The notes beneath the pieces were generated by a model. It worked only from the letters and a program-made list of their open reading frames with translations. It did no database searches and was not told where the DNA came from. The translations under genes were made by a program, and so were the position numbers. This document shows, piece by piece, positions 1-64,000 of a stretch of DNA of 64,000 bases. This stretch comes from Perna viridis (Eukaryota). The stretch is taken from the NCBI GenBank assembly GCA_037379345.1, contig CM074512.1:64253597-64317596 (forward strand). Direction: 5' to 3'. How positions within the stretch are numbered: the first letter of the stretch is position 1; each line of letters starts with the position of its first letter.

Positions 1-11895: not shown

Positions 11896-12995
11896 TGGGT
11901 TCTGGATTCTCCTTAGACCCTCTAGCAGACGCACATGGACGTAATGACGGAGGCTTTGATGGTAACGTAGTTCAAGTTGTAGATCCGTCAGAAGTACGTC
12001 CCGTAACCAACATCACAGAAATAAACAATGTGACGCTTGATCCGTTTGAACAACTTCCAAGACGACATTGGAGGAGAAGACGACCCCCATTTTGGCGGGA
12101 AAATGCGTTCGGCTTCCCCATATCGCCATTTGGTCCATCAGCGGCTGGGTTTGGACGAAATCCCTTCTCTGGTCCGACCGCTGAGCAGAATAATAATCCA
12201 GACGTCCATTCCAATACTCATCTGCACAAACATGAAAGGGTTCCTTCGGTTCAACCAATAACAAGCGGGCCACAAACTATTGGGTCAAGTCTTTTGCAAA
12301 CTTTGGGAATACCAAACATGAACAGAAACATACCTGACAGCAACCCAACTAATAAGAGAAATTGGCTTAATTCTAAATCATCAAACTCAGCACCTACAGA
12401 AATGTTAACCCAGGCACTAAAACAAAATCTCCAAGACCCTAAAACAATTAATCAATTGAGTGAAGCTGTATTACAAGCTGTCGCAGGAAAAGTTGTTACA
12501 AATCTCGTTGACAAGTTAGTAGACAAAGTGTCTGGGAGTTTAAATCCATCAGTAAGTCTACCCGGCTTTGCACAGAATCAGGCTGGGCGTGGCTTTGGGC
12601 AACCTAATATTCCGGTGACACATACCCAGGGAGCCAACAGTGCGACAGTAATTCCAGTATTAGACCGCGGTGGTCCCGTTCATTTATCTCCAATAGCTTC
12701 AGGAGCACATTCCCAGGAACCAAATAGCGCGGCAATAGTTCCTGTAATAGACCACGGTGATCACGTTCATTTACCTCAAGGAACCTCAGGAATACATTCA
12801 GAGGGAGCAAATAGTGCGGCGGTGGTTCCGATAATAGACCATGGCGATCACATCCATTTACCACAAGGAGCAGTTTTGCCAGTGGTTAATCGCAATTCAC
12901 AAACAACACGAGTTCCTTCGAGATGGAACGGTAATATTAGGCCCTGGGTTAATTTTGGTATGAGGCGTCGGAATCCCTTTTTTGCTATTGGTTGA
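11896..12995 (+). CDS. Gene B terminal exon: probably secreted low-complexity P/N/G/H-rich protein with 3x29-aa repeats (HGDHxH); upstream exon not identified
   Basis: Acceptor catttaacatttcag|11896 (phase 1), 1.1 kb open frame with coding-like composition. Starts xGSG|FSL like a signal-peptide end; ATTAAA at 13055. Confidence 0.85.
12618..12880 (+). repeat. Coding tandem repeat, 3 x 87 nt (29 aa)
   Basis: His codons at 12621, 12708, 12795 mark period 87. Confidence 0.9.
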
Positions 12996-13072
12996 GGTAG
13001 CTGTGGGTTGACATTATAGATAAAACATTAACATGGACACAGTAATATTTTGATATTAAATTGTTTATTAAG

Positions 13073-13313
13073 CAGTGGCGGATTCAGGGGGCCCGGCCCC
13101 CCTTAGAAATTGCAATTTTTAAAAATTGTTGAAAAATTGTTCAAGATACCCTCAGAATGCAGGATTTGAGGTTTAATCTTTCAAAATTTTCTGGAGGGGC
13201 ATTCCCCTTAACCCCCTAGCAAATTCGGATCATTTCGTGATCTTCACCAGTGATCCTGTGAAGAATTTTTTTTTTGCCACCCCCCCTTACCTTAAACTCT
13301 GGATCCGCCACTG
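13073..13313. mobile_element. MITE with CAGTGGCGGAT TIRs and 5-bp TSD (hAT5-like)
   Basis: TIRs cagtggcggattcag / ctggatccgccactg; direct repeat TTAAG on both flanks (13068-72, 13314-18). Confidence 0.9.
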
Positions 13314-14115
13314 TTAAGGGTTGACTTACATGTATTGTACATAGCATTTTTGTTGCTATCTTCAATATAAATCTGGGTAATATGCATGGAAACTCTAAAA
13401 ACCACCTTAAGCACAGACAAAAATAATATCGGGAGAGGGAAATTCTTCGAACCTCACATGGTAAAAATATGAAGTGTTATACAATACGTGAGGTTCTTGA
13501 CGCAGTACTAAATTGTTGTAATATGTGGGTTCAATTATAAAGGGTACAGAAGCCTAAATTCTCCGGATAAAACAGTCGTACAGATAAAAATACAATGTCG
13601 GGGAAGTGCTTGAAGACGGCATGTATCCTGCGACTATGTCACTTCTGAAATAGTAATTTGATAAGAACACATCTATAGATATATCTTTCGATACATCCTT
13701 TGTGTGCATAATTTGAGCAAAAATTAGTGAATTTAAGGCTGGACTCCTTATTTTTAATTTGTCATGGGATGGGGTCTCCCTTTTTTTTCAAGGTGTCTGG
13801 ATCTTCCAATCGTTTATTTAGTTTTTCTTCATGTCATGATATTGTATTTGTATGAAATGCTATAATTAATGAATTAATGTCATCTTCGTCTCCGATTGTT
13901 TGTGCCTTTTTGTGCCAATTATTATGAACATAAAATATCCTTTTTCTCGCCTGTATAAGGCTATATTTTCTGTATTATATATAAAAGATAAAATTTGGAC
14001 AGACGTTCAAAAACAGCCATATCATTAGTTGTAACTATAATTTATTATGATAATCACACAAAAACACACATACACACAAAACCCACAAAATTAAAACAAA
14101 AAATTATCCTTAATA

Positions 14116-15417
14116 TCATACTTCTTTGTTTGTAGACAAAAAACACAGCATCTTTTTAATGGATGTACGTCTTAACTTTATTCCATTTGATTTAGGCCTC
14201 GAATCTGTCCGTAATCTCTTTTTATCCCGGTCAAGTCTGCATTCCGTCATGTCGATGTAGTGATGACGATATTGTGGAGATTCAGTGTCCGAACAATCTA
14301 CTAAAATATTAAAGTTGGGTAGACCATTATTATTTAGGTCTAAAACCGACGTAGTGTCTCCATTTAATGCAGAATTTAAATCTGTTCCCGTTTCGATATG
14401 TTTGTTAGAATTTAAGTTATTTCCTATTTCTACAGTTTCCTGTTTGCCAGTCTGATATTCTTGTTTCATTTCATGAGAGTTTGATTTATACAATGTCCCT
14501 TTAGAACTGTGAAATGATCTTTCTCTCTCAATTTTGTGTACAAGTCTTACAAGAAACTCATTGATTTCATCTTGTCTAACAATTGCCCCTTGTGTCTTTT
14601 TACACAATTCTGGGTAAAAGTCCTCTACCACGGACCCAGGAAATTTATCAGAGAGGGCACACAGTAGTCTTACATCCATTTCATTCATAGAATCCAAATC
14701 GGAACACCAATTGTTCTTGTAAGTGTCTGGCTCACAATCGCCAAAAACTAAGACCAATTTGCGTGAATTTTCACTCCAGTTTAAATTTTCTGTTTCGTGT
14801 AAAACCCAGTCATGTTTTGTCGTCTGGTTCGAGTCCGCTGTATCTTTAAACTCTTCGAAAAATTTCGTGACTGTTGATCTGTCTGTTGTGAATGTGGTAC
14901 GTGTTAATACGTGATTTTTCCGTCCGTCAGGTGTGTTTCCGTAAAGCAATACTGCCACTCGTACGCCTGATGACTGTAAGAGTCGGTCACATGTTTGACA
15001 AATGTTTATTTTTGTATTGTCCAAATCACATTTCGTTCTTTCAGATATATTCAGACAAAACAGTACATCTAGAAAACGCTTGGAACTCACGTTTAATTCA
15101 TTTAGGAGAGTCAGTGAGTGTGGTTTAGGTATTTCAGTCACAGGAACACACATTTGTTCTTCAGTTTTGCATTTGGTTAGGAAATCTACATCTTCATCGA
15201 GAAGTTTCTCAGCCTGCAGCGTGGAATTTTCTGCTATGCCGATGTGTTCTAATGGTTTGCTTCTTTCTAAAACCTGGCCATTTAGAAGGATTTTTATTCT
15301 TATTGATGGAACTCCTTCTAAGTTTCCTACTTTTTCGTTTACGCTGCATACAAGATCGGACGGCTTGAAAGAAAATCGGTAATGTTTTTCATTCAGAATG
15401 ACTTTTACTGGAATCAT
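14116..15417 (-). CDS. Intronless 433-aa protein: N-terminal ubiquitin-like domain, degenerate vWA domain (vwkA/alpha-kinase-associated type), disordered basic C-terminus
   Basis: Residues ~1-71 follow the ubiquitin pattern (..SDLVCSVNEKVGNLEGVPSIRIKILLNGQVLE..PLEHIGIAENSTLQ). vWA-like strands LDVLFCLN, VRVAVLLYG, FTTD, LNWSENSRKLVLVFGDCEP. TATAAAAA ~95 nt upstream and AATAAA ~70 nt downstream on the - strand. Confidence 0.85.
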   Translation of the reverse strand: MIPVKVILNEKHYRFSFKPSDLVCSVNEKVGNLEGVPSIRIKILLNGQVLERSKPLEHIGIAENSTLQAEKLLDEDVDFLTKCKTEEQMCVPVTEIPKPHSLTLLNELNVSSKRFLDVLFCLNISERTKCDLDNTKINICQTCDRLLQSSGVRVAVLLYGNTPDGRKNHVLTRTTFTTDRSTVTKFFEEFKDTADSNQTTKHDWVLHETENLNWSENSRKLVLVFGDCEPDTYKNNWCSDLDSMNEMDVRLLCALSDKFPGSVVEDFYPELCKKTQGAIVRQDEINEFLVRLVHKIERERSFHSSKGTLYKSNSHEMKQEYQTGKQETVEIGNNLNSNKHIETGTDLNSALNGDTTSVLDLNNNGLPNFNILVDCSDTESPQYRHHYIDMTECRLDRDKKRLRTDSRPKSNGIKLRRTSIKKMLCFLSTNKEV

Positions 15418-15700
15418 TTTTTCTCTCGTAAAATTGACCGTAAGAAATTGCAGTTGTTTTTATCAAAGGTTTCGGACTTTAAATATAACCCACCAATCAA
15501 AGAATGTTTATTTTTATAGTACGGTAGGTTTAAATGCTTGTATCCATGTATAAATATTATTCATATATGTTCAATATTATACCTAACGTTATGGCTAAAA
15601 ATAACTTATCTGAACAATTTTATGTCGTTGAATTAACGGGCGGTGCCACTGATTTGCCGGTTTCAATTGTTTTATATTCATGAAAGTGTTAAAGGAAATG

Positions 15701-15885
15701 CAGGGGCGAGTCCAGGTGAGGGCGTAATGGGCATACGCCCATTTTCCAAAGAAAAAATAACAAAATATTATATTGAATATGGCAATTTATCATATTCTTT
15801 CATTAAACGTGTCATAACCCGGTTTCCTTTTATACTGATTCTCGTAATTACGCCTCCCTTTCATAAAATCCTGGACCTGCCCCTG
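15701..15885. mobile_element. MITE with CAGGGGC..GTCCAGG TIRs and 5-bp TSD (hAT5-like)
   Basis: caggggcgagtccagg / cctggacctgcccctg; TSD AAATG on both flanks. Confidence 0.85.
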
Positions 15886-17295
15886 AAATGGGAGCCGTTA
15901 TGTCTCGTAAATAATGCCAACAAATTTTGTTCTAACAAATGTTGTGGAAAAAATCAATGTGATTCAAATGGGGGAAGGGAAATAATCCAAGCTTTCATAG
16001 TGCTTGGAAGAAGTTAAATATTTATATAAAATGAATACGAAAGTTGCATCTTCACGAAATCAACAACAAAATTCCCCCAACAAACAATGGCCAAGTCACT
16101 GGAATCCCTGGATCATCCTTGACAGCAAGCATATACATCATGTACGAGATGCATGTGTATTATAGGGCTAAGAAGTGTACGTGGTACTGATATAAAATAA
16201 CTTCATTCAGATTTTTTAAGTACATGATAAAAGTTTCAAGCATCTACTCCGAATTTCATTGTTTATTGAATGGAGAACACGGTCGAATACCAAAGTAAAA
16301 TATGTCTGTTCTTGTACATGTACTATTCTAGTTCTTTGATTAATACACTGTCTATTTTGCCTCATACGAGACCTTTAAATACAATAAGTTTCAGTTTGGA
16401 TAAGTTTTATAGTAATTGACAGCATCCCACAGCGCCAGAGTGTATTGAGCCAACAACAATTTTTAAAAATTATTGTTTTGTTTTGTGGAAATAGTATTGA
16501 AATTTTCTTTTAGGAGCACGAACAATTCAAAATTTGTTTTATTATCCCCAAGTTTGAGTGGCGGTGCATAGTGATAATGGTGTCTGTCCAGGTGGATCAA
16601 ATCTTATAAAAGGTGCATTTTAGCAAATGGGAGAGTGGGTATCAAATTTGTGAGCATTGCCCACTGTTTTTTTTTCTATTTTCCTTTTGCTGTCAAAACT
16701 TCACAGGGGATAAAGGTTCATGCAGAAGTGGAACTACAGAGGCGGATACAGAGGTTGTCAAAAGAGGGGCCCGGCTCTGTCATGGCGCAGTGATTTCCTT
16801 TATAATCAACAATTTTTCTGACTTAAGTGGGGGTGGGGTGGGCCTAGGTCACTACTTATTTCATGATTAATGAAAGTAGTTACCATAATTATCCATTAAT
16901 TTATACCTTGAACCATTCCCCTATAAACCCCTAGGCCTATATTTTTTTCCTTAAGTTGGCCTTACTCTCTAAAGCGGATTTTTAAAATAGTTTTTGTCAT
17001 GCATATGCGAAAACAGCAGTTTTGGTAACTCGTATGGCTAGGCAACTACATATGCTACAAGAACCACAATCATGCAGATAAATTATAAAGGCTGGGTCAT
17101 ATACAAAAAGAATTTTCCCATCAATGAATCCACACTATATAAATGCAAGATATAGGAAATGATACAAGCGGGAAGAGCTATTTTATTTTTGTTCGTCGGT
17201 AAAAAGCACTGATAAAAAGAAATAAAAAAAAAAGACACCCATATTTCTGCTATAGAAACGGATTCTATTCCATGCATTTATTTCAAACAATAACA

Positions 17296-17331
17296 CAGAC
17301 ATATATACGAACGTTCGTATATGTGTCCCTG
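17296..17331. repeat. 36-bp palindromic mini-element
   Basis: gacatatatacgaac|gttcgtatatgtgtc (1 mismatch, no loop); flanks aataaca / gataaca. Confidence 0.7.
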
Positions 17332-17754
17332 GATAACAGAAGGTGAATAATCAAGTTTGAATAAATTTAATTGTATTCAATATACATTGTAAGGGTCAAA
17401 ATATATGTAAGTCCCCTCCCCGGTTAGAAAGGGCACAGCAAATTACACTTACTACGCTTTTAAACGATCAAAGTCAGGAGATTGAGTCCACGTTGAACGA
17501 GGTTAGTCTCAAAACCTTGACTTTGAAGGATGCTGGAGGTTTGTTGGCAAGCTGTTTTCTTATTTGGTGCAATCTTACGTTGTTGGAGAAGGGGGAACAT
17601 CAAAATAGAGTTAACGAAAAGTTCTTCTTATCTTCATAACGTCTATTAAAAAGCTATTTCCGATTTTCTTACATTCTAAAATTTCAACAAGATTGAGTTA
17701 CACCCCCTATCCTTTCATGGATAAGGTTTTCAATTAAAGCATGCATAGGTTCGA

Positions 17755-17841
17755 GGCAGTCGTATTGGGTCTAGGTGAACTGTATAGGGATGAGGCAACG
17801 CCGAGGACCTATATATCTGATGAAGGCCCAATGCGACTGTC
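17755..17841. repeat. Small foldback element
   Basis: ggcagtcgtattgggtct ... aggcccaatgcgactgtc outer stem; tatagg/cctata inner stem; ggc-aac-gcc tip. Confidence 0.65.
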
Positions 17842-18748
17842 CCCCTCCCAAATATTTTAGATATATGAAAATATATCCACTTCATTTTATATAACACTAT
17901 TTGTATTTTAAATCATTAGTTGATAAAGTAAAAGACAAGTTTACGAAAGTTTAAAATGACAGTGTTTTTTTTTAGAAGCACACAGAATTCTATTTTTTCT
18001 ATTTTTTTGAGTCGTTGAAACCCAGAAAGTATTATTCGATGGAGTTCATGTGTATGTAGTCAGTGGATTAACTATGCATGTCCGTAAACAGTGAGAAAAA
18101 GAAAAAAAATCTCTGAATTCTCAAGAGTATTTTAAAACAATCGAATTGCACAAAGTAGAAGTGTTTAATTACATGCGCTATATAAATACAGTAACATATG
18201 CGAAGACGAGGTTATGCTGTAATCGCGCGTAATGTCATTGAGCGCTGCCACTGGCTGCTCTCTGTCACCCCGTAGCAAGTGGTACCTATCTTCACATGCA
18301 TCTTTCGATTTAGGATAAGGAAAAGAAACGGTTTTTATGAAGATATAAGCATAATATAATGTATATTTATGAAGGATGTCGACAAATTGATTGTGCTGGG
18401 TGCATGCAGGAGATACTTTTTACAATTATATGCATGAATTCTTCATATCAAGAATGAGATTTTCTGCAATCGATTTTCTGATTTCTATGATCCACTTTCT
18501 TTTATTTTATATCTTTATATCAAAAATTAAATTTTATATAAAAATCGACTTACTGATATAAAAAGAATAATATCAGAAAAGTGGTTTTATCTTAGGATTT
18601 ATTGATATCATTAATACAAAAATCTGGATATAAACAAAACTGAAAATTGAATAGCACTTAGGGGCCCCAGAGTCATGTAAAAATACAGCTACAATTTTTG
18701 TACAAGTAAAATATAATTATTCGAACAATTTAGTATGATTTTGGTCGT

Positions 18749-18881
18749 CAGTGGTGGATCCAGGGGGCCCGCCCCGCCCCCTTAGAAAAAAGTTGAAACA
18801 CTGTGTGTTCCTCATCGGTTATCCTGCCTAGAATTTTTTTGCCCCCCCCCCCCCTTACCTAAAACTCTGGATCTGCCACTG
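18749..18881. mobile_element. Shorter member of the 13073 MITE family
   Basis: cagtggtggatccag / ctggatctgccactg; flanks gtcgt/atcgt (5 bp, 1 mismatch); same subterminal sequences as the 13073 copy. Confidence 0.85.
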
Positions 18882-19310
18882 ATCGTTTCCATATCCCTGA
18901 TCACAAAATTTGATATCAGATACAATATCAATTCAATGTTATCATAGACCTGTAATTAAAATTAATTACAAAGGTCTAGAAGTTGAAGAAAAAAATATGC
19001 AAAATACAGAGTTAATGAAATTTTGTATGAATTGCCTATTCGAAAGTTGGATACCGAAGATACACAAATTTTATGATAAAAGGAAATATTTGAAGGCAGT
19101 TAAACAAATCCATTCAAATTTATATGAAATGACGGAAATTAAGGATTCAAATGGTCTACAATAAAAATCCTTGCGGAAATGTTAAAATTTAATAAACTGA
19201 CGAATGTGTCCATAGAAATCTAATAAAGAAAAAATGAAATATATAAGCTTTTTCAGAGAAATCAAATGCTTCGGGTGAACATAGCTTCAACAGTTACAAA
19301 TTTAATATTA

Positions 19311-19386
19311 TTTCCCGCAATTTTTAATACCGGAAATAGTCGTTGACAGTTTTCTCCCCTGACTCATGTTACCCAGCATGCACCAG
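19311..19386 (+). promoter_or_regulatory. Putative proximal promoter of the kinase gene: E2F (TTTCCCGC 19311), ETS (ACCGGAAAT 19329), AP-1 (TGACTCA 19360), ZNF143/Staf-like (TACCCAGCATGCACCAG 19370)
   Basis: Four consensus-like motifs within 76 bp, ~200-280 bp upstream of the ATG, in CpG-retaining DNA. Confidence 0.5.
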
Positions 19387-19591
19387 AACTGTCATCCTCG
19401 TTTGTGTTCATAAATTTTGTAAATTTAATGCCAAATTATGCCTTTATTTTCATCTACAATAAATATTTTGCATATAAGCATACGCAGGAATATGTGTTGA
19501 CCGTAAAATGTAACTTAGATCGCCCAGAAACCGACCATTTTCGGGTGTTGTAGTGACTCCAGGTTAACGAGGATTGTCATTTCTGCAGAGG

Positions 19592-19648
19592 ATGGCTTCT
19601 CATAGTGTTAACGTTAGTTTAGATGACATTGATTTGTCCAGTTTAAGA
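19592..19648 (+). CDS. MAP4K4: Kinase exon 1 (MASHSVNVSLDDIDLSSLR)
   Basis: 57 nt; donor gtaagt. Confidence 0.95.
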
Positions 19649-21183
19649 GTAAGTATCAGTTTATTGATGTAGGCAATGAACTGCATTTTCTGTTGGTTCA
19701 GTTCTTTATAGTTTTCTTCTGATGATTCACGACAAGAAGTAGTCATCAGACATAAACAAAGAAAACAAAAGTTCTTCCTGTCGAATATTGCACTCCTTCA
19801 CTCAGGCTTCAGCATCATTTAAAACGCACGTATGAACTTCAAAATGCCATTAAAAACCATCACTATAATTAAATCTTAATTTTCCTCTAGAACAATAAAT
19901 GGACTGCAGATGGTAAGATCTGTCCCTGGACGATTTGTAATCTTGATTTTCATTTATATAATTTCTTAATATTGGAAGTCCACTGTCATTTCTTTTACCT
20001 TTTAATACATTTGATGCTGACTAAATAAAAATCTTCATAAGTAGTAAGCCTGATATTGAACATCATGATGAATAAAAGAAATGCTAAAAATTTACATACA
20101 CTGTAATGCAGTTACTGTACATGTACATTTTTGTCTACCATGTACATGTTTCATTTCAAATCAAGGAAGGGCACTTCTCCGGTACTAACAGAGGAGCTAA
20201 AAATAGAAATAATGATATTTAAATAGTTCAGCATTTATTTTTTAAGGAATTCCCTTGTTGGACAGATTCTTACTGAAACATTCAAGGTTTAACTTTCACT
20301 TGCTGAGTAGATCTGATTGGGACAGTAAATGTGCATTGTACATGTAACTTCTAAATATATGAGCTATTGTTTTAGAAATACATGTACTTGTCCGTTATAA
20401 ATGTTCTAACTGTATTACTCTTCATAAGAAGGGGAAAATATCATACTGTCAAACCTTGGTAGCTCTAACTCCAGTGGACCATTCTGATGTGTTCAGTTAT
20501 TGGGAGTTTGAGAAATTGAATTTTGAAGATTTCCGTATTTTTTTGTTGCCAGTCAGAGTTCGACTTTATTGTTAGAAATTGGTAACTTCCTGTGACGTTT
20601 TGTTAGATAATGGAATTTTTTCATTTGATTTTAGAAGGTTTTGTTGATTTGTAGACTTTAAAAAAAATGTGTTTGCTGCAAAAATTTACAGAGTTCAAGT
20701 TTGTTGAGTTAATAAATTGTATCATTTAATTTTTTCTTTGATGCTGTCATCATGTTGCGTTTGGAACAGTCTTGAAGTTCAATTATTTTCATGTTAGATT
20801 GACCTTACCTAATTAATGGTTACATAAATTTTACCAGTAATTACCTAAAATGACACATGGATTAATGACAGGGCTTCAGTTGTTCATACTTTTTATTACC
20901 CAAGCTGATAAAATGGCTGGCGAGTTTGAGTTAGTGAGGGTTTTTTTTGTAAGATTTGTTACTATGTGGACTGAGTTTGAGTGTTAGAGAATCCAAGGTT
21001 ATTTTTTCATGTACTGATTATATTGGAGAAAAACTTTTAAAGTTTGTACTTTGAATTGTGTTCGTGCCATCTGATTTCCCCATTTTTTGGTAAACATACA
21101 TATACATTTACCTTCCTCTTTTCGTTTTCCAACTTTGTGTTATGAAAGACATATCTGTTTATACATGTTTTTTTTCTTTGTAG

Positions 21184-21285
<102 letters not shown>

Positions 21286-24200
21286 TAAATTGTATGTGTA
21301 CTGTACTTGTACAAAATTTCTTCTTCTTAAGTCCAGCACATTTCCATTTTTGTATGCATGTGCTTATTATTAAGTATCATTTAAAATCTTGGTCATGAGA
21401 TGTTATACTGAGAAAATACATGTAGTAGTACATGTATTTGGCTAGTAATTAAGCTTAGCTCCTTGTGCTGTCCATTTTATAATGGAACATCTTGATGAAT
21501 CTTGGATCAATTTCATGATGTCACTTGAAGTCCTTACAAATTCATGTACATGTACATAGAACTAAATGTGGTAGGACCCCATTGATCATCACAATCTTTA
21601 AGTATATATGTATCAATACATGTACATGTAGGTACATGTATGTGGTTTTGCTCACCGAGGCACAATATTGCACTGTCAGCAAGTGCCACATTTTATGCTG
21701 CCCTTGTTGATATTTTATACAACTTTTTGCCATCCAATAAAATGTGGAATACACATTTTTGTTCATACATGTACAACAAAAAAAGCATGTGTCATTGCTC
21801 CTTTACAATTTCAAATCAGTTATGTTTTCTGCCAAGTTCATGATTCATAACACATGTGCATCTTAAAAAAACAAGTGGTAGCCTCACTAACAGGTTGTAA
21901 ATTTAATCTGGAGTTTGTGCATGCGCTTGTAGACCAAAGACATGAGGAAATGTTAAGTTGTGCGTTGACCATGTCTGGCCAAAGTTAATCAAGAAACACA
22001 GACTCTCTTATGTAGATACATCATCCTTTGTAGTTACCCGGTAGTAAACTTTTTGACTAATATCCTGATGTGTATCTTGCTTTGGCTAAATGTGTGTTTA
22101 TCAATGAGTGGCAATTTTAAGCCATTGAAAATAAATTCTTGTAAAAATGTATACCAGCTTGCATGCCATCTGCATAAATGTAACATACATGTATGTACAT
22201 ACACAAAAATGTATTTATCAATATATCTATTAATTAGCCAACATTTTTGTAAGTCAATTAAAGCCGTCTGAAAATAATTGACATGTTGGTTTTAGAAAGC
22301 ATGTGTTAAATGCATAATCTGTATTGATAGTGCACAAAAAATCGGAAGAAATAATTGTTATGCAATTACAAGGAAGCTAGTTCCTGTTGAGATTCTCACC
22401 AGATCAGGAAATTAATGGTGAATTGGTACATATTTTTGATTTCTTAACAAGGCACTTAAAACTTCATACACATGTACATGTACAAGTACTTTTTTAAGCC
22501 TGCTTTAGATTTAAAAAAAATTATGTTGTACATTTGTATATACATTGAACATGTATGCACTACATTACATTTACAAGTCTACATTTTATATTGCCTGAAA
22601 TACTTTATAAATACATAATCTGTACTATGTACATGTAGATGTAAAAGTTTCTCTATGTTACCTGTTTGATTTTTACTAATTATCCTTTTATCTGCATTCT
22701 AATTAAATTTTCAATATAAACAAATGTGATTTTAAATACAAATACATATATACATGTAGGTGCTATTTCACAGCTCTGCCCAGAAAGTGCTGGTCAAGCA
22801 TTATCTATACATGTCTACACATTTGTTTGCAATTAATTCTGCAGTAGTTGCAACATTTTTTTTTAAGATCAAAAAGGTACAAAATGTAGTTGATCCCCTG
22901 TACAGAGTTGTCAGTGTGAAATTTGTATGTAAATCTTGAATTACATGATACAAGTGTTTACATCTGTTGTACAAAGACAGACATAACACTGACTTATGTG
23001 ACCTGTGTGTCTAGAGGATTCATACAGATATTTGATTACTGATAATGATTTCTCAATTAGTTAATTGTTTCTGCTTTCAGTGTGTTTCAGATTGGTCACA
23101 TACATAGCATGTACAAATGTACATTGTCAATTTTTTTAAATCTGACAATGAAAATTGTTTTGATGGTTCTGTTACCTCTATTTACATGTATATAAATGTT
23201 CAGTAATGAGTCATGTACATAATACAATTTCCAAAAATGACCTGTTCAGTTACATGTACAATGTACATGTACCAGCTTCCGATAGAACAACATTGACTTT
23301 TGTTTAATTTCACTCTTCATAAGTTTTATTGTCTTTGTCACTATGACCTAGATTTTCGGAATCAATGTCAAACAATTTTTCTGTGTGAAAATACATGTAT
23401 GAGTGAATTTTTGAGTGTCTAAATATTCAGATTTAATATCTAATGCATCAGTGTGGTGTGAAATTCACACAGTTCTAGTATCAATTCAGGCAAATAGGAT
23501 TGATTTTTGACAATTCAATTTTTACAACCTTACACTGTCTGATGAACATGTATATTTACATTGTACATCAATGTGGAATGTACAATCATATCACTTGAGA
23601 TATCCTTTGTCAGATTTTTATCTTTGAATACTGGTAACTTTTTTGATTTGGCCATAAATACCTTAGATTCATGCATTACTTATAGTTTAAAGTGCACATG
23701 GAAGCAAATCGGTGTGATTCAGGGGCCAGACGTGAACAAATCTGACATAGTTTTGGTCAGGAAGTGTTGATGCATGCATCGCATGTCTAGACTCACTTAC
23801 CCTCAAGTAAATGTGTTTATTATGGTTTATTTAATTAATTCTGTGTTGTTTGGAGGTATTTACTGAAATTGATTTAAAAAAGAAATTTTATAACGATTGC
23901 ATGCAAGATTACCTGAAGTGTGCTTAAGGGTTATTATTTTTTTATTTAAAAACTAGGTCATATTGACAAGAGCCATTATATACTTTAGTCAATGTATTGG
24001 CATGTGTGTTATTAAATATAGATCAATAGCTTTGTTTATATGAGCAGACAAGTTGTTTAATATTAAGGAAATGGGAACAGATAGTTCACTTTTCAAATTC
24101 AGACATTTTTATAATATTCATGATTTATATCATGAAATAAGGCATGTACACAATAACACAGTGATTTAGTGAGGAGTGCATAAAAACCATTTAGAACTGT

Positions 24201-27200
24201 TGAGGACCATTCAAATTATACCTATTTTACATGTCCATCATGTAGTGGTAGAAAGCAAATGTTCTGAAGTTTATATACATCATATCTTTCTCCTCTTACA
24301 ATCATTGTGGTATGTGCCTGACAGATGGCAATGATGAGACAAAATCACATTCGATCTGACAGAATCTTGTTGAACATATAGGAAAAATGTCAACGAATGC
24401 CATTTGGTCCCACAGACTAAAAATCTATTTTACCCAGTCTAGGCAAGCTTATACTGCAGATCTGCTAAAAACCAATATTGACAATAGATAAATTTTTGTC
24501 ATTGATGCATGATGAGTATTGAACTCTTATGTAAAATGTGCAGGTACATGTATTCTTCAGCCATGGAATCAGCATGTGTAGAGTAAGCAGTCAATTAGAT
24601 AATTAAATGATGTGTGTCTGTAAGGAAGTCAGAATGACTGGGAAACTTTCTGCCAGATGTGAAACAGATTGTAGACTTGTTGCAGATCTTCTCTTTCTTT
24701 GAATCTTAATCAGTTGGCATTTGAAATAAAAGGGGGGACTTGGGAAAGTATTTTTGATATATTTGTTGAAAATGTATTGCATTCCATGGGTTTATGAATT
24801 TTGCCTTTTATATTTTTGTCCTAATTTAATCTTGGTAGATTTTTATACGTGTGCATGTGTTTTAAAGGTTGATTATAAAGTTGGAATTCTACATGTACTA
24901 CACTTCTGATCATCTATTGATTTTCTTTTTATATTTTTCTTTAATCCTTCAAATTCTTCACAGATGTACCACACTCAATTAGATTCTAAAGATTTGACCT
25001 GATTTCTGATTAATTGAGTAGAACCATATAGTGATTCATTGGTAATGATCCATTAAAACGCATTGAATGCTTTGATAATCATAGTAGTCAAGTACATGTA
25101 CACGAACCAGAACATGTATGAAAACTGTCATCCCACTTATATGAGATCTATAAACTGATAATGACCCACAAAGCCAACCCAGTCAACTATATTTTCTTAA
25201 TTCAATTTATTATCCAAGATTAGAATCTTTAAATCTCTGAACTTTCTGGTAATGATTATTCATGGTATCCCTCCTACTTCCTCTGTTGGTTTCTCCCTCT
25301 ACCTGTAAAACTTTACACATCAATAATGATTACTCATAGGTTGATCTGGGATGATTACACTAAACTCCTTGACCCTGAGGTTGTACTGAGGTTTATCAGA
25401 GTGCTCCAGGGTGCCTTCTTGTTTCATTGAGTTGTGGAAATGTTATATTTTTGAAAGCAGTATGAATTTGCAAGGTGTTCCTATCATTATTTTGGTGTTT
25501 TTGTAAAATGCAAATATTTTGTGTGGTTTGGTTTGATTATTTTCTGAATTCTGTATTAATTTTTCCTGTGGCTTTGAAAGGAAGGGCATGTGTAGATTGC
25601 AGTGTTAAAAATGTTTTAGAAAAATAGTATTTCTGAATTCCTTCTCTGGTGAAGTTTTTACTTAACTTTTGAGGGTGTTTAGTTTCTACATGTTAAAAAG
25701 AATTGATGCTCAAAAATGTTTTTTGATTATCGATTCTTTTTTTAAACTGGTGGACACTTCTGAGGTTGATGACTATGCATTGTTCGGTAAAGACAGCATT
25801 CTGGTTAATTCTGTCTGGTTTAAACGGGGTTTGTTTTAGACAGGTTTTGATCTAATGGACAGACTTTAGTTTTTGATGGTTTGTTTTAGACAGGTTTTGG
25901 GCTAATACAGGGTTTTGCTTAGGTGAAGGGTTTCTGGGTTTGGTTTTAACGATTGGGGATAAATTCAGACAATATACACTACATAAAATGCATGTTGTTT
26001 GTATGCTGTTATGAACTAAAGATGGAATATATAATATATACCCTATATTTTAAGTGAGAAGAACAAAAAACGTTACATTAACAATAATAACAACATGTAT
26101 AATTCTAATGTGAGAAAATATGCTACATAAGTTTAATGTGCTTTAGTTAAACATGTAAGCTATGAAAATATTTAACAAGTCAGACACAAGTATGATAAAT
26201 GTATTTATAAGCACTCTTGAAAACCCATTGTAAATAAGTGTAAGCAAGCATATAAATTGTTATCATGTATTCACTGTATTGTTAATGTATGTTGCAAATG
26301 GTTAGGGCTTTTATGTGATACCCTCCAAAAAAGTTGTGTGTTCCCCTGATACGTACTAGATGACAAGTTAAGAAGATATTGAAGGATCTTTTCAAACTTT
26401 GTTCAGTTATTAAGTATCAGGAAATACAGATCATATATAATACAATTTTTGAATGTACATAAACCTCTTATGTTAAAGTGAAGTAAAAAATATTGGAAAT
26501 ATTTATAAACAGATAGTCACTGACATATTACGTATGGATTTAAAAAAGATGTAAATAACTTAATTTGTTACAGAAAAGTTGTCCTTGGTATTTAACAAAT
26601 GAAATTAGGACAACAATTAAAAAGCTGTGGTTGAATTAATTATTAGAAGTCAGTTTCATGCATAATGAAAGGAAATATTAATTATGTCAAATCTTAGTTC
26701 ATTTGTGCAAACTATAATAGTCGTTCTCTAAGATCATGTTTTGATTTCCTTGTGGAATTTGAACCACTTACATAGTACTAAGAAGTGACACCATGAGTAA
26801 CTTCAATCTATTTTACTGTCAGTACTATGATTTTGATAAGAGGGAGCCATGTGTATAATCAGAACTGTTAAAGAATGACCCATTGAAATTTGGCCCATGT
26901 TCAAAATTTCAATCTCCTCTTTTTAATGTCTTCATTGTCACTGAGCCATCTCTGTTGGAACATTACTTAAACATTGCAGTTGACTTCTTTTTACATACTA
27001 AGTACATTTATATGAAAACTATTTGACATATCTATGGGTAAGTGGTCTGTCTAGCCTGTACATTGTGGGCTGAAGTACCCTCTTTGTGTGCCTTTTTATT
27101 TTCAGATCCCAGCTAGAACTCTTGAGTACTGTCTGTGTGAATAAAAAAAATTATGCCATTCTTTTATTATTCATGAACAGAAAGTCTTGAGGGTTTAAGA

Positions 27201-27621
27201 GAAACTAGAAAAATAATGTATAATGGATAAGAAGAAGCAGCAAAAAAAAAAAAAAAACATAAGTTAACACATAAAACATTAAAATTGAATAAGCATTGGT
27301 AATTCTACCAAAACATGGAGAAATATGTTGTTAGAATGGCATGGATCTAAAGTGAATTGAATTCCTTTACTGTGACTTTGTTTTTTTCATGGTCAGTTGT
27401 CCTTTTGCACAATAACAAAAGAAGACACCTACATGTACATGTAGGTCTAGATTATGAACTTGGTTCCAAAGATGAATATGTACCTGTATTGGTCCATTCA
27501 CAGATATCTACTCACTTTTCTTTTACCATACAGGATCATATAAATTCTGATTCTATACTGATTCAATATTCGATCACAATGAAGTTAATTTATTGATGGT
27601 TTGTAAATTTTCTATTTTCAG

Positions 27622-27678
27622 GGTCGCCACACTAAGACAGGACAGCTGGCTGCCATCAAAGTTATGAATGTCAATGAG
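27622..27678 (+). CDS. MAP4K4: Kinase exon 3 (GRHTKTGQLAAIKVMNVNE; catalytic Lys)
   Basis: 57 nt, phase 0-0. Confidence 0.97.
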
Positions 27679-28566
27679 GTATTTTTGAGTTCGTACTGTT
27701 CATGTACTGTAGTTTTGCTGTATTATAGTTGTTAGTACATTTCACTTGGACAATTTTGTCTTCTAATACATGTACATGTAACACTCAGCTATAGCCAGTG
27801 TGTAAAGGAAATCCACAAAAAAAAGCGAAGAAAAAAAAAACCAAACAAACAACAATAGATCAATAGATATAATGAAAATATGAGAAAGTGTCAGTTTTGT
27901 AGGACTTAAAAAGAAGTTTTGGCTTCCATGGAAAACTCTTAATGAAGATTGACTTTCCCACAATTAAAATCTGCTTCATGAAAGGAACAAATTCAAGTTT
28001 TCTACTTGCCTAAGAGAAATTGGAACATAATAAACAGCTTTCCCACACCAAGTGATGGTAAAATGGATTCCTAGAACACTGAAATATTCATTGAAAGATA
28101 TTGTAAGCTACATGTAGTAGATGGATCTAAGGAATCAGTTAAGCAATGTGTATACGTTCTTTACATAACTGTGCATGTGTGGTGATGTATATACATAATA
28201 CCATAAATGGTTAATTTTCGCAGTGTGCAAATTTGTCTGTCTAAAAACGCAAAAATAAATTCTGAAAAATATTCACTGTGGGCTTAGGCTTGAGTACTTA
28301 CTGCACCACTCTGTATCTACCAATATTAGAAATGCCAAAATTTTTTGTTAACCTTTTTGCAACAAAGTCGCCAAATTTTACACCATCCATAATAACAAGC
28401 CCTACGGTAGCAGTAATGAGTCTGCACATTTACAAGAAAACTGAAAAAAAAAAAAAACAAATGGAAGTATGTAAACAAAAAGGCATCCAGAAAAAGTATG
28501 GATCACTGTGGTAGAAAATACCTTTTGTAACTTTTTTTATACTTTCATGAACTCATATTTTTGCAG

Positions 28567-28611
28567 GATGAAGAAGAGGAAATTAAGCTGGAAATTAATG
28601 TCTTGAAAAAG
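28567..28611 (+). CDS. MAP4K4: Kinase exon 4 (DEEEEIKLEINVLKK; alphaC helix)
   Basis: 45 nt, phase 0-0. Confidence 0.96.
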
Positions 28612-28783
28612 GTATTGTATCAGATAAAAAAAGATTAACTTATATGGCATGTGTTTGTTGGAGTTATGTTGTACACACGTTTCAAGGATTAAGTTCTCAT
28701 CAGCGGCATTATAACAAAATACTTAGGAGGTTCATGATTCAGTAGTAAACTATATACAAGAAGTCATCAAAACCAAAATATAT

Positions 28784-28904
28784 AGTAAAGTGAAGTCTAA
28801 TCCAGCACTAATAGGAAATGAAGTAAAGTGAAGTCTAATCCAGCACTAATAGGAAATGAAGTAAAGTGAAGTCTAATCCAGCACTAATAGGAAATGAAGT
28901 AAAG
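28784..28904. repeat. Perfect 38-bp tandem triplication
   Basis: agtaaagtgaagtctaatccagcactaataggaaatga x3 plus 7 nt. Confidence 0.95.
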
Positions 28905-29038
28905 AAGCATTAAGTGAGAAGAGAGGAATTTAATTTTAAAACTTGTGTATAGTCTGCATCAAATTTTATGCATAATCCTCACTCCCATTTTAAATCCAGA
29001 GAGAAGTTAATGCTATTGTGGATGGTTTTGTGTATTAA

Positions 29039-29206
<168 letters not shown>

Positions 29207-29396
29207 TAAAAGCTGATTTTTATGATAATTGTAGAAAAAACCTGGTTTTAACTTTTTACCAAATGGTGAAGACTCAAGAAAGGGTAAGACACTTTCAATG
29301 CATGAAATCTGAAAAAAATAGAATGTTTTTTCAGGGGGGAAAAATGTCAAAGTTCCTACAGTTTGTGATAATTTGGGTTTTTTTATAGTGTCTTCC

Positions 29397-29581
29397 ATAT
29401 TTATGATTACTTTTGTGCATGTACATTTGCGATTACATTTGTCTGTGTTCATTTTTGATGACCTTTTGTCTGCGCACATTTGTGATGATCTTTGTCTATG
29501 TACATTTGTGATGACTTTATCTGAGTACATTTATGTTGACCTCTATCTGTGTACATTTGTGATGATCTTTGTCTGTTTCAG
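29397..29581 (+). repeat. ~26-bp minisatellite (~7 copies) ending in the exon 6 acceptor
   Basis: Consensus tttgtctgtgtacatttgtgatgatc; the last partial unit is tttgtctgtttcag. Confidence 0.85.
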
Positions 29582-29630
29582 CTTGTTATGGAGTTCTGTG
29601 GGGCTGGTTCAGTCACAGATCTTGTGAAAG
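29582..29630 (+). CDS. MAP4K4: Kinase exon 6 (LVMEFCGAGSVTDLVK; hinge)
   Basis: 49 nt, phase 0-1. Confidence 0.97.
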
Positions 29631-30020
29631 GTAACTGTATATTGTGTAATATTGAGTACCGTAATTCTTATTCTTAGATGGTTTTGTCAACATAAATAGC
29701 TGCAATGTTCAGACATACATTTGTGGAATCAGGCATTGCAGTATTCAAAATATTTCCTCAAAATATATACATGTACTAGTAAAGTGATATTTTTGCTGTA
29801 TTAGCAGTAATTTATTTAAAAGTATATTCAGAAATCAATTGAAGCATTTATTGCCATTTTGACCATTTCATAGATACATGTATTTGGTTAGTTATATTTC
29901 TCTGCTAATACTAAGTGTGAACTATGTTAATTTAAATAAGGTTTTATCCAGAACTGACAGAAACTGACAAATGGTTGAAATAAAATTGAAATGTATATGA
30001 TTTGTGTGTTTATTTTTCAG

Positions 30021-30082
30021 CAACTAAGGGTAACACATTAAGAGAAGAATGGATAGCTTACATAGCAAGAGAAATACTCAGG
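30021..30082 (+). CDS. MAP4K4: Kinase exon 7 (ATKGNTLREEWIAYIAREILR)
   Basis: 62 nt, phase 1-0. Confidence 0.97.
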
Positions 30083-30169
30083 GTAGGAAGGTTTTTAAAT
30101 ACTTATCCATTTAAGAGTCTTGCATGTTGTATACCTAAACTTTTTGTAGAACTTGCTGGAAAGTGTTAA

Positions 30170-30549
30170 TGCCCGTTTAAATGATCAAAGTTTGTCATCA
30201 AATGTTTTCCTAAGTTTTTTATGAGAACTTTGTTAAAGAAAACTGTCAAAGTTGTCTGTTTACATGATCAAAGTTTAGTATGGTAATTGAAATCTGTCAT
30301 GGACAGGAAAAAAATCAAGCACCTGATGTTCATTTTCTATTGTCATTCCAAAAACTCATTTTGATTGGTCAGATTCCATCATAGTCTGTTAAAGTCAGTT
30401 AAAAAATAGGACAAAGTTCCATTCCATTAAAGGATTTCAATGTACGTCAAATCTGGGGTTTTTATACCAAGGTTTACACGGTCAAAAAGTTTGTCAAAGA
30501 AAACTTTGACAAAGGTTTTGATGGAAAACTTTGATTGTGTAAACAGGCA
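30170..30549. mobile_element. MITE, PIF/Harbinger-like
   Basis: tgcccgtttaaatgatcaaagttt / aaactttgattgtgtaaacaggca TIRs; T(T/A)A-like flanks; internal copies of the terminal motif. Confidence 0.7.
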
Positions 30550-30956
30550 GTAAATCACGCTATGACACAAGCAATAGTGCTGAGGAAGTAGTGATGAAGC
30601 AAGATATTTTTATTCTTTGGACTTATGGCCAATATTTTAGTAATTTTATCTTCTTCCACTACCACCAATTTGTGTTGTGTATTTGGGGAATTTTCTATGG
30701 AGCATTGAAGTTTTTTCAACAGCAGAAAGTTGATATTTTTTATATTGTCAATGAATTTCTAGTACGTTTGGTTCTGCCAGATTCTTAGATGGATTTGTAT
30801 TAAGAAAAAATCAGCTCACACTGTGAATAATAAATAACTCTCATTCTAGCAAAACTTCAGTTTGACTTACTAAAAGGTGTTAAATGTTGTATAGTATTTA
30901 GACTCAGGATGTAAGAATGATGGTCAGGAAATTAAAAAACAAACAAAAAAAAAAAC

Positions 30957-31068
30957 AAATGGTATTCCTATACATCATACATGGCCTTAAAGAAAGGTCA
31001 AATAGAAATTGAAAAAAAAACAATGGTATTCCTATACATCATACAAGGCCATAAAGAAAGGTCAAATG
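30957..31068. repeat. ~64-bp tandem duplication
   Basis: aatggtattcctatacatcataca.ggcc.taaagaaaggtcaaat occurs twice. Confidence 0.85.
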
Positions 31069-31521
31069 ATATGGTGTCAACAAAAAACATCATTGCAAAT
31101 TTGGATATACTGTACATGTGTTTCAAGGCGTAACCTCACATCTGATGCATTAGAATCAAATACTTGGGAAGATCTCAATCCAAAAAAATAATTGTATACG
31201 AAAAGCACTTAAATCTAAACTATTGAAATGGATGCCAAATCCATCATCAATAGGTTCTACCATGTGCAATACAAAGAATGGAGGGATCCTCAGTGTTTAA
31301 GGTATTTCGCAATTTTGTGATACTGCAAATTTTGATAAATAAAATATGATATAATATGGGGTCAGAGTGTGCACTTGGTTTTGAGCCTGAAGACACAAAT
31401 GTGATTTTTATTGTCAATAAAAATACAGTGGTCTTCAAAAAAGTCAGTATACATGCAACATGGTTAGTTGTCCCAATATAGAAAAATAAAAGCAATATTT
31501 GGTGATACTCATAAGTGATAG

Positions 31522-31719
<198 letters not shown>

Positions 31720-32162
31720 TAGACTTTAATGTGCTGTGTCTATAAATAGATTCTTCTCTAGTAATGAGTGGTTTAAACATTTTTTTCCACTTGAGACAGT
31801 AAAATTACAATTTTCAACATGTGAGCTTTAGCCAGCATGTTAAAATATAAGTTTCACCATAGAGAATGGAGAAATAATTTAAATCAAGAATAGGCTGAAT
31901 GAGAATCAGTTTCTACCACGACAAGTGTAGAAAATTTGGAAAGTGTCAAGTGGCAGGAAAACTAACGCAGATATTAATTACTGCCTGGTGTTTAAAAAGT
32001 CTTGTGCATTTTTAATCACAAGTTTAGAATTGGAGAAATGATAAAACACAACAGTGAAATAATTCAATATTTCATATTCATATGTAGCCTGCAAATTTTC
32101 TTCATTAACAGTATTCTTTATGGATTGGAAAATCACAAGGCAAAACATTACATTTTGTTTAC

Positions 32163-32356
32163 GGAGGTAGACCTGGGGTAAGGGACACAACTCTTGAAAT
32201 CAGTGACATGTTTGTATTATATTCAATTTCAACAAAGCCTATCAAGCTTTCATTTGAAACAGCATGAAATTAGTCCAAGTTACTTTGATGCTTACATGAG
32301 ATTGATGAAAAATGCTGATTTGTAAGAGTTGTGTCCCTCACCCTAGGTCTACTACC
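32163..32356 (+). mobile_element. MITE, Kolobok-like family (copy 1)
   Basis: ~40-bp TIRs ggaggtagacctggggtaagggacacaactctt; internal sequence is the reverse complement of 42182-42392. Confidence 0.8.
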
Positions 32357-32763
32357 GTAAGAAAAATACCTTGATTGTTTTTTCACTGTGGAATGATCAT
32401 GTTTATATGTATTGATATATAATTGATAAAATATGCGTCAATTATAATGCAGAATAGATGTACTAGGATTAAAAAGATGTGAAGTGGAGTAACTTTTGCT
32501 ATCATTGATTAACAAAAAGAAAGTCTTCTTATTTATGTAAAAGAGAGCAAACTCTTTTGGAGGCTGCATAGGTTAAAGAAATACAATTCTAATATGAATA
32601 CAATCAATTATTGTATAATGCTGTGATCATGGCACTAATATTTTGAAATGTATGTGTATGTATTTAAAGGAAAGGATAGTAGTAAAGACATGTTGATATA
32701 CTGTTTTAAAATAGAAGTAAGGTTGTGTTGATATTTTATATGGTATACTGATACTGTATTTGA

Positions 32764-32862
<99 letters not shown>

Positions 32863-33796
32863 TAGGTAGTTATTATCTCCCAACAGTTATGGTATATAAA
32901 TCCGTAAATTTTCGCTTTGTAGGTCAGCCTGTCTTAAACATCCCCACCTTGACCTAATTCTTGGTGAACTGTACATAAAAAATGTGAGAGAAAAGTGTTG
33001 GTCAGCAAACAGACTTTCTTTCTTCATTGATTATTTAGTGTGTTGTCTTTTTGGTGTTCTGGGCATTGTTTTGTCTACTGATTTCTTACTTTTTTTCCTT
33101 CAGTTTTGCTTCTTCTTGAAAATATAGTAACAGGGTTTTGTCAGATTTTAAGCAATTTTTAATTTCATGAAATTTTTCTTCTGTTTTTGATAATTATTGT
33201 TTATCTCTTTTTCATTCATTATTTACAGGAATTAGATTAAATTATCCATGTTATTGTTACATGTCATTTATTTATATATACAAGCAAATAAAGTTAAGCC
33301 ATACCAGGATTTCTGAGATAATGAAGCTAAAAAAACATCTCAACATGCATTAAAAACCTTGTACAATGTTAGTCTGACTTTTTGAGTTTGAAGTTCAGAT
33401 TCATTTGTTATGAACTGAGTAAAATGGAAATTTCATAATCACTATTAGTCACTATCTCAGAGCTAGAAGTTTAAAAGGAATTACTTTGTTGAAACTGAAC
33501 TTCACATTACACAATTTCTAATTTGGGCTGTTCCATGGTGTGTGTTTTTGGGGCTAAAACTTGAGAAAGATATAAATTGACAGCTAATTTCAATTATCAA
33601 ACCATACATACAATTTTAGTTTTTTGTACCCAACCAATGTGAAAATAAAGGCTGTTTCCTAACCCTACCACAAGTCTTTATCTTTCCTGTACACAGAAAA
33701 AATGACATTCAGTCAGTAAGAGAAATTGACTAGTTGTGTCATTATATCTCAAATAAATTACATTATACTTAAGAATTGGTGATTTTTGACTTGTAG

Positions 33797-33854
33797 GATG
33801 GCACCAGAAGTGATAGCCTGTGATGAAAACTCTGAAGCTACTTATGATAATAGG
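33797..33854 (+). CDS. MAP4K4: Kinase exon 10 (MAPEVIACDENSEATYDNR)
   Basis: 58 nt, phase 2-0. Confidence 0.97.
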
Positions 33855-34098
33855 GTATGTTATACCAGGAAATAATTACATTTATTTTCCTTATAGTTGT
33901 GGCATTGATATGCCTGTTACAAATGTGCATAAAAGTCACATCAATTTAAAAAAAGGATACCTATATAAATACATAGATTAATGCAGTTCAGGAAAGTCTT
34001 ACATAAATGGTTTAGGGTATTTTATGGACAATATTGTGTATGATAGAATTTACTGGTTCTTTGGTAAATACTCTTTCTATAACTTTGTTTTATTTCAG

Positions 34099-34153
34099 AG
34101 CGATTTATGGTCTTTAGGGATAACTGCAATAGAAATGGCTGAAGGAAAGCCCC
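34099..34153 (+). CDS. MAP4K4: Kinase exon 11 (SDLWSLGITAIEMAEGKP)
   Basis: 55 nt, phase 0-1. Confidence 0.97.
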
Positions 34154-34401
34154 GTAAGTTTGTAACTTAATACACTTTTGTTGATTGTAAAAGAGGATTC
34201 ACATGTGGTAGGCAAAACCCCTATATGCTTAGTTAGATGATTAATTTATATTAAATTTGATATAATCTGTAGATATTAAGTGCAAAAATCATTGTTCATA
34301 GCATTATTGATCTTGTGTTAAAAAATTTGTTAATTCTAAGTCCTTTATAGAAAATTTAAATCTTTATTAAATAAATGTTGGTCATGGAATTCTGTTATGT
34401 T

Positions 34402-34750
34402 ATAAGTTCAGTAAATAAGAAATAACTCAAGATACATAGATTTAGGGAGCATAACTTTGGCAAGGGGAAAAATTATTTAAATTCTACCCCTGGTAAAAAT
34501 ACTCTTTAAATGCTATGATCTCGTGGTCAAAGGGAGGTAATTTGACATTTATGATAAGTTCATTAAATAAGAAATAACTCAAGAAACTTAGATTTGGAGA
34601 GTGTAAATTTGGCAAGTGGAAAAAAAATACTTAAATTCAACCCCTGGTATAAATACTATTTTAATGCTGGTCAAAGGGAGGTAATTTAACATTTATGACT
34701 ATTTTTTTTTGTGTATTTTCTGTTTGTCTTGTGGTCAAAGGATGATAATT
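34402..34750. repeat. ~152-bp tandem duplication plus a partial third unit
   Basis: ataagttca.taaataagaaataactcaaga... at 34402 and 34554. Confidence 0.85.
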
Positions 34751-35242
34751 CTACAAACATGACTATTTTCCAATTTACTCATAAAACCATAGGTATATGA
34801 TAGTGAAACTTTATTTATTTCCATATTAAGAAAATATTGAGTAGTAATTTAATTTCAGAATTAACATACTTTCTAATTAAATAAAGAAATTTCTCTGTCA
34901 ATCTCATAGACAAAATTGTGTAATGTTACTGTGGCACCATCATACTTGTAAAGTTTTAATATCAAAACAAAATTGTAACGAATGACTTTTATATTTTTTC
35001 TGTCTATATGAAATAATTTCAATGTCTGAAACTAACCTGCTTTAGAGGTTATTTATTGTAAGCCCCCTAATTGACGTAATTTCTTCATAGAAGAAAAAAA
35101 ATGAACAATCACTCCTTTTGAAGCACATTACAAATTTGAAATGCAAGAAATTATTTTAACTTTTATGGAATTTATCTGATTTATTATGTGCATCACAACA
35201 TGAGCACTGAATTGACATATGCAACAAATGATATTTAACTGA

Positions 35243-35350
<108 letters not shown>

Positions 35351-35575
35351 TAGGAAATACAAATCAATAAAGGCATAATTATATCATGCAACTTTTTTTT
35401 AAATGAAAAAATACTTCACAAACATGTGGTAAAAATGATAATATTGATTTCATATCTTTAATGTTATAAGTCATTTTAGGCAGTTAGTTTCACCTTGCGA
35501 GACTGTATTCTATAGTAAATTGAAAATGTAATGATAAATGATATTTTTGTAGTTGCAAGCATTTGAAGTTTTTAA

Positions 35576-35893
<318 letters not shown>

Positions 35894-36329
35894 TAATTTT
35901 TAATGCTGAAACTTTTTTTTACCTATCAAGGAATTCATATATTATCAGCAGATAGCCTGCTGTTTGTATATAATTATTTATTCAGAAACAAAATTTTAAT
36001 GTTAATGTTAATTTCAAATGTAAAATTCAACATGAGACATCTTGAATAACAGATGACATTTTCTGAACACTAAACAGAAACTAACAAAATAGATTGCCAT
36101 ATTTAAAAAAAAATGGCACAGAAAGTAAAGAATGTAAAAAGCAAAATATTATACAAAAAAAAAATGGAAAAGAAAAGAGAAGAAAGAGCATAAAAAATAG
36201 AAAAGGAGCTCAAGGTCATGCTCTTATATTTGGTCAAAGGGACATAACTCTTGCAAAGAAACAGAAAAATATGTTTTCAATTTGGAGCCTACAATTTGTA
36301 ACCCCTGATTATTTTGGTTAAATTTGAAG

Positions 36330-36408
36330 ATGACCATGACACAGAATATGAGTATGAGGGTAGTGATAATGAAGAAGAGGATGATAACACTGCACCTGGG
36401 GAACCAAG
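36330..36408 (+). CDS. MAP4K4: Exon 14 (DDHDTEYEYEGSDNEEEDDNTAPGEPS)
   Basis: 79 nt, phase 1-2; family motif EYEYxGS...GEPS; weak AAG acceptor, so the exact start is less certain. Confidence 0.88.
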
Positions 36409-37596
36409 GTATTTACAGTTAACACATTAATTTTCCCAGTGTACTAATTTTCTTTACTTTTGCAGTGGACAGAAAACCATGAAAATTATTACCTGCAAAA
36501 ATAGATATCTGAAAATATGTTTATTTGATAGAATCTTCAAGAATAAATTTTTTACAGTATTTCATAGATACAACGGTAATATTTTCTCAGATAGGTGATG
36601 ATGGTGAAACTTTAAAAAAATCTTTCTAATAAAACAACAACGGAACTATAAACTGACTTTTTTCCAGTTATATCTTCCTATTTCTAACTAAAAAATTAAG
36701 CAAAGTCATGGCAAAACCATTTACTTTATTGTATTTGAAGAAGATGATGTATGGGCCCAAAGTCACCCCTTTTTTCTGCTTATGGTACTCAAATTTAAAA
36801 AAAATTACGGATGTTCCCGTAAAATGTATGAGGGACGGGGTAGGCACTTTCATTCATTGTATTTGAATGGGTGATCAGGCCTCTTGTCAAAATATAAAGT
36901 TAAATACAAAAACATTAATAGGACTTCTATGGGTGGCTCCCCTTGAGAAAAATTGTCTTCCCTGGGTACCTCATATCTTTAAATAGAACAGCACTGAGTA
37001 GGGTACACGAAAGATGTAACCTAAAATAGTGGGAAATAGTACCGTCCTACCTTCAGGAGCAAAATGTGAAGTTCTTTCGTGACATTCAAAATTGAAATTA
37101 TTCCATGAATCTGTATAGACACATTCAATTTGATATAATGCTGTCATTGACAATTATTGAGTATTTTTATATCAGGGCACTAACCAAGATAAAAAATATC
37201 AGAGAGTAAACAATGGAAAAAAAAATTAGTTGCTGATAAAATGAATTATTAGAATATTAGTAAATATTCCTACTGGTAGTAATTTCTAAAGTATTGTCCT
37301 GAATGAAAATTTAAACTGTAGTTGAAAGAGTATTTATTTATAAAAATATGGAACAAGGCTTGGAGTTTCATTTTTGCTCAGAAAGGACTGGAAGTTAGTA
37401 GGATAAGTAATTCCTAACTGCCAAATATTGTGAAGTATTCTATTTGCTATAAAAAGTGATAAAACTTCTAATAAGGTCTTAAACTGAAAAATTATTGACT
37501 TCAGTGAAAATATCCTGAATACTGATCACATGTTTTGTTAGGAAAAGTTTCAATTAATGTTGTTTTCTGTATGTTATAACACACCATCTGTTTTAG

Positions 37597-37904
37597 TTCC
37601 ATATTACAAATTCCTGGTGAATCCACACTGAAGAGAAACTTTCAGCTCATACAACAGAGAGAGGGTCAACCTGGAGCCAGACCTTCAGCCCCACCCCAGC
37701 AACTACACAATCAACAACAGAGGGGACAACAACAACAAAGGCCATCAGGTCATCACGGTCATCAACAAAGAGACCACGGAGGACACAGACCAGCATCATC
37801 ACATCAGGGCTGGCCTGTTTCTAGTCATTTCCAGGCCCAACCAGTCCCCCATTCTCAGCAGCAGGCCCAGAAACAACAGCAACCAAGACAGTCACAGATT
37901 ATTG
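37597..37904 (+). CDS. MAP4K4: Exon 15 (SILQIPGESTLKRNFQLIQ followed by Q/H/P-rich region)
   Basis: 308 nt, phase 2-1; PGESTLxRxF family motif. Confidence 0.93.
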
Positions 37905-38409
37905 GTAGGTGCTTTTGTCAAATTTTCCATTGTCAGGTTCTAAATTTGCTTTATATAGCTTCACAACCTGTTTTTATATGGTAGATTTTTAATGATTCCT
38001 TTTGAATATGATATCTGTTGAATTTAGTGTTTTAATTTGTTAACTGTACACTTTTAAGAGGTATTAAAATTTGTTTTGGGGCACTTCAAAATTTAATTTA
38101 GGATACAGGTTAATTATGACATCAAGTGTTTATCAATAGTAATGATTATTCTGACATTTAATTTGTAAAATATTAATTGATTATTGCAGAGGTCAAGTAT
38201 ATTTTTTTTACTCTTTAGAAATCAAGTTGTAAATGAAATAAATGAAAGTTTGTTTACATCATGATTTAACTATGTATGGATTTTAAATAGAAAATTCAAC
38301 CAGCTGATTAAAACCATTTTGATTTGTACCCTACACTTCATTCAGAGATTTCTTTCAATTTGGAAGCTTTAAAGAATGTCTGAATGTAATTTAAAACAAA
38401 ACCGTATAT

Positions 38410-38662
38410 GTGCATAGCCAAATGTGCAATGTGTGAGAATCATATAGGTTGCAACATATGGTAATCATATGAAATGAGTGACATATGATAATCATGTTTC
38501 AGTTATATGATTACTGCATAATCTGATTGATCACAAACATAGGATTATCATGTTTCCAAGCCAAAATTAACATATGAGAATATATAATAATCATACGACT
38601 CATTTGAAAGTTGTTATATGATAATCATATGATTATCATATGTGGCACATTTGGCTTGTATA
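38410..38662. mobile_element. MITE-like foldback with internal catatgataat motifs
   Basis: agccaaatgtgc...gagaatcatat / atatgattatcatatgtggcacatttggct inverted ends. Confidence 0.7.
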
Positions 38663-38735
38663 ATGAGTGTTTAATATTTATAAGATATTTTTCCGTTTGA
38701 TTGTATAATTGAATCCAATTGGTATGGTTTTACAG

Positions 38736-38747
38736 GAAGATACATAG
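38736..38747 (+). CDS. MAP4K4: Candidate 12-nt microexon (adds GRYI)
   Basis: ggttttacag|GAAGATACATAG|gtaact; phase 1-1, frame-preserving, no stop. Confidence 0.5.
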   Translation, partial: EDT

Positions 38748-40274
38748 GTAACTTAGAACAATATAATAAATACTAAATTTGAGTGGTGCTTCTCTAATAG
38801 TAACATCATCCCAAACTTTGAAAATGATGTACATTTTTCTGTAGAGTATCTGTCTGCATTGTATATGTTGTGATTGTTACATTGTTTATGTCATTGCTTT
38901 GTATTGTTGTATGCATTGTTTTGTAAAACATGCTTCGTCTTCAGTGATTGTGTCTTTATGGTATTATTTTTTTTTGAAATTTTCTGAAGTTGTTAAAATG
39001 AAATGAATTTGCTGTAATTACTTAATTTAGATTTAAGAGATTTTTTTGAGATTTCCATTGAATTCCGAGATTTTTATTTTTATTTTATGATTTGATTGGT
39101 TAAAATTTGAAAATTTTGGAGATGTTTAACAAAATTAAATTTTAGAGGATAACTTTGACCAATGTTTCAAGAATGGTTAAAATCATGCTTGTGACTTGTG
39201 TTATATATTCTCTAATACATTTTATGATGTGTTTAAGGGTGGATAATGCACCTTTTTAATTGTATTCACAAAATTGAAAATCTGTAGTAAAGTTTCCAGT
39301 GTTTTGCAATTTATGTCATAATCAATTTCAAATTCTAATATGACATTCTTAAAAGATCTTTGAAACACAGCCGTGGTAAATGATAATAAACATATGACCA
39401 ATGTCATAGCCATATGACAGTCTTAGATTTAAAGTCATAGATAAGTTTTACCCAATCTTACTGGCGCCATAATATAATTTTGCCTCACAATGGTTGCTAT
39501 TTCTTGCAACACATAAGCTGCATCATCTCATAAGCATGAGGAAACTAGTCCTATTAGAAAAATAATAATAGTTCATAGAGACTCCATGTCATCATTGTTT
39601 AACCACAGACTGGCCATATGTTGTCATTATTTTTTAGTGCTGTTGTTGTAGGTAAAATAAGGCAAAGTAAATGGCCAGCCCTTTGGTAAAACAATAATAT
39701 AACAGTCTCTGTAAATTATTTTCAATATAGGAACATGATATATTTATCTTTAGAGAATTGGACCATTTTTAAATTGCCAAAACACTGCTGTTTTAATACA
39801 AATCTCAAATTTTGGAATTATTAGTTTTTCTGGAAATGTGGCATTTCAAACAATCTGATTGGTCAAATTTGGGTTGGGAAGAGATATGAGGAAATCTTTG
39901 ATCTGACATTTTAGAAAAGATCACAATATGTGTTTTTAGAAAAAATTGAAATTGAGGCAAGGATGTGTATATGATGTATAGTCTACAACTTTACTGAACT
40001 AGACCAAAATTTTTCACTGCATTTTCCAGACAAAACTTAAAAATTCCATTCACTATTTTCTTTTTTTGTATTTCATATTTCAAATTATAATTCCTTGAAA
40101 TTGATAATATTTTAAAACCCCAAAAGTGTTTGGGTAATTTACAAAAGGAAATGTTTAGTTATAGCTCATGTCTTGCTGCCTGTCTGTCTGTTAGTAAAGC
40201 TCTGGGCTTGCTACCATAGAGTCTGTCTGTCTGTGTTGTAGCTTTTCTAATTCCCATCTGTCTTTACCTTGTAG

Positions 40275-40307
40275 AGGAGGAAGAAGAGAATGAGGAACCA
40301 GAAACAG
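40275..40307 (+). CDS. MAP4K4: 33-nt acidic cassette exon (EEEEENEEPET)
   Basis: ttctaat branch point, pyrimidine tract, tgtag|...ACAG|gttacc; phase 1-1; purine-rich. Confidence 0.75.
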
Positions 40308-41150
40308 GTTACCTCCCCTTACACTACTTCCTGTGTGTCTGTTTTTGGAGTGTTGATCATGTATTAGCATTTTGATTTACATAAATAGAAAGACATGGCA
40401 TGTTTCATATAAAATATACAGAGGAGGCTTAGAAACATTCAGAAATGCAAGAACTTGCAAAGGATTTTTACTGCTTGAAGCCGAATCTGTTTTATTATTT
40501 GATCTTTGTCATGTCAGTGCACTAAGATTGTATTTGAACTGCAACACAGAATAAGGAATATCATTTAGCAGCAAAGTTTTGTGGTCTTGTAACTTTTGTT
40601 ATATATTTACAAGCGTAGTGAAAGTGCGAAATTGGAAACTCACTTAACTTTTCATTTCTAAAGTGCATAGAAGCCTCTATATATAGAACAAATCACAAAT
40701 TTGGCAGCGGTGAAAATTATTTTTAAGTTCTATGTATATTTGATTGAAAAGGAGTGGACTAAAGTGACTGCTGCCTGATAGTTATTTAAGATGTTGGATT
40801 TTTTTGGGCATAAAAATAACTTTTAATTTTTTTTCCCTTTTAATTTCATTGGTAAAACTTTTGCCAGAAATTAAATGAATATATAGATAATACTTTGAAG
40901 CCTTGAATCACTGTGGTTGGGTTTAATCAAAGCTTTTTAAGAGGGTTAAAGTGATCGACCTTTAAAAATGCTAATACATGTCTAAGAAAGATATTAAACA
41001 GAAGATGTAGATATTTTGTATTGCTACATATTATTCTAGATTTCTCTAGATTATAGATTATTGTGTTCTTTCTGTGTGTGTTTCAGTCTATTGTTGATTA
41101 AATTCTGTATTATTGTAATATTTTTTCAATCTCTAACATGTCTACTATAA

Positions 41151-41307
41151 TTGGGGCGGATCCGGAGATTTTCAAAAGGGGTGAAAAAATCCAGAAAAAA
41201 GGGGAGGGGTTCACATGCTATTATTTGCTCATTTTGATCAAATTATAGGCAAAATAAACATAATATTCCAACAAAAGGGGGGATGTCAACCTCTGGATCT
41301 GCCACTG
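41151..41307. mobile_element. Degenerate MITE with GGCGGATCC / GGATCTGCCACTG ends (same superfamily as 13073)
   Basis: ttggggcggatccgga ... tctggatctgccactg; ctacta near both flanks. Confidence 0.65.
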
Positions 41308-41735
41308 CTACTATTAATTTGGTATATAAATTCACAAAGACCCTTTACCTTTGTTCAATTTATAACAAAATGTAAGAGATGATAAACATCTACCTGAGAG
41401 GGATGTCTTAGTGCATGAAAGATTCTCTGTATATATTGTATTATAATTAGAGCTATATTATAATGAAGCTTTGCATGCTGGTTGGTTACTTCTTGAATTG
41501 AATATCCAAACTTTGAAAATTTGCTTCAGCAACTATTATGATGACTTTTCTCTGCACTTGAAAGAGTTTTCTGGTTATGGACATAATATCTTGTGCACAA
41601 ATTTAGTCACTTGCATGTTTCCAATGTTATCAATAGTAAGGCATAATATGTGTATAAAATTTAGTAAATTTACTATGGTTATGTTGTACATTTCTTGATG
41701 GGAAAGTTTTAAGTGATCTTTTTCACTATTTTCAG

Positions 41736-41833
41736 ATCAGAGACCTATGAGTGCTAATCAGAGACCACAACAAGGTCAAGGTCAGGGTGATCCTAGAAAT
41801 CCTATGTATAGAGGTCAGGCAAAGAAACCTGAG
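41736..41833 (+). CDS. MAP4K4: Exon (DQRPMSANQRPQQGQGQGDPRNPMYRGQAKKPE)
   Basis: 98 nt, phase 1-0; strong acceptor. Confidence 0.9.
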
Positions 41834-42181
41834 GTAGGTCAAGGTCAAGGTTATATGTGAAAACTTGCAATTGATATTAAAATTAAAGGTAATCTTTAAT
41901 TAGTCTTTTCTGAATTATATCATGTTTTATCAGAATTTACCAAAACTACATGTTCATAACCCTAAAACACTGGCTTCATTCCTTGTATTGTTCAGGTTAG
42001 AAGTTCTCTGTGCTGGAGTTCGCTTTCCATTTTAGTTTGTTTTCTTATGACAACTTCTTTTTGACTGTTTATTTACAGATCTCCATCTTCTTTGTATTTG
42101 TGTCTATTGCTGTTGATAGAAGTAAATGCTTGGAACAAGTGTACAACATACTTAAATTTACAATACTAATATTATATTTAA

Positions 42182-42392
42182 GGAGGTAGACTGGAGGTAA
42201 TGGACACAACTCAGAAAAATCATTGGAACGTTTGTATTTAGCATATTACTTCTATTTCATGTAGCATCAAAGTAAATTGGACTGACTTCATTCTGTTTCA
42301 AATGAAAGCTTGATAGGCTTCGGTGAAATTGAATATGATTCAAACTTATCAATGATTTCAAGAGTTATGTCCCTTACCCCAGGTCTACCTCC
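42182..42392 (-). mobile_element. MITE, Kolobok-like family (copy 2)
   Basis: TTAA|GGAGGTAGAC ... GTCTACCTCC|TTAA: TTAA TSD with RR..YY termini. Confidence 0.85.
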
Positions 42393-42657
42393 TTAAATTA
42401 AAACCAAATTAACCGAAAATGTGCCAAACCATACTTTTATGAAGTCCATCTGTATCAATATAAAAATACCTGGGTAAACCAAACTCCTCCCTGAAGTAAG
42501 CAAATTCTTAGTCCTAAAGGGATTTGTTATAGACAGGTTACACTTTGCCTTCAAATATGTTATAAAAAGTCCCAAGAAATCGAAGTTAGATACTAGGATT
42601 TATGAATTATTAATCATTACAATAAATTATATTCCTCTATGTCATAAATATTTATAG

Positions 42658-42815
42658 GACTTAGATATGATAGTGAACCACTTAAATGAACTTGTTGCTG
42701 AAGATAAACCTACAACAACAGTATTGATAGATGATGACAAATCAGATGATGAGGAGGAAGAGGAAGTCATTAACCGTGACGGTACACTGCTTGCCTCAGA
42801 ACCAGCTCGTCCATT
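42658..42815 (+). CDS. MAP4K4: Exon (DLDMIVNHLNEL...DEEEEEVINRDGTLLASEPARP)
   Basis: 158 nt, phase 0-2; KPE|DL...L and DGTLLAS motifs recalled from msn/TNIK-family linkers. Confidence 0.92.
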
Positions 42816-43226
42816 GTAAGTAAACGATGTCAGCAAGTAAACAGTGTGTACAGTGTCAATTGTGTCGATTGTAAGTACACAGTGTTAACAAGTCTGGTCC
42901 TAAGAACCAATTTGTCCATTGTAAGTAAATAGTGCCCTCATGTCTGGTCCTAAGAACCAGCTCGTCGATTGTAAGTACAAAGTGACAACAAGTCTGGTCA
43001 TCATAAATAGCTCTCCCATTGTAAGTCAACAGTATCTTCTTTTATTTTCTCGAAACCAGCTTTCGAATTGTATGTAAACAGTGCCTACACTTCTGGTATC
43101 AGAACCAGTTTGTCTATTGTAAGTAAACACTGTCTTCAATTTTGGCCTCATAATCAGTCGCCCACTGTAGCTAAACAGTTCCTACACTTCTGGCCTTGCA
43201 ACCAGTTTGTCCATTGTAAGTAAACA
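42795..43226 (+). repeat. ~50-bp minisatellite of exon end plus 5' splice site, 9 units
   Basis: GT positions 42816, 42871, 42921, 42971, 43021, 43070, 43119, 43167, 43216. Confidence 0.9.
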
Positions 43227-43451
43227 AATTTTGTCCTATCTTTCTTGTAAAATTAATGTGATTTTAGACTTGACCAAATTGATATATATTTTGAGATAAA
43301 AACCATATAAAGCATATGTCACATGAATGAATTTCACATGAAGCTCAAATCACATGATTTACCACATTGTCTGTTGAAACGTTCTCTTCACGAATTATTG
43401 GACACTTATTTAATATGTACATGTAATTTTCTTTTACTGATATAATTTCAG

Positions 43452-43507
43452 ACCTCCTGGTAATTACAATAAGGACACATTTGAGACTCTGTCTTCCATG
43501 GTTGATG
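43452..43507 (+). CDS. MAP4K4: Exon (LPPGNYNKDTFETLSSMVD)
   Basis: 56 nt, phase 2-1; tttcag| and |gtatgt. Confidence 0.82.
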
Positions 43508-43753
43508 GTATGTATGTTACTGTTTAGAACAAAATTACTGCAGGAAATTCAGTACTGAAACTTTAATTTCCTAGTGATTTAGCTTCAACAATTAAAATTT
43601 CTTTTTGCTCTTGAGCCTTGCTGTTTGGAATGGTTTGAATGGATAAAAAAACCCATAAGTTTTATTGATTTTTAGGATTTTATTTATGTAATGCTGTTAT
43701 ATGCCATATGTCATGATATGTACACATTTTGATTTGTTATCTGTTGATTTTAG

Positions 43754-43789
43754 ACAACACCTTACAATCTATGATTATTCATGAAGTTG
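43754..43789 (+). CDS. MAP4K4: 36-nt exon (DNTLQSMIIHEV)
   Basis: Phase 1-1; |gtgagt; resembles the recalled TMVVHDV motif of vertebrate MINK1/TNIK. Confidence 0.82.
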
Positions 43790-46106
43790 GTGAGTAAATG
43801 TATAACAGAAAGTCACACTGATTTTACTCATCAATTAATTAAATCAAAACTGCTGTGATAAGAATTTTTCTGTTGGATATACCCAACACCTGTTTCTTGA
43901 CAGCATCTATCCTGACCTATGACCTACTTAGATGTTAGATTCACCTTCACAGGGTCAAGGATGTTTTACTGACCTACAAACACTAACTATACAACCCATG
44001 GTGATGGACCAATTACATGTTGTTAGAAACACAAAACTGACTAATTTTTATACAACTACAAAAGCTTATGTTATACACAGTATATAACAACAATCAAAAT
44101 TCATACCTATATCAAGCTTGAATAAGTGTCCGCAACTAATCAGGGTTCTAACCTTTGCGGTCCTATTAAGGTGCACCATGTGAATCAATACAAAACCCAA
44201 GTTCTGGTCATGTTGGGTAAATACATGTAATTTTAAACACATGTATGACACTTAAATCTATATAGAGACATCATTGAAGTGTATTGGTCAGTTATTTCAA
44301 AAGTTAACACATTTTTTTTGTGTTCAGAATTCCGTTTTACTCCCAAAAGGTTAAGGAACCATTAATATTTATGTATTAACATTATCAATTAACTGCCATG
44401 AATGAATTTGATTCTGAATTTATAGTTGAAATGTTATGAGAATCAGTTTGACTTTCTGTTGTATAAACAGTGTGTTGAAGTTACAAGGAATGTTGTCTGT
44501 AATCAATTCATTTCTTATTTTTGGGGTTTCTCTCATTATTATTTTTTGAATGTCACATATGTATTGTATTGCTTCTTTCTGAAATGAATTTTAATTTTTT
44601 ATTTATAATCAACTTTACAGGAGCTAGATTTTAAACATTAATTATTCTGATCAATAAAAATGGAGAAAAATTAAGTACTGCGTAACAAGATTGTTGCCCG
44701 CTTTAAAAGAATTTAATTTCAATAATACATTCTAACACTGGTTTTCAATTGCCTAAATTTTTCAAATTGTAATAATCCATTTTAACTATGGTAATAAATT
44801 GGTTTTTCAATCTTAATTCTTCCTGCATGCCAAGTTAACGAAGATCAGTAGTTTGGTAGTAGATATGGCTTAGTTAATAATATATCATTTATTTTTTATG
44901 GACAAAATATTCAAAAAGATTGATTGATTGATTTATTTTGTAAGTACATTAAGAGCAGCTTCATGTAAAGGATGGTCGATGTACTTGTATACACTCATTT
45001 TATTTATACTTTTTTTTTTACATTATTTTCCCGTATTTTCTGTTGTGTATTTTAGTATTTAGAAATCTTATGAACATATATTTAGATTTTTTGTCATTTT
45101 ATTTTTTGAAACAATGTATAATTTGTTCCAATGTTTCTTTTTATAGCTAGGATTATCTAATTTCAGTTTTATATGAACCCACAGTTGTTGGGGATATCTC
45201 AATACAATTACATCTGGGTTGGGGGGGCATCTCAATACATGCACATAAGCATCACACCTGCCTGTTTCCAGTGCATTTCAAACATATCCACTTCTGAACA
45301 CAATTTTAAGCATCTTTTCTTGCATCAGATTTTGTTCTCTGTTATGTTTTTTGAGGGGTCAGTTTGTGTTTTCAGGGATTTTTACTGTTGGAGGGGGGGG
45401 GGCATGATCTGAATGTATCCATTGGAAAATTGTATATATACTTTGAATTGAATAATTGAATATTAAACTTTGCCCCCAGACAAATGAAAAAAAAACTGTC
45501 TTCCTATTAAAGGCATACCATGCTCACCTTCAAAATTTTCCTTTAAATCTAATATTTGCCTGAGAACTTATAGATAACCTGAAAACAACCTGGTATTTTG
45601 TTTTAATGTTTTGCAATGTCTCTTTCATGTATCTATGCACACAATTGCCTTTTGCTAAATGTCACAAGCTTATGGTTACATGCATTTATGTTTGATATGC
45701 ATTCTTTGGTTATGTTCAATACTGTTATAAATAGCAATTTGATCACAAAACTCAGATTAATTGTCTCTTACTATCAAAAAAAGAAATATGCAGATTATGT
45801 GTTGAGAAATATAGTGTTAAGAAGAGTGATACAATCACCTTGACAGTCCATTACAGTACTTGTGTGGGGTAGACTTTCCATTCTATGGTATAAGATTAAT
45901 GTGGAATAGGGAATGAGGATGGATGGGGGGAGGGGTGAGAATTTTGAATGGAGAAAAATTGGGAAATTGGTTTAAAAAGTATTTATTTATGAGTGGTATA
46001 TTTGAATTAGTGACAAAAACAGTGTGAATGTTGAAGAATTTGAAATTTGAAAATTTTAGTCTGTAATTATATAATGTAATAAAGAAAAATGCAGTGGGAA
46101 TTCTTT

Positions 46107-46350
46107 TGGGAATGGGGATTTTTGTTTGGGAAATGGGGATGAGATCATGGGGAATAGGGATGGGGTCATGGGAAATAGGGATGAGATCATGGGGAATAGG
46201 TATGTGATCATAGGGAATAGGGATGGGATCATTGGAAATTGGGATGAGATCATGGGAGATGGGGATGGGATCATGGGGAATAGGGATGAGATCATTGGGA
46301 ATAGGTTTGAGGTAATTGGAAATGGGGATGAGATCATGGGCAATAGGGGG
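46107..46350 (+). repeat. 21-bp G-rich minisatellite (~11-12 units)
   Basis: Consensus ggggaatagggatgagatcat. Confidence 0.92.
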
Positions 46351-46573
46351 AAGGTGTATGGTGTAAATGGGAAGTTCATACTATTCAAGAGCTGTCATTG
46401 ATTTAAAAAAAATCATAAGTGTAAAATTTGCCCAAAACTATTGCTTTATGACAGAATAGTATTGTGACAACATACATTATCTTTTGACAAATTTTACTCT
46501 ACAATTTTTTGTAAAATTGACAGTTCTGTTATTAATAAATTGCAATGATTTATCTTGTGTTTGCTTTTTACAG

Positions 46574-46650
46574 ACCAAAGCAATAATGTTGGCAGGAAAC
46601 ATGAACACACCAAGACCAAAGAAGATGACGATACACTTGTTGTTAGAAGG
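46574..46650 (+). CDS. MAP4K4: Last identifiable exon (DQSNNVGRKHEHTKTKEDDDTLVVRR)
   Basis: 77 nt, phase 1-0; tttttacag| and |gtatgt; TLVVRR resembles the recalled TMVVQR motif of the family. Confidence 0.85.
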
Positions 46651-49600
46651 GTATGTTGTCTTTTCAGTATTTATTATGAGCTTGTGTTGACTGCATCTTA
46701 CATAAGTCTACTTTCTTTGACTTTTCAGATCTGTTTATCTCTCACCTTTAAGCAAAGCTTTGCTTCTTTAAATCAGATTTTAGACAAGATTTTTTTACTG
46801 TATACAATCGTGTAGTTTATTTCAACTAGTTAAAAAACCTACTTATAAGTTATTAACTTCTAATTTGCAAATTTCCTCTTTGTTTGTGAAAATCCAGACA
46901 TGATTTTTGTCTCCTTTAAATGGAATTCTGCTTTTTTCCATATCTGGATTTTACCTTTCTGTTTCTGTTCTTATTGTATTTGCCAATTTCCTTTCTTGTT
47001 GTCTTGATAAAATCATGTCTGAAAGTCAGGTCTGTTAAACAGAAACTAATTTTCAAACATTTGAAATGTCCTCAGCAGTGGCATGTGTTCGGAAGGAGTT
47101 GAGACATTCTCTTTTTTTTTAGCCCCATTAACTTACTGCATGTTCAGAACTTACTGCAATATTGTTATTGGAAAAATTCTACTGACTTGATATTGCAATA
47201 ATGTAAACTAAAATTATTGAACTTTTACAATTTTTGAAGAGTGGAAGTTTTCTTAAAATTGCAAAAATTCAAATATCATTTTCAGCAATTATGCAATTAA
47301 AAATGAATGCAATAAATTTCAATTTTACAGTATTGCAATGCTTATATTTTTTTTTTCAGGTATTGTTGATTAAAAAATGCATGATCCATAATTATATACC
47401 TTTAATAGGCAATTACTCTGTTAAAATTTGGCCTTTTTAGAGGAGAGTAAATGTGTTTGCATGTGTATTTCATGAAACATTTGCTTTAATTGATGAAGTT
47501 CAGGATTTTGTAATTTTAATTCAGCACATAAGATCATTTTCCTGGTTTAAGGTAAGTTTGGACATTCTAATATATCCTCGTACAGATTTCTTATGATGCT
47601 GAAAGTGTAACATACATTTAATAGGATGAAATTCTGCCCATTTCTTTTGACCGATGTATCATTTTTCTAAGACATGTTTAGGAATGCCTCTTTTCTTTGA
47701 AATTATTTATTGCTTATATATATATATACATGTATATAAATGAATATGATTACTAATTGCCATTCTACTATTATAGTGTTAATTTTTCTATTATGGTGTA
47801 AATGAACTGTAAGCAGGGAATTTTTTTTGTAGTTTTATGCTTTGCTCTTTTGGATGTAAAATTTTTATAACAAAAATAAATCTGTGGCTAAAATTGTTGG
47901 TTACAGAACAAAACTAAGGTTTGAATGATTGCAAGTGCAAAATGTATTGAAGTATTCCCAGCTTACAGTATCTTTAAGGCCATTCAAAATAAATATCTTG
48001 GTTCTCATGTCAAGAAAACCTTTGAGGTGGGGGGGGGGCATTTCTTTTTACCTTTTTTTTATGATGAGAGCGCTGTTACTTATCACTTTGCCGCCAAAAA
48101 AAATTGAGCAGTGAAGAACCAACAAAAGAGATAAGGGTGGAAATGAGAACCAAATGATTATTTTTAGTTGGCCTAATACAGTCAATGACCTTTTTCAACT
48201 CCTCTGTTATGATGAATTATGGTGGTTGAAATTTGATAACAGTTACTTCCCTTTGCATCAGAAATGCATTCTCATTGTATAAATAAGGAAATGTGCATGA
48301 TATGATGAATGATGATTTGCCATTTACATATTCCAATTGTAAAAATCTGCAATTCATTTACAATGACTTTGCATGTACTTTGTGTATTTGTATACCCCAC
48401 ATTAAATTGAAATGATGCACTCAATATAACCCTTGATTTGGCTTTTTGTATATAAAGCCTTATTAAGTTGGCTTTTATACATACAATTAATGTAAAATTG
48501 TAATGAAGAAGTGTCATATCAGTTACTGTTTGTCATTTATGTTTATCTCTCGCTGTGAGTCGTAATTTATTTGTAGTTTATTCAACATTTGAGAAAATTG
48601 TTACTTGTGTCGATTTCAAAAGTAAAGACACGTACCAGTTTTGACATGTAATAAGATACAGGATAAATTGAGATGGTTCAGGCCATTATGAACTTATTCC
48701 TGGTCTTTATTTAATGTTGCCATGTAACTCGATATAGAATAAACTCTGAAGTAAAAGGCCATTCTGAACTAAGTCGAGATCTTGTTTTCATCTAGTAATG
48801 TTATTTATTGCTGTAAATTAGTGTGTGGTAGATAAGTTATAATGTTAAGTGTGTAATTATACATGGTAAAGACAGTATTGGATGAAAACATGTTAATCTC
48901 TTCAGTCTGAGGGGGTAAGATGTTTTGTAATGAATGAGGCCTCATTGATATGTCACTGACACTCTAAATTTTGTCACTAAGGCCTGTTATTTTAAGGTTG
49001 TATCTAATGGTAGTTGTTTGAGAAGTGTTAGATCTGTAAACAACAGTTTTCAAGGAATTTTTGAAAACATGAGGTTTCAGTTGGAAACTTAAAAAAGAGA
49101 ATTTACTTTGCATCAATCAGTATCTTCTTCCCAAACTTAAAAAAACTCAGGTTTTCTACTTGTAAAAAGAAAAGTGGAACAATATAAATAACTTCCCTTC
49201 ACCAAAATTTTACTTGCCCTTGGTTGATGGTAATTGGGAATGCTAGAAAACTGGACATTGTCTATCCGGAAATGAAAAAGTCTATGATCATTGCAAGGTA
49301 TCTTGAATTAGGATTGAAATTAATAGTAACTGTTTAATTTAGAAGATGCTTTATTTGGTGTTTGTTGGAATTTAAGTACCTGTAATACAAAAAAGGAGTA
49401 CATTTTGCCCATTAAGTTCTTAAAAACTTGTATATTGATGGGTTGCATTACAAATGTTAATAATATTTCATTGGATTGAATGGTAAAAAGTCCTAAAAAA
49501 ATTATAGAAGTTTTTGGATGTTAAATTAGGTACAAAAGTTCAAACTAGGTCTGAAAATTTTACACATTTAGATTCTCAAAACGTATCAATTTTTCATGGT

Positions 49601-51744
49601 TGCTAATATTTGATGATTCTGTCAAGTGAACATATTTGTGGGTATCAATTTTTGAGTTTCCAAAAATGATTTGTGTTATTTAGTGTTGAAAGTCCATTTC
49701 GCATGTACTATTTTTCATGGTTTTCTGTCCACCACGAAAATAGAAAAAAAAAAATAGTACAATGCAAAAATTAGTATGTTTACAATATATGATAGAAAGT
49801 ATTGACCCTTTTCAAGAAGGCTTGTCCTTCATATTAGCCAACTTTATATTGTAGCTCTCAGTTTACAGAAGCCATATGAGTAATCAGCATTGTATAAAAA
49901 AAACCTCAACTATGCTTTTTCTGTACTGTTATTTGTGAGGCCTTGCTGCGTTGCTGTCTGCAGGGTATATACCACGTAGCCCTTCTCTTCTATCATAATT
50001 TATTTAAGTTAAAAAGAAACAAATTGTAATCTACTTGTATGATTCATTCTGTCAAAACCATTCTTTGGTAAGTTTTAATTTTCATCTTGTATTACTACTA
50101 AACAGAGAATTTCATGTTGAAGGAAATTATATGTTGCATTTAAAGATTTTAAATGTGAGGAATTTCATTTCATTCATAACCTTAACAAAAGAAGTGTTAA
50201 ACTCTTCTCCTTATTTGTTATGAAATGTTTTTGATGTAGTATTTGAGGTGTAAAGTTACTATTGCCATTCAGGGCTTATCTGTTAATAACAAATGAAATA
50301 TATGCTGAAGGGGGGCATTGAAAGCAAAAGTTTTTGTGATATCTATTTTGAAAACCATTAAATATATATCTTTAATACCAACTCAGATCTCATTGTGAAA
50401 TTTATATTTTCATAATTATATGTTTAAAAAAATTACAGGTATATGTTATCCAGGTGTGCAAGTCCGAGACAGGTGTTAAATTGTGGAATAGGTATTTCAT
50501 TTTCTGTTTGATCTTATCGAAAAACTATTATTGTCCATGAAATTCATAATCTAGTAAATTTGAGAAGATCATTTTGTAGTCACTAGAAAATTGTTCTACT
50601 CAAATTCACCACAGAAAAAGGCTTTTATTCTTTCTATCAAGTATGTCAGGTCTGTCAGAAACAATCACATGTTTTTTCATTGGTAAAATCAGAATCTAGA
50701 ATATATCGTTTCATTATACAGAATCTAGAGCACTTAGTTATAGTTATTTTGCCAAATTGTACATTGACTGAATTTACTGCAAGTTTAGATCAGTAATTTA
50801 TGAAAAGGTTGGGGGGGGGTGGTTTACAGGCAATCATTTGCTCAATTTTGACAAAATTTTGCACCACATCAACAAAATAAGTGGGGGTGGGTTCCAACTT
50901 CTTGACTCCCTTCTTAGGTAATTTGCTTCTTTGGATATGCCACTGTACTGATGACAGATCTATTGTTGTACAAATCATTCCTAAAAGTGATTTGTTCATA
51001 TTTGTCCTTGATGTCTTTATTTGAAATATAAGTTCAGTACAGTTACAGACATGTCTTGATACTTGTGTCAGAACTGAAGTACATGGACGATGAAAGAAAG
51101 TGGTGGTTCAGTGTAAAACACTTTCTTACTGTCAAACTAATTGTGTCCTGTAGTGTCAGAACAATCAATCAAATTGATTAAAACTGTTCCCAGACCAGCA
51201 ATTTCTTTAAAATGAATGAGAAAGGAACAGGAAATACATTTTTCATCGATAATCACTTGTTATTATTGAAGCAATAATTTTCCCCCGCTTTGGCATGATG
51301 ATGGAAAATTGGAAAAATTCATCAATGTGACAATTTGAAGAAAATAAGGGTTGTCTCACACCCACTGTTATAGTTGTGGCAGGTGCTGGGACTGTTTGTC
51401 TCTGTTCAATCAGGCAAAAAAAAAAAGAAAAGAAAAAAAGTGTTTCATATTACACCTTTGAAAAAAAAGGGGGAGGTAGGTTTTTTTTATATCATTTTAC
51501 CTTTTTTTTTACATTGAGTCAATTGGAGAAACTTTCTGACTTAAATGGTGCTTATTGAAAATGGACAAAGAAAATGTTAGGGTATAACATTATTTATTGG
51601 AAAAATAGGGTGGATAGGGTGGTAGGAAACACACAAGTTTTTTATTTGGCCTAATGTTCTTATTCTAATTTTCCATTTTCTGGTGGTAAGTTTGGGGTTT
51701 GATGGATACCTGGCCTTGACTTTTTATGAGCAACTCCACGTTTG

Positions 51745-51945
51745 TTTCTAGAAAAGCAGAGGACGCTTACCCTACCAGTGCACCTTGTCCATGCTCCCAG
51801 TTTTTGGTGGAGTCCAAGTGGCTCATTTGCTTTTGTTACTTTGTATGTATTATTTTAGTTTCTTTTTGTTCTTTGTTATGTATGTCTGTTTTCCCATGTC
51901 TGGTCTTTGTCCCTGGATTACATTCTTTTGATTACTGCTAGAACC
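51745..51945 (+). mobile_element. Dispersed repeat family X, third copy (CpG-decayed)
   Basis: Aligns to the reverse complement of 8732-8957; ccgg>ccag, ccga>ccaa, accg>actg changes. Confidence 0.85.
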
Positions 51946-54900
51946 AGCATTATATATCCATCTTTTATGTTTTTAGTGTAAAGGACTGTTTTGGACAATT
52001 TTGTCTGGTTCCTTTATTTATGAAGTAAAAATCTTAAAAAGACCTGTTTTTGTCACATTGTGTAAATAGAATATGTTGGTATTTATTATAAATATACCAA
52101 TAATCTTCCTTCACAAGACTACATTTTAGAATTTGTAACTTGTTCTCTTCTTATTATTCTGCCAAATATTCATTCTAGATTAATTAGACACTAATCTTAA
52201 TTGAAACAAAAACAAAAAAAAAACCCCAAAAAACAAAAACTTGAAAAAAACTGAGCAAAATATACCGGTACTTGATAATACCCCCTCTCATCTCCCCAGA
52301 AATCTTAAGTCATTTTACATTCAGAACAAAATTAACAAAGTTTGAGGTGCACAAAGGTATCATGTAATAATTATTGGAAGTTTCATCAAATTCTAATGCA
52401 CTGTTAAAGAGGAGTTGGTGGTTAGATCTGGGGATGGGAGAATAAACACTACGATGACTTGTGGGGGTTAGAATAAGACAAAACATACTTCTAGAGTTTG
52501 GATGGGACTTGACATAACCAGAATAAAAGAAATCTATATCTAAAAGAAGATAGTCAGATGACTTTTTGACAACCAGTCATACACTTGTCATTATGACAGA
52601 GAATTCCTACATCTCTGACTTTCTAATGAACAATTTTGTTGCATTGTTATTAGATTTTAGTGAACAGACAACTGTAAAAGCTCTTATTCTAATGAAATTT
52701 GTCCATAAAATCCTAAGGAAGACATGCAACAACATTGTCTTGGACCCATCAAGAGGACGTCATCTGTGCGTTTGATTACATATGTGATTAGCTAGGGAAA
52801 CACAATCTTTCGTTTGATTGCTATGATTCATGGAATTTAATGAAATTGTCAGCTAAAAATCAAGACAAGATAATAAATTAAATGAAATTAGAATTCTCCA
52901 ACAGAAAATTCTTGATGACATACTGTATGATGGGGGAAAGTCAGCAAAAAGGGGCAATAAATTAATAAAGAAGCCGACTTATGTATTCTTGGTTTTAACA
53001 AAGCAATTATTTCAAGACATTCCTCTTAGCTGTAAATACTGTCATCCGTGGATATTCCAGAGTATTCAATGTTATGTAATTGAATAAGACAACCCCATCG
53101 GACCACTTAAGTTCCAAAGCATGTATAATTAGAGAATGCATTAAGGAATTGCAACACTTTAAAATGATATCGATTCTAACTCTTATTGCTCTCTGGTTTT
53201 ACTTTAATAATAAATTTTAGAGTGAGTTTTCTGCTCAAATGTAAAATTTAATAACCTAAGCAATTGAGAGTTTTATGCAGTCTTGAAATGCTCATGGGGA
53301 TATATTGATTGTTTGCTTTTTAAGTTTTTAGGTTTACTGTAAGTTCAAGTGTTTGGCATTCTTCTTCTACCATACCTTAAGACTGTTCCTACTATTGTGT
53401 ATGAGTACAGACAAATTGGTCAGTGAGAAAAGAATTTTGAGTTATTAAAAGGACACAATCATTTCCAAGATTGTGTATTATGAAGTTCTTTATAAGGTAT
53501 GAATGATAGAAGGTGTTAAACTTGTTGAATGGCTTCATAGGAACACAATTGGATCGCCTTAAGATCTTCAATGACATATGGGCTATGTTACAATATATTA
53601 CAATATTTTTGGTTAGCAGGAACTCTACCAAATTCGGTAAATTGCTTATTAAGATGTTTTAGGTGACATTCAAAACATTAAAAGCTGCATAAATACTTTT
53701 GTTAGAATTTGATAAAGAGCTATCTGATCCATGTAAAACTTAGGGAAGATAAAACTATGTCCTTTCTCCTCATAAATTGTCAATGTTCAGGGAAAAGAGA
53801 TGATATAATTTTCTTAATTAGAAATAAAACCCTGACCAAGGTGCTCAATATACCTGGCCAGGGGAGTCAGTTTCCATTGTTAGTCTTCAGCTTTTATCAC
53901 TCTTACACTTCGTCAGCGGGTAGAATGTGACAATCAACAAAGACTCGATGATTTCACTAATCTGATTTATTTGTTAGCGGAGAAAATTACAGTAATCAAG
54001 ACCATTATTATGCTGCATAGATGCACCAAGTAATGGTTGAAAGGAAAACCCTGTTTTTATACATGAGGAATCAGCTTACACAACGTTAACAAAAGGATAT
54101 TTGTTGTGGAAGGATTTTATTTTATGGAAGTTAAACTCGCGTCCAACTTTTACCTTGCTAGATGTGGGGTAGAGTACGGAAATAAAGCATTTTGGTCACT
54201 TTGTAACCTCAAAAATGCAATTTTTTTCATTTAATGATTTAATTGCATGACTGAATTGAAATAAGTGCTTGCAACAGATATGGTTAAAGAAAATATCTTT
54301 CTTTGATTAGTTTTATTCATGGCTAAGACCTGTTTTTTTTTTTTTTTAACATTTTAACAGAAACTTTATTTTCTCATTACTGGTACATGATAGATTAATA
54401 GCTTGTGTTATTTAAAACTTGATGAGTATAACTACGGGTACATGTAATCTTTAAACATGCATATGTTATGCTCTTTCCAATAAAAATATTCAGTTGATTT
54501 AGATAAAACTTTACATGATGAGAATCTCATAAATGTTGATACTTTAGAAGGCTTCCTGTTATGATTTTGTAACTCACTTGTACTTTTATACAACTTGCTT
54601 ATTTCTCTAAATGAAGTAATAGTCAGAGCTATCAGCTTCTTGAGCAAGTTCTTTGTTCCAATTATCTACATGTATCTTAACTTCAGCTAATGTACTTATT
54701 AGAGAAGTGCTTAGAATGAAAAAAATCAGTTATTATAAAATGAGTAATTGTTTCTTTTATCATATTTGACTAGGAAAGAGGTCCTTATTATAATGACCAA
54801 TTATTACAAGGAGGTCACTTCACTCTCTCAATGAAGTTGAAGTTTTAACAGTAAGAGTTTAATCTCTAAGGGGTCTTTAGGTTTTTCTGAGGTGGGTGAT

Positions 54901-57900
54901 GAAAGTCCATACTATGAAGGGAAGTTCCTGACTGGTACTTAATTTTTACAGTACATGTGTATAGCATGTAGTTCCTTATGTAGAGGACATTATCATGACG
55001 AACTTGCAGCCCAAATGATTGTAATATTGTCTGAAACCTTGACTATGCCTTTAGTCACAGACGAGGACTCTATTAGTGTTAAAGGCAATATCGCTTCCCA
55101 AGGGTAGTCAGTATATTGATAATACCCTCTACATAAACAACTTTTGTGTTTATTTCAAAGAAGAATCTGGAGCAGGCATTATCTGTGTGGTAAGTCTGGG
55201 GCATTATCATTTGGTAATGACCTTGGACTCCTCTTGATATTTTAATGAATACCACCTGACCATGTTTTAACCAATAAGAATACTTATTTTTCTTTGATAT
55301 GAAACAGTAAAGGTTCAGTCTAGATTTTTTCTCTGGAGTTAAATCAAGGATGTATCATTAAGACCTTCTGAATTGAGCAGTGACTTTCAAACTGTTTTTA
55401 TATGCACCCTTAAAGAAGTTGAGTTTTTTGCTGTAACTAAAATCTCTAGAAATTTTTGTCAACAGTTTTCTTATTTAAGTTAACTTTTTTTTCTGAGGGC
55501 TTTGGTCACATCATCACCAAACTTGATACACTGTTATCAATGCATGCACACCAACTTCTTCTGTTGCGCATAAAAGTGCAATATCATGTAATTTTTTTTA
55601 TTTTGTCATTGTTTTCCCTCTGCAATGTCTGAATTAGTCATCTTCCACATTCCATTATTTAATGAATCCCATTCAAATTTAAATTTTCAATCCAATCATG
55701 AAATCTATTTGTAATCAGTGACCATACTAATCTGGAAAATTTTGAATTGTGGAAAGGATGATAATGGAACACAAAGTGATTAAGAACCTTTCACAGATGA
55801 ATGCAGCTCTTAATAGCATAAAAATTGCAAACTTTTGGATTTTTTTGAAAACCATCATTTGTTTAATGCCATATCTTAAGAGTTGGATTTGAATAGAATG
55901 TAAACACAGCCAGGCTATCAGCACTGAACCACAAAAATCACAAGTCAATGGATGAAATCTCATAAAAAACCTGGCAATTAGTGGTTCAAAGCTTCCATCA
56001 GATATAACTGTCAGAATAATCTGAATTTAGGTGACAAAAATGTAGCTCCATTCCTGATGAATGTTTGTTTTATTGGCTCCATGGCTAAAAATTATAAATG
56101 TTTTATCTGAGTGGAGGAAATTCAATCGTGAAGATTGATTTTGTTTCAGATCCAAGTTAAGATGTTGTATTAGAATGTATTGCTGTTCCACGGAATGGGT
56201 TTAGGAAGTAAATTTATAGGCTTGATATTAACTGAATTGGGAGATTTGTGTTATAGTAATAGAATACTGTGTATTCTGTTGTAATTCTCAATTAATGCTG
56301 TGAAGGACAGACATATTTTTTTCCTGTTTTAAAATGGAATTCCACATTTTTTTTATTGAATTTTACCATTACAACTCCTGCTTTAATAGTGCATTCAACA
56401 CTTTCAATTTATTTTCAGCTGAGTAAAATTATATCTGCAGGGAGATGTTTTGAATTTTACTCCATAAAATAGGATTCCGTAAAAGATAGGATAAATATTT
56501 TTGGGAAAACTTTTCAGTAACTCACTATTTTTTTTTAGGTTTCTAAATAAAAACATTGTATTGTCATAAATTAAATATTTAATTTTTTTTAAACAGAAAG
56601 TTAACATATAAGAAATGAATCTTGTGCCAACACCTGTTTTATTCTAATTTAATGCACTAAACTTCATTTTCAGTACTTTTAAGGCAATAATTTTCAGTGT
56701 GTACTAATTTTTCGCTGTTTTGGGTAAGCACAAAAATAGTGCTACGAAATTGATTTTTAACACGTTGATATGCTTATCATTGATTTAAAACTGTTAAAAG
56801 TGATACTTATAGATACTATATATGACAGAATCCATTAAAATTTGCAACTGTGCTAAATTCTTACATTGATAATCATTTAGAACTGGAATCTTTGTGAGTT
56901 AATTGAGAACAAAACAATTGTAATAACCTTTATATGGCAGTGAACTAGATGTATATACAGAAATGTTAAGTGCCCGAAGAACTGTTATACCCATGAGAGT
57001 TATCACGGACAAGGTTCCTAAAGTGTGTTTACATTCTGAATGTAAAAATTGCCATTGATTATTGAAAGTTCACAGAAAAAACTGCCTGAACTTGTTTAAT
57101 TAGTAAACCTAATACCTATGTTTAATTAATGTGATATTATGTTTGACAGGTAGAAGTAGGCACAAATTATAAATTTCACCATCTGTTTTAAGATACTTGT
57201 TATAATCCTTTTATTTTGCATATGAAGAAGGCAAACTCGGTGAGAAAACTTGGGATTTTTTATTCTGATGCAGAAGTTTAAAAGTTTCTTTTCTAAGTTT
57301 CTAGAAGGGGTTAAAATCGGATTGTGTTAGGCACACTTTGAATTACTGGTTAGCAACGACCATGTAATCTCTGCAAAATTGCAGTTTCTGAACTATTCCA
57401 AGTCTTAAATTATTCAAATTTACACATTCTAAAGTTTAATGAACCCTTGAGTTTTTAATTGAAAAGTAGGAAACTTCTACTGAACTTTTACAAGACCCAG
57501 TCAATTTCTTTGTGTCATGCAAGAGGCAGAGGTATCAGTGATCAAATTTAAGGGGAAATACTTGCTAAATGTAAGTTGAAATTCAATTTTGCTAGTAGAA
57601 ATTATTTCCACTTTCTAAAATATGCTAGTGGATTTCTTTATGTCATATAGGTAAAGGACAGAAATAACCAATAAACTTAAATTGAAGAAGTGTAAATTTT
57701 CAGTACTTGCTAATTTTTATTAGTGAAAAAAATTCTGAAATTCAATCCTTGGGCATAGAAGTGACAAAAGTCTTAACACCATACTGTATTTATTTAACTT
57801 TCAGATCAAATGCAGGATATATTATTGAATACCTCACTTACCCCCCCTCATTACAGTACGTGGGGTTAATCTGAATGGGCTCTCCATTCTTTTGATGTGA

Positions 57901-60900
57901 TCTTTCATTTCTCCTTTGTTTATAAGAATATTTCCTCTTCAAATAAGATGTCAGTTTCTCTCATTAAATTAGAATCACCCTTCTTTGTAATAAGGTCCAT
58001 TACATTTGTAACTCATCTGTGTTCTAACATGTAGGTTAGGAACAAAGAGAAATGATTTACAGATTTTTGGTAATTAGATGCATCTTAGAAGATGTTAAAA
58101 GGACCCTTTCACCTAGTAGATTTGGGGTCCTGGTAATAAGATGAATCTGTGAAGTTGTCAAAGACCTGAAGACAATTATTTGAAGACTTTTGTAATAATA
58201 CAAATCTCTGAACATGTGAACCTTGTCAGTTAGGGCTAGTAATTTTCAGCTTTGATAATATCAAGTCATACTTGTGAAACCTTCAAGGATTCTGTGTGAT
58301 TGATTTTAGTTAGAAGTTGAGATCTCAAGGGTTATGAAAGAGGAAGCATATAGAATTAAGTTAGTGATAAATGTACTTTACCTTTGGCTAAGGACCCATC
58401 ATGTCTTTGAAGTATTATGCCTCTCATTACTGTAAGTTGCAGAGAAAGAGTTAATAAAAGAAGCTTCTCCCAATAACATTAGCAATAGATTATATGATAA
58501 ATGACATAGGGTCCCTTGTGTATAAGAAATTTGATGCCTCTTTAACTGAAAATTTGCTTAAAATTAGTTTACCAGCCCAAAACAACTCTAGGGTTTTTAT
58601 TGGGAATTATGAGATTTATAATAATTTTTTAAAGTTGTCTTGTGATAATGGTGCAAGGAAAGTATATTCTTCTTTTAAATTGGGCAAATTTTGTATTGCA
58701 TTTTATTTCTGGGGTTATGATTTTATATTGTGTTTCTATTTTGGTCTTACATTGAAGTAGGAATTTATATGCATTGTATTTTTGTCAATTGTAAAGCTCA
58801 ATGTTGTTATAGCACATGCATTGATCATATTCAGGGGATTAAGTTGGTCTTCTCTTAATTGAATGACAATCACCTGATTGAAAATATCCTCAGGTAGTTC
58901 ACTAGACTATTGTCCAGTTAAGTGCCTAAATAAGAATGTTTAAACGTATGGAATAATAGAAGGCTTAAAATCTCCTGGCCACTTGTCTAGTTTACTACAT
59001 GTACTAAAATTTATCAGATGATGATCCATCCTTTGAATGTCATTATGATATTTGCTGTAAGCTAATAAGAATTATCTATTAAGAGTTGGACATAAAGTAA
59101 TAAGTCAGTCTTAATTTGAAGTAAACTACTAATGGGTAATAGCATTTTGACCCATCATCCATCTTAAAGCTCAAAATAGAGCACAAATTGATTTTAGCAT
59201 CTTGGAAACTTCAAGCATCTAGTTAACTGGATGCATTTTCAAATCAGGATTATGGATGTTTAATGTATCTCTCTGACATTTTAATTTGAGGTGCCCTCAT
59301 TTTCTCTTTTCAAGTCTTAATTTTAAAGACATTTATGACTTAATGATACCTATGTAATTATTAACACTACATACTTTAAATCATAAAGAGTCTTCATTAT
59401 CTTTGTAAAATTGTAGAAAATCAGTTTATGCAATTCACTTCATATGTTTTAAGATTTAGTCAAGTCTTTTAACTTTTACAACTCATATGTATAATTGATA
59501 TTGCATTCTAAGATCAAGCCCTCTGTATTTGAAAGATATTTGATCAAAGCACATGATTATTGCTTGAGGCGGAGTTGAGGCAATTGGTTTTCCGGCCACA
59601 AACCAGTTTGTGACTTTGTATTTATTAATAATATATGTATAGGAAGATTTCATTGAAATATGGGGAATGATTAAGTATTATTTGATAACTTAATGAGGCT
59701 GTGAGCTGATAAACCAAATGTGCTGTACTTGGGAATTTCAGATAAAAAATGAGTTATGGTTTTGTATTGAGAACAATTTGGTTTTCATGAAACAGTCATT
59801 ATGGAAGTTCTTGCAAAGCATTCAACAGCATTTCTGCACTTTTTTTTGCTTCTGTAATGCATTTTGCATTAGAGTATGATCACTTGATCAAGTTTTTTTC
59901 TAACCAAAAAATGTCAAAATACAATGAACCATACTGGTATGATGATCAAATTAATTTAGTTGCTGACTGTGTCTTGATTTACATGTACCACACTGTAAGA
60001 ACATTTGTTTGGATTTAAGTTTCCTCTTTCAAGTATAAGAAGTTTCAGGTTTAAGATTTTAATACAGATTGTTATGGGTCATGTTCTCTTGAAATTCTTA
60101 ATTGTTCTTTTGCATTTTCCCTATTGTGAAAACAACAGTAGGTCTTAGTAGATATCAAGATGACTTTGAGAGATTAGGTTTGGTTAAGCTGGGTCCAATT
60201 GAAATGGGACTAGACCTAATCATCTGATTCCATTGTTAACACTGTATGAATCAAGTGGTCCCACACCTGTAAATACTCCAGCCTCTGTTTGATGTTCTCA
60301 TTAAAGGTGTAGCCATTTTATTTACCTAAGTGTAGCACTTGACTCTTTTATTTCTCAGTTCCTGTCTTAGCATATGTTGCTGCCAGTTCTGTAATGAGAT
60401 GAATTTCATAATAATTTGGCCATATTTCATACAAAAATGATCATTATTTATGATAAGCCTTGATTAAATAAACCTGCAATGCTCAGCCTCTGTTGTAATT
60501 ACCTGACTTAGATAGAGTTAATTTGGCATAACGTTTTGACATAAGCATGTTGGTAAATTCTGTTCTTAGGCAGGAGCAAATATTTGAATAATAGCAATTT
60601 GATTTATGCACATAAAGAACAATTAAAAAAGAAAGACTCTTAGATGCCTGTATTTTTTGTCATGTTTATTGTTGTGTGTTTAAAGTTTTCTAGAACTATA
60701 TTTGTTTCAAATATGATTTTGTCATTGTTTTGCCATAAGTTTTTAGTTTTTGGTTCTTTTTTTTTTTTTTTTTTTATTTATCCTGAATTTTCTTGGTTGT
60801 CTTTTCCTGGTTTAACTAGTTTTCTTCATTCATTTAAATGCATACAAAAATTTTCCAGTAGTCTTGTGGTGTAACAGTTTTTTGTGGTTTTTCAATAAAC

Positions 60901-62682
60901 TTAAATTTCAGCTTAAAAAGTTAATTCCAAAGACTCCATGTGCTCAAGAGGTTATAACAAAGCATTGAGAGTGGATAGTATAGAGATGTCTTTTTCTGTT
61001 ATGGAAAAGAGTTCAACTTCATTTATTCAGGATTTTATAAATACAACTTATGTTACTAGCCCATTCAACACATTGGATTGCAGATTTCCAGTTTTTTTTT
61101 TTCTGTCTGCAGAATAATTTCATGTCGGTAAATAAAAGTTCCTATACAATAACTCTCTACATAGGTCTAGGATTTGAATTGACCATGAAATCTTATGATT
61201 GATCAGACTATAACCCTTCTATGAACTGTATAAATCTATCTTCTTGCAGTGATATATGTATGATATGACAGAAAAAAGCATTAGATCCATATCTCACTAC
61301 TCAGACTTCATATTTATAAAGCTCTGCTGATCCACATAAGCTCTTCTCTCAGTTTAATTTACACTATATTGCTTCATGTAGGTTTATTTATGAGTTAGAG
61401 GTACAGGTATTTATTAAGTAATTTTATGTTAAGAGGTTGGGTGCTGTCTTCTGACATAAATGCAAATGTTACTGTGTTTAGGTTTTTGAAAGTGGTCTTC
61501 ACATATTGAAACATCTTGAAAATTCATGTTAACCTGGCATAAAGAAAAGAGTAGTAGAATTTTAGAGTTTATATAACTACAATGTACACATCAATGAGAC
61601 CAAAAATCTCTCAATTTAAAGCTGTATGAATGAAATGAGTAAAAACAGCTTTATGCCTTGGAGTTTTAGAGTTCACTTGGTGACTTATCATTCTACACAT
61701 AACCTAAGTTTTGACAAAAATATACTGAAACACCAAGACAGATGGATTATTCCAAGACATCTTCATTAATTTGGTCATTTGTACAATTTGAAGGAATCTA
61801 TACATATTTTAAAACAGGAATGATTTTCTTGCGTTTTTGTAAGCAGAATTCTGCTTTTTCAAATCTGGAATTAACTATTTCGATTCCTTTTTTTTACTGT
61901 ATATTTACTTCTGATTTGGCCAATTTCAGTTTTGTTTCTTGACCTTGTGAAATCAGGTCTGTTTAAAGTTCTAAGCGTTGTAAGCATAAAAATATAACAT
62001 TTTGTGTAATCCAGTATAGTGTTATAGCCAATCATTCTCCATGTCTTTTGTTCAGTTGGAAGTATTTCTCAACATATGTTCTCTAAAGCTTGGAATCTGA
62101 TCAAGGCGGTTTGGTTTACACATTTCTGAAGAGGAATTTAACAAACAGATGACCAAACAAATAAAAAAGCTGTTATTATTTGAAATCTTTTCTCTCATAT
62201 TCCATATTGTATTTCATTTGATCTGTTGCCTGCTGGGATTATAATGATTTATTTTGAAGTTTTTGGCAAATTTCTTTTAGATATTGACTTTTGATCTTTT
62301 CTTTTATGTCCCCTTTTTCTTTCTCGTGTATTGCAAACAATTATTTAAAGATGATGTTGCTATTTGGCTTGTTCTTGACTTCAAATTCTTTGGTTGTTTT
62401 AAAGTATTAGGAGTGTTTTTGTCTTAATCATAGGCACGATACCCTACTTAATTTAGTTTAGTTGGTTTTATGAAATTTTTAAGGATATTTTTATACCGAA
62501 AGTACAAGACTTTGGGTACAAAGATGTTTTTGATTCTTTCTGCGAAAGGTTCATGTCCGTATGAAAACCTACCCGGTACTTTCCAAAAAAAAATTTGTCA
62601 CAGAATTACTAACAGTTAGTAAATTTATCATTGCATTAACATACACTCATTTTGACCATTCATTTTTCTTGATTTTATTTAG

Positions 62683-62970
62683 TTGATTGATTGATTGATC
62701 GTGGTTTTATGTCCTATGGTAGATATTTCATGCTTTTGCAAACGAGACTGTTTGACAAATTAGAACTGACCCTCATTGTACCAATCCAAAAAGCCTGGTC
62801 TTTATTGTGCTAGCTCACAGAAGCAACAGTCTGCAGGTAGGCATGGCAACCTATTTGGGACACATTATTCCAACTTAGCGAACTGGTTTCCACTCTATTA
62901 TACCCTAACTACCACATGCTTGGTGGAAAAGTAGTGCCTACCAATGGTGTAACTTAGCTGAGGAACGAAT
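62683..62970 (-). mobile_element. Degenerate SINE (Meta-type bivalve SINE-like) with (TCAA)n tail
   Basis: (ttga)4 tail on +; body gtgctagctcacagaagcaacagtc...ggacacattat resembles a recalled bivalve SINE body; tRNA head decayed. Confidence 0.6.
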
Positions 62971-64000
62971 TGTTCAGTTTATTGACTGATATACAAATTG
63001 ATGTGAAATATTTTCATAAAGATTAAAGATTCAGATTTTGTTTTTCTTTGAGACAGATATATAGTTCAGAACTATAAAAGAAAGCATTGGTTGAGAATGA
63101 ATAGATAAATTTATGATATAATTAAAGTATTTTTTGTTTATAAGCTTCCTATTAAAGTCAAGTATAATGGAATCTGAAAGACTTTAATGATTGTTTTATG
63201 GTTAAAAAGTGTGCTGTGGAGGAGGCCTTTTCATCTTACTTCAAAAAGATTTATAATGAAATGTAATTAGCAATCTTATAAAAATAGATCTGGTTTCTGA
63301 TTTTGTGTTTTTACTGTATACAAAGTCATACTGATATAATTATTGGTTTTGGGTGTTAGTTAGTGTTATAAGGTTAAAGTAAAGATTGTCTGAAGATATA
63401 ATTCTTTCTCAAAGTACCTAAGAAAATTGTTTAAGTTTTTCAACTGAACCCCAATACTAGGTAAAGTAAATGAATTTTCTTCACTATATCAAAGCTGGAT
63501 TAAAGGCAATGGCCATTCAAAGTTAGTATGGTCCAATATTATTACATGCCTATAGGATGGTAAATAGTTATTGATCAAGTCTTATAGAAACCGTTCTGTA
63601 CCAATTCACCATTATGTACTGTGGTGTATTTTCAGAGATGAAATGGGGTTGAACTTTTCTGTGGTTTTGGGGTTTCAGGTTTTTCAAAACGATTTTACTA
63701 TGACAATTCTTTGTTTGGCTATGTATTTATTCTGATGATGCCAATATTCATGTCCTGGTTTTCCTCCTGAATCATCTTCAATTAATACAGGATGGCTTCC
63801 TTGGAATGTGATGGAAAATTTAAAAAAGTATGCTTCACAATAAAATAAAGAAATTGAATTGAGTTCAAATTCTTGTTTTGAGGCTACCTACTTTTCCCTC
63901 TGCATTGCATGTAACTTTAATAAATGATAATTGCATTATTCAAATCTTGGAAAATTGAAGAAGTATATATCACAAAAGATTAAGAAATAATTTCTTCATA

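What the first reader, a model, noticed from the sequence alone, without database searches (positions are those of the whole stretch)
12618..12880. Histidine-triad (HGDHVH/HGDHIH) motifs in repeats of an animal secreted protein
Seen: repeats 2 and 3 read VPVIDHGDHVHLP and VPIIDHGDHIHLP (12753-12770, 12840-12857); repeat 1 is degenerate (RGGPVH). Another His cluster (VHSNTHLHKH) lies upstream. Established: HxxHxH, typically HGDHxH between short hydrophobic strands, is the Zn-binding motif of streptococcal Pht proteins. Inference: a convergent extracellular Zn/Cu-binding or metal-crosslinked structural protein, relevant because some bivalves hyperaccumulate Zn and use His-metal crosslinks.
Basis: partly seen in the sequence, partly recalled or inferred. 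Interest (0 to 1): 0.7.

Follow-up and report, generated by a model that had tools for sequence, protein, structure and literature searches.

The report
Mussel protein with repeated histidine cluster
An unnamed, likely secreted protein of what is probably a mussel carries a short histidine cluster, repeated in tandem, that likely binds zinc or copper to cross-link the protein; it resembles the streptococcal zinc motif over only nine residues and is not a member of that family.

Summary
The motifs are real and at the stated places, inside a 366-codon terminal exon with an 87-bp unit repeated 2.9 times. Copies 2 and 3 differ mostly at silent sites (pS 0.48, pN 0.14, p=0.005); copy 1 has lost two of the three His. 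The gene belongs to a small unnamed family, probably of mytilid mussels. The closest relative keeps one identical HGDHVH. The 23 distant sequences never have HGDHxH: 21 keep the H-V-H core with a shifted HxxHxH (HTSHGH), and 2 lack the segment. So a His cluster is conserved, not a Pht site. Pht membership fails: Pfam 15.6 bits against a cut-off of 27, over 9 of 52 positions; the published PROSITE pattern 0 of 25; no confident fold. One HGDHxH per animal proteome is about what chance gives. The best-conserved parts are an Arg/aromatic motif and an amphipathic helix. Best reading: a likely secreted, largely disordered, Tyr- and Cys-free structural protein whose His cluster would give pH-switched Zn/Cu cross-links, a known mussel chemistry. 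Secretion, tissue and metal binding are not shown. Moderate to low interest.

The parts
11896..12995 (+). Terminal coding exon (phase-1 acceptor, 366 codons to the stop) of an unnamed Pro/Asn/Gly-rich protein, pI about 9.8, no Tyr, no Cys, 4.4% His
   Evidence: relatives
12618..12866 (+). Tandem array, 87 bp (29 aa) x 2.9; every relative found has one unit only
12666..12683 (+). Copy 1, degenerate (RGGPVH); 1 silent and 9 replacement differences from copy 2 over 15 codons
12753..12770 (+). Copy 2, HGDHVH; a further His 15 residues upstream (12708)
12840..12857 (+). Copy 3, HGDHIH; a further His 15 residues upstream (12795)
12204..12233 (+). Upstream His patch VHSNTHLHKH; His-rich but differently worded in relatives (an 11-aa GHH repeat of variable copy number in the distant group)
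12060..12098 (+). Arg/aromatic motif RRHWRRRRPPFWR, the best-conserved segment of the family (12-13 of 14 identical in all four relatives compared)
12390..12530 (+). Predicted amphipathic helix region ending in LVDKLVDKV (10-12 of 14 identical in relatives); model confidence only about 50
8327..8439 (+). Candidate upstream exon with ATG at 8355, a hydrophobic N-terminus and a phase-1 donor; splicing to 11896 not shown
   Evidence: motif scoring only

Best explanation
The exon encodes a likely secreted, predicted mostly disordered structural protein of a probable mytilid mussel, whose C-terminal histidine cluster (HGDHxH here, tandemly repeated, two copies intact) would bind Zn or Cu at seawater pH and cross-link chains. 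Shown: the motifs, the repeat, constraint on copies 2 and 3, decay of copy 1, the family, and turnover of the flanking His around an invariant H-x-H core. Inferred: secretion, storage in an acidic gland vesicle with protonated His, assembly through the conserved Arg/aromatic motif and amphipathic helix, and curing by His-metal bonds after release. HGDHxH is one lineage's wording of the cluster; its likeness to streptococcal Pht is a short sequence coincidence or a shallow convergence on a His-turn-His hairpin, not a Pht domain.
For: Copies 2 vs 3: pS 0.48, pN 0.14, Fisher p=0.005 over 26 codons; 0.50 vs 0.06, p=0.0035 over the 15 motif codons (window chosen after looking). The closest relative P0002 has VVPVIDHGDHVHLPHGD. 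21 of 23 distant sequences have NPHVHTSHGH at the aligned place, and a His also precedes the hydrophobic strand in all three groups: His number is kept while position shifts, which fits a flexible multi-His ligand patch. No Tyr and no Cys in 25 of 25 sequences, so neither DOPA nor disulfide curing is open to this exon. An N-glycosylation sequon lies just after VD[PS]S[ED]VR in 5 of 5 sequences checked, and the upstream neighbour has the layout proposed here (short hydrophobic phase-1 exon spliced to one large exon), confirmed by an RNA-type contig. The only named relative of the downstream neighbour is from Mytilus coruscus (1 of 6 hits). His-Zn/Cu curing on the step from acidic storage to seawater pH is described for preCols and mefp-12 (PMC13022425 sections 4, 6; PMC9999432 and PMC12721214 passages).
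Against: No metal binding, tissue or secretion is shown. His is only 4.4% here (6.6-9.2% in the distant sequences that keep the segment; 9.1 mol% in mefp-12). The His segment is among the less conserved blocks at distance (6 of 14 identical or fewer, against 11-13 for the Arg/aromatic motif and helix). 2 of 23 distant sequences lack it in frame, and copy 1 has decayed. Three RNA runs of unknown tissue (19-25% of each read) gave zero depth over 11551-12650. Family peptides were not found in the readable supplements of a published byssus and a shell proteome of one mussel species (sequences there are cut at about 400 letters, and the window's species was not established). No Mytilus relative of this protein was detected.
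Confidence: 0.45

Rival explanations
1. The His cluster works without metal: it is a pH-sensitive or polyanion/polysaccharide-binding beta-turn patch, or largely dispensable filler, in a secreted protein whose function rests on the Arg/aromatic motif and the helix.
For: The Arg/aromatic motif and helix are far better conserved than the His segment; in-frame loss of the segment in 2 of 23 distant sequences, from two sources; decay of copy 1; constraint between copies 2 and 3 covers the non-His residues too; HGDHxH is expected about once per proteome by chance.
Against: His are kept at this place in all three sequence groups although neighbouring residues changed, and the unit that was tandemly amplified in the window is the His unit. 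The two deletion sequences could be one rare allele or an assembly artefact; their DNA could not be read.
Confidence: 0.3
2. Each intact repeat folds into a small Pht-like beta unit that holds one Zn through HxxHxH plus a fourth ligand (the His 15 residues upstream or an Asp/Glu): true convergence on the streptococcal site.
For: PF04270 is the top Pfam hit for the three-repeat fragment (E 0.015) and the only one for the whole exon (E 0.66-0.69). The best low-confidence model puts two short strands around the HGDH turn in both copies. The motif is identical in P0002; the distant group has an HxxHxH too, in another register.
Against: 15.6 bits against a cut-off of 27, 9 of 52 profile positions, and only because two copies add up: single repeats and P0002 give no hit. 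PROSITE pattern of PMC3842936 met by 0 of 25, and its core without the upstream ligand also by 0 of 25, because prolines sit in the strand positions. No D/E/H lies 19-23 residues upstream of either triad (sequence). Model pLDDT 43.8, pTM 0.21. No PDB sequence match at E up to 10. The first His is missing in 23 of 23 distant sequences.
Confidence: 0.12
3. A metal-sequestering or detoxifying protein related to bivalve Zn/Cu accumulation.
For: Mussel byssus is reported to bind heavy metals (PMC6508894, abstract start in listing); the distant group is richer in His and has a second His repeat of variable copy number.
Against: Two intact sites in a 39-kDa chain, no Cys, single-copy gene; no reads on the exon in three RNA runs. 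That strong zinc accumulation is a trait of oysters rather than mussels is recalled; one search listed nothing that settles it.
Confidence: 0.07

Closest known systems
Streptococcal polyhistidine triad proteins (PhtA/B/D/E, Pfam PF04270; PMC3842936)
   Same: HxxHxH between short hydrophobic stretches, repeated, in a chain with long disordered parts.
   Different: Pht units are three-stranded sheets with a fourth ligand about 20 residues upstream (Glu63 with His83/86/88 in PhtD) and hand Zn to AdcAII; the pattern was found only in Firmicutes. Here the pattern fails in 25 of 25 sequences, prolines flank the motif, and the first His is not kept across the family.
His-rich mussel byssus proteins: preCol His-rich domains, mfp-4, mefp-12/mcfp-12 (PMC13022425, PMC9999432, PMC12721214)
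   Same: Probable clade; basic, largely disordered chain; local His clusters; a helical segment that could oligomerise, as in mefp-12.
   Different: No sequence likeness was detected (no named hit); fewer His; no Tyr, so no DOPA; His are not in the helix; foot expression not shown.
Squid His-rich beak proteins and suckerin His modules (PMC9999432 passages)
   Same: Mollusc structural proteins with short tandem His/Gly units that act as pH switches without a folded metal site.
   Different: Those have 10-16 mol% His and Tyr-bearing pentapeptides; this protein has 4.4% His and no Tyr. Analogy only.

Membership tests
Streptococcal Pht / PF04270 | HxxHxH motif, more than one copy | tested here: met
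   Two copies in the window protein; one copy in 22 of 24 relatives.
Streptococcal Pht / PF04270 | Score at or above the Pfam cut-off (27 bits) | tested here: not met
   15.6 bits for the fragment, 10.4 for the exon, none for single repeats or four relatives; no histidine-triad model hit in NCBIfam for 4 queries.
Streptococcal Pht / PF04270 | PROSITE pattern of PMC3842936 (upstream [DEH]-G-hydrophobic, three hydrophobic residues before and two after the triad) | tested here: not met
   0 of 25 sequences, full pattern or core.
Streptococcal Pht / PF04270 | Three-stranded beta unit around the triad | tested here: inconclusive
   Two-strand hairpins at pLDDT about 49; whole model 43.8; fold search 0 of 48,161 chains at Z 2 or more, not meaningful at this confidence.
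Streptococcal Pht / PF04270 | One Zn per triad, about 100 nM, transfer to AdcAII | not testable with these tools
   Needs ITC, ICP-MS or NMR.
His-metal cross-linked mussel structural proteins (functional class) | Encoded by a mytilid mussel | tested here: inconclusive
   Neighbour gene's only named relative is Mytilus coruscus at 34% identity; species not established.
His-metal cross-linked mussel structural proteins (functional class) | Signal peptide and secretion | tested here: inconclusive
   Phase-compatible candidate exon 8355-8439; no read spans the joint.
His-metal cross-linked mussel structural proteins (functional class) | Conserved His enrichment | tested here: inconclusive
   Local cluster in 23 of 25 sequences, but 4.4% His overall in the window protein and only H-x-H aligned throughout.
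His-metal cross-linked mussel structural proteins (functional class) | Expression in foot or mantle glands and presence in byssus, periostracum or shell | tested here: inconclusive
   Run tissues unknown; peptides absent from the readable supplements of two proteomes of one mussel species.
His-metal cross-linked mussel structural proteins (functional class) | pH- and metal-dependent assembly | not testable with these tools

The most novel reading that the evidence does not exclude
A mussel protein has independently evolved the Pht zinc site: a His-Gly-Asp-His hairpin with a third His and an upstream fourth His, amplified in tandem, serving as a folded Zn-clasp module in a DOPA-free, Cys-free marine material, while a sister lineage rebuilt an HxxHxH five residues downstream.
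Probability: 0.12. Interest if true: 0.62.

Novelty: new member of a known kind. Interest (0 to 1): 0.3.

Why it matters
If the cluster binds metal, this is a further, unnamed component of the His-metal chemistry now thought to cure mussel materials alongside DOPA, and it comes with natural controls: two intact copies, one decayed copy, a shifted-register version and deletion variants. That makes the rule for a minimal His cross-link directly testable with short peptides. It would not overturn anything: His-rich mussel structural proteins are known, and a six-letter match to Pht is near what chance gives.

Tried and rejected
Expression: no RNA holder listed; contig runs X7, X10, X13, X18 gave nothing on 11600-13070 (no proof of absence); the low X7 depth in bins 11551-12650 (0.3 and 1.77) was not reproduced and is not used. 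Structure: full-length model pLDDT 38.5, pTM 0.15; two-repeat model 43.8; fold search empty; PDB sequence search empty; ESM Atlas no usable hit for the exon or the repeat part. DNA around relatives: two metagenome scans found none (119 and 596 pattern matches, 0 confirmed), so their upstream exons and the deletion could not be read. Paralogues: only the locus itself in two genome searches and in a profile search of the window plus 80 kb upstream; a whole-genome profile search was not done. Likeness to the upstream neighbour is one 37-residue stretch at E 0.026: too weak to call paralogy. Horizontal transfer from bacteria rejected: spliced animal locus, no bacterial relative. Papers: HGDHVH, HGDHIH and RRHWRRR had 0 occurrences in the 40 of 59 papers listed; two searches listed no animal Pht-like case (20 of 25 and 11 of 11 listed). 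Supplement searches were empty for PMC6508894 (11 files; two xlsb files unreadable), PMC6641155 (4 files), PMC5911496 (4 files; not checked whether they hold sequences) and PMC7971044 (5 files; the part of the main table read has no sequences, so no test). Earlier scan notes: nothing.

Full report
Observation. The + frame 11874-12995 is open for 373 codons; a splice acceptor ends at 11895, so the exon is 11896-12995 and starts in phase 1. It holds an 87-bp unit in 2.9 copies at 12618-12866, with RGGPVH, HGDHVH and HGDHIH at the places given and VHSNTHLHKH at 12204-12233. The region is GC-richer than its flanks (0.45 in 12001-13000 against about 0.34), as coding DNA here would be. The protein is Pro/Asn/Gly/Val/Ser-rich, basic (pI 9.8), 4.4% His, without Tyr or Cys.

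Chance. The two triads come from one duplication. Counting the unit once, 141 of 20,000 shuffles contain HxxHxH and 0 of 20,000 HGDHxH; the analytic figure, 3.7e-5 per protein, means about 0.7 cases per 30,000 proteins with assumed residue frequencies. The genome holds 5 more HGDH[VI]H matches, all in open frames of 20-86 aa, against 2 for the control pattern. A scan of many windows will meet this word; its presence alone says little.

Constraint. Copies 2 and 3 differ at 8.5 silent and 8.5 replacement sites over 26 codons (pS 0.48, pN 0.14, Fisher p=0.005); over the 15 motif codons 5 and 2, both V/I (p=0.0035, window chosen after looking). Copy 1 against copy 2 shows 1 silent and 9 replacement differences in the same 15 codons, including two His and the Asp. 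So two copies are being kept and one has been let go.

Family. Three searches and cluster look-ups gave 25 sequences, none with an informative name: an allele of the window gene (P0001), one close relative (P0002, 41% by BLAST, 56-57% of aligned columns) and 23 sequences of a distant group in three 90% clusters (34-36%; 15 of 19 members of one cluster were listed). All relatives have a single unit, so the tandem array is recent. P0002 reads VVPVIDHGDHVHLPHGDVVPV. The distant group reads IPVNPHVHTSHGHxxPL: HGD is gone, H-V-H aligns, and HTSHGH forms an HxxHxH five residues further on in 21 of 23; P0013 and P0020 lack the 11 residues in frame. HGDHxH occurs in 0 of 23. The best-conserved blocks across groups are RRHWRRR(R)PPFWR (12-13 of 14), the helix ending LVDK[LI]VDKV (10-12), AGRGF and VDPSEVR; the His segment scores 6 of 14 or less at distance. 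Tyr and Cys are absent in 25 of 25. The gene is single-copy as far as two protein searches of the genome show.

Clade and context. The downstream gene (14116-15459, minus strand) has a ubiquitin-like domain; 1 of its 6 relatives is named, from Mytilus coruscus at 34%. A mytilid mussel is likely; the species was not established, and no Mytilus copy of the protein itself was detected. The upstream gene has a short hydrophobic exon spliced to one large exon, shown by a contig of run X7. For the target, the best phase-1 candidate is 8355-8439; sharing the neighbour's first exon is also phase-compatible. Neither joint is shown. Raw reads of X4-X6 (19-25% of each run) gave zero depth over 11551-12650 while X6 covered the upstream gene at depth 3-5, which fits expression restricted to a tissue or stage not sampled, but does not show it.

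Pht test. PMC3842936 (passages, sections 20 and 21) defines the unit as three strands with HxxHxH and a fourth ligand about 20 residues upstream, and gives a pattern found only in Firmicutes. The pattern and its core fail in 25 of 25 sequences: proline stands at the strand positions on both sides. Pfam PF04270 scores 15.6 bits (E 0.015; cut-off 27) on the three-repeat fragment, over profile positions 23-31 of 52; 10.4 bits on the exon; nothing on single repeats or on four relatives. Models are of low confidence (38.5 and 43.8); the better-placed features are a helix region and short two-strand hairpins around HGDH. No model with Zn could be made. It is not a Pht member; whether it works like one at the level of a His-turn-His hairpin stays open (0.12).

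Mechanism. Most likely (0.45) the chain is secreted and mostly disordered, gathers through the Arg/aromatic motif and amphipathic helix, and is locked by Zn or Cu bound to the His cluster once it meets seawater pH. The chemistry is described for preCols, mfp-4 and mefp-12 (PMC13022425 abstract, sections 4 and 6; passages of PMC9999432 and PMC12721214). Retention of His number with shifting position fits this better than a fixed site, and lack of Tyr and Cys removes the other two usual cross-links from this exon. Every functional step is inferred. The metal-free rival (0.3) rests on the weaker conservation, the deletion variants and the decayed copy. Detoxification (0.07) fits poorly with two sites per 39 kDa.

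Known or new. No name, family or paper was found for the protein (and the supplement searches, with the limits listed under Tried and rejected; unreadable or cut supplements could hold it). It is best filed as a new, lineage-restricted member of a known kind, the His-bearing low-complexity mussel structural proteins, with membership itself unproven. Interest 0.3.

Noticed in passing
window 1957-2032 and 2995-4490 (+): Unnamed two-coding-exon gene, splice shown by a contig of run X7 and low read depth in X4 and X6; 17-aa repeat x3 at 3343-3495 with one His each; no Pfam family at cut-off; shares a short VV[EQ]V[IV]DxSxV stretch with the target (E 0.026).
   Followed up: partly
window 14116-15459 (-): Single-exon ubiquitin-like protein (PF00240) followed by a region that looks vWA-like (recalled, not tested); it lacks about 70 residues that relatives have after the first ubiquitin-like domain.
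   Followed up: partly
P0003-P0025 (distant group): A second His repeat, an 11-aa PP[IM]QTGHHQ[GE]L unit in about 2 to 7 copies, sits where the window protein has its VHSNTHLHKH patch: independent tandem amplification of a His unit in the same family.
   Followed up: partly
L017 3400-4281 (+), about 77 kb upstream of the window: Another large single exon for a Gly/Pro/Gln/Arg-rich protein ending in a basic run and a GGLAAGLVLGALGALVLG tail, a further likely secreted orphan; no Pfam family at cut-off.
   Followed up: no
window 35576-37984 (+): Exons that read like a Ste20/MAP4K4 (misshapen) kinase (label recalled, not tested).
   Followed up: no
window about 5920-6057 and 8730-8960: Two pieces of an abundant transcribed interspersed repeat, on opposite strands, with read depth in the hundreds.
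   Followed up: no
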